64,000 nt of DNA. Origin: Ginglymostoma cirratum. Taxonomy: Eukaryota. Below are positions 1-64,000 of the stretch, one piece after another. The stretch spans positions 15,109,734 to 15,173,733 of the forward strand of contig JAHRHZ010000268.1 of assembly GCA_024137785.1 (NCBI GenBank), written 5' to 3'. The notes beneath the pieces were generated by a model. It searched no databases and was not told where the DNA came from. It saw nothing but the letters and a program-made list of their open reading frames with translations. A program made the position numbers and the translations under genes. How positions within the stretch are numbered: the stretch's first letter is position 1; the number at the start of each line of letters is the position of its first letter.

Positions 1-609
1 AGCTGTTGGGCTGTTCTCGCAAATGAACTGGCATCTAAGTTGCGATAAAGCATCATCTAGCACTAAGGAGCTTGACTTTTTGCTACTAAGATGCTTGCAA
101 ATTGATCTTCTAGTCACTGATAGTGAGGACAACTGCACGTGTGAAAAGGCCTTTTATTTTTGGGAACTCCAATTCAGGAGTTATCTCTAACCATAAGTGT
201 TCCAGAACCACCTTACGTACTGACACAGATGCGTGACCAACAGCTGCTGTGTGTTGTTTGACATTTCAGGTAAGAAGCTGAACAGATTCTAAGAAGATGA
301 AATGAAGACTTCCTTCTGTTAAATGAGTGTAATTTAGTGCAGTTTGAGCAAAAAGCAAACCATGGTGCTAGTTAGTAATGTGGTTATTTATTTCTTGGAG
401 TGATCACAGCCTTGCAAGATTCTGTAGCCACCACATGGAGACATTGGCTGCACCTCTCCCACTCTCACCCTCACAACTTGAGAAACTTAAAAAAAAAGAT
501 TTAACTTACCTTCAAGGGTCCCATTCACTTTCACACCAGCACTTCCCTAGTGGGATCTATTTGTAACCTTTTGGGGAGATGATGCATCCTACCTCACTGG
601 CTGCACTGG

Positions 610-1780
610 CCTGAAACAAAAACAGAAATTGCTGGAGAAACTGAGCAGATCTGACAGCATCTGTAAAAGAAAGCAGAATTAATGCTTTGAGTCCATTGAC
701 CCTACCTCAGAATTGATAGTAGCTGGGAAAAGGTGGTATATGTTCTGAAAACTGGGAAGAAAAACTAAACAGATAGAGATTCAGACCAGACAGAGAGAAA
801 GGCAGTTTGACAGATGAAGGGATGGATAACAATAAGCCAGGGAAGAAGGAAAACTGACAATGGAGACTATAGGTAAGTGAAAATGGATTGGTTGTGTAGA
901 AACCACCCCATGTCATGACAGGGCCTGGGGTATGAGGCTGGGTACAGGACGTCAAAAGAGGTGTTCTGTACTGAGTCTGCAGGAGGCTGCAGGAACCCCA
1001 AGCAGAAATTAAATTGCTGCTTTTCCAGCTTGCACTGAAGCATTGCAGCAGGCCCGAAACAGAGATGTTGGTGAAGGAACGTGGTGTTAATCATAGATCA
1101 TCATAGAATCCCTACAGTGTGGAAATAGGCCCTTTGGCCCAACAAGTGCGCACCAACCCTCAAAGCATCCCATCCAGACCAATTCCCTTATAACTCACCT
1201 AATCTACACATCCCTGAACACTATGGGCAATTTAGCATGGCCAATCCATCTAGCCTACACATCTTTGGACTGTGGGAGGAAACCGGAGCACCCAGAGGAA
1301 ACCCACGCAGACACGGGTAGAATGTGCAAACATCACGTAGACAGTCGCCTGAGGGTGGAATCGAATCAGGTTCCTGGTGCTGTGAGATAGCAGCGCTAAC
1401 CACTGAGCCACCATGTCACCCCACTGTCCCGTATTGAAAAGGCAGGCAACTGGAAGCTCGAGGTCATTTTTATTGACAGAACTTAGTCCGGGTGACCATT
1501 TTGTGGAACACCCTGCATTTTGTCTCCCCATGAAGAGTCTACAATGTGAGCAGTGAATATGATAGAGTAGATTGAGTGACAAGCAGATAAACCGCACATG
1601 AGGAAGGAGGAAGTAAGTGGGCTGGCATTGCACCTTCTGTGATTGCATGAGAAGGTGCTGTGGAGGAGTGGGGAGGTGTTTGGAGTGGACCAGGGTGTTC
1701 CAGAGAGAGCAGTCCCTGCAGAAGGCTGAAGGGAGGGGAGGACTACACTGGTCTCCTGGTTTATACAGGAGTGTATGAGG
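610..1780 (-). mobile_element. Decayed Penelope-like element (Neptune-type): 3' part with GIY-YIG endonuclease and terminal repeat, interrupted by an HE1 SINE
   Basis: The minus strand encodes TFSCNHRRCNAS (Cys-rich linker) and FICLSLNLLYHIHCSHCRLFMG(ET) (GIY-YIG relic). The terminal repeat at 610-715 has a degenerate hammerhead. Confidence 0.75.
1091..1422 (-). mobile_element. HE1-type tRNA-derived V-SINE, full length
   Basis: A box TGGCTCAGTGG, B-box-like GATTCGATTCC, V-domain GTGGGTTTCCTCTGGGTGCTCCGGTTTCCTCCCACAGTCCAAAGA, and CR1/HER1-like tail ACTGTAGGGATTCTATGA. Confidence 0.88.
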
Positions 1781-2004
1781 CTTCTACTTAAAAGGCAGGC
1801 CGTGACCAGTGGTGGTGATAATGTGCTAGTTTTGTGGTAGAATTTGTTTAACTCTATTTGCATCAGTTTCTGTTTTAGAGCCTTGAAATATTTGCCAATG
1901 AATTTATATATATATATATAAATATTCATTCTTTATTGTGGAGAAATGTTTTATACTTAAAAAAAATTATTATATTAATAGATTACTTATTCCTATCTGC
2001 TTAG

Positions 2005-2131
2005 GCCATGCACCCTCGGACTATAAATTGCTGTCAGTACATGTTATGATTCGCCATGGTGACAGGTATCCTCTCTATGCCATTCCGAAAACAAAGCCAC
2101 CACCTATTGACTGTATCCTAATTCCCACTAG
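2005..2131 (+). CDS. PXYLP1: PXYLP1 internal coding exon carrying the catalytic RHGxRxP motif
   Basis: Bounded by ttag|GC and AG|gtaagt, 127 nt. Encodes (G)HAPSDYKLLSVHVMIRHGDRYPLYAIPKTKPPPIDCILIPT(R), which has the histidine acid phosphatase RHGDRYP motif and closely matches vertebrate PXYLP1/ACPL2 as I recall it. Confidence 0.95.
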
Positions 2132-2174
2132 GTAAGTTCATTCATAAAATTTGATTAACATTAGATTGTTGTGA

Positions 2175-4620
2175 CTTTTTGGAAGGACAGACAGGAAGGA
2201 AAGGGTGGTGGGTATTCTTGGTCTGGGATGGACTAAGTATGATAACAAGAAATGACCTTGATCAGTAGATGTAGAACCAACATGGGTGGAGGTAGGAAAT
2301 AAAAAGGAGGTGAAGACACTGGGAGGAGTTATATATAGGCCTCTAATCCTATCCATACGGAGGAACAGAGAATATATCTGGAGATAATGAAAGCATGTAA
2401 CAAAATCAGTTATGTAATCATGGGTGACTTTAATCTTCATGTCGATTGAGATAAGCAGATTGGCAAAGGATGAATTCGAGGAGTGTAGCCAGAACAGTTT
2501 CCTGGCACAATATGTTATAGATCCAACTTGGGATCAGGTAGTTTTTGATCTGTAATGAGGCAGGTTTAATGAATGACCTTAGAGTAAAAGATCCCTGAGG
2601 AAACAGCAATCATTACATGGTAGAATTTAACATTCAGTTTTAAGAGGGGATAATCTAGGTGGGAAACAACTGGGCTAAGCTTAAATAAAGGTAAGGGCAG
2701 AGCTGGCTAGAATGAATAAGGAGAGGCGTTTAGCAGAAAAAAAACCAGTTGTGGAACAACAGCAAACATTTTAAGAAAGTAGCTCATACTCACAACAAAG
2801 GTATATCTCAGTAAGAAAGTAGGATCCTAGGAAGGTGTTATGCCAACCATGGTTAATACCAAGCCCAACAGTAAAAACATCCTTAAATATATAAAACAGA
2901 AGAGGCCAAGGTTAACATAGGTCGCTGAGAGAATGAGGATGGGAAATAACAATGGGGAATCCAGGAAATAGGAAAGGTGTTAACTAGATACTTTGCATCA
3001 GTAGCATTCCAAAATTAATAAATAACAAAAAGGCAACATGAGGAAAGGAAATCAATATAGTAACTATCACTGTACAAAGTGCTAGGGAAACTAATGGTAC
3101 TAAAGTTTGATAAGTTCCATGGAGCTGATGCACTATACCCTATGGTATTAAGGGGAGTAGTCACAGAGAGTGTGGATGCTCTGGTTGAAATCTTGCAAGA
3201 ATCCTTACATTCTGGAAAAATTGAAGAGGGATTGGAAACTGCCAAAAGTAGCATCTTTAATCAAAAAGGGAAGGAGTCAAAAATGCTTGATTATGCCAGT
3301 TAACTTTACATTTGTTGATGGGAAAATATTGGAGTATTATAAATGATGCAATAGCAAAACTTTAAGAAATGCATAAATGGTCAAGCAGAGTCAGCATGAA
3401 GGGGAAATTGTGCCTGACAAAATTATTCAAATTCTTTAAGGAGATAGCAAGAGGATAGATGTAGAAGTTGTAGATATAGCCTATTTGGGTTTTCATAAAG
3501 TGTTTGATTAGGCTATTTAATAAGACCCCAAGGTGTTTCAAATTAATATGGATAGAGAATTGGCTAACGAATAAAAGACACAGAATTGACTAGGATGACA
3601 ACCTGTTACTAGTGGAATGCCACAGAGATCAGAGCAGACGCCACAGCTATTTAGAATATAGATTAATGGTTGGATGAAGAAAGTGAATGTACTATAACCA
3701 ATTTTGTGAATGACACAAAAATTGTTGAGAAGGCAAGTGGTTAGAATGACAGACTCTACAGAGGGATATCGACCTGTTAAATCTGTGGAAAATATTTGGC
3801 AGATGGAATGTAATGTGGGAAAATGTGAAATTATGCATTTAACAGGAAGAATTGAGCAGCTGGATGTCACATAAATGGAGAAAGACTGCAGAAAGCTGTA
3901 GCACAGAGGGTTTTGGGGGTCCCCGTATATAAATCACAAAAAGCTGGCAAATAAATTCAGCAGGTAAAATGGAAGGCAAATGTAATGTTGGCCTTTACTT
4001 CAAAGGGAAGATAGTTTAAAAATAGAAAGATCTTGCTAAGCTCAGGCTTTAGTTAGACTATGGCTGGAATACCATGAAGAGTTTTTGTCCTTCAAAAGGA
4101 AATATTGATATTGAAGGCAGTCCAGAAAAGGTTCACCAGGTTGATTCCAGGTTTGAAGGGATTTTCATATGAAGAGAGGTTGAATAGATTGGGCCTGTAC
4201 TCATTGGAATTTAGAAGAATAAGAAGAGATCTTGTTGTAATGGATAAGATTGCTGGGTGACTTAATAGGGTAGATATGAAGAAATTGTTTCCCTTGTGGG
4301 AGAGTCTAGGAGCAGAGGGCATAATCTTGGAGTAAAGAGTCATTCATTTAAGAAAGTGTTGAGGATTTTTTAAAATTTCAGATGATAGTGAGTCTGTGGA
4401 ATTCTTTACCACAGAGCGCTTTTGAGGCTGATTATTGTGCATATTCAAGGTTGAGATAGACAGATTTTTAATCAGTGAAGTGATCAAGTGTTATGAGGAA
4501 AAGGCAGGAAAGTGGAATTGAGGATTGTCGGGTCAGCCATGATCCCATTAAATGGTGCAGTAGACCTGATGGGTTGAATGGCCTAGTGGCCTAGTTCTGT
4601 TCCTATGTTTTGTTACCTTA
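2175..4620 (+). mobile_element. Decayed CR1 LINE ORF2 (APE endonuclease to RT to 3' UTR)
   Basis: Frameshifted relics include KDRQEGKGGG, IMGDFN, DKFHGADALYPMVL, WQMECNVGKCEIMH and EAVQKRFTRLIPG, followed by a CR1 3' stem-loop tail. Confidence 0.85.
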
Positions 4621-5429
4621 TGGTGATTGTGAAATGATGTTGATGCACGAAATAAAATGTAATCAGATTAAAGTAGGTTAAAGTCTCAAAATACAACACT
4701 GACCAATATTTAGAAGTTTTCAAAAATACAAATAAACTGTAGCTAATGCAAACATTCCAATAGAGCTTTGTTTTGTATAGTAAGTAAAAATATTTACAAT
4801 GTAATTGAAACTCTTGGTAAATTTTCTGATGGAATAACAAACACTTAATGATTACTTGGTTGCAACAGATTTATCCCTTCTGGAGGATACAGGCTGTGAA
4901 GTTAGCCATTGACCAATTTCCTGTGGGTTATGAATTCCATATGCTGTGGCACTGAGGGTGAGGCATATTGCAGCACAGAATCAGTGCAAACTATTTTGGA
5001 AAAGAAAGTAGAGCAGCCAGACCTCAAGATTCATGATTGAGTGCGAAAGGAAGGAGGACTCACAGACAGTCAGAGGCACCTAAGAGAGCAAGAGAAAACA
5101 GTCACCAGCACCTAAAGGAACAGCAGAGAATGCAGACAACATATAAAACAGTGTGAGGAGAGGTGAATAAAAAGTCTTAATGACATCACAAGAAATTGTG
5201 AATTGAATGGTTGTTTAGCAGCCACTGTTAGAGACTATGTCGCAACTCCAGTAATTTTGAACAATGTATATTTCTGAATTAACACAGTGAAAGAAATAAT
5301 TTATAAGCGCAGGAGAGGAAGCTGCTTTGTAAGTAAGGGTGAAGAATTTCTGCTTTCTACTAATGACTAGTCAAGAGAGTGAAGTTAAAATAAATGCAGT
5401 AACCAAAGTTGATGTAACTGAAAAGTATA

Positions 5430-8400
5430 AGTTAAGGTATGACAAGCCAGCTCAGCTGAGCAGAATGTCTGACCTGTGGCAGGTGGGGAAATGTAGACAC
5501 TTCTCTTGACCTAAACTAGCTAATGTATACTAAATAGCAAGGGTTGCACAAGCTTGAGCTCAAGGGTTTCAGACTTCAAGCAGTGATGAGGTGCAACTGA
5601 GAAGCAGAGAACTATGTTAATAGCACTTATGAGAGGAGGTCACACTCCAATTTAGGAGAAAGCAAGCACATGGAGAATGGTTGAGCATCAGGCAGTCCAA
5701 GAGAAACTGACAGGTAAAGCAGGAACCCACAGAGGTCATGCTCATCCTGTTCTGGATTTTAGTGAGGACAATGGATCCTTAGAGGAGTGCAAGAACAGCC
5801 AAGCCTATGGTGCCACCAGTGGTTCATCTGTACAGGAAGGGAGGGAAATAAGTGGAAAGGCAACAGTGATGGGGCACTACTGTTCAGTTAGGGAAATAGA
5901 TAGGCATTTCTGTGACAATCAACATGACTTCAAGATGGTGTGTTGCCTCCCTGTTGCAAGGATCAAGGATGTCATAGATCAACTATAGGAAATTCTTTCA
6001 GAGAAGACAAACAGCTAGAAGTCGTGTTCCACAATCTAGGCAGGAAGGGGGATATAGTCCTGCAGCTGGAAATTGGGGAGCTGGGTAGAAAATGTACAAG
6101 TAGCATTTATAAAGTAGTGATCCCAAATGACTCCCAATGCTATGTGCCAATGACTACGGAAATCAGAAGATTAATCAGATGAACATGTTGCTGGATAGAT
6201 GGTGTAGGAGGGAGGGCTTTAGATTCTTGGGACATTGCATCTGGTTCTAAGGGAGATGACACTGTACAAATTTGACAGTGGTTGAATCCGGAAAGATCAG
6301 GACTGGGTTCCTTGCCAGATATTTAGCTGGTGAGGATATGGAAAGGGTTTAAACTAACTCATCAGTGATGTGGGAACCAGCAGAGAATATTAAAAGGTAT
6401 TACCAAAATGCCAGGAGATGTAAACAATACTAGAATAGTAAGTTAATATGTGGATTCAAAGTAAGGGAGAAAGTAATGAATTCTAAATCAGGTTTACACT
6501 GTATGTAAATGAGTGCGAAGGGTATAGTTAATATATAAAAAGAAGGGAGCGAAAGGAACAGGTTGCTTTAGGATTATGATGTGGCAATAACTGTGCCTTA
6601 GCTCAAGGAAGGGCAGTTCTGAGTGTTAAATATTTCTGGTAACAAGGTGTTCAGGGAAGAAAAGGGGTTGGCAGTTGGGTTAAGGAGAGCTTTGCAGAAC
6701 TGAAGAAAGAGGACCTCTTCAGAAATTTGAGGACAGAATTGATTCAGCAAGAGCTAATGAATAAGAAGGATGCAGTTACAATGCTCAGTGTAACAGACCA
6801 CCAGTTAGTGGAAAGGGTTTAGATGAACAAATCTACAACTAAATTATAGGGATGCACAAATATCACAGCGTCGTTTTAATAACCCCTTTATCGACTGGAT
6901 TAGCAGTAATGCGAAAGTCAGATGTTCTGAGATCGTGTTCAGGAAAGTTTCTTGCGGCAGTGTGGGGCCAAATTCAAGAAGAAAGGAAACACCTGGTTGT
7001 TGGGAATGGGATGGACCAGGTAGACCTAGTGACAGCGAGGGAACATATTGGGCACGGTGACCATTGTATCGTAAGGGACAACATTGGAAAATCAAGAAAA
7101 TGAATAATCAACTGGAGAGAGTGGTCATCGCTGGGCCCAGAATGGAGCTTGACAGAGTAGACTGGAATCAGAAGTTAGTTGATAAAATAGTAACTGAGCA
7201 ATGGCATTCTTTAAAGAAGAGGTGGTTTTGGTACATTCAAGGTATGTTCTGTCAAAAGTGAAAGGTAGAACAGACAAATCCAGATTTCTGTTGATGTCAG
7301 TGGAGATGGAAATGAAATTCCAGAAATAAAAGTGTGCTTACAACACATGTTAGAGAACAAATATAGTTTAAAAAAAAAACAAATGAACACAAATGGGAGA
7401 TGAAAAACCAATAGGAGAGGCAAAGAGAAAATGTTGGGCAGCTAACATAAAGGGAAACCCCAAAACCTTCTATAGGGACATCAGCAGTTAAAGAGTGGTA
7501 AATATAGGAGTAACACCAATTAAGGACTAGAAAGGGAATTTACACATGGAGGCAAGAGGCTTCGCTGAGATATCACATGAATACTTTGCAGCTTTCTTTG
7601 ACTTGGGCAGAATCTGCTCTGTAGGTAATGCGACAGAAAAGAAAAAGCGATCACAAGAAGGTTTTTTAAAAAGTGATGAGATTTTGGATAAACTGTTGGT
7701 ACTTAAAATTGAAAAGGACCCAGGACTGAATGAGATCAACTAAGCATATTGAAGGAAGTGGATTTCGTAGTCACATTGACAATAATTTTTCAAACTTCCC
7801 TAGCTTTGGGGATAGTGCAGAGGATGGAGAATTACAAAATTACAGAAAAAAACTGGAGTTCAAAAAAAGAGTCACTTGACCCAAAACGTTAACTCTGATT
7901 TCTCTCCACAGATGCTGCCAGACCTGCTGAGCTTTTCCAGCAATTTCTGCTTTTGTTTCTGATTTATAGCGTCTACAGTTTTTTCAGTTTTAGTAAAAAA
8001 AAAGCGTTATTCTAAACAGTGCAGGAGCAGAGAAACTTAGGTGTACATATACATGTCATTAAAGTTGGCAGGACTGGTAGAGAGAGCTGTTAGTAAAGCA
8101 TACAGTATTGTAAGCTCCATTAGTGGAAGCACAATGTACAAGAGCAGGGAAATTATGCTGAAACAATACAGGACACAAGTTAGATTTTAGTTGGAGTATT
8201 TTGTACGGCTCTGGGCACCATTCTGTGTGAAGGATGTGAATGCATGGGTGAGTGTGCAGGAGAGATTTACAAGAATGTTTCCTGGGACAAGAAACTTCAA
8301 TTATTTGCATAGGTTGGAGAGGTTGGGACAGTTTTCTTTCCAGATGGGAAGGCTGAGGGGAGATTTGATAGACATTTTCAAAATCATGAAGGGTCTCGAC

Positions 8401-8730
8401 AAAATAGATTGGAAGAAACTGTTCCTCATTTTGAAAGGTTCGGGAATCAGAAGGCAAAATTTTAAGTTACTTTGCAAAAGAAGCAAATACGAGGTGAGAG
8501 AAATCTTTCTCACACTGAGTGGTCAGGGTTTGGAATGTGCTGCCTGGAAGTGTGATGGAGTCAAGTTCAACTGAGTCATTCAACACAGCATTGAATGATT
8601 ATTTAAATAGAAACAACATGCAGGGCAATGGGGAAAGCCAGGGACTTGGCATTCCCTCAAATTGCTCACAGAGCTTTTGTGGACATTGTGGACTGATTGG
8701 CATCCTGCATCATAAAAATTCTGAGATTCC
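5430..8730 (+). mobile_element. Decayed near-full-length CR1 LINE (ORF1 SGNH/esterase-like plus ORF2 with internal deletion)
   Basis: ORF1 relic ATVMGHYCSVREIDRHFC...VCCLPVARIKDV at 5677-5988. ORF2 relic EYFVRLWAP...VQERFTRMFPG...RLRGDLIDIFKIMKG at 8191-8574. A PLE terminus sits at the deletion point. Confidence 0.82.
7855..7993 (+). mobile_element. PLE terminal-repeat fragment with degenerate hammerhead
   Basis: GAGTT...GAGTCACTTGACCC-AAAACGTT-AACTC followed by CACAGATGCTGCCAGACCTGCTGAGCTTTTCCAGC. Same family as 37540-37675. Confidence 0.75.
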
Positions 8731-9404
8731 TAGTGAGGTGCCATAGTAATGTCATTGCACTCCTACAAAGGGAAATCCAGAAGTTAAGATGAAGATTATT
8801 AGCAGCTATGAACACTATGGTTGTATTGAATACTCCTGCTCCTATTTTGATATTATTAGCTGGAAGTGCTTTGTGAAGATAGGGAGAACTATGTTTCTGC
8901 CGCTATAACCACTGACCTCCCTGTTACCAAACTAAAACTGGGCTACAGACTTGAAGGGATGTAGTAGTGTTTTGTGCATATAATGGGCTGGAAATCAATG
9001 AAACTTAGTAAATAATTTATGGGAATGCTTGAGAGGTATGCGGAAGCAAGAGACATATTTAGTAATTTTAAACTGTCTTAAGATAAACAAATATGGATAA
9101 AAATGCTGCAAAGGCTGTTCTTGGATCATAATATTGTTAGGTCAACAGTGAAAGAAACATTGATTTAATTCTAGCAAATGAATTGAGGCAAATAACTGAT
9201 GTTGGTTAAGAGAACATTGGGGAAATGAAGACTGTAATCCATCTGACTGAAACATGAAAAACAATCCTACCGGTAATAGCAATAAAGAAAATCATGAGGA
9301 ATACATTAGTGAGACAAAAAGTTCAAAGGGCTAACAGGGAGTATGAAGTTAGGATATAAAAGGAAAAAAAGACAACTTTTACAAGCCCAAAAAAAAACAA
9401 CAGA

Positions 9405-9975
9405 CAATCACAGAATTATTAAATCATAGGAAGAGGCCATTTGGCCCATTACATACGTATACGATCTCCACTGGATGAACTTAGCTAGTGCCACCCCCTT
9501 CCTTCTCCCTCCACCCTTACATATTGTTCCTTTTAAAGGACAACCCAATTCTCTCTTGCATGGCTCAATATAACTTTCATTAATCGAAACTTCATGTTGT
9601 GCCTTCCAGATCCTGGCACTCATTGTGTGAAAAAAATGTTTTTTTACTGTCATGTCACCATTGCTTCTTTTGGCAATTACCTCAAAGCTGTGCCCTCTTG
9701 CTCTCGATCCTTCTAACAACAGGCACAGTTTCTCCTCCTCTAAGCTGTCCAATCCCTTCATGATTTTGAAACAACTGTATGAAATTTCCTCCCAACGTCT
9801 TATCCAAAGAAAACAGTTTCAACATCTCCAATCTCTCCTACATAGGTGAAGTTCCTCATCTTTGGGACCAATCTTCTGAACCTTTCCTGCAGCCCTTCCA
9901 ATGTCTTCTGATCTTTCTTAAAATGTTGTGCCCAGAACAGTATGCACTATTCAACTGGAGACTGAACCAGTGTTC
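9405..9975 (-). mobile_element. CR1 LINE 3' fragment
   Basis: ORF relic MKGLDSLEEEKL...SRARGHSF...RIWKA and a CR1 tail. Confidence 0.75.
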
Positions 9976-9979
9976 ATTG

Positions 9980-10314
9980 AATCACAGAACCCATACAGTG
10001 TGGAAGCAAGCCATTTGGCCCATTGAGTCCATTCCAACCCTCCAAAAAGCATCTCACCCAGACCCATCCCCTATCCCTGTAACCTTGCATTTCCCATTGC
10101 TAATCCATCTGACCCATACTTGGACACTATGGGCAATTTAGCATCGCCAATCCACCTAAATTGTAAGTCTTTGGAATGTGGAAAGAAACCACAGAGAAAA
10201 CCTATGCAGACACAGAAAGAATGTGAAAACTCCACACAGGCAGTCACTCAAGGCTGGAATTGAACCCTGAGGTCCCTGGTGCTGTGAGGCAGCAATGCTA
10301 ACCACAAAGCCACC
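9980..10314 (-). mobile_element. HE1-type V-SINE (diverged)
   Basis: Collinear with 1091-1422 (ACTATGGGCAATTTAGCAT, CCTGGTGCTGTGAG, GCTAACCAC). Confidence 0.82.
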
Positions 10315-10669
10315 TATATACATTGATCACATGTTGAATCTGATGTTTATTTGGCCGATTACAAGCTGTATTGGAGGGTTCATCACTATGAGACCTTTTG
10401 AGTTCACTCGCCCTTTCCTTAAGAAACTTGCCACATTAATTACATATCACACACCGATGGCGTTTCTCACATCTGATTACTGCCCCATCTTACTATATGC
10501 TGTCTCCATAACAACTCACCAACTCACTGGGTGTCTCTGAATTCATTGGCATCCCTTGCACTCGCACCATCTTTGAAAGGCCACTATGCGCCCTGAGGAG
10601 CACAGTCAGTCCAGAGCTGCCATGCATGGTCCCTGACATTTGGACATGGCCGATAGAGACAAATTGGTG

Positions 10670-10820
10670 GCCATCTTCACTGGCAGGACCTGGAGGTCCT
10701 ACTGGAGGGGGTGGTATGACACAGGGCCTCCTCTTCCCCCAGGACCAGCAGTGGAGGCCAAAACACCAGACCATGCCAGCTTGGTCTGAGGTTGCCACCT
10801 GGGTCAGTGCAGTCTCTGGA
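10670..10820 (+). pseudogene. Myb/SANT-like DNA-binding domain relic, probably from a PIF/Harbinger transposon accessory ORF
   Basis: QDLEVLLEGVV*, then a frameshift to GLLFPQDQQWRPKHQTMPAWSEVATWVSAVS. Fits the LxxLLxxV...LF...AWxEVAxxVxAVS pattern. Confidence 0.5.
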
Positions 10821-13800
10821 GGAATGTGTAGCACCATAGGGGAAGATCAGAGACCTTCTCTTTTCTGCCATTGTAAGTGACACCATTTTCTCTCCAATAC
10901 CTCACCCTCGTTCTATCTCTGCTACTGTACCCACCTCGGCTCAAGCTCAACCACTCTCAATGTTGCATAACATCTTCTCAACTCACTGTCACCATCCCCA
11001 GCTCCCAACAGCACACACCTGCATGCGCTTTGTGCTGTCTACTTACTTGCTTAGGCACTTTGCAACCTGCACCAACAGTAATAGTTGTGCCGCCCGCTTT
11101 CATTTCCTGCAATACCTACCTCTTTCTCATTCCATGAAGAAAACAGCCCACAATAGGGCAGAAAGAGTCCGGACAGGGGTTTTACTGCCTGTCCTTCAGC
11201 TCCTCAACCATTATGAGAAGGAGTTCTCACTCTGAACGTCCCAAAAAGGACCTGAACTGATATCGGAGGCTCCCCTTGATTTAATGTGCTGGGACCCCTG
11301 TCCAAATGCTATTCCCCTTCATATAAAGCCTGGTGACAAGTGTGACAAGCTTCCTGTTGTTTGCGCTAAACAACACAGCAGTGTAACAGTATTATGAGCC
11401 TGGTATCTCTCGCTAAGGAGGCAAAGTGCAAGGCAAATATGCTGTGAGCATCCAGTTAAGCTCAAAGCGAGCAAGTGCTGTGACAATGAGTGAAGAGTCT
11501 GGAGAAATTGTCTGGTCCAGTTTGTGAACTGGATACATGCCCTGAATGTAAAGTGTCCTTGTTGGAATAGTGATAGTTGTTGGTGTAACCTGAATGTGCA
11601 ACATTGAATTGCAGTAGCATCTTGAAGTGGATCAGAGATGTGCCATGAATGATCTTGGAGACTGGTACATGTTGGATGCCAAAATCGATGGAGGTGAATT
11701 GCACGTGGCTGGTGCCCATGGAGCCTGCCCTGAGGTATTGTTGTTTGGTTCCCAACATGTACTTAGTTTGGGGTAAGTGGGTGAGCTGAATCCAGCAGGT
11801 GGCCACTTGAGGTTCCTTGTCAAGTTTTCCCAATGTGTAGCTTGTTTGGCGAGTTTGGTAAGTGGGAGGCTGAAAATTAATGAGAAAAAGTGTAGTGTTA
11901 ACAAAGCGTTATGATGCAATATGCTTTGTTGACTGCCCTCTCAAATTGTCTTGCCACCTTCAGTACTTTAAATGGATATATATTCACATAATTCATTTGT
12001 AGCTGTTTACAAATGATTTAACCATATAACTGCCTTCTCCTTTGGAAAAAAAAAGTTATTTCAATGTAACCATTCCAATCATTCATTTTATTTTCTAAAC
12101 TAAAAGAAAATAAATTTATGAATGAACTGAAGACCCTAATGGTCTTTTATAGCTTTCTAGAAATATTATTCAATGGTATGGCTTAGTGGTAGGATGCGAT
12201 GATTCTATCTTTTGGATTTGTTATCTATCACTCTGTATGGTGAGTTAGCGCTGCAATGCTGTGTCTGTTACTCTTGGTTCTATAGGGGTTGAGTTTGATG
12301 CAGAATCAGTTGACTGCCAGATGCTGGGAGCTCCTCTTCATCAAAAGATGCCAAAGGGTATGAGAGGAGGTGGAGAAAATAATTAAAGAAACAAATAGTA
12401 AATCAATAGCATTTGAGATGTAATGATGAGTTAAAGATCAAAAGCTTAGTAGTTGAGAATTGAGAACTCGGAGATGAATGACTAGGGGAGAAATTATACA
12501 ACCTAAGTATGAGGGGAATTCAGTCCTTGTGTGCAACACCCTAACAGAGCCTGTTGGTACTTTAACAAATTGTTGTTATGGGATTTGAATAGACATTTGT
12601 GTGATTTCTTTTCTGAGAACCTATCTCTCCATTACCCCACTCTAATATATAGAACAAGAATACAGTGGGGCATGGGAGCAATATCGATCGATAAATACAT
12701 ATCCTAGAATAAAATAAATACTTGGCAGTTTGTGTTAAAGCCACTTACCATGCGGTGTGAAATGTGCTTTGAAATTCATATCCTGCAGATACAGCATTTT
12801 AAAAATAATCTGTCAGTGTGTTAATGATGCCTCCTTGCTTTTGATGTATGAGTGGGCTTCTGCCAACTTTCTAAGTCATGGTTATACAATTGTTTGCTGG
12901 TATCATGCAGTTTTAACTGGATGCCAAGAAACTATGTCTGTCTACTGAGGTCTACAAAATAAAAAGATTCTGCATCAGATCCTTAACCATGATGTTGTAC
13001 AAGGCTTTAGCCTCATGTTCAGGTTAGTGTGATGTAACTGCATGTGCTTGTTATGATATGGTGGTCTTTACCAAGAATTCTTCAGTACCACCCTCGTTCA
13101 CAACTTCACCATCTGTCAACATTGATTATGATGATTTAGATGAAATATTTCTATCTGTGTCACATGACATTTTGTTTTATACACTGCTCCAACTGTGTGG
13201 AAGACAGAATGTTGGAATCATTTTTTCTACTACAACTTCACTGAAATGCCCTGTAGAATAAGATAAAAATAGAAGCTTTATAAACAGCAGTCAGCCACTG
13301 TGTATGTTTCAAATCTATGCATTCCACTGTCATATCCTGCTTACAATGGCACAAAAGTGCAAAAGTTTTCTTCATTGCCCTTTTAACAGCCATGCATAAT
13401 TACAACTCTTTAGGTCAGTGTGACCTCTAGGTAAACAACATTGATTCCATCACTATTTGGACTCTAGTCCTGAGCGAACGTAGCCATAAAATAAATTTCC
13501 ATATTGTTCACTTATCTTCTTTCCTTGATTGCTTTCTTTATACTTTCATTCTTCATGTTCTCTTGAGACTTTCTTTCTTCCTGCCTTATACTTACTTTAT
13601 ACTTCACACTGGATATTCGTTCTCACATTGTCTTTATTCCATTCTTTTTCTGTATTCATTCTGTCATGCCCCTCTCCATTTTTGTTCACCACATATAAAA
13701 TAAACATCAAAAAAGGTTCTGTCCTTCACTTTTCGTGGACTGGTAATTCTTACATTTTCCTGTACTCGTTCAGTAGATTTGACCTATAAATCTGTCTTTG

Positions 13801-13829
13801 GACACCTGTTCTATTGATGGGTTATGTTG

Positions 13830-14420
13830 CAAAAAGTAACTATGCACAGTGAATCTTGTAAATGTGTGTTTTGTTAGTTCAAAAAGAAGTTCTGCCTACC
13901 ACACAATTGGTATTTATGAATTTCAGTTTCGGTGCAATGCTGCGTATGCAGGCCATATGTCTTACGGATTGGTTGATAGCGTGTACCTTCAGTTGCTCAT
14001 AATATGCAGAGTGCATAGTGTATTCAGCCAGACTGTACTTGTAGAACCCAAAGCAAAGCAACTACTTTTAGATGTGATTTTGCTGATTTAACAGCACTTC
14101 TTGAACAATCATTCATATGCTAACTGCTACCAATTCAAGATAATCAGTCAAACTCAAATATGGATTATTTACGTTTGCTAGAAGTGACGTATATTCATAT
14201 ACAGTTCTCTGCAGCAGTTGTGAATTACCCAAGAACTTGAGGAGTTTACTGTTCCCCACTGCTCTCTCCATAGCAACATCTTGGTCAATCAGAGTTCACT
14301 TGCCAACCAATCTGTACACTTCCTTCTTGTGGCACAAGTTGTTGAGATCATTGGAAGTTTGGCGTTGTTACACTTGTCTTGATGTGTGTAAGACAAATAA
14401 CTTTGTCAACATCTCTCCAA
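13830..14420 (+). mobile_element. Decayed PLE, second family (GIY-YIG C-terminal half plus terminus)
   Basis: GIYEFQFRCNAAYAGHMS (GIY-YIG relic), then QHFLNN, QFKIISQ and LRLLEVTYIH in shifted frames. The terminus has a degenerate hammerhead at 14374-14409. Homologous to 35600-36300. Confidence 0.65.
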
Positions 14421-15721
14421 ATATTGCCAAAAACACATTAAGTTAAAATTTAGAAATGGCACTCTTAACATAAAATCCAATCTCAGGAGTTTGTCCATCT
14501 TTAGCCAGCCATATTAATTGCAGGTCATTTAATTTTCTTAAATTTTTCCTTCAACAAAGTGCACTTATTAAGCTCCTTTAATTTAAAATAATATCTTACA
14601 GTGCTTTACAGGAAGATGTCATTCAACGTATGAGCGTAATGAATAGCAAGATGAGATCTATGGGACTTTTCCTTGTCTATACTTAGGATTTTAACCAGAC
14701 CTAGAAGGTGGTAGTAAAGGTGGATGGACCTGGGAAATTGCAATAATAATGTATTAGCCTGGTTTGCTAACATGTTTCCACCTCTGACCACTTTGCCCAG
14801 GGGCAGACTGAATATAATGTCAAGAACACTCGCAACAACAAAAGGGCAATTGAAATTCTTGAAGCTAGACTGCTGCCATGAACTGGGATGGTTTTCTGTT
14901 CCTATTGCCTTGTCATGTCAGTCTGGGCAACATCCTAGCTGCCTGAGGGAAGAAGTCTTTTCTCCTATGGTCCACCTCCTGCACTAATGCCTTTGAGAAT
15001 GTTGGAGCATGCTTTGGCTTTTTTAAACTATTCTCCCTCTTTCCGCTCAGTGGTTCTTCTTTTACTGTACCTAGCACCTGCTACAGCCTGAGTGCATTCT
15101 GCCTTTACCTACTAAATGCTAGCTTTGAAAGTTGTGAACCCCTCTCCAACTGGAACTCTCTGCTGAGGTGTACAACCAAACAGCAATGTACTTTGTGCTG
15201 GGCTGCACCCCACTATCATTTAAATTAGCAAGCAGCACCAAGATCGTGTGTTGACGACACTGCTATGGTCTAATGAGGGTTGTTCATGCATCCAACTGTG
15301 TGCCTGTTTTCAGCCTAATCCAAATTTTCCCTTGATGTGATTAAACTTCAAAGCATTGTGAGAATTGCCCAGTTACTTCCTATTATGCTTAAATGTACCT
15401 TCAAGATGCTGAAGCTGCCTCAGAATAGCTCATTTTGATTGACACAGAGAATTATCTGAAAATTGGATCAAATGCTCTGCCATGCCATGGGTTGTATTTC
15501 TAATTGGTCTGGCCACAAGGCAGGCAAAGAATACATCAATCATCCCCTTTGGGAGAATCAGATATTTTGGTTTATTTGTGACTGGAGTGCCTCATATTGA
15601 TGGTTTCTGACAGATGTGGTGTGGTTTACATTCCTTTGTGAGTGATTTGTTTGTCTTGTGTTAGTGAGGCCAGAGAGGATTCCTCGTGAGGCTGTACATG
15701 TCTAAATGTGAATTTGTCTCT

Positions 15722-15968
15722 TTTTTTAAAAATTCACTCACAGGATGTGGGTGTCGCTGGCTTGGCCAGCATTTATTACCCATCCCTAATTTCCCAGTGG
15801 GCAGTTAAGAGTCAACTACATTACTGTAGATCTGGAGTCACATATAGGCCAGACTAGGTAAGGATGGCAGTTTCCTTCCCTAAAGGACATTAGTGAACCT
15901 GATGGGTTTTACCCAACAATTGACAATGGATTCGTGGTAATCATTAAACTTCCAATTCCAGATTTAAA
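15722..15968 (-). mobile_element. Deu-core SINE (SacSINE1/AmnSINE-like), 5'-truncated
   Basis: Deu core GGTAAGGATGGCAGTTTCCTTCCCTAAAGGACATTAGTGAACC and LINE-derived tail GGATGTGGGTGTCGCTGGC...CCCATCCCTAATT (as read on +). Confidence 0.8.
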
Positions 15969-16190
15969 TTCTAACATTTATATTCCCGTATATTGAATAT
16001 CACATTTATCATATTGACAGATTGGTTTAAAAGATGTGCAGATTTTTCTTTTTGTTATGCCCAGTTCTCAGGAGCATAACAGAGAAAAAGGTAGAGCCCT
16101 GTTGATCACCATGACACCCTGTGATTCTAGGTGTTACAGAAAGTGGTGGTGGGACTCGTGCTGATCCCCTCTGCAGTTTTGTATGCTTCC

Positions 16191-16810
16191 GGGTCAAGGA
16201 GGTAGGGATGAGAGGGAGGCTTGGACATGGGATAAGGTCGGGGGTGGGAAGACTTTAAAACTGGTGAATTCCATGTTTAGGCCATCGGGCTGTAGGCTTC
16301 CGAGGCAGAATATGAGGTGTTGCTCCTCCAGTTTGTGGGTGGTGTCATTGTGACGCTGGAGGACGCCCAGCAGGATATGTCACCCAGTGAGTGGGAAGGG
16401 GAGTTAAAATGGTTGGTGACAAGAAGGTGGTGTTGTTTGTCATTTACAGAGTGCAAATGCTCTACAAAACGGTCTCCGAACCCCCGCTTGGTCTCACCGA
16501 CGTAAAGGCCTCATCCCATGTTCAACCCTCCCTCTCATCCCCACCTCCTTGACCTGACACAACCTGTCCATTTTTTTCCCAACTATCCACCCCACCCATC
16601 CCACTGACCAATCCCCACCACTCCCTACCTGCATCCACCTATCACCATCCCACCTACCTTCCCCAGCCCCACCCCTCCTCTTTCTATTTATTTCCCAGCT
16701 CCCTTCCCCTCTCCCCATTTCTGAAGAAGGGTCCCATCCCGAAACATCAACTTTCCTACTTCTCTGATGCTGCCTGGCCTGCTGTGTTCATCCATCTCTA
16801 TACTGTGTTG
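16191..16810. mobile_element. PLE fragment with internal inversion: GIY-YIG on the - strand (16191-16508), terminal repeat with hammerhead on the + strand (16509-16810)
   Basis: The minus strand encodes LYVGETKRGFGDRFVEHLHSV...NHFNSPSHS and, after a frameshift, KLEEQHLIFCLGSLQPDGLNMEF. 16191-16237 is an inverted copy of 16509-16555. CTGAAGA is at 16721 and GAAACATC at 16741. Confidence 0.85.
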
Positions 16811-16944
16811 CCACATTTGATCACTTTCCTGTTCCTTAGCTTTTGAGATATTAATACCAAAGAGGGACTGTTCTTAAAAAGCTGGCATGCTGCAAAGAAA
16901 AGGTAAAACTAAAACCTTGTGATCTGCAAAACCGTTGTGAGTTG

Positions 16945-18480
16945 TATTCGGCTGCTGTGCGAGGCAAGGGAGGAGATTGCAGGGGCCTTGTCATTAATTT
17001 TTAGATCCTCTCTGGGCACAGAGAATATTCCAGGGGACTCAAAAACAACTCATGTGGTACTACTGTTCAAAAAGGATGGTGAAGATATCTCAGGAATAGT
17101 AGACCAGACCAGTGAGTGTAATATGAGTAGTGGGGAAATTATTGGAAACAATTCTGAGGGACAAAAGTTAAACTTAACTTGGAGAATCAATTGAGGATAG
17201 TCAGCGTGGTTTTGTCAGGGGTTATCATGTTTGACAGGTTTGACTTTTTTTTGTGTGGATATGGTGGTATGTGGATGAGAGAAGTGAAGTGGATATTGTC
17301 TACTTGGATTTTGGGAAGGTATTTGACTAAGTCTCTCATGGAAGACTTGGTGGACAGTGAAAGAGTCCATGGGACCCAGGGCAGTTTGGAAAATTAGAAA
17401 AAAAAATTGGCTTAGTGCAGATTGCAGAGGATGATAATCTAAGGCTGTTTTTGTGACTGGAAGCCTGTGCCAAATGGCATACCAGATGGTTTGGTGCTGG
17501 GTCCCTTTCTGCTTGTACAATGTAATAATGATCTTGATATAAATATAGGCGATTTGATCAGTAGGTTCATGGATGATGTGAAAATATGTGGTGTGGTAAA
17601 TAGCAAAGAGGAAAGCCTTACACTAAAGGGTGAGATAGGTGAGCTGGTCAGACAGACTGAACAATGCAAAACAGAATTGAGTCTGGAAAGGTGTGAAATG
17701 ATGCATTTTGAGAAGGCTAACAAGGCGAGAGAGTCGATGATGAGTAGTAGGACCTTGGAAAGCACAGAGAATTAGAGGGACCTTGTTATGCATGTCCGTA
17801 GAACCTTGAAGGCAACAGAACAAGTGGGTAAGATGGTTAGGAAGACATATGGGATACCTTATTGTTAAAGGCCTTTACTAGTCAAAGCATTGAATACAAG
17901 AACAGGGAGGTTATGTTGGAGTTGGATATGTTGTTAGTTAGGAAACAGATGGAGTATTGTGGTCAGTTCTGTTTGCCACACTACAGGAAAGATGCGACTT
18001 CTCAAGAGAAGTTGCAAGGGAGTATCATTAGGATGTTGCCAGGGCTGGTGTGTTTCAACATGAAAAGTGACTAATAGACTGGGGTTGTTATCTTAATGCA
18101 GAGAAGGTGTGTCTTGACTGAGGTATATAGAATTATGAGAAGCATAGAAAGGAAGAAACTTTCCACTTTGTAGAGGGATCAGTAACCAGGGGCCATAAAT
18201 TTATGATGGGGAGCAGAAGGTTTACAGGGTGTTGAAGAAAGAACTATTTCATGGAGATGGCGGTGGATACCTAGAACTCACTGCCTGAAAGGGTTGTCAA
18301 GGCAGGAACCATCACAACATTTAACAAACATTTAGATAATTAGTTGAAGAGCCATAACGTACAAGGCTACAGGCCAAGAATTGGAAAACGATACTAAAGT
18401 TGATAGGTGCCTAATGGACCGGCTTTGATATCTTTGGCTGAATGGTCTCTTTTCATGCTGGTAAACTCTGATTCTATGAC
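16945..18480 (+). mobile_element. Decayed CR1 LINE RT region and 3' end
   Basis: EAREEIAGAL, GIPDGLVLGPFL, ISRFMDDVKICGVV and MEYCGQFCLPHYRKD, then the tail GATTCTATGA. Confidence 0.85.
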
Positions 18481-19173
18481 AGCATGCTATCTACCTGTCC
18501 ACCCTAAGTCTACATATAGCACTTACCCTGTTTAAAACCTTAAGTTTTAATCCTTTATAAAGAGATTTGAAATAGAAACATGTGTTTTAACGTTCAGACT
18601 GACTGAAGAGTGGGAAGGGAGAGATGAAGGACCTGATATAGAGGAGGAGAGTTTGTAATAGTTTTGAGACACAAGCAAAAACTCACTATTATGTTATAGA
18701 TTTTACTATTTTTGTATGTCGTGGCAAAGAGAACAAGCAAGACAAATGAAGTGTGAAATAGTGTGGGGATTATAAGAGTGAGAAGGTTAGGTGAAACAGA
18801 CCTCACTTGGAACTGCCATTAACTTATTACTTATTCTATGTCTGTCTAATCCTATGTCTTTCTTTTCTGGCTGATTTTATTGGATTCTGACTCTTCAATA
18901 CACCATTTCCTGCCGGAGAGAAGAACCTGGTACTGAACTTGATTCTATTTCCTTCACATTTTTGGTGGGAGGAGTTAGAAAAAGGCAGCGTATTCTTTTA
19001 TTCATTTTACTCTATTGTTGCTTCAAGCGCCTCTGTCTTCCCTTTTTTAGAACTAACTGCTTCTCATATGGCACAATGTATGTGTAAGGCTGCATCTGTT
19101 TCTACTGATTTATTTTAACATCAGTGACTATTACAATTGAGATATTTATATCAATCCAAATAGCTTGAATGGT

Positions 19174-19353
19174 GAGAGATAATAGGTACTGCAGATGCTG
19201 GAGAATCTGAGATAACAAGGTGTGGGGCTGGATGAACACAGCAGGCCAAGCAGCATCACGGGAGCAGGAAAGCTTGACGTTTCGGGCCTAGACCCTTTCT
19301 GATGAAGGGTCTAGGCCCAAAACGTCAAGCTTTCCTGCTCCTATGATGCTGCT
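19174..19353. mobile_element. Fold-back PLE terminal-repeat element
   Basis: Inverted arms at 19249-19297 and 19305-19353 around CTGATG. Possible degraded ~15 bp TSD at 19161-19175 and 19354-19368. Confidence 0.85.
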
Positions 19354-19702
19354 CAGATTGCATGGTGATTCTGCTGTCGCTTTAATAGGAGCTGGTTATT
19401 TACTTCATCAGGATTATACTGGGTGATGCAGGTACATGACCTGGCGGTGTCATCATTAGATCCACATCTAACTTCTTCTTTCCAGTTCTGTTTTCCTTTG
19501 CTAGTGTACAGCCTTTTTTGGGAGTGATCACTCTCCCATATCATAATACATGCTTTTTATTCATGTCTGAGTCTTTAGGATATAATGCCATCACTAGCCA
19601 TTTCAACTGAGCAGTAATTGTCCCCAGAGTAGATCTTTTATTCAGGGGCACTTGTGTTTTTCCTGGTTATCTGCCTGCTGTGGTGAACCAGTAGCAGTAT
19701 AT

Positions 19703-19715
19703 TGCCCCCTGGTGG
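19703..19715 (-). promoter_or_regulatory. CTCF-like core motif
   Basis: The reverse strand reads CCACCAGGGGGCA, a near-consensus CTCF core, in apparently unique sequence. Confidence 0.45.
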
Positions 19716-22700
19716 TTGAGAGAATTTGTACTGCTGAGTGTTGAATGTGAATGTCAGCAGCAGCTCTTCTGATTGTCCAATGTAACTTCAAACAAAAGAC
19801 TGGAACAATAATATCAACAGCTGTTTATGCTGTTTTAAGATTTCCACTGAAATTTCTGATTACGGGAGGAGGTCAGAGAACTCTCATGGAAATTCTCCAA
19901 TTGCATGCACTGTTTACATTCCTGAATTGTAATCGCTGTGAATGTGGGTTCATCCAGGCTGCTGCTGTAACTTTAACTAAAAGCACAGAGAGATGACATG
20001 AGCAGTGCATATTAGTGGTCAAACCAAAGACATGCCTTCAGGCAGAATACACATGACGATGTTGATTAATGGTCTGTCTCTTCTTCCTGGCTGTATTGGC
20101 AGCTCCCTCTCTTTCTTAGTCATTCACTCTCTCTCAGGCACTGCATAAATTTGCTGTGCTGTCTTTTCACAAAATGTATGGAATTACAAATTGAAAAATG
20201 GTAGAACCATTGTCTCACAACATAGAAAGAGACACTTCAGCCCATCACACGTGTGCCAATGCTTTGAAAACGCTGTTCAATTATCTCCCATTTGGCTTCA
20301 CTTTTCCTCATAACACTGCAAATTAGTCCTCTTCAAGTACATGTCTGATTGTCTTTTTTAAAAGTCCTATGGTGTCTGATTTCATTGCCCTATACGTGGA
20401 GTATTCCAGACCTTAATATTATTTTAATTCTGTGCCCTCTGGATACTGGCCCATTTGTCATAGGAAATATTTTCATGCTACTGTTTCTGATGAAAACCTA
20501 CCCTTGTTTTAAATACATTTATTAGATCTCCCTTAACCTTTTCTGATTTAAGGAGGACAATGATTGCTTTTCGAATATTTTTCCAAAGAATTTGTACTCC
20601 AGAATTTGTACCTAGGTACTTTTGTAACTAAGATGGTGCTGAAAGTGGCAACTTGTAAATTTTTCACAGTACTCTCGTGAGTACAATTGACAATAAAGCT
20701 AATTCAATTTAATCTGTCCACATAACTGAACAATCTTGACTTACATAGTTAATACATCTGAAACTTGTCAGGGAAAACTTTGGAATCATCTTTTCAAGTG
20801 GAATTACATTTGTAACAGCATGATCCAACTTTTTACTGTAAAGCAGCTTCGCCGACACCAAACAAAATTTATAAGTGCAGTGTACAACTCTTCTAGATTT
20901 TACTTAATGTTGCAGATTTTTAAAAAGGCATATTTTTTACCTTTTTCTTTCTGTCCCCTTAATCTCTCTTGATCCCATCTTTTTATTTTGTTCTCCTGAT
21001 TTGAAATTGAATTATATATTCTGAAACTTTCTGGTTCACACTCTCTATGCTCTTTAACAATTACTTAATTTCATTGTCCAAGGTGATTCACAATTTCTTG
21101 CCATTGCAGGGCACAGACCCAATAAAGGATACAAACTGTTTTCGTTGTATATGTTAGAATAACTCCCAGTAGAAAATTCCCTGAAAAGTCTGTAAGAGAA
21201 ACGTAAGGTGATCTCAGATTAGATGACTGAAAGCTTTGTCAAAATGCTAGATTTTAAGGAGTGGCTTAAAGGATAACAGTGAGTTGGAGAATTATAGGGA
21301 GGGAATTCCATACCTTTTGGCCCATGTAGCTGAAGGCACAGCAATCAATTGTAGAGCAATTTAAAAAAAAACACAATCTAGGCCAGAATTAGATGGGTGT
21401 AGATATCTCAGAGGGCAGTAGAGCTGCAGGCTATTTCTGTGATTGCGAAGGGAGAGGCCACAAAGGCTATTTTGAAAAGGATACATATTTTAAAATCAAT
21501 ATGTTGCTGGATTGGGAGCAAAGGGCTGACAGGGGATTGGGCCTTTCCACAAATTACAACACAGGCAGCCGAGCTTTAGATGACCTCGGGCTCAGAGAAT
21601 ATAGAATGTAGGAGATGAGCGGGAGTGTTTGAACAGTTACGTCTAGTGTTAAAGAAGATATCAGTGAGGGTTTCAGCAAAGTCAGGGACTATTACAAACA
21701 TGGAAGTAGGTGGTCTTAATGATGTAGAAACATGAAATCAAAAGTCCATGTCAAGATGAGATGCGACCACCAAGGTTACAAACAGACTGAGTTAATCTAA
21801 GACTGTTGCAACTCCAAGAATGGTATTTTTAAATTACAAATCCTGATGCAGTTGTCACAGTTTGGGATCTTTTAGCTACTTTCCATAGAAAAGATGTGGA
21901 AGACCTTAAATTGTTCATGCAAATTAAAGGAAAGGGAAGGTGGGTACTTGAGGTGCTATTGAGTTAACGTCCACATTGTTTCCTCATCAACTGACAATAA
22001 TTACCATTCAGAAGTTTCCTCAATGATTGATAATGGGTTCACACCCAATATATCAAAATGTTTTACACTTTATTCAGCTTGTGAACATCCAAAAATAAAG
22101 ATAGACTCTGATGCTGGCTGTGCGGATTTTGGAAACAGGACATTACACAAAAAGTCAGGGTATAACCGTCTGCAAGAGTCATTGAACATTAGAGAAGAGA
22201 TTTTGAACAGCATGACGATCCTATTACCAATGCAAATTTTACCATATTATCAATGCAATTGTAGCTTTAATGACAGATTATTATCCATTTAATTTGCAAA
22301 GGTATTTAATATGCCTAATATCATTTACATGTAGCTACAAGTGAAATAAGTTATGTGTTCACATGGAAATACCATTGCTTAAGGATGTGAATTCAAAGTA
22401 ATAGATAGAAAGTCAAGTTAATCAGAATCTGGCACCAGTTATTGCTAAGATTGAACTCCACATGCATAACTTTTCTTTTTGAAAAAGAAGTGACTTAATT
22501 TGGAAATCACCAAATCATTTAAAATCAGATATTAAGAAGATCTTACTAAGCATTCTATTTGATAAGGCTTTCTATATTCATACATAAAACTATTTTGCTT
22601 GGATTTTGCTTCAAAATGTAAATAGTACAAGTAATGTTCTTGTATCATTTTGAGTTGCTGTAGATCTCTCCTTAGTTTAAGTGTTTTCAGTCATAATTAA

Positions 22701-22797
22701 ATAGTCTGAGCATCTTAATTTTTTGAGCGTTGATTTTCAAAGCCCTGCATCTGCTTATAGGAAGCGACATTAAAATAATACCCACTTCTAGTTTAGA

Positions 22798-22807
22798 NNN
22801 NNNNNNN
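22798..22807. other. Assembly gap (10 N) with duplicated 34-bp flank
   Basis: GCGACATTAAAATAATACCCACTTCTAGTTTAGA occurs at 22764-22797 and again at 22808-22841. Confidence 0.95.
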
Positions 22808-23369
22808 GCGACATTAAAATAATACCCACTTCTAGTTTAGAACAGCTGCTTATATATTTTATGTATGTATTTCTTTAATATTTCTGAAGTCAGACTAAGA
22901 AAATAGGAAGCTTGTTACGAATTGATAATACGCTTTATTTCCCATTGCTGGACGTAAGAAATGACAATGAATATGTTTATTTTCATCAATATAATTTCTT
23001 TTTACAATAACATGAAAATAGTGAGTATGCTAAACTCACTCATTTCAGCAAAACATTCTTTGGCACAGCAACAATATGAATCATCTTATGAGACATAAGA
23101 CTGATGCTTTACCGAACAACATGCCATCTAAAAGTTATTTCCCCTCCTCTGTGAAAGTAGATTGCACCAATTCTCGATATGAAAATCATGGCAGTTACCT
23201 AGTGGTAGCAGAGTGAGCAGGAAACTCAGAATGCAGAAAGGGATAGTAGTTTGAGTGGTCGCGGTGGGTGGACATGATGTATGCAGTATTAAGAGTTGTA
23301 GCCAATGAGCTTGGTGAGATGACTGTGCACTGACAGAGTTAGAGTGAGGTTTTTTTTTAATCATGAGAT

Positions 23370-24950
23370 ATGAGCATACCAGCTGGGTTGACATTTACTG
23401 CCTATCTCTAATTGCCTTGAGAAGGGCAGGTGAGCTGTTTTCTTGAACTGCTGCAGCCCATGTGCTGTAGGTAGACCCACGATGCCAGAAGGAAGGGAAT
23501 TCTAGGATTTTGACCCATCAACAATGAAGGAACACAGATATATTTCCAGCTCAGGATCGTCACTGGCTTGGAGGGGAATTTTCAGGTGATTGGGTTCCCA
23601 TGTATCATTGCCCTTTAACGGTCATGGATTTGGAAAGTATTGTCTAAGGAGCTTTGGTGAATTTCTTTAGTGCATCTTGTAGATGGGACACATTCCTGCT
23701 ACTGAGCATTGGTGGTGGAGGGAATGCATGCTTGTGGATGTGGTGCCAATCAAATGGGCTAATTAGTCATGGATAGTGTCAAGCTTCCTGAGTGTTGTTG
23801 GAGCTGCATCCATTCAGGCAAGTGGAGAGTATTCAATCACCCTCGTAACTTGGGTTGTGTAGATTGTGGACAGGCCTCGGAGAGTCAGAATATGAATTAT
23901 TCTTTGAAGGATTCCTACCTTCCAACCTGTTTTTGTAGCCAGTCTATTTGTATGGGTAGTCCAGTTCAGTTTCTGGTCAATAATAATCCCCAGGATATTG
24001 ATAGTAGGAAATTCAGTGATGGTAATGCCATTGAATGACCCAAGGGATGATGGTTAGATTGCTTTTTAATTGGAGATGGTCATTGCTAGACATTTGTGTG
24101 GTGCAAATGGTACTTGCCACTTTTCAGTCCAACCCTGGCTATTGCCCAAGTCTTGCTGCATTTGGACATGGATTGTGATTGAGAAGTCTTGGATGATGCT
24201 GAACATTGTGTGATCATCGTCCTCACTTCTGACCTTATGATGAATGGGAAGTCATTGATGGAGGAGCTGAAGGATGTTGTGCCTTGGATGCTACTCGAAG
24301 GAAGTCTTGCAGAGATGTTCTGGAGGTCAGATAACTGGCCTCCAACAACCAGAACCATCTTCCTGTATGCTAGGTATAAGTCATAGAGAGAAACAGCATG
24401 AAAACAGACCCTCCAGTCCAACTTGTCCATGCTGACCAGATATCCTATATAAATCTGCCAGCATTTGGCCCATATACCTCTAAACCCTTTCTATTCATGT
24501 ACCCATCCAGATGCCTTTTAAATATTGTAATTGTACCAGCCTCCATGACTTCCTCTGGCAGCTCATTCCATATACACACCACCCTCTGTGTGAAAAAATT
24601 GCCCCTCACGTCTCTTTTATATCTTGCCCCTTTCACCTTAAATGTATGCTGTCTAGTTTTGGGGAAAAGGCCTTGCCAATTGACCATATCCATGCCCTTA
24701 AGATATTGTAAACCTCTATAAAGTCACCCCTTAGCCTCCGACACTCCAGGGAAAATAGCCCCAGCCTATTCAGTCTTTCCCTATAGCTCAAACACTCCAA
24801 CCCTGGCAACATTCTTGTAAATCTTTTCTGAACCCTTTTTAGTTAATTTTCTTCCCGATTCCCATTAACTTCCACTTGATAGGCTGCTTGATGCCACGCT
24901 CGGTCAATTGCTGATTTGGTGTCAAGGGCAGTCATTCTTATCTCTGTAGT
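23370..24950 (-). mobile_element. Decayed L2/CR1-superfamily LINE RT and 3' end, interrupted by a younger CR1 fragment
   Basis: Minus-strand relics FSSSINDFPFIIRSEV and ALDTKSAIDRAWHQ. The 3' end resembles the tail of the Deu SINEs. Confidence 0.7.
24380..24840 (-). mobile_element. CR1/HER1 3' fragment nested in an older LINE
   Basis: RGNFFTQRVVCIWNELPEEVMEAGTITIFKRHLDGYMN (ORF 24445..24693). Confidence 0.85.
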
Positions 24951-25649
24951 CCTGCAAGTATGAGGTAGCAGAAAGAAGGTGATGGCACTCACCCTTTCTG
25001 AGCACAGAGGACAAGTAATCTTCTGTCCGCATTCTGTGTGTTGCACTTTACCTGGAACATTTCACTGAACTTGGCTACTATCTCAGTCCAGGTTCATTTA
25101 TGTGGCCTTGTTTGCTAAAAAGAAGGAAAAAGTACCATCCTCCTTTTACACCACCGCTCCACCAGCGTCTCCAAGTCCCTATCTGCAAAATGGTGTGATA
25201 GCTTGCTTATCTGGAGTATAACTATTGAGTACTACAACGTGAGGGGCAGATCCTCATTTGCAGCATCTGAAGTATGCAACTATATTTTAAATAAGATGGC
25301 AGCAGCATGAAAACCACAGAATTCTGGTAGAGGTGAGCATTTCCATCTCTTCTGTCTCATGGGTAGGTGCCAAAGAGACCAGTTATGTATTTAATCAGAA
25401 GAAGGGCAGAAGATTGCATGAGAAAAGTTGATGTGGACAGGCTGCCATGAATCTGACTCAAGAACACTAAACCAATAAAATGAGAAAATCTGTTACACAG
25501 CAACTGATAGGGGACCTTTGTAAATGTAAGTGTGTTCAGCAGACTGCAACTGAATGTTCAATATCCATTATCATGCAATCCTGGTATGTGCCTAAGAACA
25601 GATGAAACCAATACTTGTTCTATTCCTGAAAGCCTAGTGTGACTGGCCC

Positions 25650-25765
25650 TCTAGTGGCACAGTGGTAGTATCCCTGTCCCTGAACCAAGAGGCCTGGGTT
25701 CAAATCCCACCCTCTCCAGAGGTATGTCATAACATCTCTGAACAGGTTGATTAGGGAAAAATAGG
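25650..25765 (+). mobile_element. Short (~110 bp) tRNA-derived SINE-like repeat
   Basis: A box TGGCACAGTGG, B box GGTTCAAATCC and 3' part GTCATAACATCTCTGAACAGGTTGATTAG. Paralogues lie elsewhere in the window. Confidence 0.7.
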
Positions 25766-26129
25766 GTAAATGAAAAGAAGAGCCAGTTGATGGAGGATAG
25801 TACAGGAGCCAATATAGATTCAGTCTTAAGCTTATTTACAGATTGATAGTTTCCCTACCTTTGACCCAAAGGTTCTTGTTCAAGTCTCACCTGCTCCATA
25901 GCTATGTCAGAACAGGCACATTCAAAATATCTACAACTCCAAGGTCAGTCATGCCATAGTTCATTAAATGTTGTTTATATATGCTCAAGTGAAACCCCAA
26001 TTTATGCCCTATACCCGCATATAATTAAACACAGTTGATATACAATCATCAATATGCATTATCTAAAATGAGCTTTGTGGAATAAGCTATTTTAAAAATT
26101 CCATTACACTCCACACCCAGCCAAAACAA

Positions 26130-26240
26130 GCTCTGCTGATGCAGTGGTAGTGTCCCTTCCTCTGGGCCAAGAGACCCGGGTTCAAGTCCCTCCAGGAGTT
26201 TGTCATAACATCTCTGGACAGGTGGATTAGAAAGCATCTC
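26130..26240 (+). mobile_element. Short tRNA-derived SINE-like repeat
   Basis: GCAGTGGTAGTGTCCCT...GGTTCAAGTCC...GTCATAACATCTCTGGACAGGTGGATTAG, similar to 25650-25765. Confidence 0.7.
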
Positions 26241-26388
26241 CACAGCCAGCTGCTTGCAGTTGGTTGACCTGAGATAGTCAACATGCTCTTATTTCTGATA
26301 ACTGTAATCATTTTGAATAATTATAAACCTTTTTCTCCTGAACTGCAGATCCTGGCGTTACTGCTGCACAACTGAAATATTGCACATA

Positions 26389-26600
26389 TTGGAAATCTTA
26401 ACCAAAAACGGAAAATTCTGAAAATACTCAGTCTGATAGTAACTATGAGAAGAGAAACAAAGTTAATAGTTGAGGTTGATAGCCTTTCACAAAATTTTGA
26501 TGGAACATTAACTTTGTTTTTTCTCTCTATAGATGTTGCCAGGTCTACTGAATATTTCCTGTTTTACTGTTTTTAATTTCAGATTTCAAGCATGCACTCT
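26389..26600. mobile_element. Old fold-back PLE terminal-repeat element
   Basis: Diverged inverted arms (AGAGAAACAAAGTTAAT / ATTAACTTTGTTTT...CTCT) with a GATGTTGCCAGGTCTACTGA motif of the PLE terminus. Confidence 0.5.
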
Positions 26601-27054
26601 ATTTTACTCTTATAAAAGGTTAATCGGAGTGTAGAGGTATAGAAAATAATGAAGAGTTCTGATAAAGTGGTTAAGGAGAAATTGCATCTGGTGGTGGAAG
26701 GATCAATAAGTCAGTGGGAACAGATTTAGGATGTTGGCAAAACAATTTGGCATCATGAAAAAAAACAGATTAAGCAATGGGTTGTGGTGATACAGCACAT
26801 ACTAATTAAAAGGATGATGGAAACAGATGCCCTTCTGAAGAGAAAATGAATTTGTTTTATAACTGAGGAATTCTCAGCTTTATAGACAGCATGAGAGTTA
26901 GCTAATGCAGAATGTAAACAATGACTGTAGTGAGGGAAGTAATACAGGATTTTTTTTTGAAGTATGTGCCTGTGAATTGAAGTGTTGCTGCTTATTAAAT
27001 GTTTTAATTTGTAGCCAGGGGTATTAAACTTCACTTTTCTTTCTCTGTTGAAAG

Positions 27055-27194
27055 GAAACCTTCTCACCGCCTGCTGGAAACCTTCATCAAGAACAGGAAC
27101 ATCGTCACTGCATGTAAACTGGATGGCCCCTTGAACAATATTGCTCTCCTCCCCAGTCACACTGTGTGTGAAATGGGGGAACTGACCCAAATAG
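27055..27194 (+). CDS. PXYLP1: PXYLP1 internal coding exon (not in the ORF track)
   Basis: Pyrimidine tract plus aaag|G acceptor and ATAG|gtgaag donor, 140 nt. Phase-compatible with both neighbouring exons. Encodes (R)KPSHRLLETFIKNRNIVTACKLDGPLNNIALLPSHTVCEMGELTQI(G), containing the conserved CEMGELTQ. Confidence 0.93.
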
Positions 27195-27357
27195 GTGAAG
27201 TACCATGCGACTTTTTTTTTTTTGATGATGCAAGCTGTAAATCTTGTGTGGAGTGTACATGTGCTGCTCCAATGGTGTGAACGGCAGAAGTACAATTACA
27301 CTATAAAGACTGTGTTTGTAGAGAGCATGTGATGCTACACTGATGCAGAAATTTGAG

Positions 27358-27620
27358 TTTTTTTTTATTCACACGACGTTGGCATTGCTAGATAGGCCAG
27401 CATTTCTGCTGGACATTTATGGACAAGGGACGTTTATGAACTAAATAGGTTTTATGACCATTTGTAATGGTTATGTGATCACCATTAGACTAGTCTTTTA
27501 TTCCAGACTTTTTTTATTGGATTCAAATTTCACCATCTGCCAGAACATTATATTCCCAGAACATTAGATTGTGGTTCTGGATTGCTGGTCCAATAGCCTT
27601 ATCATAAGTATCACCACCTT
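27358..27620 (-). mobile_element. Deu-core SINE, internally deleted
   Basis: Shares GGCCAGCATTT, CACCATTAGACT, TTCAAATT...CACCATCTGCC and CCCAGAACATTAG with 50388-50732. Confidence 0.6.
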
Positions 27621-30600
27621 CCTCATCTGATATCAGTGGTATAGTAAACTTACTTTATCAATGCCACTTTTTAAATACCAATAATTTGGATCTGGTCTGA
27701 CACGACAAAACTTTCTAGAGTGATATACATATTGTTGCAGTATATGTATATCGTTGAATTGACCTCGAAGGAAAGTAGGCTTTGAGTAAATAATATGTAA
27801 TGAGAACATCTATGTATAATTGTTTACTTCTAACTTATTTTAGTTCTAATTTCAACCTGTTTTTGTTATATACAGAATAATTGTGTATATTTATTAACTT
27901 CAACAAATGTTATATATTTCAGTTCCTTGATTTATGAAAAATGATACAATATTTGAATTCATAAAGACAATCGAGTTTAAAGTGGGCATCTCTTAAGTGA
28001 AACAAGCAATTGCTAAAATCAGAGTTCAGAGAAAAAAGCCATTCAAACTATGTTCTGAGATCATTTAAATTAATTTATGGTTTGGCTTAGTTTGAAATCA
28101 AAGTACATGGGTGTTTTTACCCACTCACTTAACTTGACAATGTCCTCGTGCAACCTCTTTGTATCCTCCTCACAACATACTTTTCGACTTAACTTTGTCA
28201 TCAGCAATCATGAATACATTATACTTCTTTCACTTATATAGTCATTTTAAAAGAGCGCAAAAGCTGTAGTCCTAGCTAAATTTCTTGTGGTGCCACAATA
28301 GTCACAAATTGATAACCCAAACTGACCTATTTGTTCTTATGCCTTGTTTTCTGTCCTACACATAATCCAGTGTCACTGGAGCAAAAGTCTGCAACTCACT
28401 GCCTGATGTCATTGTGGATGTATCTGCATCAATGGACTTCAATAGTTCATGAAGGTGGCTCAATGCCATCATCTCAAGATTAACTAGTGATAGGCAATAA
28501 TAAATGAGTAAAAATATCCCGCAAATCTTCAGTGCAATAAACTGTTGCACATGCTTTTTGAGAATCCAGATACATTTTGTGCACTGAATTCCCCTTATCC
28601 ACTCTTCTAGTTATATCCTTTAAAACACATATCAGATTTGTCAAACATAATTTCCGTTTTATAAAACTGTGATTCTGTGCAATTGATTTTCTAAGGGCCC
28701 TGCTATCATGTTCCTAACAATAGATTATAGCATTTTCCTACTACGGATATTAGGCTCATTGGCCTATAGTTTGCTTTTTTTACTCTCGCCTTCCCTTCTT
28801 GAATAGCAGGAGAACAATTTCTATCTTTTAAATCCATGGAGCATGCATACAAACAACCTTTGTGCATTGATGGGCGTGTCTTTGACCATTGCCTTAATGG
28901 GGAAATGCTGATTGCAGGAACACTCAGCAGAAATTTAGCAACTGCGCAAAGAAATACACAGTTGGCACTCTATTGCATTCTTAACTGAGAAACATTCAAC
29001 CCATAAAATTTCAAAACAATAAACATTGATTCAGTGGATTGACTGAGAGGTTTCTAAGATTGCTTTTACTGTTAATCGAGAAGTTATGTGATATTCCCTT
29101 TGTTATTCATACTTGTGTGATGATGTGCAAACTCCAGTGGTTGATTTGACAATGTATTCTGGATCTTAATGCTTTTAAAGGTCTGTTTGTGGTAGTGGCC
29201 AGTTCAGTTGCCAACACATTATTTGATTATGCAAGAAAAGTTTAGACTTGAGTCCTGTGAATTGAGTTTATTTGCTGATGTGCAGTTATTGCATGGCAAA
29301 AGACAAAAAAAAAGTGCATGAGGCAACAAATGATTTTTTGATGCAAAACGCAATGTACTGCCTTCAGATGCATAGCATTGTTTGAGAGTAGAGAAAAATG
29401 CAGGATGGGAACAGTTACTGTATATGCAATGAAAGCTCTGTATTGCTGGAATATCTTATTGTGCTCAAAAACTGGATTAGCATGATTATTAAATAAAATC
29501 ATGAATTTTCACCTTGATGACCTCGCAGAAAGCTGGCTTAATGAATTGGTCCTGTGGGAAGTTCAAATTGATCAATTTCTATAATGAGCTTCTGATTTGC
29601 CAAACCAGGTTTCAAGTTGAAAATCCACCCCATATGTTGTGGCTGTGTGCATATGTTTACGTGCATGAACCTAGGGAATTTTTGACATAGGGTCTTATTT
29701 ACATAGTCAGAAATTGTGCCTTACTCGATCCCTGTGAGGGATGGGCTCTGTGGCTAGTTGGGTGGGGGTGAAACTTTAGATGAAAGGAGGCCACAATCTC
29801 ACACTCCAAGTGTGAAACTTAAGTATCAGGGATGGGATTCAGCCATCTCTGCAGGCTCACAAGGAAACTCTTACTTTTCTTTTTCGATAAACAAGTGGTT
29901 TTGATAGCATCATGATACAGGATCCTCTTAGAGAAATGTATAAATCTTGCATTGAGATAGCAGTCAAGCTTTGCTGATATCATTGAAAAATAAAAAGGCC
30001 TTGGAGAGTAAAGTTAAGGGATTTAGAGTGGCACCCACATGAGGGGCTTCATGTATGTGGAGAGACTGGAAAAAGTTCTTAGGGTATTTGATAGAGGTCT
30101 TCAAAATTATGAAGAGTCTGATTCAGTAAACACAAGGAAATTGTTTCCCATGGTAGGAGTTGCGAATAGAACCAGGGACAACAAGAGAAAACATTTTTCC
30201 ACAGCAAGATGCTTCGAAAGGGTCATGGCAGAAGATTGAACTGTAATACTGGTTTGATAAGTATTTTAAAGGGGATAAAAAAACATAAAAATGGGGAAAG
30301 AAGAGGGGAAGGAACTAACTGGCTATCCACTTCGAAGAATGGCATACACACAATAGTTTAATTAGTGCTGTATCATTCTATTGCTGCAATATCTACAATA
30401 TTGATAGTTTTGAAAATATTTAGAGTGTATTTTTGTTACTCTGATGTATGATGGTGTGGCCCACCATTTAACATTGCTTATGTGTGATTGCCATGCAGAG
30501 TATGCAAAGTAGGCTCAAGTAGACTCCTCCATTCAGTTGTCACATCTCACTTTGTATTACAGCTGACTGCCAGCAAAATGGGGCAAAGTGCAAAATAAAA

Positions 30601-30628
30601 CAATTCAATTCTCAGATATAAATTGTAG

Positions 30629-31335
30629 GAGAGATAAAAGGTACTGCAGATGCTGGAGAATCCGAGATAACAAGCATGGGGCTGGATGAACACAGCAGGT
30701 CAAGCAGCATCATAGGAGCAGGAAAACTTGACGTTTCGGGCCTAAACCCTTTATCAGAAATGGGGCAGGGGAAGAGGGTTCTGAAATAAATAGGGAGAGN
30801 NNNNNNNNNNNNNNNNNNNNNNNNNNNNNNNNNNNNNNNNNNNNNNNNNNNNNNNNNNNNNNNNNNNNNNNNNNNNNNNNNNNNNNNNNNNNNNNNNNNN
30901 NNNNNNNNNNNNNNNNNNNNNNNNNNNNNNNNNNNNNNNNNNNNNNNNNNNNNNNNNNNNNNNNNNNNNNNNNNNNNNNNNNNNNNNNNNNNNNNNNNNN
31001 NNNNNNNNNNNNNNNNNNNNNNNNNNNNNNNNNNNNNNNNNNNNNNNNNNNNNNNNNNNNNNNNNNNNNNNNNNNNNNNNNNNNNNNNNNNNNNNNNNNN
31101 NNNNNNNNNNNNNNNNNNNNNNNNNNNNNNNNNNNNNNNNNNNNNNNNNNNNNNNNNNNNNNNNNNNNNNNNNNNNNNNNNNNNNNNNNNNNNNNNNNNC
31201 TCTCCCTATTTATTTCAGAACCCTCTTCCCCTGCCCCATTTCTGATGAAGGGTTTAGGCCCGAAACGTCAAGTTTTCCTGCTCCTATGATGCTGCTTGAC
31301 CTGCTGTGTTCATCCAGCCCCATGCTTGTTATCTC
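30629..31335. mobile_element. Young PLE insertion with inverted terminal repeats flanking a 400-N gap
   Basis: 30664-30799 and 31200-31335 are reverse complements with 1 mismatch in 136 nt. The gap spans 30800-31199. Confidence 0.85.
31238..31273 (+). ncRNA. Minimal type I hammerhead ribozyme motif (PLE-associated) with intact core
   Basis: ATTT-CTGATGA-A-GGGT(TTAG)GCCC-GAAAC-GTC-AAGT. Stem I is ATTT/AAGT, stem II is GGGT/GCCC, and a palindromic ACGT replaces stem III. Predicted cleavage is after C31269. Confidence 0.7.
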
Positions 31336-31382
31336 AATTCTCAAATAGTTTGGCTCTTCTCAATCCCTATTTTTGCTTCCAG

Positions 31383-32314
31383 GTGTTGTCCAGCATCTGC
31401 TGAATGGAGAACATTTGCATGACACGTACATTAAGAAACATAAACTGCTGCCTGATAACTGGTCTACAAAGCATCTGTACGTGGAATCAACAGGAAAAAG
31501 TCGGACACTGCAGAGTGGACTAGCTCTGCTGTACAGTCTCCTGCCAAAATTGGATTGGGGCAAAGTACACATCCGGTACCAGTGGAGCACCATTTTTTGC
31601 TCTAACAGCTGTGACTGTCCAATGCGTAATCACTATCTAGAGGAGGAACAACGACGCCAGTACAATTTGCGGGTTAAAAACAGCCTGTTGGAACAGACAT
31701 ACATTGACATGGCAAAAATTGTGGGGATTCCCACACGGCGGTTAAGAGCAGCTAATCCCATTGACTCCCTGCTATGCCATTTCTGTCACAATGTCTCATT
31801 TCCATGTACAGAATATGGTTGCATTAATTTGAACCACTTTAAAGTCATCAAGGCACATCAGCTGGAAGGTGAGCAAGACAGGCAGAGGAAGAAGTTGTAC
31901 TACAAATATGCACTACTTGCAACTCACCCACTTTTAAACCAGACTGTCACTCGCATGCAACAGGTTGCTCAAGGGAAGAAGGATGAAATATTTGCCCTCT
32001 ACTCTGCTCATGATGTCACAGTGGCACCGCTGCTCAGCGCTTTGGGCATTCCTGATGCCAGTTTTCCTCGATTTGGTGCTCGAATAATCTTTGAAATATG
32101 GCGAAACGGACAGGTGAAAAGACAACTTTTTATTCGTATTCTTTACAATGGCGATGATATCACATTCCAAACTTCGTTCTGCTCTGGGCACAAAGCACAT
32201 TCCAAACAACTCCTCTGTCCTTTTGAGAATTTCCTGAATTTTGTAAGGAAGGACATGTTTGCAGTTTTTAACAGCACAAATTATTATGATGCATGCCACA
32301 GGAGGGTATTTTGA
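31383..32314 (+). CDS. PXYLP1: PXYLP1 terminal coding exon
   Basis: Acceptor ttttgcttccag|GT. Open frame GVVQHL...STGKSRTLQSGLALL...YSAHDVT (HD proton-donor motif)...NYYDACHRRVF-stop. Corresponds to ORF 31373..32314. Confidence 0.97.
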
Positions 32315-32450
32315 ATATCTCAGTTGCTGGAGTTTGTGTAATGCTACATGTTGTGTGTTTTAAATATAATTGATTTGAATCATTGGTGTTATAGTTTGAT
32401 GAGATTGTACCCCCCCACCCCCATGGCAGAGTTGTTTTATTTCCAATGAT

Positions 32451-32456
32451 AATAAA
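32451..32456 (+). promoter_or_regulatory. Candidate polyadenylation signal for PXYLP1 (a second candidate is at 32589-32594)
   Basis: AATAAA about 137 nt after the stop codon, with GT-rich sequence downstream. Not verified by transcripts. Confidence 0.3.
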
Positions 32457-35400
32457 TTATAATGTGGATTGTACAAATCTCATGCTCCAGCTATGTATTG
32501 TGACACTGTGTTCCAGGGATTTGTTATGTCATGTCTTTGTATTGAAAAATTCCATTGTAGCTGGACATGGTTAACTAAAGCTTTCTAAAATAAACCAGGG
32601 ACAGATAGCAAAGGCATGATTACACGTGTTTAATAGTTCTTTAAGAAATGGTGTAGTGTCAGAGAACTTTCAGCAAGCTATCTATATTTAAGAAGGGAGA
32701 TAAGAATATGCCCAGGGAACTATAAACTAGTCAGAGTTACAGTGACTGATTAACAAAAAAAAAATTGAAAAAGAAGAACAATATCTAGAGACTAAAAATA
32801 TAGTACTGAATAATCAATATGTACTGTAAAAGGCAAAATCTTGCTTGCCTCTTGTCATTGAATTCTTTGAAGAGGTAAATGAGAAATCATTAAAAATTGA
32901 ACACTCTTAAATTTGATGGTGGCCTCAGTTAAGAAAGTTAGAAATTAGGATACTCCTGTGATCATGTTGTTCAGTTTTGTATTTTGATATAGCTTTCATT
33001 TTGGCCAACTTAATACTTCATTTCACTTTGGTTCAAAGTAAACCAAGTACCTAGTTTCAAAGGATTTAGGTATCTGCTGAAACTTCCATGATTTAAACCA
33101 ATTGGGACAGATTTAGACCAATTGGTAGTTGAATTTCAAATGAAGTCAAGTTTAAAATGTTCTTTCATACCACAGTAGATTGAGCTGTTATGCACATAAT
33201 GAAAGGTTATATAGAATAAATTTCAAGACTTCCTAACTGATTTGCTCATAACAGTAAGAACTAGTACATGCTACCATGTTGCACACCAATCAGTTGTACA
33301 TGTGGAAATGCTTTCCTCTTAAATACAAGGGAAAGATGGAGTTGCAAGCTTCAATTGACCGAGTAAAGCAAATTTCTTCAACCCACAGCTCAATCAGAAA
33401 CTAAGGGGACATTTTCAAGTAGGTAATCTGTAGCAAATGGAGTGCCAGAAGGGTCAGTATAAGAGCCTGTCCTGTTTAAAATTCACTGCCATGATCTTCT
33501 GGTCCTTCAATAGTGAATGACAAATGCATAGCCCCAAGGATATATGTCGGGACTCCTTGAAGTTGCAACACACCAACTCCATGGAGATTGTCTGGAAAGT
33601 TTGAATTCCTAATGAGAATTCCCTAGTTCCCTAGGACAGTGCTTGAATATCATCCACTCTAAGTTAGGTTTGGCGTGTTGGCAGAGATGAGACTTATTTA
33701 CTGGATATTCAGCAGGAAATGTTAGATAGATTAAAACCATGCCTAATTCCTGGGAAGTCATTGAACTAATGCTACTGACCCCCATGATTTCCCTGAGCCA
33801 TTAAACCTTTTCCCAGTGCCTCAGCCCCTGTCCTGTCAAATCTTCCTGAGCCTCCATTATTCCTCAACCCTGTAACATGCCCTGGTTCTCAAATTTGTCT
33901 CCTTGATCCTCTTGACACTACCCAGAGTCCATAACATATTTGTCTGGACCTCACCACCCTGGCACTGTACCCACCTGCCTCCCACTGACTACCCTACCTA
34001 ATGACACATCTACCTATCACCTCTTCGCTCACGTACTTGTACTAAAGAACTGAAATCTTCTGAGATGTATAAACTTACCAGAATACAGCAATTTGTGCTG
34101 TAAAAAGGGGGCATGATTTCTGCATACATTCTGTTTGCTGCTTCTTCTGACAAATCCCGTGCTCACTGGGTTTTGGATAGATACTGCAATGGAAGGCTGA
34201 CCAAACAAATCAGAGAAAGGTAAGTAGGAAATATTTTTCTCCAGTCTGCCTTGGAACAGATATTCTGCTGACTGGAAGATTTTGATCAACATTAATGACT
34301 AAGATGAAGAGACAAATTAATATATCTAAATTTCCAACGATACAAAACTAGCAGTGAGGAGAACGCAAGGAGTCTCAATGAGATCAAAGCACTTAAGATG
34401 AGTCAGTAACAAGTTGGCAAATCAACTATAGTGTGGGGAAGTGTGAGATTATTCAATTAGGTATCAAGAATAGAAAAATTAAATATTTTATGAAATTTCC
34501 AGATGATGTTCAGAGAGACTTTGATTTACAGGGAACACAAAGCTAGCATATAGGTACAGCAAGCAATTACAAAGACGAATGGTTTCCAAGAATAAACAAG
34601 ACTTTGCCACAGTTGCACAGGCCTTGGGTGAAATTATACTTGGTGTACTGTGTGCAGTTTTGATCTCCATGTTTAAGGAAGGATATACTTGCATTAGAAG
34701 CGGTATAGCAGATATTAACTAGATTGGTCCTTGAGATGGGAGAGTTCTCTCATGGTGAGAGATCATTGCTCTTAAAAATTCATTTACATTTTCTTTCTGT
34801 GCCTGCTATTCTCTGAGCTATAAGCTTTCTTTTCAATAGCATCCAGCTAATCAGCATTCCATTGTTTCTTAAGGATCCCACAACTGTGGATATATTAGCT
34901 TATGTGTAAACTTTGCTGTAATGTTACCTAGTGCCTCTATCTCTAAAAATACCCTAATTTCTGATAGCCAGTTTACTTCTAGTCTATATCTACTCTCACC
35001 GCTCTTAGCAGACACTTGCATTCTGTGCATTTTCTCAGCTGAACTGCAGCAGAACTCGCAGATAATTTCCCCATCTAAAAAAAACAGTTCTCTCCAACCT
35101 ATTTCCATGGCAACCTGTCATACCTATCATGTTCTAAATAGAAATCAACATTCGTTAACTATTAGCTTCAAAACCAAACCTTTGAATGGAAGACCCAGAT
35201 GAATAATTTATATCTCTGATTAACATAGTTCCATCTCTCCAGGATCCCTGATTCCACCAATGAAGTCCATTATTTATCAACTGTTTGCTTCTTTTCACTG
35301 GGAATTACATACATAATTTATATATGTTATTGAAACAATTGTAGACCACCTAGCTCTACACAGACTCCAATGGATTATCATTGTTTGGTTTCTCCTTTCT

Positions 35401-35599
35401 AATTTTGATCTCATAAACTAAACTGAACTACCACTATTTGAGGTGTAATGGAAATTTCCAAAGTCCAACATTTTAATTTTCCAATCCTTGTACATTTTAT
35501 CTTCTCAAAAATAAAAATTGCATCTCTAACACGATCATACAGCTCATGGTTCACATTAATGGCACTTTATATTTTTGCACATTTACTTCATTTATTAAT

Positions 35600-36300
35600 T
35601 GCTGAAAAAAGACACACTTTGTTGAAGTTTTTCATTTTGCATTCATCAAGGTAATTTGCAAGAAATACCAAAGAAGAGAGTGCTGATTGGTTGGTAAGTG
35701 AACTTTCATGAGTTGAGGCATTGTCCTGGTGAGTATACTAGACAATTACGTCTGATTGGTAACTCTCATTCACTAAGGCATTGCACTGAGCAACAAACTG
35801 GAGAATGGCTGTCACCTACTTTGGCTGCATTGAAACAGGCACAACGTATGTACATTTTCTTTCTGTCTGCAAAGAAGAGGGCCCTATGTATTAGCAAATG
35901 TAGACTCCAGTACATATAAATGCGCCATACTGTGAGCCTGAATGACAAGTGTAAATCAGTTGCCAGTAATTGCATGCTCAGGATTATATGGCCAATGTTG
36001 TCCATTTGTGCAATCACATTTAATATTAGATGCTGAGATAACAAGGTGTAGAGCTGGATGAACACAGCAGGCCAAGCAGCATCAGAGGAGCAGGAAAGCT
36101 GATGTTTCAGGTCTGGACCCTTCTTCAGAAAACAAAATTACTTTTTTTTTGCTGTAGAAAGGGCCAGACCCGAAACGTCAGCTTTCCTGCTCCTCTGATG
36201 CTGCTTGGCCTGCTGTGTGATTCCAGCTCTACACCTTGTTATCTCAGATTCTCCAGCATCGGCAGTTCCCACTGTCTCTAATATTAGATGCTGTTGTGGG
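35600..36300 (-). mobile_element. Decayed PLE, second family (GIY-YIG C-terminus plus terminus), interrupted by a fold-back element
   Basis: The minus strand gives SNIKCDCTNGQH..NPE..HLYVLESTFANT*GPLLCRQKENVHTLCLF. The terminus TTGATGA-ATGCAAAAT-GAAA-AACTTC is at about 35620-35650. Confidence 0.65.
36036..36278. mobile_element. Fold-back PLE terminal-repeat element with perfect 15-bp TSD
   Basis: TAATATTAGATGCTG at 36021-36035 and 36279-36293. Inverted arms at about 36034-36130 and 36158-36247. Confidence 0.9.
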
Positions 36301-36399
36301 TCCTACAAGGACAAACTGGTTGTGCATGGTCAGTACCTTGTTTGTTATGAACAACCAAAGGGATATGCAGCTGAGGTTGAGATTCATTACCTGCCCAGG

Positions 36400-37200
36400 C
36401 TAGGGATAGCTCCTTGGGACTGGAAAGGAGTTTGTTGTAGGAGGGGAAAGATCCAGTTGTCTTGGTCTATGCAGGTACCAAAGACATTTGACAAACTAAG
36501 ACAAATACTCTGCTGAGAGACTTTGAGCAGTTAAGGGCTAAATTAGAAAGTAAAGCCTCCTATGATGCTGCTTGGCCTGCTGTGTTCATCCAGCTCCACA
36601 CCTTGTTGTCTCAGATTCTCCAGCATCAGCAGTACCTATTATCTCTGCAGGTAATAATCTCCGGCTTACTACCTAACCCATGAACAAATTGGCATCAGAT
36701 CAAATTAAATCAGAGGATACATCAAAGTTTTGTATGGGAAAAATAGGTTTCAATTGATGGAGCACTCTCTCCTGTACTCTGGAAAGGGGGGAATGTGCTG
36801 TTTAGACATGTAGTAATAAGCTGTCTTGCGGCCAGAGTTCTTATGAACTGTATAGTCAGTACTGTAGAGGATCTTAAACTTAATAGGTCTGGGAGAAGGA
36901 GTGGAGTGTTCATGTGTGAGGAGATTTGGAAAGTTAAAGAGAAAGGACAAAACAGGGCCAAAAGGGACAGAACATACAAACGTAGGAAATAACTTAAGAA
37001 TAGAAAAACATACCCAGTATCGTGATAAGATTGATGAATTGATAGAACAAATAGAAATAAAAGAGGATGATGCAGTAGATTTCAACAGAAACCTGGCTGT
37101 GAGATGGCCAAGATGAGAACTGGATATTCAAGGGTACTTGACATTTTGGTAGATAGGAAAAATGGAAAGGAAGTGGGATAGCCCTGTCAATGGTAGAGTT
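36400..37200 (+). mobile_element. CR1 ORF1 end and ORF2 start relic containing a PLE terminus fragment (36557-36646)
   Basis: Relics VIISGLLP, DKIDELIEQIE and LDIQGY...GSG. The inserted CTCCTATGATGCTGCTTGGCCTGCTGTGTTCATCC...CAGTACCTATTATCTC is PLE-derived. Confidence 0.6.
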
Positions 37201-37539
37201 GTCAGAAATATAGTTGTTAAAAATGATCTTCACTCCACAGATCAAGACTTGGACTATATTCCTGTAGGGCCAGAGCAATGACAGACCTAGTTAACAATTG
37301 TGGATGGGACCCAATTCTAGAATGTCTGACCCCATTCCCAGCAGCAACAATTACTGCCAACATGAGATAAATGTGCAGGTAAATGTGTGTACCATTTAAA
37401 TAACCAATAAAGATAATATTAACAACAGTAAATGTGAATATGCTGAAAAAATCCATTTAGAAATACCTTTTGATAAAAGTAGTCAATTTAATAGAAGTGT
37501 CAATTAGACAGTTAATTAAATACAATAAGAAGTTTCAAA

Positions 37540-37675
37540 GGGTTATGAGGAAGGGTCAGTGGACCTGCAATGTTAACTCTGTTTTCTCCTCCACAGATGC
37601 TGCCAGACCTGCTGAGCTTTTCCAGCAACTTTGTTTTTGTTCCTGATTTAGAGCATCCGCAGTTCTTTTGGTTTT
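37540..37675 (+). mobile_element. 136-bp PLE terminal-repeat insertion with 14-bp TSD
   Basis: TAAGAAGTTTCAAA at 37526-37539 and 37676-37689. The insert starts at hammerhead stem I (GGGTT-ATGAGGA-AGGGTCAGTGGACCT-GCAATGTT-AACTC). Confidence 0.85.
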
Positions 37676-37869
37676 TAAGAAGTTTCAAATACTGCATACC
37701 TCTTAATCTAGTCTAAATAATCACAAGGCATTGACAAAAAATTACAGAAAAAACTGCTTCTTCTATACACTTTACTATGTCAATTATTGCAAGACTGCTG
37801 GATTTTCAAATTCCATCATCCAATTTTAATACCTGGGTCTTTCGTGCACTGAAACGGTTTTAAAAAAGA

Positions 37870-38014
37870 AAAATAAAACAAAGAACTTCAGATGCTGCAA
37901 ACCCGAAACAAATAAAGAAGTTGCTAGAGAAACGCAGTAGGTTTGGCTGGCATAATCTATAAAGGAAGAAACAGAGTTAACCATTCAAGTGCAGTGACCC
38001 TTTCTCAGAACTGA
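37870..38014 (-). mobile_element. PLE terminal-repeat fragment
   Basis: Reverse of the 37540 family. Ends at CAGTT-CTGAGAA-AGGGTCACTGCAC. Confidence 0.65.
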
Positions 38015-39803
38015 AGGATCAAAAAGGAAAAAGACTGACTGAAGATACTCATAACAGTCAGATGAACGCATAGGTTAAATAAGCTTCATGAAATAAACAA
38101 AACTGTCTGATCTGACATTTTTATTAAAAGACCTTGAAATTAATCCATCTATTCAGATGTAAAAAAAAAGCTGTTGCCTCCTATATTTGCTTTACACTTG
38201 TTATGTAAATTTTGCATATTGGAAATGAGAGATCACCTGCAGTGATCAAGCTTGGAAACAATGAACTCAGATGTAGAAATACACAGACCAGTTTCTATTT
38301 CAGGTGACTACTTTTGGTTAAGCAGAGGACATGGATTTTTAATTGGCGAAAACTCTCTCTCTGCCTCTCAAAGTATGTGATGACGATAGAAGCTGGAGAG
38401 AAACATCCTAACATTGAGAACTTACAGGATCTGAAGTGCTCACTGTTGTTGAGGACACAAGACAATAATTAAATAACCATGTGCTTAGGTTAAAAGCTTT
38501 AATCCTCAAGGATTTTAAACTGCAAATTGCGTCCATCTTCCTTTTGTACTGAACACTGTCTTATTTTTAAACATTGTACTTGTTTGTACATATGTTTGAA
38601 TATTACATCCTAATTATTTATCTTGGGATAAGCAGATAATAAAATAGCTGTTTCTTTCACGTATAAAAGCTTGTAATTAGCTCCTGATTGATACTTTAGA
38701 CATTGGGTAACTACGTGTTTTGTTAGAGATAACCTCAGGTTACAAAGCACAAAGACTTTTGTTGTGACCAACAGAGGACTTTGAAATTTCACCCCTCCTC
38801 ATCTATTCATAACACAATCCAGTAAAGTTAGCAAATTACTTCACTTGTTAAAACCATTTCCCTGTTGAGCTAATGCTTTGATTGGTCTGAACTCTGAGCC
38901 AAGCATATTAATGAGGATAAGTAGAAATCTAGATGGTGAGACATCACCAAGGCAGAGTTGCCAATAGTGGTTTATACAATATTATTCCCTATTTCAGCAT
39001 CAAACACTCCCCAGTTCGCGATAGAATAGAACTCAGAGTACCTTTACTGTAATGTTAAAATGACTTGCTTCTGTTACAATCTATCACCCCTCAATTGGCT
39101 GTTACAACTGGGTGAGGAAGAATGAATTGGCTGCCCTCTTTTTAAACCATTGATTGATCTCAACAAATATACTTCATTCATTTGGACACATAACTGTATC
39201 ATAATTCACTTAAAATGCAGGTTAGTAAAAATTAAGGAGTCAATTACAAGATTTTCTTGAGTGAATGAGCAATTTTATTACTTACTAATCCCATGAGAAA
39301 TAATGGATTGCAATATCAAATGCACACGCAAACACATGCAGAATATTGTTCTTAAAAGGGAGAGGGTCTCGTATAATGGGATAAAGAACATGCAGTTTAA
39401 ATAGTTCTTAATGTCCTTGAGTCATTATAGTTTAACCTGAGAAAATGGCTGTTTGTTTGACGGCCTATATCCTTAGCCGTAACTAAACTTGTAAAAATCT
39501 GGAGTCCTCAGTGAATGGGTGTTTCTTTGAATGACTTTATCACAAACAGTATCTTTCAAGTTGATGAGAAAATGGGGAGGGAGAGAGGTCCATTCAGATT
39601 TTTACAAATTCATTTTCTTTTCTTCCTCTGCTGCTCTGCCAAGCAACTACTGAAATACAATTCATTTGTGTATTTCTGAGCTGTGTCTCATCATATTTCT
39701 CAGCCGGACATTTGCAGACAGCCTTTCCATACACAGTCAGTGTAACTGCTCATATTAGAAAAAATGAAACAAGAGATGTGGTTTTCTTGACGCCCAACTT
39801 AAT

Positions 39804-40655
39804 TAGAACATAGAACATAGAACATAGAACATAGAACATAGAACATAGAACAATACAGCGCAGAACAGGCCCTTCGGCCCTCGATGTTGTGCCGCCCTGT
39901 GAACTAATCTAAGCCCATCCCCCTACACTATCCCATCATCATCCGTATGCTTATCCAAGGACTGTTTAAATGCCCCTAATGTGGCTGAGTTAACTACATT
40001 GGCAGGCAGGGCATTCCACGCCCTTACCAATCTCTGAGTAAAGAACCTGCCTCTGATATCTGTCTTAAATCTATCACCCCTCAATTTGCAGCTATGCCCC
40101 CTCGTACTAGCCGACGTCATCATCCTAGGAAAAAGACTCTCACTGTCCACCCTATCTAATCCTCTGATCATTTTGTAGGTCTCTATTAAATCCCCTCTTA
40201 GCCTTCTTCTCTCCAATGAGAACAGACCCAAGTCCCTCAGTCTTTCCTCATTAGACCTTCGCTCCAGACCAGGCAACGTCCTGGTAAATCTCCTCTGCAC
40301 CTTTTCCAATGCTTCCACATCCTTCGTGTAATGGGGCGACCAGAACTGTACACAATATTCCAAGTGAGGCCGCACTAGCGTTTTGTACAGTTGCAGCATG
40401 ACATCACGGCTCCGGAACTCAATCCCTCTACCAATGAAACCTAACACACCTTCTTAACAGCACTATCAACCTGGGTGGCCAATTTCAGGGATCTATGTAC
40501 CTGGACACCAAGATCCCTCTGCACATCCACACTACCAAGAATCTTTCCATTGACCCAGTATTCTGCCTTCCTATTATTCTTCCCAAAGTGCATCACCTCA
40601 CACTTATCTGCATTGAACTCCATTTGCCACCTTTCAGCCCAATTCTGCAGTTTAT
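39804..40655 (-). mobile_element. Young 5'-truncated CR1 LINE with (TGTTCTA)7 tail
   Basis: ORFs 40441..40623 and 39923..40447 (LYKTLVRPHLEYCVQFWSP...RRLRGDLIETYK...RFFTQRLVRAWNALP) are separated by one frameshift. A perfect 7-mer tandem tail lies at 39804-39852. Confidence 0.92.
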
Positions 40656-41389
40656 TGATTAGTTTGCATTGTATTTAGAAAACATGGTACTTTCAATTCT
40701 AATGGTTTTGTTTATTTCACATGGATTTCCTGAACCTGCCTCAGCCGTGGTCAGGTAAACACAGTAGCCATTTTAGGTCCATGCTTCTTTATTTTTGACA
40801 CTATTAAGGCCTTTAAGATCTCAGGTACTAAACGCAGATGGCGGAAGCTGAAAAGTGATAATCTGTATTTTACTACTGTTGTGACTCTTCTCAGATCAAT
40901 ACTTACATTGTTGGAAATTCATTTACAATTTGTTCCTACAAGTTTTTTTTTAATTACTCACTGATATAAATTGCATTCACAATAGCATTTCAATAGTTTT
41001 TTATTGACAGGAAATTGTACTGTTAATTTATCAGCATTTCTGTACAACTGTTCTCGAGCATTGTATATTGAGCTTGTGACAGATCCACATCCATGTCATG
41101 CAGCATATATTTTTATTTCAGACATTATGAAACGTTTTACCATGTAAAAGGTTGCTGCTCATTCATTCAGTTCCGCAATATTCATTCAGTTTTACACGCA
41201 AAAAAAAACATTTCTCTAACAGCTTCAAAATACAGAGATGAGTTTTAAACATTATGAAGACAATAGATTTTAAACTTGCCATAACTTACAAGCTAGCATT
41301 CAAGTTAGATGACCTGTAGACAAGTTTGATGATGATATGGAAATAGACACAAAAGCAAGTTGTGAGGAGATGCAAAGCATAGGCAAAAG

Positions 41390-42010
41390 AGACGTATATG
41401 GATACTACAGAATGGTGCATTTCGAAGAGACCTTGGTGTCCTTGTACATGAATCATAAAAAATTGGCACACAATGACAGCAAAAACTATAACTGTATGGG
41501 GCATTAGTGAGATAACAACTAGACTAGTTTATACAGTTTTAGTGTCCCTACTTAAGGAAGGATATATTTCCTTAGTTCACAGCTGGTACCCAAGGTTGAA
41601 TTCTGGGATAAAGTGATTGTTTTTTGAGAAAAGGTTCTTCCTATTTTGAATAAAGAAGGATGAGACGTGCTCATATTAAACATACAAGATTCTAGGGGAC
41701 GTGTTAAGGAGGATACTGTAAGATGTTTAAAAATAAGGGTCTTCTATTTAAGGGATGCCTTCTCTCAGAAGGTTACTCATCTTAGTAATTGTCTTTCCAT
41801 TACTGAAGGCTGAGTTAGAAAGATTTTTGATCTACAAGGAAATCAATTACGCTTGTGGGAGTGGGTGGTGGTGGAATGTGGGGGAGGGGGTGGTGTTTGA
41901 AGAGAGTGGAAGCTGTAGGAAAGTGAAGTTGAATTCACGATCAGATCATCCCATTTTCAGAAAAGGCTAATGTGGGCCAAATAGCCCAAACCTGCTCCTA
42001 TTTCTTATCA
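41390..42010 (+). mobile_element. Old CR1 3' fragment
   Basis: CR1-like CCTACTTAAGGAAGGATAT and AAGGCTGAGTTAGAAAGATTTTTGAT, with tail CCTGCTCCTATTTCTTAT. Confidence 0.55.
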
Positions 42011-43126
42011 TATTTTCATAAGTTATTTTTGTACCTCTGCCTATTTGTGCCCCTACCATTCACTAGTATCTGGTTATATTTAATTTTGCATACTTATTTT
42101 AGTGTTAATGCTTCATATCTCTTTCATGTCCATGACAGATATTTTTCTTGCCATGTAGAACATTTGCTCATTTGTGCTACACACTGCTTCAATACCATGT
42201 CAGTTCATTTTTAAACGTTTTCCCTGACATTCTGTTGATTTCTCCGTTTAAAAAAAGTGTTGCTTACTACAGAGTGTCTCTGCCACATCCTGTTGAACTC
42301 AGCTTTACTTAAATTTAGAATCTTAGCTGATTCCATATTTCTCCTTTTCCAAAACAACATTGAACATTCTGTTGTTGTGATAAGTACAGATGCACTGTTC
42401 GGGTGTTAACTAAACCAGGTTAATTGGTCATTGCTATACCTAATATGGTTTTCCTTCTTGTTGATTCTAGGACATATTTTGCTGAATTCTAAGGAAACAT
42501 GCTCAAGAAACTCACTACCTTTCTGATATATGCTAGACTATGGAAAAGATAAATTCCCATTTAAACCACTTTGCCTTTATTACTGGCAGCTATGACCTCA
42601 ACGGATTAGTTGACATGAGAAGATTAGTTCTACCCATTGGGATATAATGGTCTACTCCAGGGAGGAACTAACCAATTCTTCAATATTTTCGAGAGAATCA
42701 TTATAATTCTGTGTCTGTTACCAATGCAGTGCGAGAATATGTGTAGCTCTAATGCGAATGTACTCTTAAGTTGAACCTGCTGTCTCACAAGACACATTTA
42801 TGTATCTTGGATGTAATGTAACTAGCTATTACTTGGGCTTTGCCTCCTGCAGAGTATTTATATGTGATAAGACAATCCTCATAGCTCCATTAGTATAAGA
42901 ACAAGGCAGAGAAACATGTCACTGAAAGATTCAACTTATGTTTATTATAGCTCTTTATATACAAATATATTAGAGTCACAGGCACTTCACTGTCTGGATT
43001 AATATTATTATTACAAACAGTTAACAAACTTCCAACCACATAGCCCAGTTAAATTTGTGTCCGAAGTCTTACCTCCTTGGGTCACTATGATACAGTGATA
43101 CGACCATGAGCATGTCTCTTTACGGT

Positions 43127-43223
43127 AACAAACACAAAGTGCTGAAGAAACTCAGAAGATCTGGCAGCATCCGTGGAAAGAGAAGCAGAGTTAACTTTTA
43201 AAGTCTGGTATGACTTTTCTCCT
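43127..43223 (-). mobile_element. PLE terminal-repeat fragment
   Basis: GCTGAAGAAACTCAGAAGATCTGGCAGCATCCGTGGAAAGAGAAGCAGAGTTAAC, same family as 610-715. Confidence 0.7.
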
Positions 43224-43689
43224 AAATGTATATTAAATAATGACTCTGAGACATAACACAACAATATGTACTAAACCTACTTGGTGTTCATCAATACTGA
43301 ACCATTTTCTGCCTTAGAAATCATGTGGGCGTCCTTCCCCTCATGTTATCAATAGCCTGGACTAATACCAGCAAGAAAGATCGGCAGCAGGAAATGTACA
43401 CAAGACATCACAGCTGATTCTAGCAGAAACAAACATAAACAAGCTTCTGGTCCAGGCTTTGCATGGTGTCTACTAGTCCAAAGTAGATTATCAAAGTGGC
43501 CATTGAACAGTTCATGTGGAGAAAATTCCCATCTTCACATTCCGGACATCCTCCATCATGCTGTATGGTATAACCACTGTGCTAAATGTGATAGGTTCAG
43601 AACAAACATTGAAGCATAACACTGAGTACCTATGAAGTGCTGTGGGCTGTCAGCAGCAGTAGGATTACATTCACTCATGTCCCTCATAA

Positions 43690-44215
43690 AATACTTCTAG
43701 TACAGCTACATTACCGACAAGATAGGAAGTTGCCAAAACATATCCTATCCATCTGAAACAGGGCAAATTTAATTTGGCCAATTACCATCCCATCAATCGA
43801 TGTCAATAATCAGTAAAGTGATAGCAGGCATCATTGACAGTGCTATCATAAAGCATATATGTAGGAACAACCTGCTTACTAACCCTCATCTTGTGGTCTG
43901 CCAGTGCCACTTAGCTTCAGACCTCATTATAAACTTGATCTAAACACTGACAAAGGAATTTAATTCAAGAGATGAAATGAGAATTATTGCCCTTGACATC
44001 AAGGCAGTTTTTGAACGATTGTGTCATCAATGAATTCTAGTGGGACTCGGGGAGGAAACCTTCCACTGGTTGGAGTTATACGTAGCAAAAACGAAGAAGA
44101 TAGTAATTGTTGGAGGCTTATTGTCTTAATTCTAGGACAGTTCAGCAGGAGTTCCATGGGCTAATTTCTCAGCGCCTGCAGCTGTTTCATCAATGACTTT
44201 CCCTCTATCATAAGG
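43690..44215 (+). mobile_element. L2/CR1-superfamily RT fragment
   Basis: Relics ANYHPI, IALDIKAVFERLCH and FINDFPSIIR. Confidence 0.65.
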
Positions 44216-46049
44216 TCTGTAACATAGCTATTTTAAATGAAAGCTTTTAAACATAAAATTACATGTCTAGAGCAGGTGAGACTCAAACTCAGGTGTAGGG
44301 ACACCATCAGGACGCCACAACAGCTCTGAAATGCTTTGAATCAACCTGTTCAGATGTGCTATGATACACCTCTGATGCAGGTTGGACTAGAACCTGGAGC
44401 TGCTGGCCCAGAGATATAGACACGACCACTGCACCACCCATTTCCTGATAATTAAACAGTGACCACTGTTAATAATTAATTCCGTTAACTGGATGCTAAA
44501 TACCTGGGAGTTAAGGTATCAAGGCAAACAGGAGTTGTGAACTAAATTAGTCGGTTGTATGCAAATGTATATAAGGAGAGTCAGGAACTAGGTTTTGCAG
44601 TTGGTTAGTGTAAGACTTTCATGAGATAGTGTACATGTGGACTTTGTTTATAATCATGGAATTTCTCATGGCCTGGGACACTGAAGACCCAAGAGGAGAC
44701 TGTCTCCTCTTGTTGCAGTTCCCTGTTGATGATGACATCAGCTGCAGCTCCTTCCTGCTTGGCGATGTATATCATTGAGCTGACCTGCTGTTCCTATAAG
44801 ACTAAGGCTGAGGAAGGAGCAAAAATTCTCCCCAGTAGATAGGCCCTCCCCTTATCTGCCTGTTGCTTGTAGCTGCAACTGTTCCTACTTGTAACTTTTT
44901 ATAACTGTGTTGGTCTTTTTTTTTTTATCTTTTGCTTTTGATTGATTGCTGCAGAAATGAGTGGGTCTACAAGAGAAGCCTGAGTACTAATTGGGGTTTC
45001 CCCTTACTTGCTAGGTACTGATTGCCTGGAACTGATTCTAGTGATTACATATTGCTTCCTGTAACTGTAGCTACTCTTACCTGCAATGTTTTACACCAGT
45101 GCTGATGCTGCTTTGCAAATTGCTTTTTTTTCTTTGACAGTTGTTGAACTGACTGTGTCTGCTGCAGAAAGGGTTTGGGCCGAGGAGGAGAAAGCGAGGA
45201 GAAGCCTGAATACTGTTTGGACCCTCCCTGCTTGCTGCCTATTGGTAGAATCAGCCCCAGCTGCGTGCAATCTACTGTGTTCACAAACTATGCTGGGGTT
45301 CTTGCTGTGTAGTAGTGACGTCCCTACTTCTGAGCCAAGAGACTTGGGCTCAAGTCCCAGCTGTTCCAGAGTTGAGTCATAACATCTTTGAACTGAGTGG
45401 TTAGAAATTATCAAGAACTGAGCTGTTGGTTTACAAAGCTGACCTTCTGCTTCCAAGAGATGGAGACCAGAGAGAGCAGAAAAGTGAACGCTTGGCAAAC
45501 GGAGAAGGTTTTTAAGCTCTAATAGAAAATTAACATCAAGTAAGGTGATGGTGAGTCCTTGTAGTTATGGGCCTCCAATTGTCCAAATTGCTGAGTGTTT
45601 TTCCCTTTCTTTCCCCACTTCTTCCCTCCCTCTTGTTCAACGGCTTTTGTTATAAAAGAAGTGGGTTCAACTGTTTTTACGAAAAGTTAAAATGGCACCT
45701 AGATTGGTGACAAGAGCTGCAGCTTTGTCAATTATTGCTGCTCAATTATTGCTGCTCCTGCATGCCTATCACCCTTCTGGATGCTGAAGATGAAGAATGG
45801 GGTGAAAAAAACCCAGTGTCAGCATTGAGGAATGCGTGAAGGCCCTGGCTAATGCCACAGGCCTGTCGAACATCAGCACTGCATCTGAGCTGTACAGGAA
45901 GGCTGTATTCCTCATTCAGTGGGAAAAGGTGGTACACTGTCTAAATTCAGATGCTCAGGGTATTGTCCTTTCCAATGTCCCACGCATCTCTATAGTAGTG
46001 CTCCTTTGACCTTTACAACAACTTTAGGAGGTCTGGTCAGATGTACACT

Positions 46050-49000
46050 CTATTCCTCTTGGCCCACAGGAAGTCAATCTGAAACACAACTACTGCTTCT
46101 GGCACTAAGCTTTTGTTAACATGGCTCGGGAGAAGACTTTGGAAAGTGCATTTAATGGCTATTTTGAGGGGACAATATACAGGATCTTTTGGTCTGGGGA
46201 CAGCCTGCAGGGATATGACTGCAAAGAGTTGGGGTGTCTTTGGAGAAATTGTTCTTCCTCTAAGGGTAGAAGGACACCAAGATGGCGACAGCTAGCACTG
46301 TGCTCCTTTCTCCTGCCTGTGACCTCTACAATACTTCTCCTGTGTCAATCCCTAAGGCGGGGAGAGGGGCTCTACATTAATAGTTAAAACTACATATTCA
46401 ACAGAGAAGGAAAGAAAAGGTGGACAAAAATGAAACCTCCTGAGACTTCGAATCATGATCCCCAGGCCAACAGAGACCTCATGTAGGGAGCCCAAGACCA
46501 TTATAGCCCTAGATTTAAATTCTGATCCTGAGCAGCTTCTATAAACTCTCCAAAGTAGCTGCTTGGCTGACAACTGATCCCTCATCTCTGATTCAGAGAG
46601 TATCGGGGCACATGTCAGGGCCTATTGTTTTGCTCTGTTCTCTCCCAGTCAGCCCACAGACGTTGCTTATGGTCCTCCGGGAGGACATACCACAGTTAGA
46701 TGCTCCTATCACCCTGCAGGAGCTTGATTGTGCCCTCAACCAGCTTTCTGGATGTAAATCCTTGGAGCTGGATCAGATAATTGTGGAACTCCATAGGGCC
46801 TTCTAGGAAGTAACTATGCACAGGTCATGGAGAAATATTTAATGATCAGAAAGCTGCCTTTTCTCATGTCACAGGACCATTGATCTGCCACCTAAGAAGG
46901 GGATCTATTTTTTTTAAAAAAAACTGACACCTGGTCTTCTTCCTCAGGACAGAGATCTTTTCCAGGGTGCTGGCACCTAGCCTTGGCTCTGCCCGACCAC
47001 ATGATCCACCCAAATCAGTACGATGCAGTCTGGTGTTGAAAAATTCATGACAATATCCATCTGGTCTGAGTAATGATCCATCTATTGGTGAGGACTGTTC
47101 TATTGAACATTACCTTGTTCCTTGATCATGAAAAGGCTTTAAATAGGGTAACACATGACTATCTACCCAGAACTGTGCATGCATTTCGATTTTGGGTGTA
47201 ATTTGTCACCCAGGTCCATTTGTTTTTTTTCTTTATGCCACCACAGTGTCTAATTTATGATTAATGGGTCATTCATGACACTCCTTTGCTTCATGGGAGG
47301 TATTTGTCAGGGCTGCCCCTTGTCTGGCCAGTTATACTCACTTTGTGAGGAGCTTGTTCTGTGCTTCTTACAGAAGTTGTTATTGGGATTGGAACTGCGT
47401 AGATCAGGGGTTGGGTGTGGTTCTTTCAGCCTGTGCTGATGGTGTGCTGCTTATGTTCACAGAACTGGTTGACCAGTGGAGGATGAGAATGCCGGCAATT
47501 TACTCCACACACCCTCTGCCATGATCCAGAGTAAAATGTTCTGGATGTGGTCAGTCAGTGGCAAGTGGATTTCCTAATGGAGGGGATAATGGTGCTTTCC
47601 TGCAACACCACCTGCGATAGGGTTAGGGATAACCTGTGAGCTGTGTTAACCTGAGTTAACTAGAGCTGTGTTCTACAGGGTTTGTGTAAACCAATTGGTC
47701 ACAGCCATGCTGTTGTAGTGGATGCCTCTTTAAACTCTGCATCACCTCCCTGCCCTTTCCCCTCAGCTTTGTCACAAAAAAAAAATCCAGAAGATATTTG
47801 TAAATTTCTTTTGGGACAAAAGAATGCACTGGGTCATTGCAATGGTCCTTCATCACTTGATTAGAGACACTGGTCTGGCATTGATGATCTTCCACAACCA
47901 GATGGTGACTTTCCACCTCCAAACCCTGTAGTGATTACTTTCTACATTGACACTTCTCAATGGTGTGCCCTGGTAATGTATTTCTTTTGCCAGGTCCAAG
48001 GCTTGAATTGTGCCATGTAGCTTCTATTTATTTATAGATTGGGGGTAGGGAAGGGAAGAGTTTACAGGGCACTGGCCACCTCCTGCTAAAAGACTGACAA
48101 CATCTGCAACATGATCGACTTGCATCACAGCTTTGCCCCCTAATGGATCAGTAATGAGCGGGTAAAATTTTAAGGTGACATTCAGGAGGTTTACAGGGGA
48201 TTTGAGGGTGGAGGGGATCTGGAATGCTCTGCCTGGGAGAGTAGTAAAGATGGGAAGCCTCAGCATTTTAAAGTGCATCAATGAGCAATTGAAATGTCAT
48301 AACATTCCAAGGCTATGGGCTGAGTGTTGGGAAGTGGAATTAGTGTAGATAGGACAGTGCAGACTTGATGGCCAAAGGGTGCTCTTCTGTGCTGTATGAC
48401 TGCTATTCTATGAGCAGCAGTAGCATCTGTCTCCTGACGGCTGCTGTTCAGGAACCTGTGGCTTCACCTGTGTGAATTCATGTGGCTACCAGATGAGAGG
48501 GTTGTGGTTGTTGGATTGGCCCAGGATTGGGGACCTGCTGGATGACCGAGGACCGGGTTGTGTGATACCACAGGCGCTAGCATATCAGACAGCAGTGGAT
48601 GCCTATCTTGTGGTTGACGCCATTTGCAGCCATGGAACTGTGGTGTTCAGCCCTGAAGGCACTAGCGGTTTTCGGGAATCACTGGTGTGTGATGGAATTC
48701 CACCTGAGCAGCCCCCTGCTTGGATTGAATTCTGCACTGACCTTCAGGATCAGAACTCCTTCAAGAGTCCACAGCTCACAACCTGTGCAGTCTTTCAGAA
48801 ATTCTTTCCATGTGGCACAGGGGTTTCCTACGTGCATTTTTACTGTATACTTTTCCTCACTTACCCCCATTGTTCAGACATGCCTTGAAGATTTGTTACC
48901 ACCTGGCAACAGAGCTCCTCAATGTGGGAACCCTCCCATATCCTGTTTACCTCCTAGGTAGAGTGTGTTGCGCACAGCAGTCCTGTGCAATCATATATTT

Positions 49001-49330
49001 AGGTCGCTCACAAACTCTCAGGTCAGCTGTGTTTTTTTTCATTGATGCAGGGGAGTCAGTGGACTGTATAGATTGCTTTTGGGAAGTTGCACTCCCTGTT
49101 TTATTATTCAATGGGGCTTTTGGTTGAATTTTTGCTTCCACTTCAGCCCTGTGCTCCTGATCTTTGGACACCCATTCCAGAGGGGAACAGGCAGGTTGAA
49201 GGACCTCCATGTAGGCCTCACAAAGGCATCATGACTATTGTCATCTCCAGGCACTGTGCTGTGGGTGTAGTCATATTTTCCAACTCCCTTCTCCTGTTTC
49301 ACGCCTGATCTCCTTGGAGAGAAAGCATGT
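46050..49330 (+). mobile_element. Decayed Tx1-clade (L1 superfamily) non-LTR retrotransposon ORF2
   Basis: LDAPITLQELDCALNQLSGCKSLELDQIIVELHRAF (46612-46806) and GGICQGCPLSGQLYSLCEELVLCFLQKLLLGLEL (47257-47439) match Tx1-type RT motifs (KSPGLDG..EFY; QGCPLSGQLY). Interrupted by a CR1 3' piece at about 48145-48410. Confidence 0.7.
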
Positions 49331-49609
49331 GTGATAACAGCCTCTAAAAGCTTACAGTGTTAGGTGCTGGGAGTGGAGGTGGGGTGGTTGTGCTAGAGTG
49401 TTTGTTGTTTTTTCCTTCACCAAACAATGTTTTAATTTGAACCACTTTTCTTTTAGTTAGTGTCCTAATGGGCTTTTCAAGTTTTTGTTGTGTTTTTTTT
49501 TGTCTAAAAGTCTTCAAATGTGATGCATATAAAGGTGAGTTGGCCAGCAGGTGGTTGGGTTTTATGGTGTGTGGTTTGTTAGAATAAAACACCATATGAG
49601 AAAATATTT

Positions 49610-50850
49610 CTTGTTAACATGTAACATTCACTGCCATTTGCGACTCCTCTGAAATAGAGTCCATGCTCCCATGCAGTGAGATCTGGACAATGTTTGTTTT
49701 TTGCTGACAAGTGCCAAATACCATTTCAGGCCATGCAAGTGCCTGTTTTTTTTTACCTCTTCCCACCACCAAAAGATGATCTAAACATCATCTGTTGACA
49801 TTCAAGGCCATTGCAGAGACATCACTGAATTCTCCGCTATTTCAGGCATATTACTGTTGACCAGAAACTTAACGGGATCATCCATATAAATTCCGTGGCT
49901 GCAAGAATAGGGCAGAGGCTGGGTATTCCACTATGGATAACGTCCTTCCTGTCTCCTTAAAATCTGTCCCTCAGCTACGTGGTACAAGTCAGGAATCTAA
50001 TGGAATACTTTCCAGTTGCCGGAAATAGGTGCATCTCTAATGATTCTAAAGAAGCTTAACATGACAAGGAAAAATGACCACTTGCGCACCAGCTCATTTT
50101 GCCAACTTAACCATCACGCCCTCCACCACCAACACACAGTAACAGCTGTATGCTCTACGAGATGCACTGCAGCAACTCACCAGTGATCCTTTGACAGAAC
50201 TTTCCAAACATATAATCTATACCTTCTGAAAGAACAAGGGCCTCAGAGGAATGGAAGTATCATCACCTGCAAAATCCCTTCCAAACCACCTACAAACCTG
50301 ACCTTGAACTGTATTGACATCCCTTAACAATTGCAGGTCAGAATCTTGGAACGCTGTCCCAAGTGGCACTGTGGGTGCAAACAACACTTTTTTATTCATT
50401 CAATCCTGGGATGTGGGTGTCCCTGGCCAGGCCAGCATTTAATACCCATCCCTAATTGCCCAGAGGGCAGTTAAGCGTCAACGACTTTGCTGTGAGTTTG
50501 GAGTCATGGGTGGGCCAGTTCAGGTAAGGGCGACAGTTTCCTTCCCCAAAGGGCATTAGGGAACCAGATTTTTTTTGGACAACGATGATTTCACGGTCAC
50601 CATTAGACTCCTAATTCCAGATGTTTATTCAATTCAAATTCCACCATCTGCCATGGCAGGATTTGAACCTGGGTCCCAGAACATTAGTAGGGTCTCTGGA
50701 TTAATAGCCTAACAATAATACCACGAGGCCATCATTTCATGGATTGTACTGGTTCAAGGCATGTTGGCATTGCCTTCTTGAGGACATTTAAGGATGGACA
50801 ACAAATGCTGGCTGTGACAGCAACAATCTCATCGTATGGACGATACAAAT
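49610..50850 (+). mobile_element. L2/CR1-superfamily LINE 3' fragment split by a Deu SINE
   Basis: Relics DQKLN, AGQRLGI and VQVRNLMEY. The 3' end GGATGGACAACAAATGCTGGC resumes after 50732. Confidence 0.65.
50388..50732 (-). mobile_element. Deu-core SINE (SacSINE1-like), full length
   Basis: tRNA-like head (B box GGTTCAAATCC on -), Deu core, and LINE-like tail ending in an A-rich run. Confidence 0.8.
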
Positions 50851-53800
50851 GATGGGCTGTGACAATCTTAGGACTGCATGGAAAAAAACTGGAAATTCTA
50901 TTTCCAGTTTCATATGCATCCAATTACATAACAAAAAAGTAACTTTTCTTTATAGTATAAGATGTGACATTGATTACTCAGTAAATTTTTATTGGTTCAG
51001 GCCCATTAATAGCATCGACAAGCATAACCCCAGATGTAATGGTCCAAATCCAATTAAACCTCTTATGGAATTTTCATCCTGGAATGTTGGAAGATTTAGT
51101 GACTTTAAATGCTCCAAGGGAATTGGATTAAGTCGAGCAAAGGAAATTGTTTCAGTTGCACTTAAATAGCTCTCATTCCTTACTTATTTCAGCAAGCTAT
51201 TTGTTCCAATAATTTGGCCTCAATTGGCATATAAAGAAAAGGAGGATTAGAAGAAAATAATGATCAAAGGGATCACAAAGTAAATCTGGATATCTTTTAA
51301 CCGGTCCAATTCTAACTAAGGGTCATAAACCCTTGATTGTCTAACAAGTAAATTTACTGTGTGATGCAGTACTCAGTCAAGTAAATAAGCAAGAACCAAT
51401 GGTTGATTCCTACTTTGTTCTGAATCTTGATTAAAAGAGGATTTGGAATGCTACAATTAACTTGAAGTTGCCCGAAGTGATCTGGGGAACATTGGGTAAC
51501 CATGATCAGACTCTCTTTGAATAATTGAACAGCGAAGGGATGAGTCAGATTCACTGCATTGGTTCAAAAGCAGCAAGACGTTATTTATGGTTTTTAAAAA
51601 ATGCATGTGACTCCTAACTGCCCTCTGAAAAAGCCTGGCGCCCAACTTGGTCAAACCACTATGAAAACGTCAGATACAAGTAAACAAGATAGACCATCTG
51701 GTTCCAACCCAGGCATGAGACAGGATTAATGTAAACTCAGACCAGTCAACACTGCAAGGTTCTCCTCACTAACATCTGAATCCAGTGCAAAAATTGGGAC
51801 GCTTGTCCGACAGTCAAGTTAAACAGTATGAAATCATTTGCAGAATCCTACTTCTTTTTACCAACATCCAGATTTCTCAAAACCTATCTCTGAATATGTT
51901 TTCTCCCATGATTTGTACTTTCAGCAGACATGTTGTTTCTGCTGCATGGTAAAGGACTAAGTAATTGCACAACCAATGGATCAGAAGCAAGGTCTAGTCC
52001 TGCCATATTTTCTTTCTTTTAAAGAAGAGGAACCTGCAATGACATACCTGTCTTTAATTGTACGGAAGCTCAACACAGTGCAAAAGACAAACTTAAAACC
52101 TTTCTTACTATCTTCAGCCAGGCATACTAAAATCCCCAGCTCGCAGATGCAAGCTTTCAGCCAATTTGATTCATTACACGTGATATCAAGAGGCTGGAAG
52201 GGGTACAAACATAATTTGCTCCATTACCATCTATCTGTGTCATTTCAGTCTTAGAGATCTGAATGTTATTTCTTTTTTCAAACAAAAAAGGTGTGATTCT
52301 ACCAATCATAATTTCAGACTTTTTAAACTAGATTGTGGGGCAAGTATCACAATTTTTGACACTGGATCTAGATGTTAGCCAGGACGACCTTACTGTGGAC
52401 TGGTCTTTATATTTATCCTGTCTGGTGCGTAAGTTGATGCTCAGTGGAATGTCTTATTTGTATTGGGTGTTTCGTAATAGTTTGACTAATTGTGTTGTTG
52501 AGAGTGAAATAGCAAAAGATAGTTGAGCCTAGGACACTACTCTGGGAAACTCTTGTGGTAATGTCAGGGAATGAGATCATGGGGGTGCCAGCTATCACAA
52601 ATATCCTTTCTCTTTTGCGATGTATAACTCCAACCAATGGAGAGTTTCATCTTTTGATTCTAATAACTTCAGTTTTGCAAGGGGTCTTTGGTGCCTTGGC
52701 ATCAAGCACAGTCACACTCACCTTGCTACTTAGTTACCAATACCAAGTTCACTGATTTCTGTCTGGTTTCCTGCAGGGTCACTTTATTCCACACCACATT
52801 GTACTCTTGTTCCAAGCCGAGACAAAAAAGCTGAATTCTAGCAGAAAGACCACAATCAAATTCTAGTGCAACTGCTGGACAGGGCTTACCAGGAGTTCTT
52901 TTTTTTAAAGTTATTTAAAAACTCCCAAAGCCAATTACACAGGTTATGTATTGACAGCAAAAGGGACTCCCCTTGCTGTGCACATATATGTAGACAGACA
53001 GACACAGGTGGGGAGGGAGTAAAAGTGAAATGTGGGTGTTATGGGTAGAAGGAAAGACTAAGAAAGCAATTCAATGAACCCTGTTGATCAGGTCCTTTTG
53101 GCTTATCAGGATATGCTGCCACTTGATTCTCCTTTTTGCCAGATACACTTCACTTTTGCAGACGGCACAGGTTCATATTTCTAACGTCTCTAATTTATCA
53201 AAAGTCACAGCTTACAGCAAGTGGGAAAGGGGGAATAGGCTGGCAACTTTTCAGGCTTGAAGGTTTTGCTTCAGAGCAAAAGCAGCTCCTCCATCTCCAG
53301 AGGTACAATGATTTCAAAACATTCATACACCAAAGCTGTTCACATGCGCTGGAGCCAGTCTCAGTAGTTGGCAGGCAGAAGGTTCTTGTCATCACTAGTT
53401 GGTGACTAGTCCACAGACCAATCAATACGTAGTGCCGGCTGAATTTTAATTGTACTCACCCTTTGACTCCAGCTCATCTTCAAACTACACTTCTACAACT
53501 GCTCAAGTAAGCAGCTATGGAATCAATACTCGCACTGAGTGTCAGGTTCCTTCGCTTTTTTTTTTAAATGAAACATGTTTCAAATAGTCTTAACGATTTT
53601 AAAATGGTTCTTAGCCATTCAAGTCAATGTTATTTTTTCAAAAAGTGAAAATATGACCTTTACAAAAGTGACAGTTGAGTTCAACCACAGGCTACTTCAA
53701 AGTTTTATTTCCTCACGATACCGCAATCTGTTCCAAAGCATCTAGCATGAGTGTTACTCTAGTGAAGAGATAGCATCTGAATGCAAAATACAAGCAAAGG

Positions 53801-54209
53801 AAGCACATGTACATCACTCATGTACAGCACTGTCAAGAGCAATATTTTCAATGTGGAAAGTGGAGGGTGCTACAACGGTATGAAATCTTCCAGATCTAAA
53901 TTCTAGTAGCATCTCAGCATGCTCTGGAATTCAACAGTCTAGGTGAAAAATTGAATATAATGGACATGCTGTTTATTTGATGTAAACAGCTGAAGAGGGA
54001 GGGCTCACTGTACCACAGATCAACCATCAGGCTCAGAGGTCCCCACATCCCCAACAATCAAAATGGAACAACAACAAGTACTGAAACAGCAACAGATGAT
54101 ACAGGAATGACACTCTCTCGGGAGAAAGCATCATCCAAATGAACAGTGAACAAAAAATATGCACAAGTGCCGTTCAGAGATCAGCACAATTTAACGATTG
54201 TGCCACAAG

Positions 54210-54325
54210 AGTCTCTGTACCAATTGTAGTGTCCCTATCTCTGAACCAACACGCTAAGGTTCAAATTCCAAATGCTCCAGACCTGTGTAATAACATTTCT
54301 GAGCAAATTTAATTAGAAAATATCT
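54210..54325 (+). mobile_element. Short tRNA-derived SINE-like repeat (other copies near 25835-25935, 44335-44440 on -, and 45305-45412)
   Basis: GTAGTGTCCCTATCTCTGAACCA...GGTTCAAATTCC...TAACATTTCTGAGC...ATTAGAAAATATC. Confidence 0.6.
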
Positions 54326-55219
54326 CAATTATGATCTAGATTTCCTGCTGGCCAAATAGTCATTATCCCAGCATAGATGGGGATACAAACAGGACACTGC
54401 AGAATTCCTATCTTAGCAGACTATGAAGGAATTGGCTGGGAAATAGAGAAATTGCCCAGTGAATTATACAATGCCTGGAACCCTCCATAACACTCCATTT
54501 TAACATGGAAGTCCCAATGAAATTAAGTAAATAGTTACTCAGGAAATGTTTAAATACACAGTCTAACTCCGAGTTACTATTCAACAGACCCCACATGCAC
54601 TACCAACTGCAGCTGCCACGGACCACTTGCCACCTCTTAGATGCTTATCTGACATCCCTTTCCCACATCTTTTCTCTGGATCCAATCTGCTTCACTCCTC
54701 CCATTACCCACTCTCTTTTCCCCAATAACAGACCTGACTCTGCCTGCCCCAAAGGACCTGACACCCATGCCTGTCATGCCCCCACCCTCCCTCAACAACA
54801 ACACCGATCCTAAACACTGAATCGCTTACCTAGTCCCCTTGCCGTGTTACCCCATACCCTTTGGTTTTCTGTCCCACCTTGTGTCCTGCTTATCTGACAC
54901 TCTATCCTTCAGGCTCCCTAACGTCACATATTGTGTATTTACTGTTTGATAGCAGCTGTCAATGTGTCTGTGTGAGATTCTGGATGTTTACATTTCAGAA
55001 TACAGCAGCTGACCTCTGTGTAAAGAGGGCATGATTTCCTTTCCCCTGACAATTCTGCACTACAAGAGAACTGTCAGCATGGATGTAAAGTTCTTTCTGA
55101 AGGAGTCCTGATCAGAATCTCCTTCCAGAAATACAAGTGCTCTTGCTTTGCAAAAGTACAATGCAGTGGCAGTTGATATGAGATTGCTACACCTAGCAAA
55201 ATCTGAGTAAGATAAAGAT

Positions 55220-56320
55220 CTTGGTGTTGGTAGCATGGACAGAAGATTGGCTGTTTGGCAGAAAGAAGAGAGTGGGGATAAAAAGGTCTTTCTCAGGATG
55301 GCAGCCGGTGAGTAATGGTTTTCCACAAAGGACAGTGTTGAGACCACAAATTTTCACTTTATACATTAATGATCTCGATGAAGGAACTGAGAGCATTCTG
55401 GCTAAGTCTGGAGATGATACAAAGATAAGCGGAAGGACAGGTAGTATTGAGGATGCGGGGTAGCTGCAGAAGGACTTAGACAGATTAGGAGAGTGGGCAA
55501 AGAAATGGCAGATGGAATACTGTGTGAGAAAGTGTGAGGTCATACAGTTAAGTAGGAATAATAGAGGCATGGACTATTTTCTAAACAGGGAGAAAATTCA
55601 GAAAGAGCAAAGGGACTGGGGAGTTCTTGTCCAGGTCTCTCTGAAGGTAAAATTGCAGGTTGAGTTGGTAACTGGGAAGGCAAATACAATGTTGGCATTT
55701 ATCTCAAAAAGACTAGAATATAAAAGCAGGGATGTACTTCTGAGCCTTTATTAAGCTCTAGTCGAACCACATTTGGAGTATTGTGAGCAATTTTGGGACG
55801 TATACCTCAGTGATGATGTACTAGCTCTGGAGCGAGTCGAGAGGAGGTTCATGAGAATGATCCCAGGAATGAAAGGCATAACATACAAGGAATGTTTTAG
55901 GACTCTGGGTCTATAGTTGATGGAGTTTAGAAGGAAGTGTTGGGGTCTTGGGTTTAATTGAAACTTATGGAAAACTGAATCCCCTGAACAGAGTGGATAT
56001 TGGGAAGATGTTTCCATTGGCAGGAGAGACTAGGACCTGAGAGCACAGCCTTAGAATAAAGGGAAGACCCTTTAGAACAGAGATAAGGAGAAACTCCTTC
56101 AGCTTGAGGAACTCATTATCACAGAGGGCTGTGGAGGCCAGGTCATTGAGTATTTTTAAGACTGAGATGGAGAGTTTCTTGATTGTCAAGGGGATCAAAG
56201 ATAACAGGGAGAAAGCGGGAGAAAGGTGTTGAAAAACTTATCAGCCACGATTAAATGGCATAGCAGACTTGAAGGGTGAAATGGCCTAATTTCTCCTCCA
56301 AGGTCTTGTGGGCTTATGGT
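55220..56320 (+). mobile_element. CR1 LINE RT and 3' end
   Basis: WQPVSNGFPQRTVLRPQIFTLYINDLDEG...SGDDTKI, KANTMLAFISKRLEYKSRDV and PHLEYCEQFW. Confidence 0.88.
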
Positions 56321-58449
56321 TTCACAAATAATTCATTGGGAAACCCACTGAGATTGGATGAAGACTTCAATTTATATAAATTCTGGATGGCTCAATTTTA
56401 ATCAAACTTTCTCTGAAGCAAAATGTTACTGTTCAGAACTGTCAGCATAGCTTACTTAGATCTGTAAAGTATAAGATGCTACTATAAATGAGTAATAATA
56501 CTTTTTTGCATTTCATTTTTTACCAAAGCTGAACTCAATTCTTGTTAGAATGATGGAAACCAGCAGTGTGTTAAACTATGAACATACAGAACTTTGACAT
56601 CAATTATCACCTTTTATTAACTTAACATTTTATTAGGTCTTCAAGTTTGAATTCCTTTCCTTGTTTGGTGAACTCAAAGTCTTACCTAATCAACAACATT
56701 TTTTATGCACCCATAAAGATCAACTTTATGACTCATATACATAGTTTCATTTGATTTTTAAACCAAATCTGACTTTTTTTTTATCACCAGCTGAAATAAC
56801 TAAAACAAATGAACTCCTTTTAATATGAATTTGATTTCTACTTGGGTAGAAATTTCTACTAGTTTATTGCAAACTATTTATTTGTGCATTAACCTTCTCC
56901 CATAAACAATGGAGTTTATTATAAGGCAGAATGGCTAATTTTGCACAAAAATGCCGTTTTTAAAAAAAAATAAGGTTTGTTTTCCAAAGCTCCATCTGGT
57001 CTGATATATATTTCAAAGAGTATTACTTGAAAGTGTATTCTCATCTTCTCTCCTGAAGTTAGTTACTGAATCTTGGTCAGGACAGCTAGTTAGTTTCCTG
57101 GACAGGTGGCTCCTGTGTATTTTAAAATATGAGGGTTGGCTTTTAAACTATTCAAACCATTGCTATTGAGTCCAATTCTGTCCTTACTGACAATCACTTA
57201 AGTGCTTTCCCCAACATGGATTGGTGGATAATGATTATCTAGGAAGTGAATCACTGTCTGCTTCATTCATCCTGCCTTAACCAAAAACATTGTCATCAGC
57301 TCTGTTTTGGCATGTTTGTATTAAAAAGATGGATGCCAAATATATTGTTCAAAAAAAGTTGAGTAGGACTCTTGTAGAGCTATCATTTTAAAGTTTCAAC
57401 TGAGAGCATGAAAGGGAGACTCCTGGAATTTCTCAAAACAGTTTGTAAGATATATTGGCACTCACTAACCAACATTCCTCCAATATTTTGTGAAATATCT
57501 GAAATAAAAAAAGCATGGTAATTTTATAGCTTTCTAATGAAAGATCTGGTCTGATTGTTGGGCCAGCTTTTGATCCTTGAGGCAGGTTCCAGTAACAACA
57601 AAAACTGGCTCTCCAGCCCACAGATTTTTTCCTCCGTTCTTTGCCCATGCCTCACTCATGCCCCCTTCTCAAATTCTATGTCTGCTCATATCCCATTGCC
57701 AGTCAATGGCATTTCCATGACTATCCACTTGTTTTGCACTGTATAGAGTGAATAAACACTATAGTGAAATTTGTGTGTGTTTAAAAAAAGCCTGTCTTTA
57801 AAATAGTCGCCTGTTCACTACAGACCAATATCTATAGGTGTCTGAATGAATGACATTAAAAAAAATTGCTAAAACTGCAAGCACATCAAAACTCTTAACT
57901 TTGTGCAAACAAACATTGTGAAATTGATAGCAGAGATCAGACACTAACAGCTGTCAAGCAGGAACTAGTGTTTCTAGACAGTCATGGTTGACTGGTCTAT
58001 TGGCAGAAAATAGTTTACTGAGTCTTGTGAGGGCATGAAGGGATATGGGAAAGAGACATATTTTCGGGGGATTACAGACAATGAAGATGGAGAGACATAT
58101 CTTGACATGAGGAGGACCTTTTCAACTTGCCTTTCAAAAGGTTCCCTAAGTGTCGCAACACCCTTGTGCAACAATCAATAACCCTCCGAAGATTTGGCCT
58201 AGCTCTATGGAAATTCTAAAGGAATAAACCATACCAATTTCCCACAATGGAACTGGTCATTTTGGGAGAGTCAGCTGCAGGCACATGACAAGAACCAGCC
58301 CAATCATAGTAAAGGTTTTGAAATTTAAAACATCCAGGAGTTCCAGAATATGGTCCTACTTGTCTGCATATGGGGCTGTCATTGTCATTCCTATTCATCC
58401 AAAAATCTGGTCCAAAAGCTCTTTTTCCTTCTCCTTCTTTTTGTGTGTG

Positions 58450-58825
58450 AGGCAATCATGTGGTGGTAATATCTTAGGCTAGTAATCCAGAGCAATGTGC
58501 AAATGCTGTGTGGTCAGGGATTCAAATCCCATTATAGCAGCTGCTAAAACTTACTTTTAATACCAGATGTGTATTAAATGAATTTAAGATTCAGTATTGA
58601 CCATGACATTATCAATGATTTGTTATGAAGGCCCTTTGGTTCATCACCCTTTAGAAGCTGGTATCATCCTTGCCTGGCCTAGTCTGCAGACGATGACAGA
58701 TCCATAGCAATGAGGTTGGATTTTTTAAAAATAGCATTTTGAAATGGCCCAGCAAATCAATCACTTCAAGGGCATAGGGGGCTGGGCATTACATGCTGGC
58801 CTTGGCAGTGACATGTATATCTTAT
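58450..58825 (+). mobile_element. Old Deu-core SINE
   Basis: GGATTCAAATCC B box, GGTTCATCACCCTTTAGAAG...CCTTGCCTGGCCT Deu-like core, and tail ATGCTGGCCTTGGCAGTGAC. Confidence 0.6.
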
Positions 58826-61379
58826 CAAATTATCAACTTCGCTGCCAGAAATTCTCAGTGTTTCTAGCATTTTCTGATTTATTGCCTTAAAATATAAGGA
58901 TCAAGCTTTTTGGATTGACGGGGAAGCTAAATCTGTGCATGAATGAGAAAGGATCAGAACAATATGCTGATTAGTTCGACACAGTAAGGGGGGAGGAGGT
59001 TTACGTGGAGCACAGAACCTGCCATAGACCAATGGGCTGAACTGTGTTTTTGTATCATACATTTCCACACAACATACTAAACCTGTTGGTAAATGACATA
59101 CTAATTTGTCCAGCGCTGGGTGCTCCAGATACTTTTTTGCATGTCACAACAGTCCTGTTCTCCAGGCAAACCTGCACTCCCTAAATGTGAGCTGAAGTCT
59201 CACCTTATGCAAGAAGTAATCCGATCATTCGTTGTTCACTCTGCAGTTCTTAAGTTTATAATTGAGGCACACACATTAAACAGTTTTTGTTTTATTATTG
59301 TGCCAACTGGCAGTCAGTCAGATAAATCACTGGCAAACAATATAGCAAAATTCAAACACTTTGTTGCAAAGTAATAAAATATATCACAGGTTGCCCAAGT
59401 TGTGGAAATTGCATTGTCTGTGCAATAACTGGTAGCTCTCTGGTGAAGCAGGTTGCTCTAAAGGAACCATATTATAAGATCCTTAACTATATCAACTTTG
59501 AAGTGTAAACTGTGTGTAAAAAGATCAAAATTTTGTAACTTCAGAAACAAATACCATCTCCTATTACATTTTAAGCTGTAGCAGCTTGAAAGGCTTTCGG
59601 TACACAAAACTGGTCTGCTGCAGAGAAAGACCACTTTAATCAATAGCATTTATAGTAATTACGGAATTGCACAAATGCAGCTGATTGCATAGCCAGGATC
59701 GTCTGATGTAGTGCATCAAGTCACTTAGGAACCAACATATTTTAAAGAAAATGAGAAGTAACTTAATTACAAGTGATTATCAGTAAATCTGTTCTAAACT
59801 GCTAAGAGCATTGAATTTTGAAATTTGATTACTTCAATAATGTTGCAATTCAATTTTTTATTCATTGTTTGAACCTCATTTTGCTGCCAGCTTCAATTTT
59901 TGATGTGGAAATTAACTTCTTTTTTCCTTCTACTGACTCTGTTACAATTAATGGATCTCTTGTGTCACTGCTTAGAGGACACTGAAATAATTACTCTCCC
60001 ACTTTTTTTTATAGTTTTGTACTTGCTTTCTATTAGTCTCGACTTTGTCTCTTCCATGTCTCTCAACAATCTGCTTCGCGCTATTCCCTTTTATGTTCTA
60101 TCTTCCTTCTTTCGCTTGCTTTATGCCTCTTTTATTTCCTTTATCTTTGAAGGGAGCCTGTGACTGGCTTGCAATGGTGAAGGGAACTGCCACAGATCAT
60201 AGCGATGTGTTTTCAGTGCCTGGTTTGGAAAGGAAATGAGTTGAAGTAGTGGGAATATACCAATCGGCAAATTGAAACAACCGTAGACATAGGTCTATTT
60301 TGATGTGGCAATCGAAAGGAATTTTCGGATACAACTGGTGGGTGACATTGTGTCCTTGTGTTCTGTTCCTTAATGTAGAATTAACATTCTCATACTGGAT
60401 TGGTAAGTAATGTAGGTTGAATTTTCTTGAAAACCTTCAACACGTTTTAACTTGGCAGACAAACCGAACTTGCAGACCAACTTATGTACACATCCAAGTT
60501 GTAAACATAACGTCCTCATTGTTGCTGGTCATGTGGTGTCATCCTGATTGTTGGTTTCTTTTTGCATAATCAACTCTTAAAACAACACAGTTGTTAAAAC
60601 AATGACACTTTTTTTTGTCTCACGAAAAAATAAGATACACTAAAAGTGAAAATAGGTGTAAATTACATAGCTGCAAAACTATTCGTACGAAAACAAGAAT
60701 TAAGAAATTAGTTTAAGTCTAAGATGGTATTTGTCACTGGGATACCATCTTAAGGCTTGAAAATTGTCACAACCTCTCAGTGTGGTGAGAGAAGGTGGCA
60801 ATAGAGAGAGTGGAGGCCTATTAGAGGGAGAGCTCAACTATTAGACTCACTCACAGCTCCATCATAGCTATTTGCTGTCCCAGAACTTGTGATCCTACTT
60901 GGGCTCCAAAGTCTCAGTTTTCAAGGTTCTGGTTTGAGTTTTTTCTAATGTAGGTGGATTGATAATCCATCCAAATCTCATGATGCTGTGATCTTTTGGA
61001 CATCTGGGTTACATGCTCTATTGCTCTAAACTTGTGTATATATGTTGGTTTCTTGCACAACAACCAACACTCGAGCATGGATAATTAGATTGTATTCTCT
61101 ACATTTCCTTCAATTAGATTCTGTTTTTCCTCAATGTTGCTTTATTGGGTATTAAGACTTTGTAGTATATAAATTCACTGCACACTTTGCATTTGTAGAT
61201 AACCGGATTCTTTTGGGTAGGGTGTATGTCTGTCATGTACATCTTCTTTATCCCGTGTTTTCCAAGGCGTTTGTTCTCTATTTCTTGGAACTTGGAATGG
61301 TTATGGATTGGTTGTGTTGTCTGCAATCTGGAGCACCCTAGCTTCAAGTTGAGCGTTGTGAATGACCACACTTGGCAGA

Positions 61380-63900
61380 GTTACATTGTAAGTTAGGGGA
61401 TGTGCATGGAAAGGTAGACAGGTTGGCAGGAATCTAGGGAGGTGGGAAGCCAATGGAGTTTATAGGAAGGGCTACTGGGAAGGAAATTTGGATGTTCAGG
61501 GGCTCACTAACCAAATGGGACAGGGACTGCAAGAAAATGGCTGCAACCGCACTTGGACCGAGTAGGGTAAATGCGTCCTCCTGTGAGGAGGGTGCTACAT
61601 CCACCAATGTTCTCATTTTCAAAGGGAATCAACACAGCATGTGAATCCAGGTACTGTAAATGACAAAGATGTGGTGTCCCTATTCCCTGGCCATCAAAAT
61701 TCATTGCTCATGTGTAGTGAATACATCTGCCCCAAATATTCCTGAACAAATCATTGACAGCTACACTCCTGGTCGCAGAGACCACAAAAAAATTAGGAAT
61801 ATTGTCCATGTAGATCCAAAGTTCCTCGTTCTTCCAGATGATGTAACAGGCTGTCAACACAGACCTCCATACGGTATCGGCCATGATCTATGGCTGCTCA
61901 CCCTCCCTTTCGGAAATGCCTGTGCCCTTGACTATAGAGTCCCCTATTACTACTGCCCACCTAAACTTTGACCCTCCCTGCCGTACACCCAAGCCAGTCA
62001 CCATGCCAATGATCTGGCTGCTGCTGTTCCTTTCACCTGAGAGGAATAAGAAAGGTGCAACACTATGATGGGGTTATACTGTAGGCCTTCCAATAGCCAG
62101 TGTGAGATATTGAACAGATACATAAGTATATCCTAGAAAGATGTAAAAACAACAGGGTTGTTGTCGTGGGCAATTTTTAACCTCCTCAATATTGACTGGG
62201 ACTCCCTTAGTTCCACGGATAGTGGATAGAGTAGAGTTTGTTAGGTGCATCTAGGACGATTTCTTGAAATAATATGTAGGTAGCCCATCTAGGGAAGGGG
62301 CTGTACTAGACGTTGGGGCATGAGCTTGGCCATGTTATTGAAGTTTCGGTGGGGGAACATGTTAGGAACAGTTATTGTAATTCAGTACGTTTAGAGGTAG
62401 TTCTGCATAAGGATTGGACTGGTCCTCTGGTGAAAGTGATTAATTGGGCCAAGGCTAATTACCACAGTATTAGGTGAGAACTGGAGAAATTAGATTGGGG
62501 GCAGCTGTTTGAGGATAAATCCACATCTGAAGTGGGAACCTTTTAAAGGTTAGTTGATCAGACTTCAAGACAAGCATGTTCCTATGAGGCTGGGATATAA
62601 GGATGGCAAGATTTGAGAGTCTTGGATGACTAGAGACATTGAAAGTTTAGTCAAAAAGAAAAAGGAAGCATATGTAAGGTTTAGGAAACTGAAAACAGAC
62701 AAGGTCCTTGAGGAATATAAAGGGAGCATAAAAGAACTTAAAGAATTAAAAGGGCTAAAAGGTGCCATGAAATATTCTTAGCTAGTAGAACTCAGGAGAA
62801 ACCCAGGCCTTTTTATATGTATATTAGGAGCAAGGGGGTAGCTAGGGAAAGAGTAGGTCTTCTCGAGGACAAAGGAGGAAATTTATGTGTGGACTAAAAG
62901 AAGTGGGTGAGGTCCTTACTGAACACTTCACCTAGTGTTCGCCAAAGAGAAAGATGTGGATGATAGTAAGATTAAAGAGGGATATGTTGATATTAAGAAG
63001 GAGGAGGTGCTGGGTGTCTGGAAAAACATTAAGTTAGTCAAGATCCCAGGGCCTGATGGGATCTATCCCAGGATGCTAAAGGAAGCAAGGGAAGAGTTTG
63101 CTGGGGCCTTGATAGAGATCTTTGTATCTTCTCTAGCCACAGGCAAGGAGGTCTCACAAGACTGGAGAACAGCCAATGTTGTTCCCTTGTTTTAAGAAGG
63201 GCAACAGAGATAATCCAGGAAATTACAGGCTGGTGAGCCTTACGTCAGTGGTAGGGAGATTACTGGGGAGGATTCTTTAGGGACACGATTTACTCAACAT
63301 TTGGAAAAGAATGAACTTATTAGGGATTGTCAGCATGGTTTTACAGCATGGGGAAGGTCTTGTCTCAAATTTAATTTGAGGTTTTTGAAGAAGTGGTAAA
63401 GATGATTGAAGATACAGCAGTGGATGTTGTCTATATGGATTTTAGTATAGCATTCACCAAGTTCCCTCATGGTAGGCTGGTCAATAAAATCAGGTCACGA
63501 GATGCACGGTAAGTTGGATACAAAATTGGCTTGGTCATTGAAGACAGAGGGTCATAGTGGAGGTGTGTTTTTCTGATCAGAGGCTTGTGATCAGTGGTGT
63601 TCCACAAAGTTCAGAGCTGGGATCACTTTATAATACATAAATGATGTGGATAAAAATATACATGGTCTGATTAGTAAGGTTGCACATGCCATGAAAATTG
63701 GAGTTGTAGTTAGTGAGGAAGGTTGTCAAATGATTCGGCAGGATATACTGAAGCTGGAGTCTCGGGCAGTGAAATGGCAGCTGGAGTTTAATACAGACGC
63801 AATGATGCATTTTGGGAGGCCAAATGTGAGAAGAAAGGATACAGTAAATATCAGAATATTTTTAAAACATTAACATACAGGAGGATCTTGGGATGTGTCT
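61380..63900 (+). mobile_element. Decayed CR1 LINE (APE plus RT) with inverted ORF1 piece at about 61880-62040
   Basis: GLYCRP, VVVGNFN, KIPGPDGIYPRMLKEAREE...DWRTANVVPLF, NYRLVSLTS and WQLEFNTD. The minus strand at 61880-62040 gives AVVIGDSIVKGT. Confidence 0.85.
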
Positions 63901-64000
63901 GAGGGAAAAAAAAACTCCGCAGAACTTGGACTTGGTCAAAAAGATGCAAAATCCAGATCACCATATCTGTCATGGATGTGCTTGAAATATTTAACTTTCT

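What the first reader, a model, noticed from the sequence alone, without database searches (positions are those of the whole stretch)
31238..31273. Intact hammerhead-ribozyme core in sense orientation ~113 nt upstream of the last PXYLP1 splice acceptor
Seen: ATTT-CTGATGA-A-GGGT(TTAG)GCCC-GAAAC-GTC-AAGT on the same strand as PXYLP1. The CUGAUGA and GAAA core and a GUC cleavage triplet are intact, with a 4-bp stem I and a 4-bp stem II. Established: Penelope-like elements carry minimal type I hammerheads whose stem III is reduced to a short palindrome (here ACGU) and which are thought to cleave as dimers. This is the only copy I found in the window with no core substitution; its antisense twin at 30730-30757 reads CTGATAA. 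Inference: if it cleaves, it would cut the PXYLP1 pre-mRNA just before the branch point and acceptor of the exon encoding most of the enzyme. That would make a transposon-donated self-cleaving RNA a potential modulator of a host gene.
Basis: partly seen in the sequence, partly recalled or inferred. Interest (0 to 1): 0.75.

Follow-up and report, generated by a model that had tools for sequence, protein, structure and literature searches.

The report
Passenger Penelope hammerhead in shark intron
The motif matches a minimal hammerhead ribozyme, but it is one of about 28,000 identical copies left by a young Penelope-type retrotransposon in this shark genome, and an inverted twin in the same PXYLP1 intron is predicted to pair with it, so it is likely a silent passenger and not a gene switch.

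Summary
The motif is confirmed at 31238-31273, and its cut site lies 113 nt before the last PXYLP1 exon. The regulatory reading is not supported.

The motif is the repeat end of a young Penelope-like element. The exact 34-mer occurs 27,672 times in this genome, and intact cores 94,944 times. A core G8A change (59 copies) is as common as a loop change (66), so an intact copy is the default.

Here it is the right arm of a typical inverted insertion: 135/136 identical arms, a 10-nt target duplication, a tail on one arm only. Both arms lie in one intron. The arm duplex (-283 kcal/mol) is predicted to swallow the core, and no sense partner for dimer cleavage is visible in that intron. A related shark's contig appears to lack the insertion. 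A likely-RNA run shows the exon about ten times deeper than the unspliced junction. No read ends pile up at the cut site (an insensitive test).

Family-level lead: at least 6,582 young copies begin 3-4 nt before the core, versus 398 at the cut site and 156 at a control position.

The parts
31238..31273 (+). Minimal type I hammerhead motif: core 31242-31248 and 31262-31269, stem II 31250-31261, predicted cut after 31269
   Evidence: Sequence; descriptor search; features listed in PMC4209133
31200..31335 (+). Right arm of the Penelope-like insertion (repeat end without the tail); continues into the N run on its 5' side
   Evidence: family ORF with RT and GIY-YIG ends about 215 nt upstream in longer copies
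30664..30799 (-). Left arm, inverted twin, 135/136 identical; the one difference is G8A (a U-G wobble in the RNA hairpin)
30631..30663 (-). 33-nt tail, on the left arm only; 12 nt of it are complementary to the exon start at 31389-31400
30800..31199 (.). 400 N between the arms; content unknown (runs of 10, 100 and 400 N recur in many fetched loci, as assembly gaps would)
30605..30614 (+). Left copy of the 10-nt target-site duplication, followed by a 16-nt filler (30615-30630)
31334..31343 (+). Right copy of the 10-nt target-site duplication (first 2 nt shared with the element end)
   Evidence: the relative's contig match ends exactly at 31334
27195..31382 (+). Last PXYLP1 intron (GT...AG), holding both arms; the host's 3' splice region 31344-31382 lies downstream of the insertion
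31383..32314 (+). Last coding exon of PXYLP1 (histidine phosphatase branch 2)

Best explanation
The motif is the hammerhead-like repeat end of a Penelope-like retrotransposon that likely inserted recently as an inverted pair in the last PXYLP1 intron, where the twin arm is predicted to pair with it in the pre-mRNA, so it likely neither folds nor cuts and leaves with the intron as a passenger. Shown: family identity, copy number, inverted anatomy, target duplication, tail on one arm. Inferred: the insertion arose by priming at both strands of one nicked site, one end starting reverse transcription at the far site (with tail) and the other at the near site (no tail). Predicted: the left arm is transcribed first and the right arm zips onto it as it emerges, burying core, stem II and the ACGU dimer palindrome. 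The intact core reflects a young copy of a master element, not selection at this locus.
For: Family: longer copies carry an ORF with YIDD RT, a CX4CXXC linker and GIY-YIG upstream of the same repeat. Copy number: 27,672 exact 34-mers, 70,736 with relaxed stem II and N7, 94,944 with any intact core; reversed controls 0, 0, 1. No selection after insertion: G8A 59 vs loop G>A 66. Inverted pairs are usual: 12 minus-then-plus pairs within 2.5 kb among the 100 listed exact copies, 0 plus-then-minus, 1 direct. Of 10 pairs parsed (12 given), 9 have the tail on one arm only and 7 have an exact 9-15-nt duplication; this anatomy is described for PLEs. Folding 30500-31420 with the N unpaired: 136 of 136 arm pairs above 0.9, stem II probability about 1e-19, duplex -283 kcal/mol against -9.3 for the isolated motif. 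Run X1: exon contig from 31381 at depth 182 vs unspliced junction contig at 18.9. Literature: a single min-HHR showed no cleavage, dimers low activity; the anole PLE hammerhead cleaved only with its protein, and no RNA-seq ends were found at its cut site; introns cut by a hammerhead were still spliced (second-hand).
Against: No cleavage or splicing experiment was run; the folding is an equilibrium model. The 400 N could hide a second sense copy. Stem II forms locally (p>0.9 in isolation) and could form before the long duplex. Family RNA is abundant (23,922 of 12.9 million reads laid, nearly all on the arm), so partners in trans exist. The end test is weak: fragmented poly(A) reads from all copies, and PXYLP1 depth only 0-4 in that run. 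X1's library type is not on record, contig depth is a poor measure of expression, and only 23 letters of its junction contig lie in the element. The relative's 583 letters were not seen. Subfamily differences fall mostly at N7, loop II and one-sided stem changes, which suggests that the motif matters to the master elements, though covariation did not beat shuffles (369/500).
Confidence: 0.82

Rival explanations
1. One reading: the hammerhead cuts the PXYLP1 pre-mRNA 113 nt before the last exon, as a trans dimer or helped by the element's protein, and so lowers or tunes the mRNA.
For: Core, G10.1-C11.1 pair, extra nucleotide and ACGU palindrome are intact and in sense. Family RNA is plentiful. 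Protein-assisted cleavage exists for one PLE. Conserved intronic hammerheads exist in amniotes.
Against: Twin arm sequesters the motif; weak stem I; no visible cis partner; tens of thousands of equal copies; no selection; site apparently empty in a relative; exon contig ten times deeper than the unspliced junction; no end pile-up.
Confidence: 0.04
2. The insertion affects splicing through structure, not catalysis: the 136-bp hairpin ends 46 nt before the acceptor, and the left arm's tail would pair with the acceptor G and the first 18 exon bases, looping out the branch region; the duplex could also be edited by ADAR.
For: 12-nt exact complement at 31389-31400; tail-exon duplex -27.8 kcal/mol; pair probabilities 0.84-1.0 at 17 of the 19 positions 31382-31400. 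It is the only non-PLE tile of 1,270 with a match of 12 or more (the other 10 read as PLE tails).
Against: Found after the fact. It is the only one of 62 insertion flanks with a match of 10 or more, so it is no family targeting rule. The acceptor is also predicted paired without the arms. Spliced-type contig dominates in X1. The A>G at 31270 in RNA (5%) is explained by 2,402 genomic copies, and the A in the TAG loop shows no A>G above 4%.
Confidence: 0.1
3. The pair is partly an assembly product: the arms are mirrored around a gap, or the single G/A difference is assigned to the wrong arm, so the sense copy would be the dead one.
For: Arms are identical for 47 nt on each side of the gap and differ at base 48; some other loci look mirrored around 400 N (L065/L066). 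No read here links G31247 to the unique flank.
Against: Different outer ends (tail vs none), an outer 10-nt duplication, and gap-free pairs of the same build and size (459-939 nt between anchors vs 644 here). The variant is only 89 nt from unique sequence.
Confidence: 0.04

Closest known systems
Minimal hammerheads (min-HHR) of metazoan Penelope-like elements (Cervera and De la Pena 2014, PMC4209133)
   Same: Type I core, extra base between 9 and 10.1, G10.1-C11.1, palindromic 15.2-16.2, short helix I, no helix III; in the terminal repeat of a PLE; mostly single or in opposite-strand pairs 100-700 bp apart.
   Different: Helix II is 4 bp (7-8 in Schistosoma). About 95,000 intact cores here against about 9,000 in Xenopus tropicalis and 4,000 in coelacanth, by other descriptors. 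Sharks are not named in the parts read.
Poseidon element of Anolis (PAc; Frangieh et al. 2024, PMC11167929)
   Same: Two reverse-transcription starts that give copies with and without a 30-40-nt tail; both strands cleaved and extended; hammerhead upstream of the starts; uncleaved RNA is the main template.
   Different: This family has the CX2-5CXXC linker, which ties to Neptune and Nematis, not Poseidon. No activity was tested here.
Conserved intronic hammerheads of amniotes (RECK, CTCL, DTNB; review PMC6155905)
   Same: Type I hammerhead in sense inside a host intron.
   Different: Those are conserved across classes and depicted with tertiary contacts; this one is a young, apparently lineage-specific, multi-copy repeat end with an antisense twin.
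Non-LTR retrozymes (PMC7229834; bioRxiv 10.64898/2026.07.22.740005)
   Same: PLE-related, non-coding, hammerhead-bearing repeats; reported in one chondrichthyan.
   Different: Retrozymes are direct tandem units able to dimerise; this locus is an inverted pair, and only 1 direct neighbour pair was seen among 100 listed copies.

Membership tests
Minimal type I hammerhead of PLEs | Core C3-A9, G12-A14, A15.1, U16.1, H17 | tested here: met
Minimal type I hammerhead of PLEs | Extra base after A9, G10.1-C11.1 pair, palindromic 15.2-16.2 | tested here: met
   against the list
Minimal type I hammerhead of PLEs | Helices I and II supported by compensatory change | tested here: inconclusive
   17 copies: helix II 95.6% paired, helix I 75%; mostly one-sided changes; not above shuffles
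Minimal type I hammerhead of PLEs | Self-cleavage as dimer or with protein | not testable with these tools
   No end pile-up, a weak test
Canonical type I hammerhead (Rfam) | Match to a hammerhead covariance model; helix III present | tested here: not met
   (no hammerhead hit at E<=10); no helix III
EN+ Penelope-like element | ORF with RT followed by GIY-YIG, upstream of the repeat | tested here: met
   In other copies of the family: GIY-YIG above Pfam cut-off, RVT_1 below cut-off (E 0.002) with YIDD. Not readable at this locus.
EN+ Penelope-like element | Inverted truncated copy, 30-40-nt tail on one end, target duplication | tested here: met
Neptune clade | CX2-5CXXC linker between RT and EN | tested here: met
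   (shared with Nematis)
Neptune clade | Placement in an RT phylogeny | not tested
   No reference PLE sequences were fetched
Domesticated intronic ribozyme | Conserved at the orthologous site and under selection | tested here: not met
   Site appears empty in one relative (inferred); no family-wide selection on the core
Non-LTR retrozyme | Two or more direct tandem units with a hammerhead | tested here: not met
   Inverted pair; the 400 N are unread

The most novel reading that the evidence does not exclude
The family, not this locus, holds the news. This shark's Penelope-like RNA starts 3-4 nt upstream of the hammerhead core, so the ribozyme sits at the very 5' end of the transcript, and the genome has fossilised both forms: at least 6,582 mini-copies of about 100-130 nt that begin at the ribozyme's 5' edge (uncut RNA) and a smaller class of 398 that begin exactly at the cut site (against 156 at one control position). 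That would be genomic evidence that a PLE hammerhead cleaves in vivo, in a genome with about 95,000 intact cores, with intronic copies such as the PXYLP1 one disarmed by their inverted twins.
Probability: 0.2. Interest if true: 0.6.

Novelty: new member of a known kind. Interest (0 to 1): 0.25.

Why it matters
At this locus, little: it shows that an intact ribozyme-like core near a splice site is expected by copy number alone in sharks (one exact copy per about 157 kb of assembly, one intact core per about 46 kb). For the family, the role of PLE hammerheads in vivo is open in the papers read. A genome with tens of thousands of young copies lets one map RNA 5' ends from insertion boundaries and test for cleavage without an experiment.

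Tried and rejected
Rfam scan of 28000-34000: three chance hits, no hammerhead. Loose core pattern: chance level. Full-length element with a 5' repeat: not found; both extended loci are 5'-truncated, so the ORF start relative to the hammerhead is unknown. Covariation test on 17 copies: not above shuffles. RNA editing as a sign of hairpins: A>G at 31270 is genomic; A>G at 31289 is 12% in RNA against 557 exact genomic copies, denominator not counted, left open. Tail homology as a targeting rule: 1 of 62 flanks, rejected. Source of the 16-nt filler: only one 8-mer match in 27195-32400. Run search: no RNA holder listed; run X24 gave 8 reads, none on the exon. The read lay covered 31200-32400 only, so the splice joint, the left arm and the empty allele were not seen as joints. 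A 200-kb genome sample was 35% N and gave 21 hits, too few for an end profile. Earlier findings of the scan: none.

Full report
Observation. The sequence at 31238-31273 is as described. The host is PXYLP1: the last exon's product matches His_Phos_2 and PXYLP1 proteins, best the zebra-shark one at 99%, so the genome is a shark close to that species. Mapping that protein gives exons at about 2004-2132, 27055-27194 and 31383-32314. The last intron is 27195-31382 and the predicted cut after 31269 lies 113 nt before the exon. A minimal-hammerhead descriptor finds only this copy in the window. Rfam finds no hammerhead, which is unsurprising for a form without helix III (inference). In isolation stem II is predicted to form (p>0.9), stem I is not (p<0.02), and the lowest-energy fold pairs the two halves of the core with each other.

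What it belongs to. The 136 nt 31200-31335 match 40 scored genomic places at 97-100% (773 candidates). In the longer of the 30 fetched loci an ORF ends about 215 nt upstream; it has a YIDD reverse transcriptase, a CX4CXXC linker and a GIY-YIG domain. This is an EN+ Penelope-like element; the linker points to Neptune or Nematis, and no tree was built. Exact counts in the own genome: 27,672 for the 34-mer 31239-31272, 70,736 with relaxed N7 and stem II, 94,944 for any intact core with GGG...CC stem ends (full stem pairing not enforced), with reversed controls of 0, 0 and 1. These are assembly counts: 35% of a 200-kb sample was N, some arms may be mirrored at gaps, and haplotype duplication was not checked. 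The G8A variant occurs 59 times and a loop G>A variant 66 times. Inserted copies thus lose a catalytic G as often as a loop G, about 0.2% each, and an intact core at any young copy is expected.

Anatomy of this insertion. The motif lies in the right arm of an inverted pair, 30664-30799 and 31200-31335, identical at 135 of 136 positions, around 400 N. The left arm carries a further 33-nt tail, the right arm does not, and a 10-nt duplication flanks the whole (30605-30614, 31334-31343) with a 16-nt filler on the left. The same build recurs: of 12 paired loci given to, 10 were parsed; 9 have the tail on one arm only, 7 have an exact 9-15-nt duplication, and 7 are gap-free. Among the 100 listed exact copies there are 12 outward-facing pairs within 2.5 kb, no inward-facing pair and one direct pair. 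Passages of bioRxiv 10.1101/2021.04.23.441226 describe this arrangement, the one-sided tail and the assembly trouble it causes. PMC11167929 ties the tail to two reverse-transcription starts and shows both target strands cut and extended. PMC4209133 notes opposite-strand pairs 100-700 bp apart.

How it most likely behaves. Both arms are in one intron and the antisense arm is transcribed first. Folding 30500-31420 with the N unpaired gives all 136 arm pairs above 0.9; the single mismatch is a U-G wobble; hammerhead stem II falls to about 1e-19; the duplex is -283 kcal/mol. This is a prediction. A minimal hammerhead needs a partner: a single motif showed no cleavage and dimers little, and the anole one cleaved only with its protein. 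No intact sense partner lies in the readable intron; the nearest sense copies, at 16721 and 19299, are 12-15 kb upstream and altered in the core. Even a cut might not matter: introns cleaved by a hammerhead were still spliced, whereas a fast HDV ribozyme blocked splicing (second-hand).

Reads (stretch 31200-32400, four runs). X23, poly(A) RNA of the same species label: 23,922 of 12,895,792 reads were laid, nearly all on the arm and so from many copies; depth is about 4,600 per direction at the cut site; no place shows a pile-up of ends; the PXYLP1 exon has depth 0-4. The test is insensitive to cleavage ends. X24 gave 8 reads. X1 (contigs, library not on record, likely RNA): a contig starts at 31381 with depth 182 and a 98-nt contig spans 31313-31410 with depth 18.9, which I read as spliced and unspliced forms; only 23 of its letters are in the element. 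X13 (related organism B, likely DNA): one 1,636-nt contig matches 31334-32385 with 15 differences. The match stops at the first base of the duplication, as an empty site would. I did not see those letters.

Results against my reading. The gap may hide a sense copy. Family RNA is abundant enough for trans partners. Subfamily changes fall mostly at N7, loop II and one side of stem pairs, so the motif may work for the master elements, although covariation did not exceed shuffles. The left arm's tail is complementary to the exon start (12 nt exact, 31389-31400; -27.8 kcal/mol). This was the only such non-PLE match in 1,270 tiles and the only one of 10 nt or more in 62 insertion flanks. It gives a non-catalytic route to an effect on splicing, which I rate above cleavage. 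The G8 assignment to the sense arm rests on the assembly alone.

Family-level lead. Patterns with three forced mismatches before a fixed 26-mer count copies that begin at a given base. Results: 4,916 at 31239 (3 nt before C3), 1,666 at 31238, 398 at the cut site 31270, 156 at control position 31280. All are lower bounds. On contig C1, 15 of the 56 exact copies fall in the first two classes (searches matched by hand). Of 12 loci read for 31239 (10 distinct sites), 11 start there, several as stand-alone 95-130-nt insertions; of 12 read for the cut site, 10 start there and 2 are longer copies with small insertions. The simplest reading is an RNA 5' end at the ribozyme's edge; the bases there fit an initiator consensus (recalled, untested), and Penelope has an internal promoter in its repeat. 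Most copied RNA was then uncut, as found in vitro. The 2.5-fold excess at the cut site rests on one control with a somewhat different denominator and is inconclusive.

Novelty and sources. PLE minimal hammerheads are known. Searches for a shark account: shark + hammerhead ribozyme + Penelope gave 1 paper, which mentions the shark only as a shape; hammerhead ribozyme + elasmobranch gave 0; Penelope + Neptune + Chondrichthyes gave 1, a 2026 preprint that reports tandem retrozymes in one chondrichthyan (its supplements are closed and may list this family); shark genome + Penelope + transposable elements gave 3, seen as listings only. Axolotl has up to 120,000 retrozyme copies, so the count here is no record for hammerheads overall. 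Seen: PMC4209133 and PMC11167929, parts 1-2 of 4; the 2026 preprint, parts 1-2 of 5 and passages; 10.1101/2021.04.23.441226, PMC7229834, PMC2377424, PMC6155905 and PMC2995048, passages only; no supplements.

Verdict. Real motif, known kind, ordinary setting. Passenger 0.82, structural effect on splicing 0.10, cleavage-based regulation 0.04, assembly product 0.04. Interest 0.25, most of it from the family-level counts.

Noticed in passing
own genome; L053-L076: Thousands of young copies begin exactly 3-4 nt before the hammerhead core (4,916 + 1,666), many as stand-alone 95-130-nt insertions with target duplications; 398 begin at the cut site, 156 at a control position.
   Followed up: partly
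own genome: 94,944 intact hammerhead cores of several subfamilies, about ten times the Xenopus tropicalis figure in PMC4209133 (different descriptor).
   Followed up: partly
window 30646-30663 with 31382-31400: The antisense tail is complementary to the start of the last PXYLP1 exon (12 nt exact) and is predicted to pair across the acceptor.
   Followed up: partly
window 19174-19353, 36034-36269, 16678-16809, 36557-36646: Further copies of the same family: two more short inverted pairs and two single copies, with altered or missing cores; those at 16678 and 19174 lie in the previous PXYLP1 intron.
   Followed up: partly
window 31286 and 31289 (family reads): A>G in 12% of RNA reads at each site, against 1.3% and 0.5% in the relative's DNA contigs; 557 exact genomic copies carry the 31289 change. 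Editing or a few highly expressed copies.
   Followed up: partly
window 31245-31289: The ATG inside the core opens a 14-codon frame whose stop overlaps two further ATGs; subfamilies with A at N7 lack that first ATG.
   Followed up: no
window 7911-7941, 37582-37669; L034, L047:7498-7581: A second, more distant repeat family; copies in L034 and L047 carry an intact core with a longer stem II and a GUU triplet.
   Followed up: no
window 39923-40453 (-), 8191-8574 (+), 9408-9818 (-): Frames that look like C-terminal fragments of CR1/L2-type LINE proteins (recalled resemblance).
   Followed up: no
L065/L066: Both sides of a 400-N run mirror each other, internal junction included, which suggests that some gap-flanking pairs are assembly echoes.
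   Followed up: no
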